DNA from: Paramecium tetraurelia
Taxonomy: Eukaryota
Reading direction: 5' to 3'
Assembly: GCA_000165425.1 (NCBI GenBank)
Contig: CT867986.1
Location: 1 to 64,000 of the forward strand
Length of the DNA: 64,000 nucleotides
Part shown: positions 1-64,000 of the stretch, piece after piece
How positions within the stretch are numbered: position 1 is the first letter of the stretch
Layout: each line of letters opens with the position of its first letter
Made by a program: the position numbers and the translations under genes
The notes under the pieces: generated by a model
Databases searched by the model: none
The model's input: only the letters and a program-made list of their open reading frames with translations
Told to the model about the DNA's origin: nothing

Positions 1-1222
1 AAACGGAATGAACAGGGATTTCAAATTTGATGTATTCTCCTGGTTAATCACAATATTTGAAAGAAGGTCCCTTATAATCGCATTCTCCATAAAGAATAAT
101 ACAATCACCCTTAGCTGGCAAATTAGACTCATATTATTGGGAAATAAGAATTTATTATTATGCTTGGGCATTGATGTAGCTATCAAGTGTGGCTGTTAGG
201 AGTGTTTCTGGAGCAGTGGCTGTTTCTAATTATTAAGTGGGATCTGTTAATTTCTCTAAGAATATATTAGTCATGGGGGCAAAGGATCTGTTTATTAAAG
301 ACTCTTCTAGGAACGAAGATTGAGTGGATGCAAGGACAATGAATGCCAATAGAAATTGAATTTTCATTACTTATAAAAACGAATATTATTTGATTTATGA
401 TATCTATAGTAATTAAGTTTGTATATTGTATTGACAAATTTATTATAAATTAAAATCAAATGGAAAATTATCATGTGTTACATTTAATTGGTGAAGGCTC
501 TTTTGGGAAGGTATATAAGGGAAGATGGAAGAAAAGTAACTAGATGGCTGCTTTGAAGTTCATAAGTAAGAGAGGAAAAACTGAAAAAGATTTAGCAAAT
601 TTGAGATAAGAAATTGAAATATTGAGGAGATTGAAGCATGAAAATATAATATTATTATTAGATGCATTTGAAACGCAAGGGGAATTTTGTTTAGTAACTG
701 AAGTAATTTTAATTGTTTCTATTTATTAGTTTGCATAAGGCGAATTATATGAAATTTTGGAGGATGATCATAATCTTCCTGAAAGTGAAGTCAGGAAAAT
801 TGCGTAATAATTAGTTAGAGCACTTCATTATCTTCATTCTAACAGAATTATTCATAGAGACATGAAACCTTAAAATATTTTATTATCTGCTAATGGAGTT
901 GTTAAATTATGCGATTTTGGATTTGCAAGAGCAATGTCAACAAATACACAAGTTTTGCATTCCATTAAAGGTACTCCGCTTTACATGGCGCCAGAGTTAG
1001 TTCAAGAACAGCCCTATAATCACACAGTCGATCTGTGGTCATTGGGGGTGATTTTGTATGAATTATTTGTTGGCTAACCTCCATTCTACACTAATCAAAT
1101 TTATTCCTTAATTCAACTTATTATTAAGGATCCTGTCAAGTATCCTGACAACATGAGTCCAGAATTCAAAAGTTTCTTAAAAGGACTCTTAAATAAACCT
1201 CCTTCTGATAAATTAAGATGGG
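1..1222. repeat. Direct duplicate of 5962-7183 (5' part of crystallin-like gene plus 5' kinase part of Fused), probably a misplaced contig
   Basis: Offset 5961; identical by eye except 4 mismatches in the last 25 nt (1198, 1211, 1216, 1222), then runs into the N gap. Confidence 0.95.
460..1222 (+). other. Truncated duplicate copy of the Fused/STK36 kinase domain
   Basis: [21 protein letters not shown]...HRDMKPQN...DFG...GTPLYMAPE, same as 6421 onward; ends at gap. Confidence 0.85.
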
Positions 1223-1372
1223 NNNNNNNNNNNNNNNNNNNNNNNNNNNNNNNNNNNNNNNNNNNNNNNNNNNNNNNNNNNNNNNNNNNNNNNNNNNNNN
1301 NNNNNNNNNNNNNNNNNNNNNNNNNNNNNNNNNNNNNNNNNNNNNNNNNNNNNNNNNNNNNNNNNNNNNNNN
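1223..1372. other. Assembly gap (150 N)
   Basis: Run of N. Confidence 1.
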
Positions 1373-1382
1373 TTGACAATTA

Positions 1383-1526
1383 CCTTTACCCCAACCCCAA
1401 CCCCAACCCCTAACCCAACCCCAAACTTTACCCCAATCCCAACCCCAAACCCAAACCCAAGCCCAACCCCAAATTCAACCCTTATCCCAAACCCAGACCC
1501 AAATGCAAACCCAAACCCTGCCCCTA
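1383..1526 (+). repeat. Degenerate telomeric repeats (CCCCAA/CCCAAA), probable macronuclear chromosome left end
   Basis: ccccaaccccaaccccaacccc...cccaaacccaaacccaa; C-rich strand at the 5' end; mixed C4A2/C3A3 repeats are typical of Paramecium. Confidence 0.85.
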
Positions 1527-2875
1527 AATAAATAGTATTTGTATTCATTTTTAAGATTATTTAGAGAGCATTAAATATTTTTAGTGTATGTAATTTCATT
1601 ATCAGAATTGATATTTACTACTAAGTTATTTATTAAATTATTATTTGTTTTTCAATTATTATTGCTTTTTTGTCTAATTACTATAAATTCAGTATTTTAT
1701 ATTAAATAATACTATTTTGCTGTGTTCATATTGAAGAATTTATTAAAACTCTAAATTATTAATTTTTGTTGCATTTCTAACCAAAAAGAAGCTCTAAAAT
1801 GGACGACATACAAATATAAATATTCTTCAAAGCTACTCTTAACAAATTTATGTAAATAGAATTGAATTATAAATCTAATACCCTTTTAGTGTCAGTGCTG
1901 TCTAAAATGGTTTTAATGATCCTTACTATTTTATTTACTTTTTACTGATTTCCCTAAAATTAATAAAGAAGATTTGAAAAGTGTGACCTAGTGCTTAACT
2001 ATATATATTTCTTGCTTATGCTTTTTTCAAAAAACAATTATTTATTGAAATTAGGAATTATATTTAAATATAATAATATTTGCACCTTTTTTATCCATCT
2101 ATTGTAATAAACAAAAACTCTAGTTTCTTAATGTTTCTTTTTAATAGCTAGCATTTAGTTCTTCAAAACCTTATAATTCTTGAAGAGTGATTTTTGTTGC
2201 ATTCATTATGAATATATTAGAGGATTCGAAAAGCAAACCACTAATAATTTTCAATTGTTAAATAAATAAAAGACTTGATACTATTATTGGATCATCCTAT
2301 TAAATATGTGTTGGTCAATTTTAACAATTTTCTCAATTTTTCATAAATATGAAAAACAATAACAAACCTGGAATACAAATAAGTGGAAATATAATGATCA
2401 TCTTGATTAAAGCTTCAAATTTGCTTGTACTGTTTTATATTTCTAAGGAAGAGTTGAAAGAAGGATTGTTTAATTATTTACTTTGTCACAAAGTTATCAT
2501 ATTTCCAAGTATTTCTGACCTAAATGCACACACTTGAAAATTAAGCATGATCTTGGGATTTAGTAAAGATATAAAGCAATAACTGACAAAGAAATTTGAA
2601 GTCTACATTCAATTTTAAAAATCTTAGAAACGTCACATTTAAGATTAAGTACGGATCCTTCAAATAACAATATTTTATCAAATATCCTACTGAATTTGTT
2701 AAGTTATATTTTCAGAATATTAATACTTTCATATAATATTTTCATATTTTGTTAATATCATGTGCCTTATTTTGGAATTCGTTCTTGATGAAGATTGTTT
2801 ATCATTAACAATGAATTATGAAGATCATAATAAATTAAAATAGTTTCAATCAAATGTTCAATATATATATAATTT

Positions 2876-4853
2876 TCACAACACTAGTGATAAATTCAGT
2901 AGGTTATCTAATTCATCAAACATCTCGAATGCTTATGTCGCTAATTCTTTGTAATCGATATCTACTATATCCTAAACGTTATATTTTGGTTAAATTTATC
3001 CGTTATAATCTTGGAATTAAATTTAAACCTTCATTTTTTTTTGTTAAAATTCCTTTGATAAAAATATGTTCCTTTAATCCTCATGACTCATTGCTCTGAG
3101 TTAATCAGCTGTTATTCCAAGTAATTTAACAGCAATGTCATCAAAAATAACTGCCTTTATATTTGTAAATTCATCCATGATTGTTACTCTCAAAACAAAG
3201 CTAAATTTTGGTGAAGGATTTTCGGTTAAACATTTTTTGCATCGATATGTTTTTCTACTAGGAATTTCTTCCATTTTCGATTTGCATCGAAGACTTGGAC
3301 AACAAGGATACATATTTCTATTTTCTTGGAGTTCAATTATGTAGCCAAAAATGTACTTATAAGAGGTTTATTAAGTCTTGCCTTCATTCAATAGTTTAAT
3401 GACAAATTCATCTAACTATTGAAGATCGATGGTTGAGTTATCTGGATTTGGCTTCATAATTGTATCAATATTTTTACCCGCCAACCAACTTTTCAGCTGT
3501 TTGACTCTAAGATATTTAACAATTAATTTACTCGTTTAAGTCATGATTTTAAATAATCATTGTCTAATGGTCAGAGTTTAATGATTTAAAATTTGTATTG
3601 TAAAATTTTAATCCTTTAAACACCATAATTTCCCCTTTTTATAAATTGATATTAGCGTATTGAGCTCCCCAGAGTTTCACAGATAATCTTGTGGTCTAAT
3701 CAAAGACAATAAATGATTTACAAGAATCAGAATCTTATTTTATTTCCTACTTTTAAATTGTTTAATTACTTAGATGACAGCAACAACATCAACGATGGAA
3801 TTGTGTTGTAATGTCTCAATTTCTTAAAGTGTTGAAAAATTTAATTGCGGGGCTGATGGAATTGCAAAATTTTAGGATTCTGAAATAATCGAATACTCAT
3901 TAAAAGTGATTTTCTTTGTACCATTTGCCTTATCTTAACCTATACATCCATTTTTAAATGTGTAAACCTTTCCTTATTACAAAACAGAAAAAAATTTACT
4001 CAAGGCCTTTTCATAAAATAAGCCTACAATGATTTCTTACTCGCAATCTAAAATTATTATTTTAAAATATCTTGAAATCATATCTGTTTTTTTACATCTG
4101 AAATCTAATTATTCTGATTTTAAGATAATTCTACCTTCCAGGACCCATTTCTTCATATTAGGATACATAACAGATATTTTTGTTAATTCTTATTATTATA
4201 TTAGTTACTATTATTAATAGTCTTTAAACTAATTTGATTATTTATTATTTGCTGGGTTATCCAAAACCGAAATATTTAGGAGATTATCATCAATTATAAA
4301 TGATTCCTTTATAAATGATGAATTCTCTATTTTCACTTTTTTGATTGAATTCGTTATGTATGATTAGTGGCTTGTATTATTATTAGTAGTATTATGCTAC
4401 TTGATTGTCACTCTAAGTTTTTTTTGACTTTAACAATTTTAATCTACATTGTATTAAGTGCATTCATGTTCCCCATCTAGGGATCCTATATATTGAAATT
4501 CATATATCACAATGGTGTAGGCTTTATTTTTTTCTAAATAGGCCACTTTCCATTGTAACAATTATATTACCATAGAATTCACATTAATAAATTTCTCATC
4601 TTGATATTTTATATTTGTTACTTTAGTAGACTTTTATGAGTTCAGCGGCCTTTCCTATCAATATTGCAGTTTGGGAATATTATCCATCAATCAAACTTGT
4701 TTCAATAATAACCTAATCTTAACCCAATTTTTTCTCCTTATATCCATTGAGCTTAAATTATAGTCTTATGTATTAATTTTTGCTCAAATTCTAATCTAAA
4801 TTGTTAAATAGTTGATCTATTTTTGAAAGGGGACTATCAGAATGTATTTTCAT
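2876..4853 (-). CDS. Replication protein A 70 kDa subunit-like (RPA1 family OB folds, C4 zinc ribbon)
   Basis: Code 6: N-terminal OB (LIDGQYSQTAILIG..NSMVIQLLQWKV), DBD-A (ISVMYPNMKKWVLEGRIILKS..GKVYTFKNG), DBD-C zinc (YPCCPSLRCKSKM..YRCKKCLTENPSPKFSFVLRVTIMD..AVIFDDIAVKLLG); 23-nt intron near 4600-4622; TGA at 2876. Confidence 0.85.
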
Positions 4854-4976
4854 ATTATATTTTATGTTAGATTTATTTATAAAAACGAGGTAAATAAATT
4901 CAATTAAGACACAAATTTTCGTCAATCTTCATTTTCTGACTTTAATCTAATAGATTAATAATTATTAAATATAAAA

Positions 4977-5519
4977 ATGAATTATAGTGCTTATGTAGAT
5001 GTATTCTTAAATAAAATGTAAAATTGTATTTATAACAAATAAAAATAATAATAATTTCTTATGTTAGAAGAAAGGATAGCATTGGTAATGAGTTCAGATA
5101 ACTAAGATAATGGAAATTTATATGTAGGAGGATATGATTCTTTGAAAATGGTATCATAAAAAAAAATTGGCGCTGTCTTATCAGCAGTTTGGACAGGAAA
5201 TTTTAAACCAGATGAGAATTTGAAATATCTTCTTATTGAAGCAGATGATTCTCCAACATATGATATGAGCAAACATTTTGAGAAGGCAGTGAAATTTATT
5301 CATGAAAGTCTTCAAACAACAAATGTTTTAGTTCATTGTGCTGCCGGAATATCTAGATCAGTTTGCTTGATAATAGCATATATGATAAAAATCCACAAAA
5401 TGAAGCCTTAGGAAGCTTTAACAAAAATTAAGCAGACAAGACCATATGCAGGACCAAATATGGGGTTTACAGAACAATTGGAAAAGTATTATAAAGAAGT
5501 CATGGAAGCAAAATAATGA
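4977..5519 (+). CDS. Dual-specificity protein phosphatase
   Basis: GNLYVGG, D-loop ADDSP, catalytic VLVHCAAGISRS, RPYAGPNMGF; single open frame under code 6. Confidence 0.93.
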
Positions 5520-5548
5520 TGATGACATTATGATATTATGCATATATT

Positions 5549-6328
5549 TCATTCATTAGAGTCAGTTTAATCTAATTATGCAGGAGTGGAATAATCTGGT
5601 TGTTCAACTATTCCAAGGTAGAAATTATGGGATTTTTGGATATCTGCTTCAATTAATTTCTAATAATCTTCCTTAGCTATATTTATAACTTATTTTATAT
5701 ACATATGACATTTCCATCATTGTCATAATATTTTATTTATGGTGTTGCAAGTTCTCCGCTATCAAGAACAGCCTTTTCAGTTTCTTTAATTTCACCGAAC
5801 CACTCATTGGGATGTTCTTCATAAATTTTAGGTTCAGGAATATGGATTCCTTCAGATATGCATTCGTGACTATAAATCAAATTAAGTTTGTTTCCTTAGA
5901 GAGCATCTTTAATTTTGAGTGACATACTAAAATAAATGGTAAGTATACCCAATAGGAATATAAACGGAATGAACAGGGATTTCAAATTTGATGTATTCTC
6001 CTGGTTAATCACAATATTTGAAAGAAGGTCCCTTATAATCGCATTCTCCATAAAGAATAATACAATCACCCTTAGCTGGCAAATTAGACTCATATTATTG
6101 GGAAATAAGAATTTATTATTATGCTTGGGCATTGATGTAGCTATCAAGTGTGGCTGTTAGGAGTGTTTCTGGAGCAGTGGCTGTTTCTAATTATTAAGTG
6201 GGATCTGTTAATTTCTCTAAGAATATATTAGTCATGGGGGCAAAGGATCTGTTTATTAAAGACTCTTCTAGGAACGAAGATTGAGTGGATGCAAGGACAA
6301 TGAATGCCAATAGAAATTGAATTTTCAT
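5549..6328 (-). CDS. Secreted protein with a beta/gamma-crystallin-like domain
   Basis: Signal peptide MKIQFLLAFIVLAST; GDCIILYGECDYKGPSFKYC..IPVHSVYIPIG Greek-key-like motif; two short GT..AG introns; TGA at 5549. Confidence 0.7.
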
Positions 6329-6420
6329 TACTTATAAAAACGAATATTATTTGATTTATGATATCTATAGTAATTAAGTTTGTATATTGTATTGACAAAT
6401 TTATTATAAATTAAAATCAA

Positions 6421-9400
6421 ATGGAAAATTATCATGTGTTACATTTAATTGGTGAAGGCTCTTTTGGGAAGGTATATAAGGGAAGATGGAAGAAAAGTAA
6501 CTAGATGGCTGCTTTGAAGTTCATAAGTAAGAGAGGAAAAACTGAAAAAGATTTAGCAAATTTGAGATAAGAAATTGAAATATTGAGGAGATTGAAGCAT
6601 GAAAATATAATATTATTATTAGATGCATTTGAAACGCAAGGGGAATTTTGTTTAGTAACTGAAGTAATTTTAATTGTTTCTATTTATTAGTTTGCATAAG
6701 GCGAATTATATGAAATTTTGGAGGATGATCATAATCTTCCTGAAAGTGAAGTCAGGAAAATTGCGTAATAATTAGTTAGAGCACTTCATTATCTTCATTC
6801 TAACAGAATTATTCATAGAGACATGAAACCTTAAAATATTTTATTATCTGCTAATGGAGTTGTTAAATTATGCGATTTTGGATTTGCAAGAGCAATGTCA
6901 ACAAATACACAAGTTTTGCATTCCATTAAAGGTACTCCGCTTTACATGGCGCCAGAGTTAGTTCAAGAACAGCCCTATAATCACACAGTCGATCTGTGGT
7001 CATTGGGGGTGATTTTGTATGAATTATTTGTTGGCTAACCTCCATTCTACACTAATCAAATTTATTCCTTAATTCAACTTATTATTAAGGATCCTGTCAA
7101 GTATCCTGACAACATGAGTCCAGAATTCAAAAGTTTCTTAAAAGGACTCTTAAATAAAACTCCTTCTGATAGATTAGGATGGCCAGATCTACTTAATCAC
7201 CCTTTTATACAAGAGTCTGATTAAGAAAAATATGAAAGGAAAAAAAGATTAGAATAATATAGTTAATGGGCAGGAGTGGAAAATGAAGTGATTGATAAAC
7301 GCAAAAGATCCTTAACGCCGACAAGGGATATCATAACTTATGATTAAAGTAAGGACACAAGAGATGTGTCGCCTAGAAGAATGCCTTGTAATGATGAATA
7401 TTGGGTTAAATGTGAATAAATCGCTAATGATGTTCAAGGAGCCACTTAATTAAGATGTGACCCTGGATTCTTAGATAAGCTACTTCAAGTGTTGACTCCT
7501 CCAAAGAAACCATCATTGCATTGCGCTTTGAAAGTCTTTGGATAAGTTATAACTAAAGGAAATTAATAAGAGGGCTTGGATGTTGTGAAAAATTAATAAA
7601 TCCCTATTTAATTAGTAACTCATGTGAAAAGTATTCTTAAATAAGGTAGTTCTGAGCTGCTATCTGAATTAATTAAAACAATAGGTCTTTTAGCCAAAGC
7701 TACCTTTGATAAAAATATAGGAATCGATAATGTCTTTATCAAGTTTATTGGAATGACTGCCCAAATTTTAAAGATTGGATAAAATAATGAATTAATCAAC
7801 ACAATCAAAACTATTGGAATATTTGCTAATTAAGCTAGTCTAAATCCAGTAAGATCTGTGTTATTTTATAAAGAATTAGTTGAGCATAACTTAGCTTAAG
7901 AAACCGCCAAATTAACAAAAAATAATATTACTCTTCACAAATTTGCTACTTAAGTAATTGGTGTATTGATACATCCTATTCATGGGGAAATATTTAGTTT
8001 CCCATGGAAGAAAGGATATTCTATTTAAATTTAAAATTTTAATGAAGCTTTGCCATTGTTTGAGTCTTTGAAAAATCAAATTGTTACTGCATATGCTGAT
8101 ATTGATCATATGAAAATTTATAATGAATAAGATGAATAATAAAATTTAACAAGAATTTCTGTATTAAGAATCCTATTATAAATGATTAGAGTAAGTAAGG
8201 ATGTTCACGTTCCTAAAGAGCTGATTAGTTAGGCCCTTAATTCTGATGAGGCATTATTTTAAGGCACTGCTTTGTTGATCTTAGTTCAATAATATAAAAA
8301 TAAAAATTAGGAATATCAAGTGAATTTATCATAAGTGATCGAAATCTTTGAAAATAATATTTAGATTAATCCTATTGTTTCTTTATCTGCAATTTAATTG
8401 ATTGCTGAATTATTATAATAGGAGACTAATTTTACAAATCAATTACTTAGCTATTTTAGTTAATAGCTTCCCTATAAATTGTTAAGTGACCTAGTCAATC
8501 CAAATAAAAAACAAAATAGAACAGAAGAAATCAGAAAACTAGAAGGTAGTAGTTTTGGATGTCCTAGTTATGGATTTGTCGATGGAGTCATTACATTATT
8601 ACAAAAACTACTTTTTAGATATAATAAGGAATAAAAGAAATTAACTGATCTTTTTTAATTATTGGAAAAATATGAAATTCATCAATTATTATTTTAGATA
8701 CTACTAAATATCACAAGCAGGAATGACGTATCTCCAAAAGGATTCGTATCTTTATTGATATTGATTCATGATTCAATATACTCTAATTTCAAAGCATTAG
8801 GATAATTAATATTTTAGGATAATTCAATTAGGATTTTATGTTCTTTTTTAAAAGAAGCTTAATTACAAAGCATCTAAGAATGGCCATCTTCCAGTGGAGG
8901 AGGTATGGCTTGTGTAAATGTAATGAGCATTTAAATTATTCGAATCTTCATTTTGGCATTCTAAGAACAAAATTGTGATAATGTATTTAAAGAATTGAGT
9001 AATTAAGAAATAGTTGCTTTGACATTAAATTTGATTAAATATCTATAGAAGGATCATATATAATTAGTTATTTCATTCATTTCAAGATTAGTAGGAAATA
9101 ATGAAGAAGATAAACAGTTTGCATAAAGTTTTGTTTAAAATAATGGATTGGCAATCTTATAAAAATATTAAATAATGAGTGTGGATTCAATAAACATCTT
9201 GTCTTAATTAGCTAGGATTAGTAAAGATTTTTATCCAAATATACATTCGATTAATTTATACAACGATTTGAAATAGCAAATTTAATCTCCTGATTCAAAT
9301 GTTAGAGCAAAAGTTTGCAATTTAATTGGCAATTTATGTAGACATTCTTCTTTTTTTTATGAACATTTACTCAAATTTGATTTAATTAATCTTTGCATCA

Positions 9401-9895
9401 AATGTTGTCAAGATCCAGATAAACATACTCGTAAATTTGCTTGTTTTGCAGTTGGAAATGCAGGCTTTCATAGTGATAGATTATATGAACAGCTAAGACC
9501 TGTAGTGCCAATGCTGGTTGACTTACTAAGAGATTAAGAAGTATCTTTTTCATTTAAATAAAGGAAAAAACTAGAGCAAATGCAGCAGGAGCATTAGGAA
9601 ATTTTGTAAGAAATTCTAATGCCTTAACTAAGGATTTGATTAAACATGGAGCTTTGCATTAATTGCTAGAATTAGTGAAAACAGACAAAGGATCTCAACC
9701 TACAAGAATATCCTTATTTTCTATAGGAAACCTTTGTGCATATCCTGAGTGCAGAAAAAAGTTTGAAGAATTACAAATAAGATAGATAATTGAACTGACT
9801 TTAGTAAATTTAACATTAATTTTAAGGCTTAAACTAAGGATTAATAAATATTAAAATATGGTAAAAGAATATTAATTAAACTTGATGAGAATTGA
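6421..9895 (+). CDS. STK36: Fused/STK36-like Ser/Thr kinase with C-terminal ARM/HEAT repeats
   Basis: [63 protein letters not shown]-terminal [41 protein letters not shown]; introns near 6664-6690, 9541-9563 and 9805-9826. Confidence 0.92.
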
Positions 9896-10441
9896 AAATT
9901 TGCATATGATAATTTATATAAATTATTTAGTTAAATAAATAATTCTTTAACTTATTACAGAAATACTTATTTTTAGTCAATTCTTAAGAGCTCTTTACAT
10001 TTATCTTGTCTAGTAGATATGAATTTAAAATTTCCTTTTAAATTTATAAAAATGATCTTATTAATGTAAAATATTCTATAAAACATCTACATATTAAAAT
10101 TATGAGATTTAAGAAAAATTATTAGCAAAATAGATATTTATAAATGTAGTTTAACTAATCAAGAAGGATATATTTGAAAATTTATAGAATATTCTATTTG
10201 ATCTTGATTTTCTGCATTGCACTCCATTTAATATTATAATTGAAATAATTAATTGATTATATTTATATATTGATGCAATCAAACGAATAGGCATTAATTT
10301 ATCATTTTCATAATAGATTTCCAGAGATGTCCTGAAGGAAGTACCAGAAATGCAAACCTTGATTATTATGAGGTTTATGTTTGTGTAAAAAAAGGTTTAA
10401 AATTAAAAAAATCCTATACATAAAACAAATAAATTCAAATT

Positions 10442-10486
10442 CTAGTTAGTTTGTTAGTTAGTTAGTTAGTTAGTTATTTAGTTTAG
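10442..10486. repeat. Imperfect (TTAG)n microsatellite
   Basis: ctagttagtttgttagttagttagttagttagttatttagtttag in intergenic DNA. Confidence 0.8.
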
Positions 10487-10663
10487 AAAAATATGAAATA
10501 GAAATTTTAGTTATAATTAAATTAATTTAATAAATTACTTCAAAGACTAGATCATCGAGTTAGGATGTGAAATAGAAAATCGCAGGATTTGCGTATATAT
10601 ATTATATTTAATATTTGTCTAATATTTGAAAGAATAATTATTTTAAATAATTAAAAAATCTTA

Positions 10664-12308
10664 ATGATTGAGAACATCGTGTATTTTAAAATGAAACACG
10701 AGGCACAGACATATAAAATTCCAATATAAGGTGTGAATGTGCAATTGAAAGATTTACGTCAAAAAATAAAAGATTTTCTTAGTAACAAATTTAAATATGA
10801 AAATCTAGAAATGCCATAAGCGTAAAAAGGATAGTCCAATTAAAATTTCGAAGAGCTAGTTATCTATGGAGAATTGGAGTAGAACGGAGGATAAGAAAAA
10901 GCATTAGGATTGGCTGATAAAGTAGCATAATCAATGTAATATTTGATTAGGTGAGAAATAAATAAACCGTGATAGTGGTAAGACAACCGTACCAGTAGGG
11001 CCAATCGTTGTGTGAGTCATGCCTATCTGCGAGAAGCACATCTTAGACCCCTTGTTGTTAGAGGAGGATATGCCAAGGATGTGAAGAACAATTTGTCAAA
11101 GTTACGAAGTGTTTCTTTAATGAGCTACAATAATGTCCATTTAAATATGTCAATTATCAAGTTTAGACTATCAAGTAATAAACTGAGATTTCCAACGCAG
11201 AGTTGGAATAATAAATTAAAAATGCTGTTTTTTTTATTGTTAAGAGTAACACCGAACAGAATGTGATTTTGGCCAAAACTCACGATGTTTGGGCTACTAC
11301 TCGTCGTAACTTTGGGACTCTTATGGATTAATTTAATAACAAAAAAGTCATATTGATTTTTATTGCTAATCGTGTTGAAAAGTTTTTGGGTTGTGCTAAG
11401 ATGAAGAATATACAAGTTCCTCGAGATCCTAAATGGTAATGGTGTGGTACATCTACTATTCAATTGGCTGATAATTTTTCAGTTGAATGGTTAAGGAAGG
11501 GTACTGTTGATTTTGCCAAATTGTAAGATACGATTAATCCAAAAACAGGCGATCTAGTAATCAGGAGTAAAGATTGTTAAGAAGTTCCAGCTGTAATGAT
11601 CCTATTATTAATTTTATTTATCAGGATATTGGTCAACGTATATGTCTATTGTTTGAATAAATCAAATAAAACGACGAAGAATAAGAACCGGTGCCCCAGC
11701 CTTAATAAGAGCCTACTCCCAAAAAGGAAGAGATCGAATGGGATTACAATCAAATAATTTGTATATTCAATTAATTACAATTAATTAAAGCTCCTGCTAA
11801 TGCAAGTCCAGTTAGAGAACAAACACGGAAATCACCAAGTCGGTCCCCTAGCAACGAGAACATCCCTTCACAAAATATATAATTAAATGAGGCATAACAT
11901 GCTTTATTAAATTAAACATTAGCATCGTGGGCATAATAATAATAGATGGAAAATAACTGGAATAAGATGAATATGGGTAAAATACCTGGATTGACAGGAA
12001 AGGTATAATATCCACATCCATTTCTATAAAAATATGGTTAAAAACATAACAAAATGGCAGAAGTTTTATTATAAATGGTGTAAAAAGAATCTGAAAGAAA
12101 GGACAAAGAAAAGAAATCTTCAAGTCATTCTAAAAAGCATAAAAAGAAGAAAGATAGAGATCGTAGTTCCTCTGAGGAAAAAAGGAGATCAAGTATCATA
12201 ATTTAAATAACAATAGGGAAAAAAAGGAAGGAACGAAAGGATAAAAAATCAAAGCATAAAAAGAGAAGTCGAAGCAGATCAAGAGATCATAAGAAAAAAG
12301 AGTATTGA
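10664..12308 (+). CDS. RBBP6/Mpe1-like DWNN + RING protein fused to a YTH domain, with Lys/Arg/Ser-rich tail
   Basis: DWNN: MIENIVYFKMKHEAQTYKIPIQGVNVQLKDLRQKI...VRNKQTVIVVRQP; RING-like: CESC..TPCCQRRICQGC..CFF..CP; YTH: FFIVKSNTEQNVILAKTHDVWAT..VILIFIAN..FLGCAKM..WQW..FSVEWL..INP..VIRSKDCQEV; tail KKRSRSRSRDH; several short introns. Confidence 0.85.
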
Positions 12309-12371
12309 TTATCAATTTCGCATTTATCATCAAAACATTTATTAAATTTTTTGTTTAATAATATGAAATCT

Positions 12372-14498
12372 TCAGAGTTTGTTTTGTTTAAATTTGTTTG
12401 CTATTTCTTCAAATAATTTCTCCGAATGTTTGTCATCATATTTCTTTTTCTATTTTAGATTATATTTATTTTTAGGAATAAAAAACTTTGATATCTATTC
12501 ATTGCTGTACTATTAAACAATTTGTTCAATTTCCTTTTATATATATTAAGAAATAGGTAAACCTAATGCTATAAAACTCAATTTAACATAATATTAAGAG
12601 AGTTTTAGCATTGTTATTTATAACTGTAATTTCCAATAATCCAGCTCATCATCAATTAAAATGCATAAGTTTATCTTTTTCTATTTCAACTAAAACTTTT
12701 CTTAATTTTTTTAAAATAATTCAATAAGCGAAGTGAATCTCATTTCTTATTACTATCTTTGATTAAGAAAATAAAATTCCTAATTCATTTATTGATTATT
12801 CTCATTCTTATTAACGTAAACCAATTCAATTCTCTTAGAACTTGAAATATCTTTAAAACCTTTCTGATAACTTTATGTTAAATTATCTATAACTAATTTC
12901 ATAGCTTCAGTCAAATTAATCAATAATACAAAAATAGATTCATTATCCTCTTAATCATCGTTAGGACCTAATTCTTTTAGAATAGGCAATTCTTTCAAAT
13001 CTTTATAAAAAATAAAAACATCCTTAAATGATTAATTATTTGAATTTTGTTCTAATTTGATTAATTAACTTAAAGATTAAAGTAATTATTCATTATAACT
13101 TTCAATTGAAATCTACTTTAGCATTTTTAGAAGATTATTAAGCTTAAATAATTGTTACAACTATTCAAGGAATTTTTCTGTATTATCCATAAATACTCTT
13201 GATGTGAAAATAGTTTCAAATTCTTATTATTGAAATGCAACAGACAACTAATTCTGAAGTATCATAACTAACTTTTTAAGATGAGCTTTTTAATCCTGTA
13301 GAGATTTAATTTCAGTTGAAAACAATTATATATATAGCTTTAAAGTATCAATAATTATATTGTCCTATTTTATAAGATAATCTAATTTTGAAATAGCATT
13401 TTTAGATAAATTGTCAAGTTTAGAAATCATTTATTCATCAATATTATGAATCTTTTAGACAGAACATTCACTTTAATTAATTAAAGATAATTATTCTAAT
13501 TAAGTGACTTAAGCATTTGACACTGCTAAACATAAGTCATCAAATAAATGACAATCTATTGATTACCAATTGCAAGTGTTATTGATAATTGATGTGATTA
13601 TTTTTAAAATTAATGAGATTGTATGAAATTCATCTGATCTATTATCATTATCAGTTTAACTTAATAATTAATTGGTAACTCTTAGTATTTCTGAACATTC
13701 ATTTTTCAAACCTGAAACTGTGAGTTCAGAAAATTTCTTGAGAGTAGCTAGGAATGATTTTTGTAAAATTTATAAAATGTGACAAATTTAAGTTGTCTTA
13801 TTAATTTTAACATTTTATGTACTAATTTCTATGCCTTTTTCAGCCAAAAACAAAGTCTTTGGAGCAACTTTATCTGTTAGTTCTGATTGATTAATAATAG
13901 TGCTTACTTTTTGATCTAGAATATCTTGTTATTAATAAGATACTAATTATTACTTAATATTTGTAAAGGCTTCTCGAAAATCTTTCTAAATTTGGTAAAT
14001 ACTTTTCCTTGATGATCTTTTAATAATATATTCTGAATTAAAATTATTTTTTTCTGATTTAAACAAAGCATTCAAAGTTTCTAGAACTTTAATAGGTGTT
14101 GGCTATTCACTTATTACTATTGTGATAAATTAAATAAAATATTTGGATTTAACTTCTTAAATTAATTTTTCTAAGGATTCAGAATCCAATGGTTCTCCCC
14201 CATCTGTAATTAATATTATTGTGATGTATTATGGAAATTGAGCTGATAATAAATTTAGAAATATTTGATTGAGAGATTAGTTTAGATTTCCAAAATCAGC
14301 TCCGATAAATGGATTGATCTAACTTAAGCCTTTTGTCCATTAATATTGCTGTCTTTCTGTTTAACTAAAATCATTAAAAACTTCATTGTATGTTGAAATG
14401 ATTGAGTGATATTCTCTTTTCATTGAGTTTGTACCATCAAATAGGGTGGATATGAGTTGTTTTGGCAAAGGTGCTTAATAAAGATAATATGAACTCAT
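12372..14498 (-). CDS. VWA-domain-containing protein (~708 aa)
   Basis: MSSYYLYQAPLPKQLISTLFDGTNSM (MIDAS-like) and ITIIIITDGGE; start-to-TGA length is a multiple of 3. Confidence 0.7.
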
Positions 14499-14562
14499 AT
14501 AATAATTATCAAAGGAATTAATTTGTTAAATTCTATTACTATATAAAATGAATCTCAATTGA

Positions 14563-15804
14563 TCAAATTCTAGTATATTTATTATTCAAAGCACCCTAAG
14601 AGTGCATAAGCTTTAGATGAAAACTTTTTAAGGATTGATCCTGCAATAATGGGTTTTCTAAGAAGTTGGAAGGTTTAGAGAATTTGGTAACTTAAGTATC
14701 TTATGGTTCTCCTCCTCTCTCTTTTCTATATTACTTTAATTGCTATTTGAATGTGCTTGTGCTAAATGATTTATCATTAACGAGATCATTAAGTCCAGGT
14801 TATGATTAATTTCTAGGGTATTGAGATCCAATATTACTAACATAAACCTTCATTCTCTCAAAAACATCTAAATTATGATTATTAATCTTACTTGAATTTG
14901 GCTATTCAATACTGATCTATGATTTTGAAATAGATTCATTTCCTCCCAAACCTAATTTACCCATATAGCTAGCCAATTCTTCTCTTCTTTTATTTGATTT
15001 ATTTTTATCTTTAATATCAATGTTAATATTCATTTGTTAATGTACCTTTGAATTGTATTAATTATCATTTCTCAAGGATGCAGGATTAAACCCTGGTGAA
15101 GCACTTCCTTATACAAATCCAAATTTTGAAGTTTGTTTATTACTACCTATATATTTACCTGATCCATTTCCACTACCCGTTTCAACTAAGATATCTACTT
15201 TATTAGGTGTTTTAAATTGTTATAATAATTGATCCAAAGGTCTGTTACTTTCTTTTTACCTAAAATCATAATTACTGCTCTCTTGAAATTCTTCATGTTC
15301 TCTAAAAGGAGATTTCTTATTGAATATATCAGTTAAACCACTTAACGTTGATATATTTTTTTTTCTATCCACCATGCTATGATATTAATTTTAAGATCTT
15401 TAACTTATATTTAATCCAGGTTCTATTTTAGATTCTAAGGCATCCAAAATTTCCATCTTCTATTATGCTATTGCAACTTTATGTTGTGTTTCTAACACTT
15501 GCACATCAAGATTATTCCAACCCTGATTCCATTCTTATTGAGTTATTTTGCCATTATGATCAGCATCGAATCTCTTAAATATTTCAGATTTCTATTCTCC
15601 GCCTATTGTAAAATGACTTTCATCTATTGTTCCACTCTGATCAGCCATAGACTTAAATGCATCAAATTTATTTTAATGTGAATTTATTAGGTCCTTAGAT
15701 GATTTCTCCCATGCACTAGTAACTTTAACATCTTAATTAGATTCTTCTGGTTATTTAGAGGATGAGGATTACTATTAAGAATCTTGTTTGCCACTCTCAG
15801 ACAT
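14563..15804 (-). CDS. Hypothetical protein with an EF-hand motif
   Basis: MSESGKQDS...EIFKRFDADHNGKITQQEW canonical EF loop; long TGA-free frame; 3' end uncertain. Confidence 0.6.
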
Positions 15805-16179
15805 TTTGATAAAATTAAATTTTATTTATTTTTAATTTAGATAATATCAATAATTTTCATTTATATAAACATAGAAGAGTATGGATTAATAATTAATAAA
15901 AAATTATAATTCTTTAATTTCTGATAATTAGATTCTTATATAATAAGTTATAATTTATAGAGTATAACCTCAGTTAAATCTATTTTGATGAATGAGGTAA
16001 ATAATCTAATATAATAATGTTATATAACAGGCATTTATAAAAATTAATATCTACTTAGATCTCTTAATTCACCATATGCATTCAAATAAAACAAACTCTA
16101 ATCTTTAGTTAAAGCGAGGAAATATTTAATAAAATAGAAAATGTATTTATTATGTTTTTAATATGAATAATCAAATCAT

Positions 16180-19100
16180 TCATTATGAAGCTCCTGATTT
16201 AGGTCCTGCGGCTTAATCACTTTAACCTGATTTAGGTCCATCTGCTGTATCTGTTTATCCAGATTTTGGTCCTTATGATTATTCAGCAATTCCTGACTTA
16301 GCTCCGGCTGTTTTATCTACAACTCCTGAAGCTGGTCCACCGCTAACTGTGAATTATCCAGAAGCAGGTCCTCCTTTAACATCAAATTATCCTGAAGCTG
16401 GTCCAGCTTATCTGTTCAATTTGATTGAGCTTAAGCCTTGGTTACCAAGTAGGACTGAGAGGACTTGATCTGCGGCCTGTTATTATGGTTCATAGGGCCA
16501 TGAGGAAATGACTGATTTAGGTTTGTTTGTGAAGGCACCATCACCGAAATTGAGATTCCAATTGAACATTGTACCTTCAAATTATTGATTGAATCCATCT
16601 CCTCCCAAGTAGAACCAGAACTTATTAGGAACAAAGTGTTTCAAATCGTTGTATTGATTTCCTAATTCTCTGTTCAAGAATAGAGAGTAAGCAAAGGCTT
16701 TTCTGATCTTGGAATTGTAACCGAAGTACAAGAAGATCCATTCTCCTCCATTTGCTTCAATCTTGGATGGCCATTAGATATCGTTTTAGTCATCCTCATT
16801 GCTATCCAAATCTCCATAATCATAAGTAGAGAAAGTGAATGCATCCTTGAATAAGAAACATGCAAGTGTTCTATCACCTGCCAATGATTTATCCTTTTGA
16901 ATAGCTGGATCATTGATAGTCAATCTGAAGATCATTCTTGATAATTCATCAGCTTATCCTCTTCTAGTTTGTACCCAACCAGAAACTGCATATTCAAGGA
17001 CTCCTTAATATTGATCATATTAATTCTTAATGGGGATACCAGCATCACCCTTATTGATAACTTTCTCCTATTTCAAAACATTGATGTCTGTTCTAGCAGG
17101 AACTGTCAATTATGGTTTTGGTTAGACTGCTAAGACATCTTTCAAGAATTACTCCTTGGAACCAACAAATCCTTATCCGAAGAAGATTCTTAATCCAGTA
17201 ATCATACCATTAAATGCTGGATATCCGAATTCATTATTGGCAACAACCACTCTAGCATAACCATTTAATGGATTATGAGCAATATCTAATAATTCAACTC
17301 TAGCAACTGTTTATCCTGGTAAATCTCCAAAGTGAACAAAACCAACTGCTCTGGGTGTATCTTATGCAGTGAATGAGTAATAGATATAGTTCCAATGTCC
17401 TTCAAGGTAGTCATCGTAATTTGAATTAGCAGATATGGATGCCTTGTTGGTCTTCTTGTCATATGTAGTGAAATGATAGTATCCTTTACCAGCCCAAATT
17501 GCTAACACTCTGTTTCCAAGAGCAACATTATCTTCATATTTCTCAGTGTTGGTCAATCTGATTAATTGATGGAATGGAGATTTCTCAATAACTCTATCTG
17601 GGGTAGTCATCAACCATCTTGTCCATAATCCATAACCATATTCAGTGACACCACCTACTTCCTCTTTGAATGTCAAGTCATATCCTGGTCTATCTTTGAT
17701 TGGAACAAGAATGATTTCCTCTTTGGCAGGTTTCCAATCTGATTTCTTAGCTTACAATCCCAACAAGTTTGGTAACATATTTTCATAATTTCCTTTATTG
17801 GGATCAATGTAAGCACCTTTTCCAAAGATTGCTCCTACTTTTCTCATTGGTCCTTCCCATCCACCTAAGAATCCATCTGATCCTGCAAACAAGGCGAAAT
17901 ATTTAGGTATCATGTGTAAGACATTATCATAAGGAACAACAGCCTTATCTGATGGGAACTTCACAATACCTGAAGCAACCTTCTTTGGCCAACTGTATCC
18001 GAACCAAACGTAAGTCCAAACTCCGAAGTTGTTTCCAAGTGGAGTGGGTTTTCTAATATTAGCCACTTAACCATCATCAATAGTACCAAGAGTGTATGTT
18101 GAGAAGACTACTTCATTTGGTTAGTACATAATCAAGAGTGTTCTATCTCCTACTATAGCTGCTTCTTTTCTGTAAGCTGGTTCATTGTTTGTCAATCTCA
18201 AAAGGACATTGTTATCTTTCTATAATTTAGGTTAGGCATATCTGAACCATCCGAAGATAGAGTATTCAAGAGACTCTTGATATTGACTTGGCCATTCAGA
18301 GACTTATGGATTATCTCCAACTCTCTTTTAAACTTCATCTTCTTATACCTTTAGCACCTAAGTATCAGGAATGTTGAGGTCTGGTTATGGGAATGTGGTC
18401 TTGATTAATTCTTCCAAAGATTCTACATCAGGGACATAGCCTTGTCCACCGAAGAGCAGTTACAATTATGAAATCTTACCATTGAAACCTGGATAAGCGA
18501 ATTCCTTTCCGATAATGACTTTACCATATCCTTCAATTGGTTTATGTGTGATTTCTGGGAAGGTCACTCTCTTGACATCTCCTGAACCACCGAATTTAAT
18601 GTAACCAATAGCTTGTTGTTTTGAACTGGCGAAACAGAAGTAAATGAAGTTCCATTCTCCTTCTAATTTATCATCATATTTGACATCTTAAGCAATAGTT
18701 GGAGTATTTGTAGCCAAATTGTATGTTCTGAATCCATAAAATCCTTTTCCTAACCATAATGCAAGGGTTCTGTCTCCAACCTTAGATTAATCTTAATAGT
18801 CTCTGTTGACTGTGAATCTAGCTATTGATACCCATGCTGGTTTATCTAAGACTCTCTTTGGAATTGCTGTTAAGTATCTGCTCCAGAATCCAATTGCATA
18901 AGCTGAATGTCCATCTATTGCTGCTGGGTCTAATTCTTATTACACGACTCCATCAAATGACAAGTCGAATTATTCCTTCTTGTCTGCCCATTTGTATGGT
19001 TTAGCTTAGACTCCTAGTGCACCTGCAATGTATGGATCGAAACTCAAAATATCCTTTTCTCTATAGGCACCATTTCCAGCCATCAAATACAATTATTAGT

Positions 19101-22100
19101 ATTTGCCATTGTAAGGAGTGTGAATTCCATCCTTTCCAACATATAATCCTAAGTATCTTGGAACTCTATGAGAAGCAGCCAATTTCTTTTCACATTCAGT
19201 AGTTCTAGTCTTGTAGAAACTGTAAACACTGCTAGCCTTTTTACTGTAAGCATAGTAAGCATAAACCCAAGCAGTTTGATCAAGAGCTGGAGTTGGACAT
19301 TCTGTGAAGATTTGTTAGAAAGCATCATCAACATCTGGGGTAGTGTATGTACTGAAGAATTGTCTGTGATCAGCATATTAGAATAATGATAACACTCTGT
19401 CTCCTGGTCTAACATGATTTCCTCTGATATTTTATTCGTTGTAGGAGAGAGTATACACATTTTCCCAAGTTGCTCTAGCTATTGTAGACCATTTGAACCA
19501 TATTGACACTGAGTACTCAGACTATCCAGCAAACTTATCACTGAATTCAACAGGAGCTACTTAAGCCACTTCTCTCTTCATATCTCTTTATTCTTCAAAG
19601 ATGACTTATTTGATTGGTGCTAATTCTGGGAATTTAGGCATTTCTGGTATTTATTTTCTGAGATCATCTGGGTTTTAGTAGAAAGCACCATCTCCTAATC
19701 TCAAAATAACATTTGAGATGTGTCCATTGAATGAATGATAGTTTGTTCTCAATTTGGCACCTGAACTACCGACACAGAAGTACAAATAGTCGGATAATGG
19801 AGTATGATTAACAACCTCAGGGAAAGTAGTTGATCTAACAGCTGAACCTCCAAAGAACACATGTCCTACTATCCTTCCTCCCTTGTCTAATTTCTTATAT
19901 CCATAGTAGATGTAATTCCATGATCCATCCAATAAGTTATTGTAGTTTACATTGTTTACCAAATTAGCATTTCCTGGGAGAGAGGTAGTGAAATGATAGA
20001 AACCAGATCCTACCCAAATAGCCAACAATCTATCTCCGATTTAAGCAGCATCTCCTTAATAGTTTGGTCTGTATGTCAATCTAGATAATGCCATCCATGC
20101 TGGTTTGTCAACTAGTTTTCTTTCTCCATTCCAAATAAATCTTGTCCACATTCCATATCCATATTCAGTCAATCCATTAATGTAATCATCTGTTATTTCG
20201 ACCTCCTTTCCTAATGATTGTTCAGAGGGTCCCCAATTATTTTAGAATAAGTCCTTTTATTCCCAATCCTTTGGCTTTGGAATGATTCTTCCGCCAAATC
20301 CATATGATAATTAATCTGATTCATCCACTCCATAATCTGCAGTCTTGTATGCTCCATTACCAGTATTGAAATACCAAGATTCAAGGAAACCATTCCATCC
20401 ACCATGCCATTAATCTTTACCAAATTGAACATAAAATTGTGTTGGGACAAAGTGATTGGCTGGTACATCAAAGTGAATATCTCTTGATGGATATTTAATG
20501 TAAATGTGAACACTCTACTTTGATCTTGAATATCCTTAATAGAAGTAAACCCAATTCTTATGCATAACTTCATCATATGGATTTGTTCTCTCGATGTTCC
20601 ATGCTCCGCCATGACCTTAATCTACTGTATAAGTTGCAAAATAGAAAAATCCGAGACCTTTCCAGCATGATAATGTTCTATCTCCTGGTCTATCAGCATT
20701 CTTCAATCCTTCAGTGTCTTTATTGAAAATCTAAACTCTATAAAGTAAATGCCATGCTTAAATTGATGCTGGATCTACCCATCTTGCCCATCCTGAAATT
20801 GCATATTCATCTTTTCCTCTTGCTGCTTCTGGTTTGACTGTTACAAAAACTGGTTCACCATCTGCTCTAAATTCTTTCTTTTCTTTCAAGATGCTCAAAC
20901 TTACTCTAGATTAATCAACAAGAACTTCATCTGGTAATTTCCATGGGTCCTAAATGAATTTTAAGAGATCATCTTTAGTTGCTATATGGGCTCCCTTAAC
21001 CTAATCTTAATCCAATATTTAATAGATGACCATTGAAGTTATTGTATTTGAATGATTCAGTTTCTCCACCACATGTTAGTTCTCAAATATTCACTAACTA
21101 GTTCATGTTTAACATCGAATTTTAATTCAGCAATATCTTTATCATCAAAGTAAACATATGCTTTAACTACTCCCTTCTTATATGACATAGAGATGAATCT
21201 CCAGTAACCATCAACAATCTTGAATGGAGTTTGTTGGCCTACATCACTATTTCCTGTAGTGTAAGTAGCGAAATAATAAGTTGGGAAATACTACCATGCT
21301 ACTAGCACTCTGTCTCCTGGTTATTGAGTATTTTTGTTGACTCTTTAAGTTGAAAGTCTAGCAATAGAGTGAGTATGGGGTCTAAATGGCAAGTTCTTTG
21401 GTTCAGTTCTGGATGATCTAACCCATGCAACCCAACCATATTCATCTAATCCTCTGATGTTATCTTTAGCATCTGTCAATTCAACATTATAGACTATTTC
21501 ATTGCTATCAGAAATAGAGGGTATTTATTTATTCTTGTCACTCCAGATTTCTAATAATGAGAATGGTTGTCTGTATTTCTTCTCTCCTTCAGCAAATTAG
21601 AATAAGTCATTCTTTTTAGTGAATGGTTTCATGGTGAATGCACCTTCTCCATAATTCAAATTAACCATACTAGCAGTACCAGTGAATCCTCTATGTGATG
21701 GGAAGAACTTCTTGTAATCTTTACCAAATGACAAGTAGTGTTTATTTACTACAAGATGCTTCTATTTATCAAAGACCTTCTCGACATCAGATTCTTAGAA
21801 TGAAATAAAATGATATTGAATTCCTTTGTCTCTTGAATATCCTGAATAGAAGAAGTGCCATACTGTGTGTTGATCAGCATGAGGAATCACATGTTCAAAT
21901 GTCCATGGTTGTCCTGGGTTATAGTTATAAGTGTGATATTGATAGTAAGTATTATGTTTGTACAATGCCAAGTCTCTATCACCAAATCTGTTTTCAGCAT
22001 TCAAATCGCCATTATATAAACTTAATCTGAATACATTGTACCATGGGGCACCAAGAGCTGGATTATCCCATCTGAGCCATCCTGAAATTGAGTATTCTGT

Positions 22101-25100
22101 TGCAAATTTGCTGAAATCATTTGGTACTTCAACTATAACTTCATCTTAACTGTCTCCCTTGAATTGTTTCTAACCTTCCACTACTTTGAATTATTTGAAT
22201 TTGTTATCATCAACAGCAGGGTGAGGAATTCTATTGAGTAAATACTTCTTCTTTGATTCGTAATTCTTGACAAATGCACCAGGTCCTAATTTGACTGCAT
22301 AGTTAGCAAACTAACCATTGAATCTTGGATAGAAGTGAGGAGGTGCAGATCCCAAAGTGAATTTCAAATAATCAACTTTACCATGATTGCATTTCATTGG
22401 AATATGGAATACTTCTTCATTGTTATCGAATTTCAAAATACCAACTGCCAATTAATCTTCCAATGAATAACTGAAATATAAGAATGTCCATAATCCTTCC
22501 CTTTCAGCAACATTAATTCTACCTAACATATTTGGATCTCCTGGTAGATTGTTGGTAACAAACAAAATAGCAGCTTGTTCTTACCAAGTAGCCAATAATC
22601 TATCTCCCATTCTAATATTTCCTTCATCCTTATTCCATGACAATCTTGACATCATGTACCATGGTTCCAATCTACCATCTCTCATTTGTACTGGGTATTA
22701 TTCAAGATGTCTATAATAGAATCCATAACCATATTCTTAAATACCAGCTAAATCTTCCTTCTTGAATTCAGTTGAATAAACTGGTTTATCTTGATTCCAT
22801 GCTGAATCTAATACTTCTTATTATCTAAGTGGATCTACTTCAGGTTCTTTTTCTTTGACATTATCTTTTCCAATATTGTATCCGAAGATATCTTATTTAT
22901 TGTCACCATAAGTTTTAGGATCAAAAGCACCATCACCTCCATTCAATCTCAAATGTGCAATATTACCACTATATGCTGCATAAAACTTATCTTTAGCTGT
23001 ATAAACTGAGAATTTATTTGGTAAGTATTAGAATGTGTTTTTGAATTGTAATTCAGCAACTCTGTCCTTAAATTCTACTCTAGCATGTGCTAATCTTTAT
23101 GTTCTTGAATATCCATAGTAAACGTAATACCATTTTGTATAATCTGTCTCATAATTCATATTCTAATATTAATTAGCATTTCCTCCTGCATTGATATTGG
23201 CAGCATGATAACAAGTGAAATGGAAATATCCTTATCCAACCCATGCACTCAAGACTCTGTCTCCTAAGAATGATAAATCTTCAGAATTTTGAAGACTTGA
23301 CAATCTCACCATTAAATGCCATGCTTATTATACAGTTGGAGTCCATTTGAACCATCCTGACCATGAGTACTCTCCTGTCAAAGCAAATTCAGTGAAAACC
23401 TTTTCATCTTTAGCAGTATCCTTTCCGAACTCCTTTGGTGCATCAATAAGATTCTTGGTCACAAGATTTCTGTTGAAAGGATCTGGTGATTTGAGATCTT
23501 TGAAGAATTCATTGAATTCGGCCTCATCTCGTTTGAAGATTCCATCGCCCACTGACAATATTACATTTGAAAATTGACCATTAAATGCTGGATAATTGAC
23601 TTGAGATCCTCCCAAATAGAATTATAGGAAAGTAGGTGCTACATGTTCAGCTGCGAAGACAACCTTATTCAATTTTTCTCCGTTATGCAAGAAACCTACT
23701 GACTACTTGCTTCCAAGACTGTGAGCAAAGTGCAAATAATACCAAACACCATCAATGTCATTTGGATTGGCAATATTCTAATTCAAGTTTGGATTACCTT
23801 GATGATATGTAGTAAAGTGATAGAAATTGCCATGATTCAACCAAACAGCCAAGACTCTATCTCCAACAGTAATATCCTATAATAATTGATTCTTAGTTAA
23901 TCTAGCAACAAATGACCAACCCTTATCAGCTAATCCTCTTGGCATTTGAACTGGATAATGAGCCAAATGTCTCAACCACATGGAGTAACCATATTCATTA
24001 ATATCATCCAAATCTGATCCAATCAATTTCTTTGTCCATACTGGATCCTTTCCATCCCATGGAGAGTCAGAAACTCCCTTATTCTAGTCTCTATTGACAT
24101 CCAAAGTGGGGGATGGTTTGACATAATCCTATTTGCCTAGATTATAAGCAAAGATGTCATTCTTGGCTTTCTCATAACCGCTTGTTCTGTAAGCACCTTC
24201 ACCAACATTCAATCTGAAATAAGAAGCAATACCAGCAAATGGTTGGTAGAATTTGTCCCTAGCGACTTACAATGAGAATTTATTTGGATAGTAGTGCTTG
24301 TGATCTTTGAAAGTGAATTATTCCATTCTTCCCTTAAATTCTACTCTGTAGTAGGCAGCCTTCTCAATCAAAGAATATCCAAAGTAAACATAATGCCATC
24401 TTACTAAATCTTATCCAGAGTTAATTCTATTCCAACTATCAGCATTTCCACCTCCAACTAAATTAGTATATGTATATGTGGAGAATTGCATCATATTGCC
24501 TGGTCCTGCCCATGCTGCTAATGTTCTATCTCCCAAATAAGACAAATCTGTTGGTCCTTAGTATAAACTCAATCTAGCATACAAGAAGAAGGCACCTGCT
24601 GGAAGATTATCCCATTTGAACCATCCTGACCAAGCATATTCTGGTCTCAAAGCAACATCCTCTTCAAACATTTATTCTTTAACTTCTTATTTACCATCAT
24701 AAGGTTATTCCTTTGGAATTACTTCGAATGTCCTCAAGTCATAATTGAATTAGGCTGGCATCTTGAATCCTGACAAATGTTTAGTCAATGTAGCCTCGTC
24801 ATCAATGAAGATTCCCTTGCTGGCTGATACCATAACATCACTGAATTGACCATTCCATGAACTATAGAAGTCTTTACCTCCCAAATAGAATTGTAAGAAT
24901 GAGGGTGGTACATGAGTTGCAGCTTGTTAATATCTAACAGGCTTCTCATCACCATACTTCAAGAAGGCAACACTTGATTTCTTCTCTAAATTATGACTGA
25001 AATGAATATAGATCCAAATTCCTTCGAAATCTGGTCTTGCAGCTGCATTTACAATTGAGTTTGGATTACCAGCATTGTAAGTTGTAATGTGGAATGCACT

Positions 25101-28100
25101 ATTTCTATTCAAGAATATTGCCAAAGTTCTGTCTCCTAAAGTGATATCCTACAATTTCTAGTTCTTTGTTAATCTAGAGACAAATGTCCATTCACCTTAC
25201 ATTCCTGATTTCTATGGAGTTGGATATTAAGTCAAATATCTTGCCCAGAATCCATAACCATACTCCTCACAACTTGCTACTTCATCATCTGACAACACTT
25301 TTGTGAATGATGGCTTCTCTTGACTTGGGGCTGCACTAACTAAAAGATCAGTTGCTCTGTCCTTGATATCAAATGGTTTCACTTTAGTCTAAACAAATGG
25401 AGCACCAAATCCAAAGAAGTCTTTTTCATGAGTGAAATCTTCTCCCTTTCTGAATGAACCAGCTCCAATGTTGAAATTAATAGCACCAATCTAACCATTG
25501 TATCCATTTATTGCATCCTTTCCTACATAAACATAGAATCTTGGAACGAAGTAATGGTTAACCTTATCCCATGATAAAGATTCGGATCCCTTATAGTATT
25601 AAACAATAGCATATGACAATCTGTCATTTCTTGAATATCCATGATAGACAAAGAACCATCTCAAGTGTCTATCTTTATGTTCAGCTTATTTCCAAATATT
25701 GTTATTTCCTGCTCCATTCATATTCACATATGTATATGTACTCTAATGAATATTACCAAATCCAATCCAACCTGCCAATGTTCTATCTCCCAATACTGCT
25801 GTATCTGTTGGCTCTTTCTTCAATAATACTCTGTATAAATTCTACCATTGATTTGCTGGAGTTCCTTCAATCCATTTATACCATCCACTGATTGAGTATT
25901 CAACTGGGAATCTTTAATTGTCTTCTCCGAATTCCCTCAAAAAGAAATCATTTTCTGGTTTTCTAGTAATTGGATCCTTAATCAACAAATAATTCTATGG
26001 AGTAGTATCTAATTTGGGATATGGATTAGCATTAACATATTTATTCAAAGCATCAATGCTGTCAACATAAGCTCCTATTGAAGATGAGAATGTAATTGAT
26101 GTGAACAAACCATTGAATCCTGGGTATCTCTTTTCATCATTACCACCAACTATGAATCTCAAATATTTGGTTAATGGTTAGGTTGTTTAGTGTGTGATCT
26201 ATTTGAAATTCTCCTCTCCGAACTTAATGAAACCTTGAGCTTTGTTCTCTTCAACACTGTATGAATAATAAACATAAGTCCACAATCCTTCAATATCTTC
26301 TGGATAATTAACATTTTGAATAAGATTTGGAGTTTCCAGTCAAAACATTGGCTGCTGTGAAATGATAATATCCTTGTCCTTACCACAAGGCTAACATTCT
26401 GTCTCCCATTCTAATGTTATCATATTTCTCTTAATTAGCCAATCTAGCAACGAAATACCATGCTTCATTCTTACCATTATTTAATCTCTATGGATAGGCA
26501 GTCAAGAATCTCATCCAAAATCCATAACCATACTCATCAAATGGATTCTCTGAATTAACATTCTTATCATGTATTGGTTTATCCTAATTGAATGCATTTT
26601 CCTTAATTGCAGGATCTGAATCAGCTGGCTTAAATCCAGTGTCTGGTTTCTTCAATTTATCAACACCTGCTCCAATACCGAAAGCATCATTGGGATGAGT
26701 GAAATCTTTACCACTTCTGAATGCACCTTTACCCAAATTGAATTGAGCAAATGCAACCTTACCATGCCAACCTGTATAGAATTTATCTCTTCCGAAGAAC
26801 ACTTAGAAGTTTGGTGCATAGTAATGGTTTGTATTATCGTAATTCAAGAAGTCATCATCTGATTACCATTTGATGTAAGAATATGCCTTAGCTTAAGGTT
26901 TTGAATATCCGAAATAAACGAAGAACCACTTGGTGTGTCTATCTTTGTGTAAGATATTCTTCCAAACATTTGCATTACCACCTCCATTCATGTTAGCATA
27001 AGTGTATGTTGGCATATGAATGATACCTCCTTCAGCTGTTCCGATCCAAGTAGATAATGTTCTATCTCCTAAGTATTGATCTGCTGGTTTTTCATTTAAT
27101 GAAACTCTGAACAAGTTTTACCAAGCATCTTATGGAGCTTATTACCATTTGAACCAACCACTGATTGAATATTCTAATGGGAATCTTTCATTGTCTTTTC
27201 CAATTACATTAAGGAGTGGTTCATTGGTCTTCTCTCTGTATTATTCATTAGTAACTAATCTATAGGTTTGTAAATCAACTTATCCAATTGTTGGGTTTTC
27301 CAATTTGTTCATGTATCCTTTTAATTAATCAGCTGTGTCTATGAAAACTCCTTTAACAGCATCGAATGTGACTTAAGTGAAAAGACCATTGAAACCAGGG
27401 TATCTCTTAGCATCAGTACCTCCTAAAATGAATCTGACATATTTTGTATCTGGATGAGTAACATCATGTCTGACGGCTTTGATTAGTATCTTCAGCTCCA
27501 TATTTGATGAAACCGACAGCTCTTGATTTAGCTTCACTGTATGAATAGTAGATGTAGGTCCAAACACCTTCAATATCAGCTGGATAATCCATATTTTTAA
27601 ATAACGTTGGCATTTCCATTGACTGCATTACAAGTTGTGAAGTGATAATATCCTTATCCTTACCAAATTGCCAATAATCTATCACCCATTCTAATATTAT
27701 CATAGTTTTCTTGATTAGCAATTCTAGCAACAAAGTACCATGGTTAGTTCTTACCACTAAGCATTCTTTCTGGGAAGGCTGTTAAAAATCTCAACCAGAA
27801 ACCATAACCATACTCTTCCAAGTTATTATCTGATTTAACATTCTAATCAATTAATGGTTTATCTTAACTTGTTGGACTAATTAATAAATCTTTATTGATT
27901 TATCCTGGTTTAACTTCTTCTTGTTTTTCAAATAATTTAGCTTATCCAACATTGAATTTGAAGATATCTTATGGATGGTCGAATTTATTGTTCTTGACAT
28001 AAGCGCCACTACCTGCATTGAAGTTAACATAGGCTATTCTTCCATTTAATCCAACATATGCTTCATCTCTACCAACCCAAACTTAGAATTCTGGTGTCAA

Positions 28101-31100
28101 ATAATGATTTATTTTATCATAGGACATGCTATCTTCAGAATCGAACCATTTGACATAGATTGAAGTTGCAGCCTCTACCTTTGAATAACCATAGTAGATG
28201 TAGAACCATTCATTAATTCTATTCTTGTATTGAATGTTCTTATAGAAGTTGTTATTACCTCCACCATTCATATTAGTATATGTGTATGTGGGGAAATGCA
28301 AGATACCTCCTTCAGCAGTACCAATCCAACAAGTGAGAGTTCTGTCTCCTAACCAACTATCAGTGAATGGAGCCTTCTTAATTTGGACTCTGAAAACATT
28401 ATGCCATGGGGCTTATGCTGTAGGCTTCCATCTGAACCAACCACTCAAGGCATATTCTTATGGGAATTTGTTGTTGCTTCCGACTGATTGAATAATACTT
28501 GGTTTTTCATCCTTGTCTCTTGAGATTTGATCTTTAATCAATTCGGTTGTTTACAATGGAACTACAACACTTGGTGCTTGATTTTTGAGCACGTAAGCAT
28601 TCAATTTATCAACATCTGATACAAATGCTGAATCAGTAGAGAATGTAATTGATGTGAAAAAACCATTGAATCCTGGGTATCTCTTAGCATCATTACCACC
28701 AACTATGAATCTCAAATATTTGGTTAATGAGTGGGTAGTCTCATGAACAATCTTCTAGAAATCAGCATTACCATATTTGATGAAACCAATAGCCTTATTT
28801 TATTCAGAACTGTATGAGTAATAAACATATGTCCACAATCCTTCAATATCATCAGGGAAGTTATTATTAATAATCATATTTGGATTGTTTGTAACTGAAT
28901 TGCATGTAGTGAAGTGATAATATCCTTGTCCTTACCAGATAGCCAATACTCTATCTCCCATTCTGATGTTATCATATTTCTCTTGATTAGTCAATCTGGA
29001 TACAAAGTAAAATGGTTAGTTCTTTCCATTTGGTAATTAATCTGGATATTTAGATAAGAATCTCATCCAGTAACCATAACCATATTATTCAAATGGTTTT
29101 TCAGAATTGGTTTCTTTATCAACAATTGGTTTGTCTTAACTTGAAGCATTTTCAAGGATATTCTTATCAGCATCAGAAGGCTTGAATTCATCACTTGGTT
29201 TTTTAATGAATTTATCTGTACCAATCTTGAATCCAAAGATGTCCTTTTCATGTGAATAATCAGTTGGTTTTCTGAAGGCACCTTTACCGATATTGAAATT
29301 AACTTCGCCCAATTTTCCATTGAATCCTGGATAATGATCATCTCTTCCTGTGAATACGTAGAATTAGGTTGCTAAATAATGATTAGTTTTCTCATGTGAT
29401 AATTGATCTTCTCCATCTGTCCATTTAATGTAAGCTTAAGCTAATTATTAATCTTTTGAATATCCGAAGTAAAGGAAGAACCAATTAGTGATTCTGTTCT
29501 TGTGTAAAATATTCTTCCAAACATTAGCATTACCACCACCATTCATATTAACATAAGTGTATGTTGGTAAATGGATGATACCTCCATCAGCTGTTCCAAC
29601 CCATGCTGACAATGTTCTATCACCTAAGACACTGTCTGTAGAGGGTGTCTTGAGTTGTACTCTGAAAATGTTATGCCATGGTTATTAGGCAAGAGGTTAC
29701 CACTTGAACCATCCACTGAATGAGTATTCAGCTGGGAATCTTTCTGTTTCCTTTCCAATAACCTTTGTGAGTGGTTTATCATCTGAAGTTCTTGTCAAAC
29801 TATCTTCGATCAATTTGTAATTGGCTAAATCATTGAATCCTTAAGCAGGCTTAGTTAATTTACTAATGAATCCTTTTAAGAGATCAGCAGTATCAATGAA
29901 TGCTCCTTCTTTGGTGCTGAATGTTATTTGTGAGAACACACCATTGAATCCTGGATATCTTCCCTCGTCATTACCTCCCAATACGAATCTCACATATTTA
30001 GTTTCAGGGTGATTGACATCATGTCTAATTGATTGTATGTCATCATTTCCATATTTGATATGACCAACTGCTCTGTTCTTGTCATCACTATATGAATAGT
30101 AGAGATATGTCCATAAACCTTCAATGTCTTCTGGATAATTGATATTCTTAATGTAATTTGGATTGTTGTCTACTTTGTTGCATGTAGTGAAATGATAGTA
30201 TCCTTGTCCTTACCAAACAGCCAACATTCTGTCTCCCATTCTAATGTTATCATATTTCTCTTGATTAGCCAATCTGACTACAAAATACCATGGTTAATTC
30301 TTTCCACTTGGTAATCTGACTGGATAATTGTGTAAGAATCTGAACCAAAATCCATAACCATATTCTTCAAGATCTCTTTCAGCTGGTGCAGCCTTATCAA
30401 TAACTGGGGTCTTTTGTTCGAATCCATTGCTTAATTCTTCAGTAATTGGTGTTCCTGGTTCAATTGCAGCTGCAGGTTTCTTAACTAAATTATCAATTCC
30501 TGATTTGAATCCAAAAGCGTCTTAAGGATGATCGAAATTTGGATCCTTTAAGAATGATCCATCTCCAAGATTGAATTTCACATAACCCATCTTACCACTA
30601 TGTCCTGGATATTATTTATCTCTGCCAACATATACATAGAATTCTGGAGTCAAATAGTGTCTAACATTATCATATGTAAGTGCGTCATCTGAAGATGCCC
30701 ATTTAACATAAACTTAAGCCTTAGAGATTGTTCTAGAGTATCCATAGTAGACATAGAACCATTCAGTGTGTCTTCCCTTGTGTTGAATGTTTTTGTAGAG
30801 ATTTGAATTTCCTCCACCAAACCATATTGTCATATGTGTATGTTGGGAAATGGAGAATACCTCCTTCAGGAGTACCAACCCACATTGTTAAGGTTCTATC
30901 TCCTAAGAATTAATCAGTTGATGGTTTCTTAATTTAGACTCTGAAAAGGTTATGCCATGCTGCTTAGGCTGTTGGCTTCCATTTGAACCAACCACTAATT
31001 GCATATTCTTATGGGAATTTCTAATCACCTCCTCCAACAGTGGCTTCCTTTGTAATGTCTGCTTCAGCACTTCTGCTGATTTAATCAACCAATCCTACAG

Positions 31101-34100
31101 TTGTCAATTATTTCAATCCAACTTATGGAACTCCAACCTTTGCAACGAATGCCTTGAATTCATCAACTGTACCAATAAAAGTTTAATCAATTGAAACTCC
31201 TGTGAATTGACCATTGAATCCTGGGTATCTTCCCTCATCATTACCTCCCAAAATAAATCTGACAAATTTAGTATCTTTGTGTTAAGTGGAATGAGTAGCT
31301 GTTTATGGAGCATCATTACCATATTAAATGAAGGCAACAGCTTATTTGTTGGCTCTGCTGTATGAATAATAGACATATGTCCATAATCCTTCGATATCAG
31401 TTGGGAAATTGATATTTTAGATCATATTAGTATTTCCAGTGGCAATGTTGCATGTAGTGATGTGATAATATCCTGCTCCTTACCAGATGGCCAAGGTTCT
31501 GTCTCCCATAGCAATGTTGTCATATTTTTCATTCCATGTCAATCTGGAAACAAAGTACCATGGTTAATTCTTACCATTGATTTATCTTTCTGGGTAAACT
31601 GTCAAATATCTCATCCAAAATCCATATCCATAACTTGTTAATTCCTTCTCATCTTTCAATTCTTTGGTCAATGCTGGAACCTTTTAAGTTTCTGAATTGT
31701 CAAGTACTTTAGGATCTGGTTTAGTTTCTGGTTGTGGTTTTGGTTAATCTTTATGGTAGGTATCAACTCCACTGCCGAATGAGAATGGATCTTTTGGTAA
31801 ATTGAAGTTCTTGTCTGGAACAAATGATCCTTCACCAATATTGAATTTGGCTTAAGCAATGTTACCATTGAAACCAGGATAATGTTTATCTCTTCCTGTG
31901 AAGATATAGAATTTTGATGCAAAGTAATGTCTGGTGTCAGGGTATTCAAGAGTGTCTTCTGATTATGTCCATTTAATATAAGCTTAGGCTTTGTTTTAAT
32001 CCTTTGAATATCCAAAGTATAGGAAATGCCATTCAGTATTTCTTCCTTTATGTTGAATGTTCTTGTAAAGATTGGAATTACCACCACCATTCATATTAGT
32101 GTATGTGTATGTTGGTAAATGGATGATACCTCCTTCAGCTGTTCCAACCCATGCTGTTAATGTTCTGTCTCCTAAGACATTGTCTGTAGAAGGTGTCTTG
32201 AGTTAGACTCTGAAAATGTTATGCCAAGGCTCTTATGACATGGCACTCCATCTGAACCAACCACTGAATGCATATTAATGAGGCAATTTCTTTTCTTCTA
32301 CTTCTGTTACGACTGGTTCATCTTTTGGAGTTCTGGATGTCTCTTTATCAATCAAAGTAATAGTAGTCAAATCAACCAATTTGATGCTTGGCTTTGGACC
32401 TTGACTATCCAATAACTTATTAAGGTTAGACAATGAATTGATGTAGGCTCCAACTTTGTTATTGAAATAAACATTAGTGAAAAGACCATTGAATGCTGGA
32501 TATCTCTTTTCATCTGTACCTCCCAAAATGAATCTAACTTATTTAGCAGCTGGGTGTGTGACTTGATGAGTAACTTATTAGAAATCACTATCTCCAAACT
32601 TAATAAATGCAACTGCATTATTCTCTTTTGTACTGTATGAATAGTAGATGTAAGTCCAAACACCTTCAATATCAGCTGGATAATCAACATTCTTAATCAC
32701 ATTTGCATTGTTACTCTTTTGATCACAGGTAGTGATGTGATAGTATCCTTATCCTTACCAAATTGCCAAAGCTCTATCTCCCATTCTAATATTATCATAT
32801 TGAACATTTGTAGTCAATCTGGATACGAAGTACCATGGTTAATTCTTTCCATTTGGTAATTATTCTGGGTACTTTGTTAAGAATCTCAACCAATATCCAT
32901 AACCATATTCAACTAAATTTTAGTCTCCTGCAACTGTCTATTTATCAACCTTTGGTGAATCAACGCTTGAAGCACTTGCAAATACTTATTTATCAGCTTC
33001 TGGAATTGCTTCTGGTTTTGCTGGTTCAACAGGTTTATTAATGGCCTTAGTTCCATCTGAAAATCCAAATCTGTCTGTTTCATCTGTGAAATCATTTCCT
33101 TTCTTGAAACTACCTTTACCAATGTTGAAATTAACAAATCCGATTTATCCATTGAATCCTTAGAAGTTAGGATCTTTGCCTAAATAAACAAAGAATTTTG
33201 GAGCTAAATAGTGATTAATTTTATCGAATGTCAAAGTCTCAGAACTATCCTTGAATTTAATATAAGCATAAGCCTTTGATTCTTTCTTTGAATATCCATA
33301 ATACAAGAAGAACCATTCTTAATGTCTGTCTTTGTGTTAGATGTTTTATACAACATTAGGATTTCCTGCTCCATTCATATTATTGTATGTGTAAGTGGTA
33401 TGATGTAAAATACCACCAGCAAGAGTACCAACCCAAACAGCCAATGTTCTGTCTCCTAAGAATCTATCAGAGAATGGTGAATTGATTGTAATTCTGAAGA
33501 TGTTATGCCATACTTATTATCCTTATAATTTATCCCATCTGAACCATCCACTTAAAGCATATTCTTATGGTAATTTAGATTATTCATCTCCAACAGTTTC
33601 ACCAATATGAGCAACAGTTGGGGCTCTTTCGATTTATCCTGCAACAATCTTTTTGTTAAGAGCTGGAGTGTCAACATCTGGTACAATTCCTATTCTTGGT
33701 TTCAAGACATCTAAACTATCAATGAATGCTCCTTTTTCATGAGAATATGAGACTTTAGTGAAGATACCATTGAAGGCTGGATATCTGTTGTTATCCATAC
33801 CACCAAGAATGAATCTAACTTATCTAGTTTCTGGATGTGTGATTGAATGAGTGATTGACTTGACTTCATCATTTCCATACTTAATGAAACCTACTGCTTT
33901 CTTCTTTTCTGCACTGTATGAATAGTAGATGTATGTCCAAACTCCTTCAATATCAGCTGGATAATTGATATTTTGAATGACATTAACATTTCCATTTTAT
34001 TTGTTACATGTTGTATAATGGTAGAATCCTTATCCTTACCAGATAGCCAAAGCTCTATCTCCCATTCTAATGTTGTCATATTGAACATTGGTTGACAATC

Positions 34101-37100
34101 TTGCAACAAAGTACCATGGTTGATTCTTTCCATTAATTAATCTGACTGGGTAGGCAGTTAAGAATCTAGCCCAGAATCCGTAACCATACTCAACCAATAG
34201 GTCATTTGATGTCAATGTTTTATCAACACTGGGTGCATTATTATTGAATTTGCTTCCATATTCAGTCTTATCATCAACAACTGGTTTTGTTGGGTCGACT
34301 TTTGGAATCAATTGACTTCCCTTGTCAAATTTGAATGCATCAGTTGGATGTTTGAAATCATTTCCCTTTCTGAATGATCCATCTCCATGATTAAAGGCTG
34401 TGGATGCAATTCTTCCATTGAATCCTGGGAATTGAACATCTTTACCAACGAAAACAAAATATTTCTTAGCAAAGTAATGATTGATGTCTTTGTATTCTAA
34501 ATTGTCTTCGCTATCTCTCCATTTAACATATGCATAAGCAGCTTTATCATTCTTGGAATAGCCCATGTAAACAAAGAACCATTCGAAATGTCTATTTTTA
34601 TGATTGATATTTTATGGTAGATTATTTGGACCAGCTCCATTCATATTCTTGTATGAGTATGTTGTCAAATGAATGATACCACCTGCTCCACTTCCAACCC
34701 ATCCTGCTAAAGTTCTATCACCATGACTGTTGTCTGTTGATGGTTAACTGATTTGGACTCTGAATAGATTGTGCCATGCCTATTAGGGTGTTGGTTATTC
34801 CCATTTGAACCAACCTGAAAATGCATATTCTTTAGGGAATGGGGCTTCGACAGTTTATGTATTTCCTGGAGTTCCTGGATTTCTTGTGATTTAACTATCA
34901 ACTAATTGGGTTGTGGTCAAAGGAACTTTAGATCCCAAAGGATTTGGTTATTTATTAAGGAAAGCCTTGAATTAATCAATGGATCCAATATAAGCTCCAG
35001 GAGAAGCAGAGTGAACAACTGATTAGAATTAACCATTGAATGCAGGATATCTATTGTTGTCTTTACCTCCCAAAATGAATTTGACATAAGTGTTATCTGG
35101 ATGAGTGACTTAGTGAACAACATCAATTGGATCTGTGGCACCAAATTGAATGAATGCAACAGCCTTCTTCTCTTATTTGCTGTATGAATAGTAAACATAT
35201 GTCCACAATCCTTCGATATCAGCTGGGTAATTGACATTCTTAATTACATTGACTTGTCCTGGTAAATTGCATGTAGTGAAGTGATAATATCCTTGTCCTT
35301 ACCAGATAGCCAAAGTTCTATCTCCCATAGCAATATTATCATAATTAGGTCTGTTAGCCAATCTTGAAACAAAGTACCATGGTGCATTCTTTCCATTTGG
35401 CAATTTGACTGGGAATGCTGTTAAGAATCTCATCCAAAATCCATAACCATATTCAGCAAGAGGTTATTCTGATTTGAATTCCTTGGTTACTTTTGGTGTA
35501 TTGTCTGAGACTGCATTTGGAATTTAGGTTTCTCCAGTTTCTTTATCAACTTCTGGTTACACTTTCTTTTAATCTGGTTTTTTGAGGATGTTGATTTCAC
35601 CTTTTTATAATCCGAAGATATCATCTGGATGTTTGAAATCTGGAGTCTTTCTGAATGTTCCATCTCCTAAATTGAAGTTCACATATGCCAATTTGCCATT
35701 CAATCCTGGGAAGTGCAAGTCTTTACCAGCGAATGTGTAGAATTTAGGTGCATAATAATGATTGACATTGTTATACTCTAAGGTTTCAATACCTGTAGCA
35801 AATCTAACTCCAACAAATGCCTTTTATTAATTCTTTGAATATCCAAAGTAAACAAAGAACCAATCGAAAATTCTATTCTTGTGTTGGATATTGCTGACCA
35901 TATTTGGATTTCCTGCTCCATTCATATTAGTGTATGTGTAAGTTGGGAAATGTAAGATTCCACCTTAAGCAGTACCAATCCAACAAGATAATGTTCTATC
36001 TCCTAAGAATCTGTCAGTGGATGGCTTCTTGATTTGAACTCTGAAAACATTGTGCCAAACCTATTATTAAGTTTATTCCCATTTGAACCATCCTGAAATG
36101 GCATATTCATGTGGGAACATTTCTTGTCCACCACCAATTTCATCATAATCTGGAATGTCATTTGGTTTTCTAGAAATTATATCAGAAACTAATTCATGAT
36201 TGTAGAATTAATCCAAATCTTATTTTGGTATGATTGTTCTCTTCAATTAGTCTGAAAAGTCTTCAATTGTATCTAAGAATACTCCTGGTCTTGCTGAGAA
36301 TGTGATTTAACTGAATAAACCATTGAATCCAGGGTATTATTTGTTATCCATACCACCCAAAATGAATTTGACTTTCTTTGCAACTGGATGTTGAACTGAA
36401 TGTAAGATTGTTCTTGGTTCTTAATCTGCGAACTTAATGAAGGCTATGGCTTTCTTAGCTTCAGAACTGTATGAATAGTAAACATAGGTCCATAAACCTT
36501 CAATATCATTTGGATAATTGATATTTTGAATTACATTAGCTTAGTTCTTTGGTTAATCACAAGTAGTGAAATGGTAATATCCTTAACCTTACCAGATGGC
36601 TAGTAATCTGTCACCCATTTCAATGTTCTTGTAATTCATATTTGAAGTTAATCTAGAAACAAAGTACCATGGTGCATTCTTTCCATTCAATAATCTATCA
36701 GGATAAGCTGTTAAGAATCTCATCCAGAATCCATAACCATATTCAACTAATTCATTATCTTCTTCTTAAGTTTCTTCAATTACTGGTTTGTTTTCTTCAC
36801 TTGAACTTGGTCTAGTCAAACCATCAGTGTCTGCATCTTCAACTACTTTATATGGTTTCTTTTATTTTTCTGGATCTTCTTCAGTATCAATTTCTGGTTG
36901 AACTCCAATCAATTTCTTTTTACCACTGTCAAAGCTAAATGGATCTCCTTTTCCAGAAAAGTCATTGTTTGGTTTGAAGGATCCTTCTCCAACATTGAAA
37001 GCAACTAATGCAACCTTACCATTGAATCCTGGGAATTATTTGTCCTTTCCAACAAATATGTAGAATTTTGGAACTTGGAAGTGTCTGATGTTGTCATATT

Positions 37101-39069
37101 CTTATTTATCAGTAGAGTCTTTCCATTGAATTGTAGCAACAGCTTTCTTCTAAGGTCTTGAATATCCAAAATAAACGAAGAACCATTCTGTGTGTCTGTT
37201 TTTGTGTGGGATATTCTTAATGACATTTGGATTTCCAGCACCTTCCAAATTAGTGTATGTGTATGTTGGCAAGTGGATGATACCTCCATCTTGTTTACCA
37301 ACCCAGGCAGACAATGTTCTATCTCCTAAGAATTTATCAGTTGATGGTTATTGGATTTGGACTCTGAAAATGTTATGCCATTCTTATTGTTGTTTTGGTG
37401 CTTCCCATTTGAACCAACCACTGAAGGCATACTCATGTGGGAATTTGGGATTCTTTGTTGTTCCAACAATAGAAAGAACTTCTTTGGTATCTGGATCTCT
37501 TTATGATGGATTTGAGACCACTTTATAAGTAATTAATTCAGGTAAGAAATCCTTTGGTTGTTTCTTTTAAGCTTACAATTTACCAATAACATCATCTTCA
37601 GAATCAAGGAATACTCCTGGCTTAGTACTGAAATAGATTTATTAGATCAGACCATTGAAACCAGGATATCTATTTTAATCTTTACCTCCAACAGTGAATC
37701 TAACCCATTTAGTTGATGGATTCAAAACTTCATGAGTAACTTTCTTAAGATCATCATTTCCAAATTTGATAAAAGCAACAGCCTTCTTTTTCTCGGAACT
37801 GTATGAATAGTAAATGTAAGTCCAAACTCCATCAAAATCTTCAGGATAATTAACATTTTGAGCGACATTTGGTTAATTCTTTGGTTGATCACAAGTGGTG
37901 AAATGATAATATCCTTTACCTAACCAAACAGCCAATAATCTGTCTCCCATATTGATATTTTCATCTTTCTTATTTGCACTCAATCTGGAAACAAAGTACC
38001 AAGGTGCATCTTTTCCATTAGGTAAGAATTTAGGATATGCTAAAGTGAATTTAGCCCAATATCCATAACCATATTCAGTGAGTGGTTCTTGACTTTCAAC
38101 CTCTTTCTAATGAACAGGATCTGGGTTAGTATAGTCAGCTGGTTTCTTTTTGTTTGAGGAATCTTCATCATCTTCCTCGTCTGTTGTACTACTTGGTTCA
38201 GAAACACTTTATTCCTATTAATCATCTCCTTCTGGAACTCTATCAGCTGGAACTGGTTTGACTGGCTAGGTTGGTTAGATAGGCTTTTTGGTTTCATCCT
38301 ATCCTTATTATTAACCATCAGGTCTTGCTGGGATGATTACTTGGTTATCATCCTCTTTTGGTTTAATTCTGACGATGGTACCTTAGCCATCAGAACATTC
38401 TTTAGTGATTTCTCTCACTTCGTCAGCCTTAGAATTTATAATGTTGATTGTAATCTAATTGGATTTAATATAATAATTACTTATGGTCCTTTCTGGCATT
38501 GATTTCTCACTTGTTCTCTCTCTTTCATTAATCTATTTATTAATTCTTCTATTTTATCACAACATTATTCTAAGTCTTTTTCATTCTCAGCAGTATCTAA
38601 TAAACTTACAACTCCTTGTAATTCCATAGCACTATCTTTTCTCCATCTTTAATAAGGTGTGATTTATAAATGTTCTGCACTTATTTGACTCATAATATCT
38701 GAGAACGAATTTCTGAATTGCAACAATACTACAATTTTAAAATTATTTATTACCAGGTTCTGCATCATCATAGCCATTTCCACGAAAATCTTATAATGCC
38801 ACCTTTAATTACTAAAGATTATGAGAATCTGTGTTTAGCTAGTCTTAATTCTCTAAGATTTCTGACCATGCATCAATAGAAGTGCTCACTTCTCCCAACA
38901 TCGGACTACATTCCAATTAATTAGTCTCCAATTGATGCAATTCACTTAAACTTTGCAATTTGAGATTGCTTCCCAATTAAATGAATTGTTGAGCTAAATT
39001 TAGCTATAAACTCATACCTCCTAGCGTACAAGCTAGTAATAACACTATAAGCAGCGTTTTATTATTCAT
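16180..39069 (-). CDS. Giant (~7,600 aa) secreted protein with 17 tandem A-B pairs of concanavalin A/LamG-like domains
   Basis: Signal peptide MNNKTLLIVLLLACTLGG; 25- and 26-nt introns near the 5' end; repeats EYGYGFWxRFLT..DRxLAIWQGQGYYHFTT..IEGLWTYxYYSYS..RYPGFNG (A) alternating with EYxxSGWFKW..WHNIFRV..GDRTL..WFFxYFGYSK..YPGFNG (B) every ~1.28 kb; TGA at 16180; six apparent +1 frameshifts. Confidence 0.85.
16186..16410 (-). repeat. 33-nt coding tandem repeat, 7 x 11-aa G[P/A][A/K]SG unit, at the C-terminus of the giant protein
   Basis: AGPASGQFDVK GGPASGQFTVS GGPASGVVDKT AGAKSGIAEQS QGPKSGQTDTA DGPKSGQSDQA AGPKSGASQ*. Confidence 0.85.
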
Positions 39070-39856
39070 AAATAAAAAATAATAATGAATATTGTATTAT
39101 CATATTCCTTATAATTACCAGAAAAATTCGTTTTTCCATTCTTCATCAGGAATTATAATTAATTAATATATAAATTTCTGTTAATATAATCAATCCTCAT
39201 TCAAATTTGCTTGCGCCATGTAAATTAGTAGTTTTGAATATCCAATTGATCTTCAAGTACCATTTATATTTCTTTTCGAAGATTGTTATTATTTATTTTA
39301 ATGTTGTATTATTTCGTTACATAATACCTAAAGTATTTTGTTAAATTAATATTTCTAACTAGCTTCATTTTTGTAATTTCCCCAAAATTTTATCAGAACA
39401 CGCATTTTTTAAAAGAATTCGACTTGCAAATAAACTAAATTGTGAGGTAATCTTAATTTTTGCTACACTTTTAATATTAAATAATATTTAAAAACTATTG
39501 TTTGGCAAAACACTATTTCTTAAAGTAAATAAAAAATATAAATAATCTTTTGTCCTTTGAATCTTATTTATCTCCTTACATAAGTAACCATGTCTACACA
39601 TAGAGGTCAACTAGTTAAATCAATAGAGATTTTACTATTCAACAGGCTTCTGCAAGAATTTTAATTTTCATTCGATTTAATAAGATTGGTTTGTATTTCT
39701 TGTACTATACGGAAATCCTTTCAACAGTACTCCACTATACATAACAGCTATAAGGTATAGGATATAATTATATTAGGATGCTTGAATTGATGCAATTTCA
39801 AAGACAGGGAAGATTGGTGAAAACTTATTTTATATTTTTGTTTATATGTATAAATC

Positions 39857-40322
39857 TCATTGATTTTATGTTGTTGAATCCTAAATTTTAGAAGTCACTT
39901 CAAGATAGGCTGCATTCATTTTACTAGCCAAATCGTTTCCTGATTCAGATTAAAGAATATTTCCGTTAATATCTGTGGCTGTATAGGAAATAACACCGGC
40001 ATTATTTGAAAGATCCACTACTTCACCGACAATTCCTGGAACATATTCAGAATGAGTTTCTGTGAATGATGTGTGTTTTTTGGTTGAACTCTCTACGTCT
40101 GTTGTAATTTGGGCCCAATGTTCTAACGAAAACATAGAGAATTAAATAATTACAGGCTTCTTTTGCACTCAAATGATAATCTTGATTGCCCAAATTCTAA
40201 AATTCAAAGAAAGCACTATTAAAGGTTCTAGCTTTTTTATTATGAACTGCTTTGTGTGTTTTTCTTACATGTCCTGCGGTAACTGATAATAATAAGACAC
40301 AGATGAGAATTGCCTTAATCAT
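39857..40322 (-). CDS. Small secreted hypothetical protein (~145 aa)
   Basis: Signal peptide MIKAILICVLLLSVTAG; one short intron; ...EYVPGIVGEVVDLSNNAGVISYTATDING...; TGA at 39857. Confidence 0.7.
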
Positions 40323-40390
40323 AATTTATATTATTATTAGAAATCGTTTTTACTTCTTTTTCGTTTTAAAATTAATATTCAATAAATCTA

Positions 40391-40943
40391 TCATTCATTT
40401 TCCATTCTCTTCCATACTAATATCAATATCCAGGTGATCAATAGGAAAATAAACATCGGCCAAAATACAATGCAGCTATAATTGAGTAGCCAAATAACAG
40501 TCAATATAATCAAGCTCCATTTGCATGTCTGATAATTGATATCATTATTCAGATCGTGAAATCTCAATGATAAATGAAAACAACTAGTATTTTTGCAGGG
40601 TATTAAAATGCAGCAACCGTCTATGCATCTACAAAAAGCAGAAAGTGAAAACAAAATTAACAGAACTGTTATAATTTATCCAATGAAGTCACAACCATCA
40701 GGTGTTTCATCAATTTTGTTTAAGAAGAGTTATTTAAACACAAATCCTAAAAAGATAAACAACCAATATGCAAAACAGCATTCAAAGCAATCAGGCTATT
40801 TTCTTGATTGTTTCACTCGTTTTTGCAAATCCTATAAATATTATTACCTCTACTCCTCATCATTATTATTTGCTCTTACTTAAATTACATATTTACGTAT
40901 CATCCATTTATTGGGTCTGCTTCTCCTCTTCTCGATTATTCAT
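40391..40943 (-). CDS. Hypothetical multi-pass membrane protein
   Basis: Hydrophobic segments (AYWLFIFLGFVF; IITVLLILFSLSAF; LIILTVIWLLNYSCIVFWPMFIFLLITWILILVW); one 22-nt intron inferred. Confidence 0.6.
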
Positions 40944-41009
40944 AAAAATAAATATTGCAAAATTGCAATGTAAAAATATTATATTTATCTATATAATGTT
41001 TAACTATAT

Positions 41010-41603
41010 TCAAAAATTTTTGGCATATTTATCAACCTACATAAAAAGTTCATTACTATATACTTTACAATTTTCCTTAGTCTTTCAACTCCCAACTTGT
41101 TTTCTCCTGATATATTGTCTAATAGATAGATCACTCACAATATTACTTGATTTATACGGCGGTGAAATTCGGATTGAAATAGATGGAATAATGATCTCCT
41201 AGTCTTTCCAATCTACATCTCTGTACAACTTTTATAGATGATCAAATAATTGCTAATGGGGTTCCTTCATTTCCTTCTTTATCATCTCTTGAGCCATGGC
41301 TGCCAAATCGATAGCCAACAAATTCTATAATGTTTACTACGCTTAGTGGAACGCATACTTTAGGATCTTAAATATCAATGGTTTATAGATCTTGTATTGA
41401 TTGCTGATTAATTAAAAATAAGTCATCTTCATTTTCTATTTAATTGCAATTTCATTCATACTTAATATAATGATTGATTCATCACAATAATATATGAGTC
41501 CTTGAAACACATCACCATAATTTGTCGTGACTCTGGCTTGCATACCAAATAATTATAGTTTTTAGGTGTCCGTAGTCAATAGTGTCCATTGCTATTTCGA
41601 CAT
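41010..41603 (-). CDS. LSM12-like protein (Lsm domain plus anticodon-binding domain)
   Basis: GMQARVTTNYGDVFQGLIYYCD (Sm1-like) and DWKDQEIIIPSISIRISPPYKSSN..GVERLRKIV; several introns, boundaries approximate. Confidence 0.7.
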
Positions 41604-41662
41604 AAATTAATAATTAATTTAATATTATATGTTTCTAACAAAAATATCGAAGGAATCTATAC

Positions 41663-42486
41663 TCAAAGACAATGTATCTGATTCATTCTCAAAAATTTGC
41701 TAGGGATTTGCCGTTTGCCATGTAAAGCTCTATTTGAGGGTTTATAATTCTGAAATTGCCAATTCTCAATCATCTCCACTTTATGCGCTTGTATAACACT
41801 GAAACAGAGATTGACTGCTATCACAAGGAGTATCAAGCATATCACTACTACTATAGATATTGTAGATAATGAATTGATTCCGAATCTTGAAATGATAGAA
41901 ATTGAAGCATAAATACAAAGTGCTATAAACACTAGTTATATTATCCAGCAGCACTTAGTTGTCCTTTTTAGTTTCTTAAATTAACAAATATCAAATCGAT
42001 CAACAAAGTTTACTCTGTAATCTAATTTATGTTTGCAAATTTCACAAATTAACTAAAATATATAATGAGTTACATTTTTATTGTATATCTTATTTACACC
42101 GAATTATTCTAATATCCACATTTTTAAGCATTCCTCGTGTACAAATTAAGCGGAACCTTTGCATTTACATGGCGAAATGAATTGTGAAGATTCTTCATCC
42201 TAAATGCAGATTCTGCAATTTTTTTCTAATTTATTGATATCATACTAAGCTCTGATTGAATTGTTTCAACTATCTCATTTGTATATATTCTACAACCAAC
42301 AATTTTCTTTCTGATCAAATCCTCTAGTCTAATTCATAATATTACTCTAGAATAAACAGTCTTTAATATTTTTGATCTTGATTTCTATGTTTTCAATATA
42401 ACATTTTCGCTAATTCCTTGATCAGAAGTATTCAAAACTACGAAATTTGTATTTGGAGTAGTTGCCTAATGTCTATCATCACTCAT
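41663..42486 (-). CDS. RING-CH (MARCH-type) E3 ubiquitin ligase with two TM helices
   Basis: CRICIQDEESSQFISPCKCKGSAQFVHEECLKMWI..CEICKH, followed by hydrophobic segments. Confidence 0.88.
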
Positions 42487-42533
42487 TAGTACGAAATATT
42501 ACGATTTTAAGCAAATAAATAATTAAAATATTT

Positions 42534-43518
42534 TCATTGTTCTGATATGTTTGGACTAGAAATCAATTAGCTGATCTAAACAACCTATAAGACATTTGGT
42601 CCATTCGGATGAACTTACGCATTTTTCTTCTTAGCCAAAGGACTTTCATTTCCACTATTTCCCATTTAAGATTATAATTAAAAGATGCTACCCTATCTTG
42701 TCTCTTTTCTTGCTCTGTAGTTACTTATAGTCCAATTCTCAATCATTTCTACTAAATGAAATTGAAACACGCCCATCCCAAATTTAATTATCACTATTAA
42801 GCACAATACAATCAAAATTGTCATGACCGCATCAACACCTATGCTAGAGAACCCTACAAATTTTAGTAACACTTAATAGTATGAAGCAATACCAACTATA
42901 GAACAAATTATAGCACTTATCATGACTAGTTAAATAAGCCAACATATCTTTTATTGCTTTGGTACATCCCAAAATCTAGATTTGTCAAAATGATTTTGCA
43001 ACTGCATTTTCATACTAAACTTTTATGAACATAATTCACATTTAATCTAATTACTCTTTTAAAACATACTCTGTCCTGAAATACATCATTTATCCCATTT
43101 TTCTAAAGGATCCAAAGTTTTAAGCACTCTTCATGTACGTATTGTAAGCTTCCCTTGCATGCACAAGGCATAATAAATCTGGAAGTCTCTTCCTCACTCA
43201 TACATATTCTACAAGCAACTTTTGTTATTGCAATAAAATATACTTCCTCTTTTAGATAATTATAATTACTATTCATTCATTTGATTAACATATATGTTAC
43301 ATCCTATCAACTTCCTTCTTTTGATATCCTATGTCTATATCTCATAGTACCTAATAATAAAAGGTCTTCAAAATTCCTTTTTTCATAATTTCCTTTTTTG
43401 GAGAAATTTAGTCCTCAGATTAGTTTTCAAAATTAATATCAGGTATGAATTACATAGAAGAATTCATGGGGTTAAAATTTCGATTAGGAGATTGCTATGT
43501 AAATCTTATATCACTCAT
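42534..43518 (-). CDS. RING-CH (MARCH-type) E3 ubiquitin ligase, tandem paralog
   Basis: CRICMSEEETSRFIMPCACKGSLQYVHEECLKLWIL..CELC, followed by TM segments. Confidence 0.88.
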
Positions 43519-43736
43519 ATTTTGATTGAATGATAGAAGGGTTTTAATATTATTATTATATATAATTCTGATATTTATTCATAAATTTATATCTTAGGAT
43601 TTTAATATTCTTTTAATTTATTTAAAAAAGCAAATCTTTAATCTTTAGTTTTTCCATTTTTTTATATATTTTATTTTAAAATTAATAGACAAAAAACTGA
43701 ATAATATTATTAATGAATTTTATTTAAAATATTAAC

Positions 43737-46700
43737 TCATAACTCCCCTTAATAATAAAAATGGTCAGCACTAATTTGCAACAGTGCAAATCCTGTTTAA
43801 TAGTTATTATAAACAATAACATCAGCTATTTCTTTAATTCTAATTTGACTTATCTCAAAATCTTTCCAATTTCCATTAAGAAGATTATAACTTTCATTTC
43901 TTATTGGATTTCCATTTCTTTTGTTAGAATACAATATCCTTTATGAATAATTTCCATGAGGCACTTAAATTTGAGTTAGCTTTCCACTTATCAAGCTGAC
44001 ATAAAATGATGAGGAATTGTGTTCCTCTAATGCATGCATGTTTAGGTTCCCATATTCAAAGTTTGAGCAATTCTTAAAGCAAAACACTTTTGAACATAAA
44101 ACACAGACGAGTATATCATCTGAAAACTATTCATTATATGATTTACAATAATGACATAACTTTGGAAAGAATGTGTCATGAAATTTTTAAAAATTGTCGC
44201 CCAAAACATTAATTATCTAATTTCTTAGTTGGTTTTACAATATTACATAATATTCAGCAAATTTATCCTATAATTATAATTATTAATTATTGTTCTTCTC
44301 AATTTCAACTCCAAAGCATTAACATAAAATCTCCATTTATTATGAATAGCTATGTTAAAATTTGGTTGCTAGTTTTAGAACTTCAGCTTATAATAATGTC
44401 TTATTTGATGCTTTAAGAATATGTTTATCTATGGCATCTAATAGATTGATTAAAATAGACTTGTCAGATTAAAATTGATAATCTATATCATGAATGAATC
44501 CACAAACTTTAAAATTGTCTATTGTCAAACCTAAGAATACTATTAATTATTTCAGTATTAAATGCTATTATAATCTCTAGAACTCTTAAACATTAATAAA
44601 TAAATTTTAAATTAAATTAATTAGTATCTACATGTATATTTCTACTAACATGTAAAATTCATTTGATTAATATTTTTAAACTATTGCTTATTATTCTCCT
44701 AATTATTTGACGATAAATAATAGAGATTAGTTGAATGATTGCAATTATGATGGACTGATATCTTCATTGATTGTTATTTAGACATTAAAGCAATGTAAAC
44801 ATATTGGACAAGCATATTTTTGCCATTCTGGAATACCTTAAGATTTATTATTTAGAATATCTTGAAATGCCTCTTCAAAACAATGTGCATGATATTTATG
44901 ATAGCAATTTTAAATTGAGATTGTTGGAGAATAATTTGTCGTATTTTATGCTTCTTCGATTAGTTAGGGTACGATTGAATAATTGATTGAATGTATTCTA
45001 TTTGATAAGAAGATTAGTAAAACTTTGTTTGATTAAACTTCTTATAAACAAAAATCACATTGTTATAATTTTGAATCACTTGGGAAATGCTAATTCATTA
45101 AATTTAATAAAGATTTTGAGGTTTTCAATTTATCATACTTAAGTTTGTAATAAGATTTAGATTTTTATGCCTTTTGTTTAGATATATTAGAAAAAGAAAG
45201 ATTAGGAATATCACCATTAAATGATTACTTCTACAATAATAAAATTAACTGCTCAAAGTGATGTTACAGCCCCTATAGTCTTTGATTCCCTTTTAAGTTG
45301 TGTAATTAATTAAGTATATTTTATGTCTAAGCTTTTAGTTCTTGATTATAGAAGTAATTTGCACACATAAGCTAATAGTAAATAAATTACAAGAAAGTTT
45401 CCGTTTCTATCAAACCTGAATTGATTAAATTAAAGCTTTAAAATAAGGATGGAACAGAACTTATTACTTAAAGAATAAGCTTTCTAAGATATTGATAATC
45501 TGGTTAATTAAATTGTTGGATGTCATATTCGAGGCCATTTCCGAATGTAAGCATTCTTTAAGTCGCCTAACTATTCTGTAGCTTTTCTATTAAGACTGCT
45601 TTAAAATTTTTATCTAAAATTAATAAATTAGGATCATAAATCTATTAGTATGCTTTATTTAAAGTCAGTTTATTTATTGAAGTGTCAAAATTGCAAATTT
45701 TTAAAATATGTTTTTCTAAATTGGATGTTACTTATATTCCGATGGATTAGAATTTATTTATTATTGTTGAGTAAAGATAGTAAGAGGAACTACATAAAAT
45801 GTTTTATATTGTTTTCTATAACGCTTGTTATAAAATGTTTGGTAAAGAATCAGTTTTGTCAAAATAAGTAATGCATATATTGAACACATCCATATCTGAA
45901 GTCATCATTCTCATAAAGTAATCACTAAAATAGAAATAAATAGATACTAAGTTATTTCGCATGTTTAAACCATGGTTGGAAGCTAAATCACTTGAAATGC
46001 TTAATAGATATCTGTTAGTCCAATTTAATCGAATAGAAAGAGGTACAACTTACCATATGCTGTGTCAATTGACTCAGATTTAAAACTGATGGAAGTTTCA
46101 CTAAATCCATAATAATTATTGATAATTTCTGCATCTTAAGTGTAAAATACTGTTGTGAAGGTTTAAATGCATCTTAATAAAATTTTTTGTAGATTATTTT
46201 TGATAATTTCTATTGGCTCCTCTAATAGCTCTGATAAATATTATCTAAAATCAGCTGGATTTTTATATTCCTTTTAACAAAAATGTACATATAAAAATAT
46301 GATAAACATTTTATCCAATAGTGATGCATTCTTAAAGAGATGTAAGCACATTGAGATTATTATGATGCTCTTTTAATCATTTGTTTAATTCAAGTTATTC
46401 AAATACTAATTATAAAGTTTTTTGATTTCAAAATCAAAGGATGAAAAGATGTTTCGTTTGAGTTTGATAAAATTATAACATTTCACTATCAACAAATCTA
46501 TAAAATTCTTTTAAAATTGTTTTGTGCTTAGTTTAGATTGAAATAGATTCTGAATAGACAAATTTACAATATCCAATGCATATCCTTAATAATTAATATA
46601 AATTTTCATATCTTCTTTAGTATAAGCATTGAGTGGAATGTTGTTCTCTTGTTTATAAGATTCATACACAGCTGGAAAGGCTTCACTTAAACTATTAATT

Positions 46701-48123
46701 AAAGTTGTTATGATGTGATCGTTCATTTGATAGTTTCTTAAAAATTTCTAATTGACATTCTGATTCAAAAAATAATTAAAATCCTTTCCAAAGATTTATT
46801 ATAGTTGGATCATGCAGAGTTCCCCAAAATCTTTTTATTATAATTAAGTATCGATAAATTCAAGAGGCTGAACAGGAGCCGAAATAATATATTCATTTGC
46901 TTAATGGAAATATTAATACTGTTTCTAAATTGCTTTGAATAGTTCAAATGTATAATTTCCAAATATGAACTCCTCCAGAATCTATTTATCTTAAAATGAG
47001 GTAATCCAAGTAAGAAGTTAGGAGTCTCTTGCTTCAACACTTATTAATTTTGAAGTAAATAGAGCTTGAAAATAATGTTCGGCTTAATTCATTATATCTT
47101 GAATTGTGTTATCATCTTGTATAATAAAATCTTCATCATCTTGAATTGAATTGTAGATATCATTAATTAATTCTCGAATTATGTCATTATTTGGGGTCAC
47201 TATTACTTTATGATAGGAAACTAAGGATTGCTATTTTTTCAAACATAATTAAGTGAATAACTATTTAAACTAATTTTTGAAAAGCCGATAGATCAGTTCT
47301 GTTAAATCAATAGAAAGATCAAAGAGTTGGAAAATGGGTTCAGATATTGCATAAGATTGAATTATGGATTCTAAGATGGTTTGTTATGAGTCAGGCTAGA
47401 GAGGTAATTGGAGTAAATAAGTAACAAAATGTTACAAAGTTGGGTTATCATTGATAAAATATTCTAAGGCAAGATAGAATACTTCAAATAAAAATTGACA
47501 TTTGGATAATAGTGTAATGTATGTGGCAATCTGTAATTTTGATTCAATTAGCTTTTTGAGATTTGGCAAATCGAAATCCAAACTAAATCTATAGAGTTTA
47601 ACTGCTGTCTCTGGAAATTAATTTTATTACTTGAGAATTTGTTTTGAATATTAATCATACAAGGTTGCACAAGCTCTAATAAAGTTTTCTAGATTTTAAC
47701 ATAAATCTTTGGGAATTTATAAATTTTGGTTGATTCCTTATTATTGTTCTTTATTATGAGTATTGCATAGAGATTGCTGAAGCACATCAGAATTTCCACA
47801 ATCACATTAACCTCCAGTGTTGGTGGTGGTGGGGACAAATTAATGGCCTAATTAAAATATATTTTGATACCTGTATGACTCTTAAAATCAAAACATTCTT
47901 GACAAATAACGTGATTTACATTTTGTGAACATGTAAAACATTGAAAGACTATCTAACCGTTTTCAAGTTTGTTCTGGCATTGATAATTAGGAACTTGAGA
48001 TTCTTATATAAAATTCAGATGGGATTGCTATTTCGTAATAAATTTGGCTATGATGTCTTGCACTTCTAAGTCTTCATCATGGAGATTGCACCTTTGATCT
48101 ATTTTTTCGATTAGGGACTTCAT
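43737..48123 (-). CDS. UBR-box N-recognin E3 ligase (UBR1-like)
   Basis: UBR box CQNKLENGQIVFQCFTC..HVICQECFDFKSHTG..GGQCDCGN..CNTH; C-terminal CLCLLCSKVFC..GNLNMHALEEH; 3' end approximate. Confidence 0.85.
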
Positions 48124-48437
48124 AAAGATAAATATTTATTAATTATGGCCTATTCCTTATGGAGATAAAAACATTTGTAAAAGAATTCTAACAGAATTAA
48201 TTTAAGTACATATAGATTAATGAACATAATCGTTTAATAATATGATAGCTCAAATATTGAAATTAATATGAATTAATGTTTTATTAAGGTATTAAGATTT
48301 TGAATTTAGCTGTTAAAAAGCAAGTTCAATAATGTGAGAGATAGCGATAGGCTATCGGTGTAAGTGTTGGAAACATATTTAGTTTTAAAAATGGTAAAGT
48401 ATAATATTAATTAATTGGTTTCATTTTAATTTTCTTT

Positions 48438-51400
48438 ATGCATCTGGCATTAGAAACTGAATTTGGAGTTAATAACTTCATCATCAACGATTTACCAAAG
48501 GATGAATATGCTGATTTCCTTAGTTAGAAATCATTATCGGAACATGGTTTTCCAGTTCCAGAAATAAAAAGAAAGCATGAAGATGCAATACCACCACCTA
48601 ATTCTAAAGATTAATAACTTAGTTTTATGATGAGTCCTATAGTGTCACCTAGTTATGAAGGATGTAGAACAAATGAAATATTAATTGTTAAACCCACACC
48701 TCATGCAGGCACACAGACATCGTTTTAAACTAATTATTCAAAATTGCGAAATTCATAATCAACTGTAGGAGAGGACATGATGAGATATTTCTAGATTAGA
48801 AGGTTTTTTAATAGGTTTATGCGTTCTATGCATCTTTTCAGTAGATTGCAAAAGCATCACTTAGATATTTTGAATGACTCTGCTTCTAGTTACGACCCTA
48901 AAATATTTGGTTAAAGGTAATTTAATTTCAGACCTTTGGGAATGATTAAAAATCTGAATCTACCAAAGGTACCCTCATTTAGTTAGAAAATAGAAAAAAT
49001 AATAAATAGAATAGGTTAAACGATTAAATAGAAAATTGAATATTGGGATCAAAATATCAGGATATTTCAGCCGGAAGAGAGAAAAAAGATTATATGGGAT
49101 AGTTGTCTATCAATATCCAGATTATACTTCATTATTTTAATCCCAATGGATATAACTTTTGAACAAGAATTTTTATACTCACATTAATTATTTATCCTAA
49201 CAGTTATTATGACAATTCTATTGATGCTGGATATTCTTCTCAATTTCAACACTGCCTATTATCAATTTGGACTTATTGTAAATGAAAGATCTAAAATCTT
49301 TAATCATGTCATAAGTAAAGCATACGGTTGCGATGCCATATCAGTAATATACTTATTTGTATTAATATTTCTAAATTGGGATGAATATCGAGAAGAGAAG
49401 CAATACATTTTGGTTGGTTTGTTGACCTTTGTGGGTTAGTATTAAAACATTACAAAATTAATCAGATTAAGTGAGGAAGTGCTGAATTTGACTAAAGTTA
49501 CTGCCTCGATTTTAGAACTAGTAAAATTGATAATATTCTTAATTTTCATCTCTACATGTTGCAACTTGCATTTGGTATGGAGTATGATATTAAATATATA
49601 TTTAGGTAGGCAATTATGGTCTAAAATATCTAGGATCTAGTTGGATAGACAAATATCAATTAGACGATAATAATTGGGCTGAAAGATATTTACGATCCTT
49701 CTACTTTTGTACTGTTACCATGTTTACTGTTGGATATGGTGATTTAACTCCTTAATGTAATAAAATCATTATATTTCAGCCAATTTAGAATATACTATTT
49801 GCATTATCTTTATAATGATATTTAGTATTCAGTTACCATATAGTGTAAATACTGTGGGAGCTATTATTGATGAGATCTCTAAATATAGTGAGCAGAAACT
49901 CTAGAAATTGAGGATTATTAACACTTACATGACAAAAAAGAAGATCAGCTTTTAATTACAATTTTAAATCAGAGAATACTTAAATTACTATTGGGAAATG
50001 GAGAATACGCAATAATCAAATGAGGAATAAGTCATCATAGAATAACTATCAGAATAATTGAGAGAAGAACTAATGGTTGAGGCTAATTCGGTTGTTCTCA
50101 ATAACTGCTCTCTCTTTTAGAAGAACTTTTCTTATGAATTCAAGAAGGCTCTAGTAAAAAAAATCAGAACGGTTTCAATCCAACCCGAAAATATTATCGA
50201 TTATTCCACAGAACCAGATGCTTATCAAAATAATTATCTTACCTTTATAGAATCAGGAGAAGTTGAAGTTCAATTATCTGATCAAATTTTCTCACCAGGA
50301 ACGACATTTCATAAATTGACTCCTGGTTGTCTCTTTGGATTATATGAATTTATAACTGGATAAGAGTAGAAAGAGGTATATAAAAGTGTTGGATTTACTA
50401 AATTACTCATTTTACCTAGATCTGCTTTTTTAAAAATTCTTAAAGAGTTTCAGGAAGACAGAGAAAAGTTTTGTCAAATTAGAGATGATCTACTATATAA
50501 TTTCTCAAAGCAATCTCTTAAGAATTTAGACATTTCTTGTTATGTATGTTAATCAAGAGAGCATTTATCAAAAGATTGTCCTCTACTTCACTTTTGTCCA
50601 GATAAAGAAAGAATTATTAAATCTTATAACTTTGTTAAAGAATAAGTAAGGGATAAGTCAATTAGAAAACATGCGAATAAATATGATAATCGGTTCATAT
50701 ATAATAATGCTTTGCTAGATTTCAAAGTATTGAAAGAGACAGCTGAATATATTTAGGATGATTTTTGGTAAGAAACTTAAATTTATGACTTGGATTTAGA
50801 GAATGGCTAAACTAGTCCCAGCAATAATAATAATGTTTCAGGATCTCCATAACATTCATCTAGTTCGGATGATGAAAAAGACGAAATTGTTTTAGAATTA
50901 TCCAAACCATCACTTAGTTCTTCATAAAAATTTCCTAGACAAACTAGAACCACTAGATTATTAGAAATCAATCAAATGAAAAAACTATAAGCTAGAAAAT
51001 CTAGTATTTCCCCAATGATTCCCAGAACATCATCGTATATAATTGAAACTCAATAATAACCTAAATTATCTATTTTTGCTTAATAGAATTCAATTAATGT
51101 CAATAATTAACACTCTGATGAAAAAGCCTAATCTCAAGATTCAGAATAAAAAAACGAGACTTCAATTTAATTATCTAGTTAACAGCTTGATTCCATCAAG
51201 CCTGCAGTCAGTCCTATGAAATAGAACTTTATGAAATCAGCATTAAAAAAAGTGGCTGATAATATTCAGAGCAATCAAAGTGCTAATCATTAAGAAGAAG
51301 ACAAGGCCAAAAAGGTTAAAGTGAAATTTTAATAAGCCTTCACCTTTATAAAGAGATTAAAATAATTGAAGTTTACTAAAGAAGTAGAAAAACCCAGAGT

Positions 51401-51857
51401 ACAACCAAAATAATAGACAATGGTAGTTCAAAAATAAAATCTTAATTTGATTTAGTAGAGAATACAAAGGAAAAGCAACACATTAACCATGTAAGATCAA
51501 AATAAATTAGACTTATTAGTTTTAGAACTTAATAATTAATTAAACAATAATTTTTAGGAATTGGAAAATTTTGAAAATAAGAAAGATTTTAAATTCTACT
51601 AACCTCATAACAATTTAGCGAGTTTACAAATATCAACTAAGTATCATCCTAAATTTCTGAGCAATATGAATCTCTATATAAAATATTTTCTATATCCTGC
51701 AGAATTTATTAAAAGATACAAGAAAAAAGATCCCACTATATTAGAAGTTAAACCAGTGTCTTTTGCAACTCAGATCAATGCATACAAAGATGTATTAAAA
51801 TTTAGAAAACAGGCCAGAAAGATTATAAACAAAAAGTAGATAGCACCAGAATAATGA
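48438..51857 (+). CDS. Cyclic-nucleotide-binding-domain (EAG/CNG/HCN-like) K+/cation channel
   Basis: DILLNFNTAYY; pore YLRSFYFCTVTMFTVGYGDLTP; C-linker LSEQLREEL; CNBD FIESGEVEV..FGLYEF; CCHC knuckle; apparent +1 frameshift near 49550. Confidence 0.9.
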
Positions 51858-51891
51858 CTATTGATTTTATATTATGATTTATTAAAAAGAA

Positions 51892-53023
51892 TCACGCTAA
51901 ATCATTAAATGGGGTTATTCCTTCTTACCCAAAATAATTGAATCTGCCTGTAGCAACATTCATAATTGCTGTGTAAAAGGTACCTTCATTATGAATTGGA
52001 TAGAGTGTTTATAACACTATATGCTCCTAATTCATTTTGCATAGTGCTGGTTAAATTAGCCAATAAATTTTCTGCAATTGTTCTTCTTTAATCACCTTTT
52101 GGATCTTTTTTCCAATGATCATAATTAGTCTAAACCATATATTAGAATTGATCGTTTCCTAATCCAGTGTTATTGAAGAACAATGTTGGGTAAGTTGAGA
52201 TTGGATCTCTAGAAATGATTGCACCTTAATTGAATCCGGTACCTGCAACAATATTGTATTGTGAGCATGCTACAATCACATTTTCTAAATAATTAACGGC
52301 TTAATCGAAATTATTAATGTCGGAATCAAGGATCTAAATAATTTTAAAAATATTTACATGTCTAAATGTCCATCCTAATGATGTTGTTCCTGCTGCTATT
52401 TTTTTCAATAACATAAATAATGGCAAATAGTGTCCATATCTCCAATTTTCTTACAAGGAAACAACTCCATATTTGAACATAGTGACAAAACCAGTCTTAA
52501 ACCAATATTAATCAACAGCTTCACCAATGTATTGACCGTTTTTTATGAATTTGAAATGAACAACAAGTAATCTACCTGCATCTGGAGCTTGATCCATGTT
52601 TCTACCATGAATAATACCGTCTTTAGTTTATAATAACATAGCAGTGCATTCTCTAATATTGACTGATAAGGAGTGACCGATTTCATGGAAATAAGCCCAT
52701 GCAGCCATATATTCAAATGTCACATCAGGTCTATTAAATGCTTCGACAACTCCTTCCAGTTCTTAAGCATATTAAGGCCAATGAGTCCTTACGGAGGCAG
52801 CTAATACGTCATAGTCCTTTGATGTTAAATGTTTGAAGGTAGTTTCATTATGATACGAAAAGAAAGCACCAAATGAAGCGTCAAATCCGTATGTATTTAA
52901 TATTAAATAAACTGCTGGTTAGAATCTCTACTTAGCTGGTCCATCTAGATCTATATCTAAGGTTGGAACTATTGTGTAAGCCAAGGTTGTGGCTAATATC
53001 ACAAAGATAATGGCAAGCTTCAT
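51892..53023 (-). CDS. Acid ceramidase/NAAA-like Ntn hydrolase (paralog 1)
   Basis: Signal peptide; DIDLDGPAKQRF; catalytic ECTAML; IHGRNMD; YGLDQLMIIG region off-frame but QTNYDHW in frame. Confidence 0.85.
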
Positions 53024-53074
53024 CTTATTATTATAAATAATATTTTAAATAAAAGTGATTTTATAATATTGTCT

Positions 53075-53086
53075 ATGATGACTTCA
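53075..53086. promoter_or_regulatory. Candidate promoter motif ATGATGACTTCA upstream of NAAA paralog 1
   Basis: Same 12-mer lies at nearly the same distance (about 51-52 nt) from the ATG of both paralogs. Confidence 0.45.
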
Positions 53087-53105
53087 TCATTTTTATATTA
53101 TTATA

Positions 53106-54210
53106 TCATTCATCATCAAATAATGTGATACTTGGTTATCCAAAAGCTATTAATCTGTTGTATTTAGCATTCATGATGACTGTATAGAAAGTCCCTTCGT
53201 TATGGATAGGATAAGTGTCCATAACAGCATACACGCCAAATTCATTTAACAGATTATTTTACATTTTAGCTAACAAGTCTTCTCCAATGGTTCTTCTTTG
53301 ATCTTCTACAGGATCTGGTAGCCAATGATCATAATTTGTCTAAACCAAATACTTGTAACCATTCGATCCTTGATTTGAACTACTCAAAGATATAGTTGGA
53401 AATTTCTCAAATGGATCTCTTGAAATGATCACTCCTTGATCCTTTCCTGTTCCTCCGATAATATTGTAAAGTGCACATGCCACATTGTTTTATTCAAGAT
53501 ATGATACTACCTTATCGAAGGTGTTCAGTTTTTCATTTACTAAAACTTCTCTATATGCCCATGCTAATGAGGGTACACCTTATTTAATGAAAGTCAAGAG
53601 TTAATCTTTGCTTAATGGATTACCAAACCTCCAATTCTCCTCAAGGGAAGCGACGTTGTATTTCAACAAAGTAACAAATCCAACTTTGAACCAATACCAA
53701 TCAACTGATTCTCCTAAATATTTTCCATCTTTCTTAATTGTCAAGTGTAATACGATATTTCTTGCTTAACCTGGGTATTAATCCATATTTCTGCCATGAA
53801 TTACTTGATCTCCAATTGATAATAACACTCCTGTGCATTCAGTAACATTGCTTGTAATGTGTCCGATTTCATGGAAGTATGCCCAAGCAGCCATATACTC
53901 AAAGGTAACTTCTGGTCTATTGAATTTCTTCAACGATTCCTTCTATTTCTAACGAATATTCAGGGAAATTCTTTCTTATTGCAGTTGCCATTGTAATATA
54001 ATCTTCAGGAGCCAAAATACTGAAGGTCTCTTCGTTATGAGCTTAGAAAACTGGGCCAAATGAATTCTCATATCCGTATAAATCCAGTATAGTTCTGACA
54101 GACTCTTTCCATCTTTGTCTTGGAGGTGCACTCAAATCAATCTCTACTTCAGGAAGATAATTGAAACAACAGGCTGTTGCTAATAACACTAGTAGTATTT
54201 TGTATTACAT
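53106..54210 (-). CDS. Acid ceramidase/NAAA-like Ntn hydrolase (paralog 2)
   Basis: Signal peptide; EIDLSAPPRQRW; ECTGVL; IHGRNMD; QTNYDHW; apparent +1 frameshift near 53925. Confidence 0.85.
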
Positions 54211-54260
54211 GAAATAATTTTATAATAATTGATTAACCTATTTTAAATTTATATTATATA

Positions 54261-54272
54261 ATGATGACTTCA
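54261..54272. promoter_or_regulatory. Candidate promoter motif ATGATGACTTCA upstream of NAAA paralog 2
   Basis: Identical to 53075-53086 and position-conserved. Confidence 0.45.
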
Positions 54273-54291
54273 CTTAAATGAATTAATGACT

Positions 54292-56369
54292 TCACTACCT
54301 GGTCATACCTTCTTACTTTTTCTTGTTTCCACCCAATTTATTTTACTCATGGATATATCTACTATCTATTTTCAATATATTGGCACAATAATCAGGCAAC
54401 TAGTCAAAAACGTTCTTCTGTAACAAGATTTCCTTTTATTAAAATATAAATTATACTTTTCCTGCATTTTTACCAGCTCCATCATGAATGCTAATACCAC
54501 AATGAAATGTTTCCTGCATTTACTTAACCACATATGCAAAACTATAAATGTCTTCGATCTTCCCTTAATGATCAAATCCAAAATATTCCAAACCTACAAC
54601 TCTATTTATTTATTGATTGTGTTATTTCTCAGCTATCAATTGTAACCCCTTGAATTCACCTTATTTAACTTCACTTTAGTTTAATCTCAAATTTTTAATT
54701 CTGTAACTCCTCTACATAAGTTCTTCAATTCTCTTGTGTAGTCTTTCTAAAGTAATCTAATTTTATGGTTATTTTTTTTTCTATTCCTTCTCCTTCTCTT
54801 TTTCCTTTTCTTTCTCCTTATCTTTCTCCTTATCTTATTCTTCTTATTCATCCTCACTTTCAGATTAATGTTCTTTTATTCCTAATTCATTAACCAAATC
54901 TTCTGTTAACACTATCATCTTTTTCTCCTATTTCAAATTCTTCTTTATGTATTAGTTCAATTGTGATATGTATTATTCTCTTGTTAATGGTTCAACTTTT
55001 TAATTGTCTTCCCCTTCCTTAGCGAATAGTTTCACCAAAGGACCAACTGGTAAAAAGAGATCAGTGACCTCGATATTCTATTTGTACTAAGCAACCTGAT
55101 TCTTTTCTTCCTTCTCTTCATCACCTTTCTTTGCTGCCGTTAATACGGTTGGTTCCCAATCAGTAATTTATTCATGTTATCTATCAATTTTAGTTATTGA
55201 AGGTTATCCTCCCTTTTTGACTTCCTTGTATTCAATCAAACCCTCCTTTTACATTGTCTACAAAAATCTATCAAAATATACATAAGAATTTACTTTCCGA
55301 TCTTTTAATATGATGAATTCTTTAGATCTAATTCAATTCCTGGTTTCTTAAATGCAAGCATATACTTTTCATAGAATACTTATCCTTCTAATGGCAATTA
55401 TTTATCATTAATTCCGATTTTACAAGCATTTAAAAATGATTCCTTTATGTATTCATCCATTACTTTTGTTGGAACACCTCCAACTTATTGTTATTGTTAC
55501 TATTTCTATTATTATTACTTATTTTAAGCACCACCTTTTTTGTGTTTATTATCATCATCACTATCATCCGAGAATTATTATTTAACTTATTATTATTGCT
55601 ATTACTGTTATTATTAAACTGGCTTAGCTTTGGCCGCCTTTTTCTATTCTTTTTTAGCTGCTGGTTTCTTAGCTCCAGGTGCAATCATATTCAAATCAAT
55701 ATCATCATCTGAGTATTCCTCATAGTTTTATGTTTTCATTTCTTAGACTTCATCAAAGTTTTCAGGTTCAATTGGTTAACCCAATTCATTTGGACCATGC
55801 TCCCATAATTTATCCCCTTGTTTATGCAAAATATATCCAGCTATTCCCTTCTCCTATTCTTTCTTTAAATCTATTGAATCACAACCAATTGGCTATAATT
55901 GCCAATAATCTAGATATTCTATTGTAATTACTTTTTTTCATGATTTACCAACTTCTTAATAGCATCCTTCTTGAATTCTCCCAATTTCTCTTAATTACTT
56001 ATTTAAGTCCATAAAACCTTTCCTGCCTTGAGTACTGCTGCTTCATCAATACCATCTTTTAATATCAAAGTACCAATTAATCTTGGATACTCAGCAACAA
56101 CAAACACTAATGAATATCTCAATAAATATTTACATGATGGAACATAATCCTCCTTCCCTGTACCATCAACAAAGGCAGGATATTCATCTGTATGATAAAT
56201 TATCATCTTTGATCCAATTCAGCTTCTCTTGCATACACGAATCAGAATCCTCAAAGATCTTTTTGACTGTTAGTGCATCGAATTATTTCCTAAGTGTAGT
56301 CTCAAAGTTATCCTTGTCCTTTCCCTTTAAAAGAACAGATCCCTAAATTTTAATTGTTTTGCCAAACAT
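54292..56369 (-). CDS. eIF2D/ligatin (Tma64)-like translation factor (pre-PUA, PUA, WH, SUI1)
   Basis: N-terminal MFGKTIKIQGSVLLKGKDKDNF resembles eIF2D; GYILHKQGDKLWE (PUA end); LDLKNSSYQKIGK (WH); C-terminal SUI1-like QETFHCGISIHDG; apparent +1 frameshift near 56215. Confidence 0.75.
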
Positions 56370-56390
56370 TAAATTTCTTTAATTAAAACA

Positions 56391-57838
56391 ATGGGATGTT
56401 GTCTCATTAAAAAAAAGAAGTCCCTAAAAACATATGGATATACTCTAAATAATTAGGTTGAAGAAAACAAACAAGACATTAAACAATCCTTTATTCAAGA
56501 TATTTAAGTTATAATATTGAATCATTCAGAAGATGAGTAAGATAAAGATTCCCTCCATTCAAATTTAGAGTATATAAGTCATTATTTTTAGCGCTGACAG
56601 CTGGGTATAAGGGGAAGTTCTTGGATAAGGTGCATTTGGAAAAGTAGTAATGGGACTTCAAAAGAATGGTTAAATTATGGCAGTCAAATAGGTTTTCATA
56701 CAGAATTTTAATGACCAAGTAAGAGTCACTTGCCTATTTTATAGAGAGTTATATAGTTACAGAAGGAAATCTAAATGCTTAGCAAATTACAACATCCAAA
56801 CATAGTCAGATATTTAGGTTGTGAGCAAAAGAATTAATTTATTAATATTTTTCTTGAATATGTTAGTGGAGGTTCGGTGTAATCCATGCTTGAAAGGTTT
56901 GGTTGTTTTAAAGAAAGTCTAATTAAGACATATCTACGATAAATATTATTAGGTTTGAGTTATTTACATGCAAAAAATGTGATTCATCGAGATATTAAAG
57001 GAGGTAATATTTTGATTGACAATTCTGGGAAGTGCAAATTGGCTGGTAAAATAAGGTGTAATTCTTTATAGACTTTGGAAGCAGTAAATAATTGAGTGAT
57101 TTTGCTCATGATACTCTTGGTTCTATCTGTGGAACTCCCAATTACATGGCTCCTGAAGTTATCAATTAAGAATAATATGGAAAAAAGGCAGATATTTGGA
57201 GTTTAGGATGTACCATTATTGAAATGGCCACAGGTCTACCTCCATTCTCAGAATTAAAGGATGCGATTGCAATCATGGTCAGAATTGGAAAATCAACTAA
57301 ACCTCCTTCTATTCCTCCATAGTTGATATCGGCTGAATCTAGGCACTTTGTATCACTTTGTTTATAAATTGATCCCAAAAAAAGGGCGACAGTCGATGAA
57401 TTACTCAATCATCCTTTTTTGAGAAAGTCCTAAATTAATACTATTTCCAAGAATACATAAAAGATTCCCAAAAAAGAATCTACCATGATTAAGCACACTT
57501 TTTTATTAGACAATGAAGTCGAAGCTGATTAAATTGAGCCAAATTCTCCTTAATTTTAAGGATTATAAGGTAAATCCTTGTCTAAAACTAATTAAATTAG
57601 TGTCAAAAAAAAAGTTGAGCCTCCGAACTATAACTTAATTGTTGAACCCGATTTGAGCGATTAAATTGATTTAGAATAAAGATAATAGGAGATTACAAAC
57701 TGTGATAGCAATGGTTATATTAAATTCTCATAAGATGATAATTAAAAAAGTGTAAAAGCAAAGGAATCAAATTAAAACAAATAAAATTTGTAAAATGACT
57801 TAGATAATGTTTTAAATTAGTACTCATAATAGAAGTGA
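56391..57838 (+). CDS. STE11/MAP3K-like Ser/Thr kinase with N-terminal MGCC acylation motif
   Basis: [42 protein letters not shown] split by an intron, [26 protein letters not shown]. Confidence 0.92.
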
Positions 57839-58010
57839 TTCAATTGGACAATGTTTGATCAAATATAATTAAGAAAACAATAGATAATTCTTATTTTGAA
57901 ATAATTTCAACTATCTATAAATTTTTAATTGAATAATGAAAATTCATAAGAAATATTAAATAATAATGTATATGTGAAAAATGAATATATGTTTATGTCA
58001 TTTATTAATC

Positions 58011-58337
58011 TCACTTATAAAATGAATTATAGACTTAATCATTTTTATCATTAACTTTGGTCATATCATCTACAAATTATTTACGCACCTGAGTTCTAAA
58101 TTATGCATACTCAAATGAACAGCTATCAATACAATTATCAAATTATTCAATCATTTTTTCCCTTTTGTTTTCTTCAATTTCAAATAATGAATTAATATTA
58201 TAGTGATTTTTAATCTTTTATGAACATATTACAAAGCATTTTTTAGTCAAATTAAACAGTGAGCATTCTAAAGCTAATTAATCGACAATTTTATTTTATT
58301 GTTATTATGATTATGATTATGGTAAATTAAAATTCAT
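58011..58337 (-). CDS. Small Tim (Tim8/9/10/13-like) twin-CX3C protein
   Basis: 108 aa; KKCFVIC and NCIDSC motifs. Confidence 0.55.
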
Positions 58338-58340
58338 TTA

Positions 58341-58765
58341 TCAAAATTTAATACTTAAATTATTTATTCTGATTCTTTTCTTTATTAATATACCCCATTC
58401 TTTTTGTATATTAACAAAGAGTAAAAAGACTAATAAGTAACTACCTAAGAATCTATGAAAAGTATGATGGTTCAGAGAATCGAGTTATGATAATAAATCA
58501 TTATTCATTTTTTTTTATTTGTAATATCATTAATGAATTTTGCTGGCTCAAAAACTGGTACATGGCATTCCATTATTGGAGTTGGTGTACCTATGACTGT
58601 CATTGATTCTTTCCTATCCTGCGTAAATTGGGAGTCATTTTAAGATTGTTACCAAATCTTGTTCGGTTATTGCTTCTCAAGATTATTTTGCCTTTCTACT
58701 GAATCTTGTTTTCTGTTTACAGCCTTTTATTGAAACCTGTTGTTATTTATTCCGAAGTCATTCAT
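58341..58765 (-). CDS. Hypothetical protein
   Basis: MNDFGINNNRFQQKAVNRKQDSVERQ...; TGA-free under code 6; 3' end and intron uncertain. Confidence 0.4.
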
Positions 58766-58964
58766 TTATTTCAGTAGTTTATTTAAATTAAATATTAATT
58801 CTAAATTACCCTCCTTATAAAATGGATGGAATTACTATATGGAAGTTGGTTTTGGATGAATATGATAAATTGATTTGTATATTCTATGAAATACAATTTT
58901 TGCTCCAAAACATTTGATTATAAGCTTTATATGAAAGTATATATAAAATATTAAAAATTTAAAT

Positions 58965-61009
58965 ATGAAAATTAAGAAGAAGAATGAACAGTAGAGAGTT
59001 ACAGAATTAGGGGAACACATTTTGAAAACTTAAAATACTATGTTGGCTGCTAAAATCGATTAATTAAAGAAGGAGATTTAAAATATGAAATCTGTATACA
59101 ACAACCCAATATATCTAGTTTCTAGTTACCAGAATAGACAGAGCGAGAGCTAGTTTAATCGGAGGAACTGATTCATTATAAAAAACTGAGTAATTAACTG
59201 TCTCGAAGAATACGAATCATTATGGCTTATAATGAGGAGGCAATTCAAAAAAAAGTGGCTTAAGAAGATATCTAACAAGAGAAATTTGAATGTCTATGTG
59301 GTGCTAATTAGATTGATTCTATTAAATATTTACTTGTAAATGGTCATCAATAAATATTGTAATAATAATAATAAGAAATCCCACCACCAGAAGAAAATAA
59401 TTAATAAACTCAATCTAATCAAAAGTAAAAAATACTTAAATAATTAGAGATTATATAAAGAAATTGATCTAGGAATCTTCGGAAGAGAAGGCTCAATTGC
59501 TCCATTAGATTGAGGAGTTGAAATTGCAGTAGAAGTTGCCTGAAGAACAATTCTTTCAAACTCAATTATTTGCAGAATTAGTATAATAAAATAACTATTT
59601 AACAACTACGCTATTCAACATCGAGGAGTAATTGATATAGGTAATTGTTCTCATAATCGTAGGCTTAATTAATCAATAAAGAGTAACTTGAAAAAAACTA
59701 ACAGTAATTACAATAGTATCAATTGGAGTGCGAATAAAAAATAAAAGATTTATTTTCATAGCAAGATACTATAAAAATAGAGATCAAATAGAGTGATGAT
59801 TAGATACAGAATACTTTGATTGAAGAATTGAAATCTTAAGTAGAACATTCATCCAAAATGATTGAGGATCTAAAGATTGAATTGTAATAATGCAGAGAAC
59901 GTAATAAGGAAGCATAAAATCAATTGGTTGAATTAATTAATTTGAAACAGACATTATTGAATTAAAATAATGAATTGAAATAGTATATAAGTGTTCATAA
60001 GATACTATCTAAGGATGAGAAAATTGAATAAGTGACACTTAGATATGAAAAACATAAATAATTGTTGTATGAAATAGAATAAGAGTATGCAAATACTAAA
60101 TCTAGTGAATTCATTCAAAGATTTCGAGAATTTGTTGGGTATGTCAAGATGAGAGATGAAAAAGTGAAGGGATTGGAACAATAATTGGAGGCAAAGATAA
60201 ATGATTGTAATAATATAAAGAAGGTAAATATGTAGTATTATAAAATTTCAGTAAATACAACAATTGATTGACGAATTAGATTATAATTCAAATTCTTTTA
60301 ATTCTATTAATGAGACTAATAAGAATCTAAGCAAACTTGTAAATGAAACCCAAAAGAATTTGAGCAGAGCTATGTAAGAGAAGGTCGACGAACGTATAAA
60401 GTTCGAAACAGAAAGATAAGTATGATCATCAATCTATATATTAATAGTAATTTCAATAAAAATTACAAATTGCAGATGACACAATCAAATAATTACAATA
60501 ATAGAATGATTAACAAAAAAAACTATTAAATCTAGTTGAAAGTGAAAAAATGAGTTACAAAGAAACAATTAGAACGTTACAAAAGTCAGATGGTGAAAGC
60601 TAACAGAAATTGCTATAAAAAGAATGGGATATTAGTAAAATTTTAGAAGAAAGCAAAATTATATAGGAAAGAGAGAAATTGAGTGAGTCAATCAATGTAA
60701 AATTCATAAAAAAGGCAGAGAAGTCGAAAAGCAAACTAAAATATTTGAAGTTGTAAATGAAATTGTAATTATGATATTTTATATTATAGAGAATCTAAAG
60801 ATACTGATAATGAACTATTGACATCTTTAAAAATGATGGTTGATTGTCAATAATGTAAAAAAAGAGCAAAATAAGTTATTCTAATGAAATGCTTACATAT
60901 GTTCTGTAAACCTTGCATTGATGACAATCAAAAAAATCGTAATAGAGCATGTCCAGTGTGCAGAGCTAAGTATGGAATTGAAGAGGTGAAAGCTATAATA
61001 TTAAATTGA
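58965..61009 (+). CDS. BRE1: BRE1/RNF20-like coiled-coil RING E3 ligase
   Basis: Long coiled coil and terminal RING CQQCKKRAKQVILMKCLHMFCKPCIDDNQKNRNRACPVCRAKYGIEEVKAIILN*; start inferred; several introns. Confidence 0.75.
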
Positions 61010-61168
61010 GATAATAATATTTCATAAATCAATATAGATAATAATATTCATGATCCAATTTCTGATCATATCCATTTCTATTTTTGTAATTATAATTTAA
61101 TAATTAATTGAAATTTTACTAGTATATATCCAATTATTAGCAAAAAATAATTTCTTTTATAAAAATTA

Positions 61169-63188
61169 ATGTATATATTGTCTTTCCTGATTTTAGAAGT
61201 GCTCAGCTTTGCACAAGATAATACTTCAGTCTGCGTTCAAGAAATGAATAATTTACTATCCCTGCCAATTAACTAACAATTGCAACTCGTATTACCATAC
61301 TATTCAATCTCTGGAGACTGGATCGAGAAGTTTGGATATTATGACAGATGCTTAAGAGAAGATCAGACATACACTTCAGTCCAAATAGATTAAATCTTGT
61401 ACAAATTGAATTATGGATTCTGCCATTCTAACATTTGCTCTGCGCATGATTTTAATTCTCAAGATGCACAAATCATCATAAAGAACTTGCTTAACGTTAG
61501 TGGAATAGCCAATTTACTATAGGTATCAATTTGAAATTATAGTTAGATGAATTTAGAAACAACAACCTTAAGATTCTATAATCCCTTAACATATTATCCT
61601 CATCTTGGATTAGGAACATATGTTACATCAGCTATAATTATCATATTGATTATCATGGCTTCAATAGATCCTATATTGAGATTTATTAAGGCTTGCTAAA
61701 GTGCTCATACTCCTGATGATCGAGATGATGTTAAAGATGAATAAGCAAGTACTCCTGTTACTACTAAAAGTGAACCTTTGGAGAACTAAAACCTTATAGT
61801 TAAAGATTTCTCAATAATTCAAAATTATAAAAAGATTATGAATCTTAAGACAATTGATCCAAATTTGGCCATGTTCAATGGTATTAGAGCTATATCATTT
61901 ATGATGGTTGTATATGGACATGTGTGTGAAATGACAGCCACATCCACTTATATCTAAGAAGCGACCTTACAATACAAGAAATGGAGTATCATATTGCTAT
62001 ATGATATGATGTATGCAGTTGACATCTTCTTTTGGGTAGGGGGATTCTTCTTAGGCTATGTAATGTGTGATGATAAGAAAACATAATCTTTGTAGAAATA
62101 TCCATTTTCTATTTTTATTTCGGTAGTTCATAGATTAATGAGAATTTGGCCATGTTATCTTTTATGTATTGCAATTAATTCATACATAATTCCATACTTA
62201 GGAAGTGGACCTAGATGGTTTTTAGAGGAAGGAGCCACACAATGTCCAGGAGGGGCATGGAAGAATGCATTCTTTATTGATAACTTTTATGAAGATTGGC
62301 AACTTTGTTTTGGATGGGGATGGTATTTAACATGCGACTTTCAATTATTCTTAACATGCCTAATCCCAATAATGATTTATTGTCTAAATTATAAGACTGG
62401 ATCGAAAATCTTAATTTTGTTGATGATTTTAGGTAGTTTAGGATGGGGATACTATTTAAGTATCCATTATAATTTCTTGATTCCTGGTAAGAATACTTAT
62501 AATCCTAATTATTACTATAAGTATTATGTAAGCACATATGCAAGGGCACCTCCTTACTTTTTGGGGTTACTTCTAGGTATTTTTTATAGGGAGTTAAAAT
62601 AATCAAAGGGGAGTGGAAGTTTTAACATTCTCAATTATTGTAAATCCTTAATTTAAACGAGTGGAAGTAGAATATTATTCTAGATTGTATGTTATGGAAT
62701 AGGTTTTGGTTTGGTGCTCTTTTAATTTTTTGGATGGAAGAAAGAATTCAACAGTATGGAATTAATATGGCCTCAATGGTTTTAAAATTTCTATCACTCC
62801 ATAAGCAAATGTCTATTTACATTCGCCATGACTTTGATTACATTACCCAATTTAGTTGGTGCATATGATATGTATTGATATATTATTAAAGCATAGATTT
62901 AATCGCAAGTTTATGAATAACACTCTGTTTAAATTTATGGCTAAGATATCATTTTCAATGTATTTGGTTCATTTGATGATAATTGTAATAATTACTGAGA
63001 CCTTTTATGAAACTCCATCTTTTTTCTAGTTAGATTTAGTTACAGGATTTGTTTGTGCAGTGTTTCTCTCGGTGATATTTGGATTGATGCTCTCACTCTT
63101 AGTAGAACTACCATTTGGTAATCTTGATACTCGTTTGACTAAGCTATTATCAGTCTCACCTAAAAAGATAGAACCATTATTAAGTTGA
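61169..63188 (+). CDS. NRF-6-like acyltransferase-3 family membrane protein
   Basis: Signal peptide and Cys-containing N-domain; FNGIRAISFMMVVYGH, AVDIFFWVGGF, HRLMRIWP, WYLTCDFQLF, RAPPYFLG, ISFSMYLVH. Confidence 0.9.
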
Positions 63189-63313
63189 TGAATTTATAAA
63201 CATAAATAAATTTTATAGTATTTTACATTTTCTAATAAATTCTGATTATAAAAATTGATTTAAATTTAATTAACGCTATAAAGAATAGAAAATATCATTA
63301 TCAACAATCCCAG

Positions 63314-63990
63314 ATGAATACCAATTATGAACAACTCCTTGAAGAAACCAAATCAAAAGTATTAGGACTATCAGAGTTAACGCCAGAGAATCAATGGGTT
63401 CAGGATTCGGTTAAAGATGGTTGCACTATCCATACAAAGATGAATCCATTAAACGAGTTAAAAATCAACAGAATTGAAGCATAAGTTGATGTCGATCCAG
63501 AAGCCTTTATCAACTTGGTTACAAATATGACTAAAAAGAAGGAATATGATTCCAATTTCGAGGAGGTATTATATTGGAATATTCTTAAGGGAAGAGTTCT
63601 TGAGAAGCTCGATCAAAATACAACTATATATTATGCAAGAGGAAAACCACCTGTATTCATTGTCGATCCTAGAGACTTCTGTATTATTACAAGAAATTAT
63701 AAATTGGGCGATGGTCATTATTTGGCTATTTGTAAGTTATTAATTAATATCTTGTAGCAAAATCAATTGAACATCCTTAAGCACCCTTAGTCAAAGGAAT
63801 TTAAAGAGCCGAGATGATATTTGCTGGTTGGATAGTCAAAAAATTACCAAATGGAAAAACAAACATCATTATGATAGGCCACATGAATCCAAAAGGGGAT
63901 ATTCCTAAAGCCATTGTTAATTAAGGAGCAAAGTTTTAAGTTGAAGGTTTAAATAAGGCGTTGAACTATTTAAATAAAAATAAATAGTGA
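63314..63990 (+). CDS. START-domain lipid transfer protein
   Basis: KKEYDSNF, PVFIVDPRDFC, SIEHPQAPLVKGIQRAE, MNPKGDIPKAIVN; two short introns. Confidence 0.88.
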
Positions 63991-64000
63991 TTTATTTATA

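Follow-up and report, generated by a model that had tools for sequence, protein, structure and literature searches.

The locus at positions 10664–12308 (plus strand) of the window, a 64,000-nucleotide stretch of contig CT867986.1 from Paramecium tetraurelia, raises the question of whether a single gene joins an RBBP6/Mpe1-like N-terminus to a YTH domain capable of reading m6A and, if so, what the resulting protein might do.

Gene structure and transcript

Translation with the ciliate code (table 6) gives three reading frames linked by five GT..AG introns. The gene extends from an ATG at 10664 to a TGA stop codon at 12306–12308, as judged from the spliced product and RNA-seq, and comprises six plus-strand exons (10664–10781, 10809–10921, 10951–11592, 11625–11760, 11791–12192 and 12217–12308). 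These are separated by introns of 27 nt (intron 1, 10782–10808), 29 nt (intron 2, 10922–10950), 32 nt (intron 3, 11593–11624), 30 nt (intron 4, 11761–11790, in frame) and 24 nt (intron 5, 12193–12216). The spliced product of 500 residues is identical at every position to the P. tetraurelia model GSPATT00004230001 (510 residues) save for intron 4, which is kept in that public model and removed in the models of sister species; its assignment here is based on the orthologue alignment and on loose read ends at 11760 and 11791, and that of intron 5 on orthologue models. The coordinates and the single code-6 gene proposed in an earlier note on this DNA were right, and all of the motifs that it quoted are present in the translated product.

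The raw reads of two oligo-dT RNA-seq runs cover the locus without a break on one strand from ~10663 to ~12300. The transcript evidence is taken from these two runs; of two further data sets aligned to the locus, one resembled DNA contigs and the other reached the adjacent gene only. One read joint is called in the gene, at 11592>11625 (GT..AG), and introns 1, 2 and 4 are consistent with loose read ends, while for intron 5, where the depth is low, neither a joint nor a loose end occurs among the RNA-seq rows listed. The check for a single transcript that had been proposed together with the fusion therefore came out in its favour. A programmed frameshift at 10949–10954 was considered and dropped because the change of frame is accounted for by intron 2, which is supported by reads and orthologues. 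The three reading frames and the intron retained in the public model could suggest that an adjacent DWNN gene and YTH gene have been falsely joined in annotation; however, exon 3 is common to the last DWNN strand, the cysteine cluster and most of the YTH domain, RNA-seq reads cover a single strand without interruption and back each of introns 1 to 4 by a joint or by loose ends, and the identical domain order recurs in 16 unrelated representatives. Such an artefact is hardly credible. One gene and one transcript encoding a DWNN-type ubiquitin-like domain (UBL), a RING-like cysteine cluster, a DC-type YTH domain and an RS/K-rich tail are supported.

The neighbouring gene is convergent (12372–14498, minus strand), and the ORF table and RNA-seq depth define a spacer of 63 nt (12309–12371) up to its stop codon. 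The RNA-seq depth is at most 0.37 in 12296–12366 and 0 beyond, and the transcript's 3′ UTR with its poly(A) site must fall within 12309–12371.

DWNN-type ubiquitin-like domain

The DWNN-type domain spans residues from about 3 to 92 (10670–10995, plus strand, split by introns 1 and 2). The earlier claim of an N-terminal DWNN is supported by profiles of its relatives and by model comparison, although the Pfam score lies below the cut-off: PF08783 gives 17.5–20.1 bits against a cut-off of 26, with profile positions 1–74 fully covered in all six Paramecium orthologues, and an HMM built from 22 non-Paramecium N-termini gives 34–36 bits (E about 1e-8 at Z 40000) on the Paramecium DWNN. In a search of the PDB with the family profile, Mpe1 (7zgp_F, 1.2e-12), the Mpe1 UBL (6i1d_B, 2.2e-12) and the RBBP6 DWNN (1.5e-10) were matched. 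A profile search with the family alignment returned animal RBBP6 proteins among the seven matches listed (4.4e-11 to 3.6e-6). With single sequences the domain is not detected in the PDB: exon 1 alone gave no phmmer match and the single sequence P0001 no DWNN or RING entry. Foldseek with the whole model likewise gave YTH entries only, with no DWNN or RING among the matches listed.

The predicted model of residues 3–92 fits best to the Mpe1 UBL from the Ysh1–Mpe1 complex (6i1d_B; Z 11.8, rmsd 1.4, 78 residues aligned), followed by the RBBP6 DWNN 2c7h (Z 10.3) and ordinary UBLs (Z at most 8.4), a ranking that carries a bias toward the DWNN fold because the alignment behind the model includes clear DWNN proteins. 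Two loop insertions in the model are of low confidence. A structure search of the Atlas with residues 1–150 returned DWNN clusters in all ten of the matches listed. The conserved phenylalanine of the family (rFk) is replaced by Met10 in Paramecium, which is the position of Mpe1 F9 provided that the superposition is ungapped. PMC6436931 reports that the Mpe1 UBL binds Ysh1, that its deletion is lethal and that the F9S mutation is deleterious.

RING-like cysteine cluster and C-terminal tail

A RING/U-box-like cysteine cluster extends from C98 to P140 (11011–11139, plus strand) with the pattern C-x2-C-x10-CC-x4-C-x2-C-x9-C-x7-C, in which the first six of the eight cysteines are spaced as in the family and the last pair is respaced relative to the family C-P-x-C. 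The 'RBBP6-style RING' of the earlier note is not confirmed as stated: the eight cysteines are there and the family profile matches the RBBP6 RING 3ztg better than other RINGs (2.2e-8), but the Paramecium cluster on its own reaches only an HMM E of 2–9 (hhalign P 2e-4) against RING, and no Pfam RING match was obtained in the window exons or in six Paramecium orthologues. A model of 61 residues gives Z-scores of at most 4.8 against rows that are mostly RING/U-box, with the RBBP6 RING at 3.1–3.5. The modelled fold of the Paramecium cluster looks RING/U-box-like, and by its sequence the RING is degenerate in this genus.

The search for a zf-CCHC zinc knuckle was negative both in the window exons and six orthologues (E cut-off 1) and in 16 representatives carrying both DWNN and YTH (E cut-offs 0.01 or 0.001). 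In Mpe1 an RNA-sensing segment sits between the UBL and the RING; here the gap from the DWNN to the first cysteine is only about seven residues (P90 to C98), so there is no room for such a segment. The RS/K-rich tail that had been described was found at about 12085–12305 in the translation (plus strand, split by intron 5); it is K/R/S-rich (RS-like), is modelled with pLDDT mostly below 55, and has counterparts in the SR/K-rich C-terminal ends of other family members.

The protein shares with RBBP6/Mpe1 an N-terminal DWNN and a basic RS-like C-terminal tail, and its cysteine cluster after the DWNN is a candidate counterpart of their RING. It differs from them in being without their CCHC zinc knuckle, in its nearly absent DWNN–RING linker and respaced last cysteine pair, and in the gain of a YTH domain; animal RBBP6 is also far longer. 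Such differences leave room for a reading in which the protein is an RBBP6-derived paralogue acting outside CPSF, as a nuclear m6A-reading adaptor or E3-like factor in RNA surveillance, export or splicing; its DWNN would serve as a generic UBL, and cleavage would fall to a separate canonical RBBP6. The missing zinc knuckle and degenerate RING, the methionine in place of the family-conserved phenylalanine in the first strand, and the RS-like tail, which is typical of splicing-linked proteins, favour it. Against it, the Mpe1 UBL is a better fit to the DWNN than any other UBL, and further evidence comes from the YTH domain and from the distribution of the family.

YTH domain and predicted m6A pocket

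The YTH domain comprises residues 170–302 (11227–11657, plus strand, split by intron 3), as delimited by Pfam, phmmer against the PDB and the model. A YTHDC-type domain with candidate cage tryptophans had been claimed at about 11220–11660, and both features are confirmed. Pfam YTH (PF04146) matches window exon 3 alone with E 6.8e-26 (91 bits) and all six full-length Paramecium orthologues with E about 1e-29 (100–102 bits against a cut-off of 22.1). The nearest solved relatives are AtCPSF30 (5zuu) and Toxoplasma CPSF4 (7ng2), matched by the single sequence at 5.8e-19 and 7.8e-17, respectively, followed by YTHDC1 at about 1e-14; with the family profile AtCPSF30 5zuu ranks first (1e-52). The domain is modelled with pLDDT 93–96, and the model superimposes on YTHDC1 with Z 22.2 and an rmsd of 2.1 over 149 residues and on AtCPSF30 with Z 20.1; the Foldseek match to YTHDC1 has E 1.8e-13.

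In the alignment W191 (DVWAT; codon 11290–11292) and W241 (PKWQW; 11440–11442) coincide with the pocket tryptophans of both YTHDC1 and AtCPSF30, and L249 (11464–11466) with the pocket residue of YTHDC1, all on the plus strand, giving a W-W-L pocket. N181, K175 and D285 align with pocket and RNA-contact positions of YTHDC1 and AtCPSF30 and are invariant or nearly so in the family. Across 39 aligned sequences W191 and N181 never vary, and at least 90% keep W241, L249 and D285. The predicted m6A pocket is intact and the YTH is of DC type, as far as sequence comparison can tell.

YTHDC1, the animal nuclear m6A reader, works via partner proteins rather than within the cleavage machinery. The Paramecium protein resembles it in its YTH fold, its W-W-L pocket and its charged RS-like flanks, whereas YTHDC1 is without DWNN or RING. 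With plant CPSF30-L and Toxoplasma CPSF4 the protein shares the joining of a YTH domain to a core 3′-processing subunit, here one that is RBBP6/Mpe1-like by sequence. It differs from them in this carrier and in having no CCCH fingers: Pfam matched no CCCH family in the protein encoded here or in the Paramecium orthologues, while CCCH and YTH occur together in other matches, which are plant and apicomplexan. The third pocket residue also distinguishes AtCPSF30, where it is Tyr, from Paramecium, where it is Leu as in YTHDC1. Plant CPSF30-L and Toxoplasma CPSF4 are the known precedent for m6A-assisted polyadenylation, as described in PMC8313237 and PMC6545605.

YTH domains that bind an unmethylated RNA motif exist, S. 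pombe Mmi1 being an example, and a domain of this kind could mark transcripts for processing or decay without m6A. Mmi1 is matched weakly by the single sequence (E about 4e-4) and at 1e-17 by the profile, but it ranks far under the DC-type and CPSF30-type domains, and the three pocket positions together with the Asn and Asp contacts are retained family-wide, which makes this function very improbable.

Ciliates also carry abundant DNA 6mA at ApT sites near the 5′ ends of genes. The target of the YTH domain might be N6-methyladenine of single-stranded DNA and not RNA m6A, in which case the protein would tie a chromatin mark to co-transcriptional RNA processing. Complexes of YTHDC1 with N6mA DNA oligonucleotides (6wea and 7l4y) are among the Foldseek matches, the pocket is YTHDC1-like (W-W-L), and 6mA readers in ciliates are stated to be unknown in PMC12695648. 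However, that same paper places the ciliate mark in double-stranded linker DNA, downstream of the start sites of transcription and away from 3′ ends; ciliates have writers of RNA m6A according to PMC10173741 and PMC7145601; and the closest relatives of the YTH domain are RNA readers. DNA as the target is accordingly improbable.

Distribution and origin of the fusion

DWNN at or above the Pfam cut-off together with YTH was found in 16 of 140 representatives scanned, and both Pfam families occur in 50 of the 120 listed homologues. An Atlas cluster of 94 members, labelled Ciliophora, carries YTH in 100% and DWNN in 96%, and among the Atlas DWNN clusters returned (those of at least 50 members) this YTH-fused one is the sole cluster with a ciliate label. 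The predicted domain architecture is that of a family recurring widely in ciliate-like sequences, not a Paramecium oddity. This distribution, together with a YTH domain closest to CPSF-linked ones, speaks against the paralogue outside CPSF introduced above, which we consider rather unlikely, although the genome may hold a separate canonical RBBP6 with the DWNN–YTH protein as a side branch. The earlier note knew of no described DWNN–RING–YTH protein, and our literature search likewise found no paper describing a DWNN+YTH architecture; it is absent from the text of PMC4738411, and neither ciliates nor RBBP6 appear in PMC8313237.

In a careful tree of YTH domains under a mixture model the ciliate sequences form a clade (support 99/95) that joins the apicomplexan CPSF4 and plant CPSF30 domains with weak support (80/76). 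The sister group is unstable, being plant CPSF30 in a quick LG+G4 tree (82) and apicomplexan CPSF4 with RRM/KH sequences in the mixture tree (80/76). The proposal of an 'independent ciliate solution' is weakened by this: a YTH domain nearest to CPSF30/CPSF4 does sit on a different carrier in many ciliate-like sequences, but the independence itself is doubtful because of the weak grouping with CPSF30-type domains. From these trees, it is as likely that one CPSF-linked YTH passed from one subunit to another as that the domain was freshly recruited.

Proposed role

Sequence and models lead us to favour, with moderate confidence, a divergent ciliate protein of the RBBP6/Mpe1 lineage that would act as a CPSF73 partner with an m6A-reading YTH domain. 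Within CPSF/CPF, RBBP6/Mpe1 docks on the CPSF73/Ysh1 nuclease through its DWNN/UBL. This ciliate form would have lost the zinc knuckle and gained a DC-type YTH with an m6A pocket, followed by the RS-like tail. Its DWNN would bind the metallo-β-lactamase face of CPSF73, and its YTH would bind m6A placed on nascent pre-mRNA by ciliate METTL3/METTL14 orthologues, so that the nuclease activator is recruited to, or retained at, methylated 3′ regions. Cleavage and termination would thereby be favoured in a genome with convergent genes about 60 nt apart. Orthologues of both METTL3 and METTL14 are reported in Tetrahymena (PMC7145601) and in P. bursaria (PMC10173741).

A bolder extension, which we regard as speculative and rather doubtful, is that the YTH domain replaced the RNA-sensing parts of the CPSF nuclease activator itself (the zinc knuckle and the segment following it), such that 3′ m6A would form part of the poly(A) signal and directly license the CPSF73 cut. 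YTH would then be an old CPSF-linked module, carried by CPSF30 in plants and apicomplexans and shifted to RBBP6 in ciliates.

In plants and Toxoplasma the reader of m6A-assisted polyadenylation sits on CPSF30. A conserved ciliate family that carries it on an RBBP6/Mpe1-like protein would raise the lineages to three and the subunits to two, and would argue that m6A reading has an old and recurrent physical link to the cleavage machinery. RNAi by feeding is feasible in Paramecium, and the proposed role is therefore testable. To our knowledge only DNA 6mA has been studied in ciliates so far, and the protein would offer a handle on the function of RNA m6A there, as well as on the precision of cleavage and termination between convergent genes with a spacing of about 60 nt.

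Gene model and transcript

Under the ciliate code, the gene at 10664–12308 (+) consists of three reading frames, which are joined by removal of five short GT..AG introns (10782–10808, 10922–10950, 11593–11624, 11761–11790 and 12193–12216, all +). The spliced product of 500 residues is identical to the public protein GSPATT00004230001 (P0007; 510 residues) except at the 30-nt in-frame intron 4, which the public model retains as ten additional residues. This intron is removed in the aligned P. sonneborni and P. octaurelia models, and its splicing fits loose RNA-seq read ends at 11760 and 11791. The 90% cluster contains six full-length proteins of 500–510 residues, from P. tetraurelia and P. octaurelia (two apiece) and from P. 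sonneborni and P. pentaurelia (one apiece); each bears the sole name 'YTH domain-containing protein'. These matches identify the window as macronuclear DNA of P. tetraurelia. A retained ohnologue, GSPATT00035788001 (P0006), is 93% identical.

Two runs of stranded oligo-dT RNA-seq (X21 and X22; 58-nt reads) give gap-free cover of a single strand from 10663 to ∼12300, with a depth mostly of 5–50 (extremes ∼2 and 49), 0.55–0.72 in the bin preceding the start and 0 past 12367. The joint 11592>11625 (GT..AG, 32 nt; intron 3) was called directly from reads, and loose ends at 10809, 10923/10944, 11593/11625 and 11760/11791 bear letters of the adjoining exons, as expected of 58-nt reads spanning tiny introns; no read evidence for intron 5 is found among the joints and loose ends listed for these runs. 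Exon 3 (10951–11592) by itself encodes the last strand of the ubiquitin-like DWNN domain, the cysteine cluster and most of the YTH domain, so that the DWNN–YTH fusion is independent of any splice call. The unbroken cover, called joint, loose ends and shared exon thus support one transcript, as the single gene described in the earlier note requires. At 11760, the consensus of the loose ends (5 and 6 reads) departs from the window sequence, and second letters reach a 20–50% share at many positions of 10664–12308. Both observations are read as cross-mapped reads from the ohnologue, which would mean that both copies are transcribed.

Domain composition

The YTH domain matches the Pfam family with an E-value of 6.8e-26 for exon 3 and ∼1e-29 for the full proteins. 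Against solved structures, the single sequence ranks Arabidopsis CPSF30 first (5zuu; 5.8e-19), followed by Toxoplasma CPSF4 (7ng2; 7.8e-17), YTHDC1 (∼1e-14) and YTHDC2 (1e-9), with DF proteins and Mmi1 last (1e-4 or weaker). The predicted model (pLDDT 93–96 in this region) superimposes on YTHDC1 with Z 22.2 and on AtCPSF30 with Z 20.1. The cage tryptophans predicted in DVWAT and PKWQW are retained: Trp191 and Trp241 (the second Trp of PKWQW) align opposite the m6A-pocket tryptophans of YTHDC1 and AtCPSF30. Leu249 lies opposite a YTHDC1 leucine, where AtCPSF30 has tyrosine, and the alignments also retain Asn in KSN..N and Asp in KDCQE. Among 39 aligned family members Trp191 and Asn181 are invariant, and Trp241, Leu249, Lys175 and Asp285 are at least 90% conserved. 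The WQW codons of PKWQW (11434–11442) include a TAA read as Gln between the two Trp codons, placing a reassigned stop inside the m6A-pocket motif.

Taken alone, the DWNN domain is the weakest-looking claim, since it scores 17.5–20.1 bits against a Pfam cut-off of 26, with the entire profile spanned in all six orthologues. Among the YTH matches, DWNN lies above the cut-off (27–60 bits) upstream of YTH in 16 representatives (50% identity). An HMM made solely from the pre-YTH parts of 22 non-Paramecium DWNN+YTH proteins recognizes Paramecium residues 1–93 at 34–36 bits (E ∼1e-8 for a proteome-sized search space). The family profile matches yeast Mpe1 from UBL to RING (7zgp_F; 1.2e-12), the Mpe1 UBL (6i1d_B; 2.2e-12) and the RBBP6 DWNN (2c7h; 1.5e-10), and a separate profile search also retrieved animal RBBP6 proteins. 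Comparison of model residues 3–92 with 48,161 representative chains gave the Mpe1 UBL of the Ysh1–Mpe1 crystal as the best fit (Z 11.8, r.m.s.d. 1.4 Å, 78/88 residues) and the RBBP6 DWNN as the second (Z 10.3), ahead of ubiquitin and other UBLs (≤8.4); clear DWNN proteins are among the sequences aligned to build the model, and the model has two low-confidence inserted loops (∼41–53 and ∼60–76). Together with the HMM and the family-profile matches, this fit supports the proposed N-terminal DWNN. Paramecium has Met10 where the family keeps Phe (rFk); if the superposition is ungapped, this position would correspond to Phe9 of Mpe1, an interface residue at which the F9S mutation is described as harmful (PMC6436931).

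Between these domains, eight cysteines are arranged as C-x2-C-x10-CC-x4-C-x2-C-x9-C-x7-C. The family pattern T.CC....C..C is conserved through the first six, but the terminal C-P-x-C of the family is respaced in Paramecium, its C-x2-C being kept in the Pseudocohnilembus and P0088 relatives. The family profile matches RBBP6 RING structures (3ztg, 2.2e-8; 2yur, 3.6e-8) ahead of TRIM, COP1 and RING1B RINGs, and several members pass zf-C3HC4 or U-box models. Paramecium alone provides thin support: E 2–9 with the family RING HMM, P 2e-4 over 28 columns by profile–profile alignment and, with a 61-residue model (pLDDT 72.5; Z ≤4.8), mostly RING or U-box structures among 50 rows, RBBP6 scoring just Z 3.1–3.5. 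The 'RBBP6-style RING' of the earlier note is backed by the family profile, and more weakly by the Paramecium sequence by itself. We describe the cluster as RING/U-box-like; it is probably homologous, and it may have ceased to work as an E3 domain. Pfam scans detected no zinc knuckle in the Paramecium protein or the family.

Distribution and origin

Of the best 150 representatives found with exon 3, 140 were scanned (34 + 106, leaving out eight long ones, P0001 and P0009). DWNN at or above the cut-off accompanies YTH in the 16 noted, RING accompanies YTH in five further representatives and CCCH in 13. Several 'YTH-only' rows have a start internal to the protein yet retain the DWNN end (..ERVPIE..) or RING; these look truncated. 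Starting from P0016, a clear member, precomputed annotation places both Pfam families in 50 of the 120 clusters listed. In the ESM Atlas, P0007 adjoins a 94-protein cluster with the machine name 'DWNN/YT521-B-like' (YTH 100%, DWNN 96%), whose commonest phylum is Ciliophora, the phylum being known for three members only. The members assigned to a named organism belong to Paramecium species and to Pseudocohnilembus persalinus (P0011; DWNN is missing from its model); the whole family is likely to be ciliate, a label carried by these few named members.

The gene is publicly catalogued with a generic name, and the DWNN/YTH pair is already visible in machine-made clusters. Searching the text of papers available without subscription found literature pairing DWNN with YTH only for yeast Yth1 or RBBP6, and the matches listed describe neither a DWNN–YTH fusion nor a YTH protein from any ciliate, in agreement with the earlier note, which knew of no described DWNN–RING–YTH architecture.

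In a tree of 89 YTH domains (142 columns, LG+C20+F+G4; bootstrap not fully settled; built after removal of six rows that were long-branched, duplicated or excluded for length), the 41 ciliate rows form one clade (99/95), within which Paramecium groups (98/94) with P0002, P0031 and Pseudocohnilembus. The ciliate clade joins a group (80/76) of RRM/KH-YTH proteins and CPSF4 from the apicomplexans Toxoplasma, Babesia and Cardiosporidium, and the combined group next joins plant CPSF30 (Sesamum, Musa and Pteridium; 80/76). In a quick tree of 139 rows the neighbour of the ciliate clade is plant CPSF30 (82). The ciliate YTH thus appears to lie near CPSF30-type domains, with a branching order that differs between trees. 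The independent ciliate solution proposed earlier would fit as a recruitment, but because of this grouping a single CPSF-linked YTH that switched its carrier subunit would fit at least as well. P0031 (1777 residues) has YTH at its extreme N-terminus and a weak cyclic-nucleotide-binding match far downstream; either merging of gene models or a different architecture may explain this. Outside the ciliate clade, P0012, P0014, P0033, P0037 and P0054 carry tandem YTH in two or three copies (Pfam stretches 2–3).

Local setting and proposed function

The upstream gene at 6358–9639 (+) encodes 1093 residues that begin with a Ser/Thr kinase domain (Pkinase E 6.6e-78) and carry HEAT repeats towards the C-terminus; within the kinase domain, ten unusual residues look like an in-frame intron left unspliced. 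The convergent downstream gene at 12372–14498 (−) encodes 708 residues for which Pfam gives no match at E ≤0.001, and no reads of the two runs cover 12367–12550. Its stop codon lies 63 nt from that of the YTH gene, and transcript cover ends within the spacer.

In yeast, the nuclease Ysh1 is bound by the Mpe1 UBL, removal of which is reported to be lethal (PMC6436931). The Atlas searches and Pfam scans found DWNN partners that were only RBBP6/Mpe1-type or YTH. Orthologues of METTL3 and METTL14 are described in Tetrahymena (AMT4 and AMT3), where RNA m6A was measured (PMC7145601), and in P. bursaria (PbAMT4 and PbAMT3; PMC10173741). The most economical reading is that the protein would be an RBBP6/Mpe1-type partner of CPSF73 steered by m6A, each step from domains to function being one that we infer. 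A likeness is proposed to CPSF30-L of plants and CPSF4 of Toxoplasma, which are m6A-steered (PMC8313237; PMC6545605). Fusion of YTH to a cleavage/polyadenylation subunit is known; what is new is which subunit carries it. The tight local spacing suits the idea that cleavage may be steered by m6A in Paramecium.
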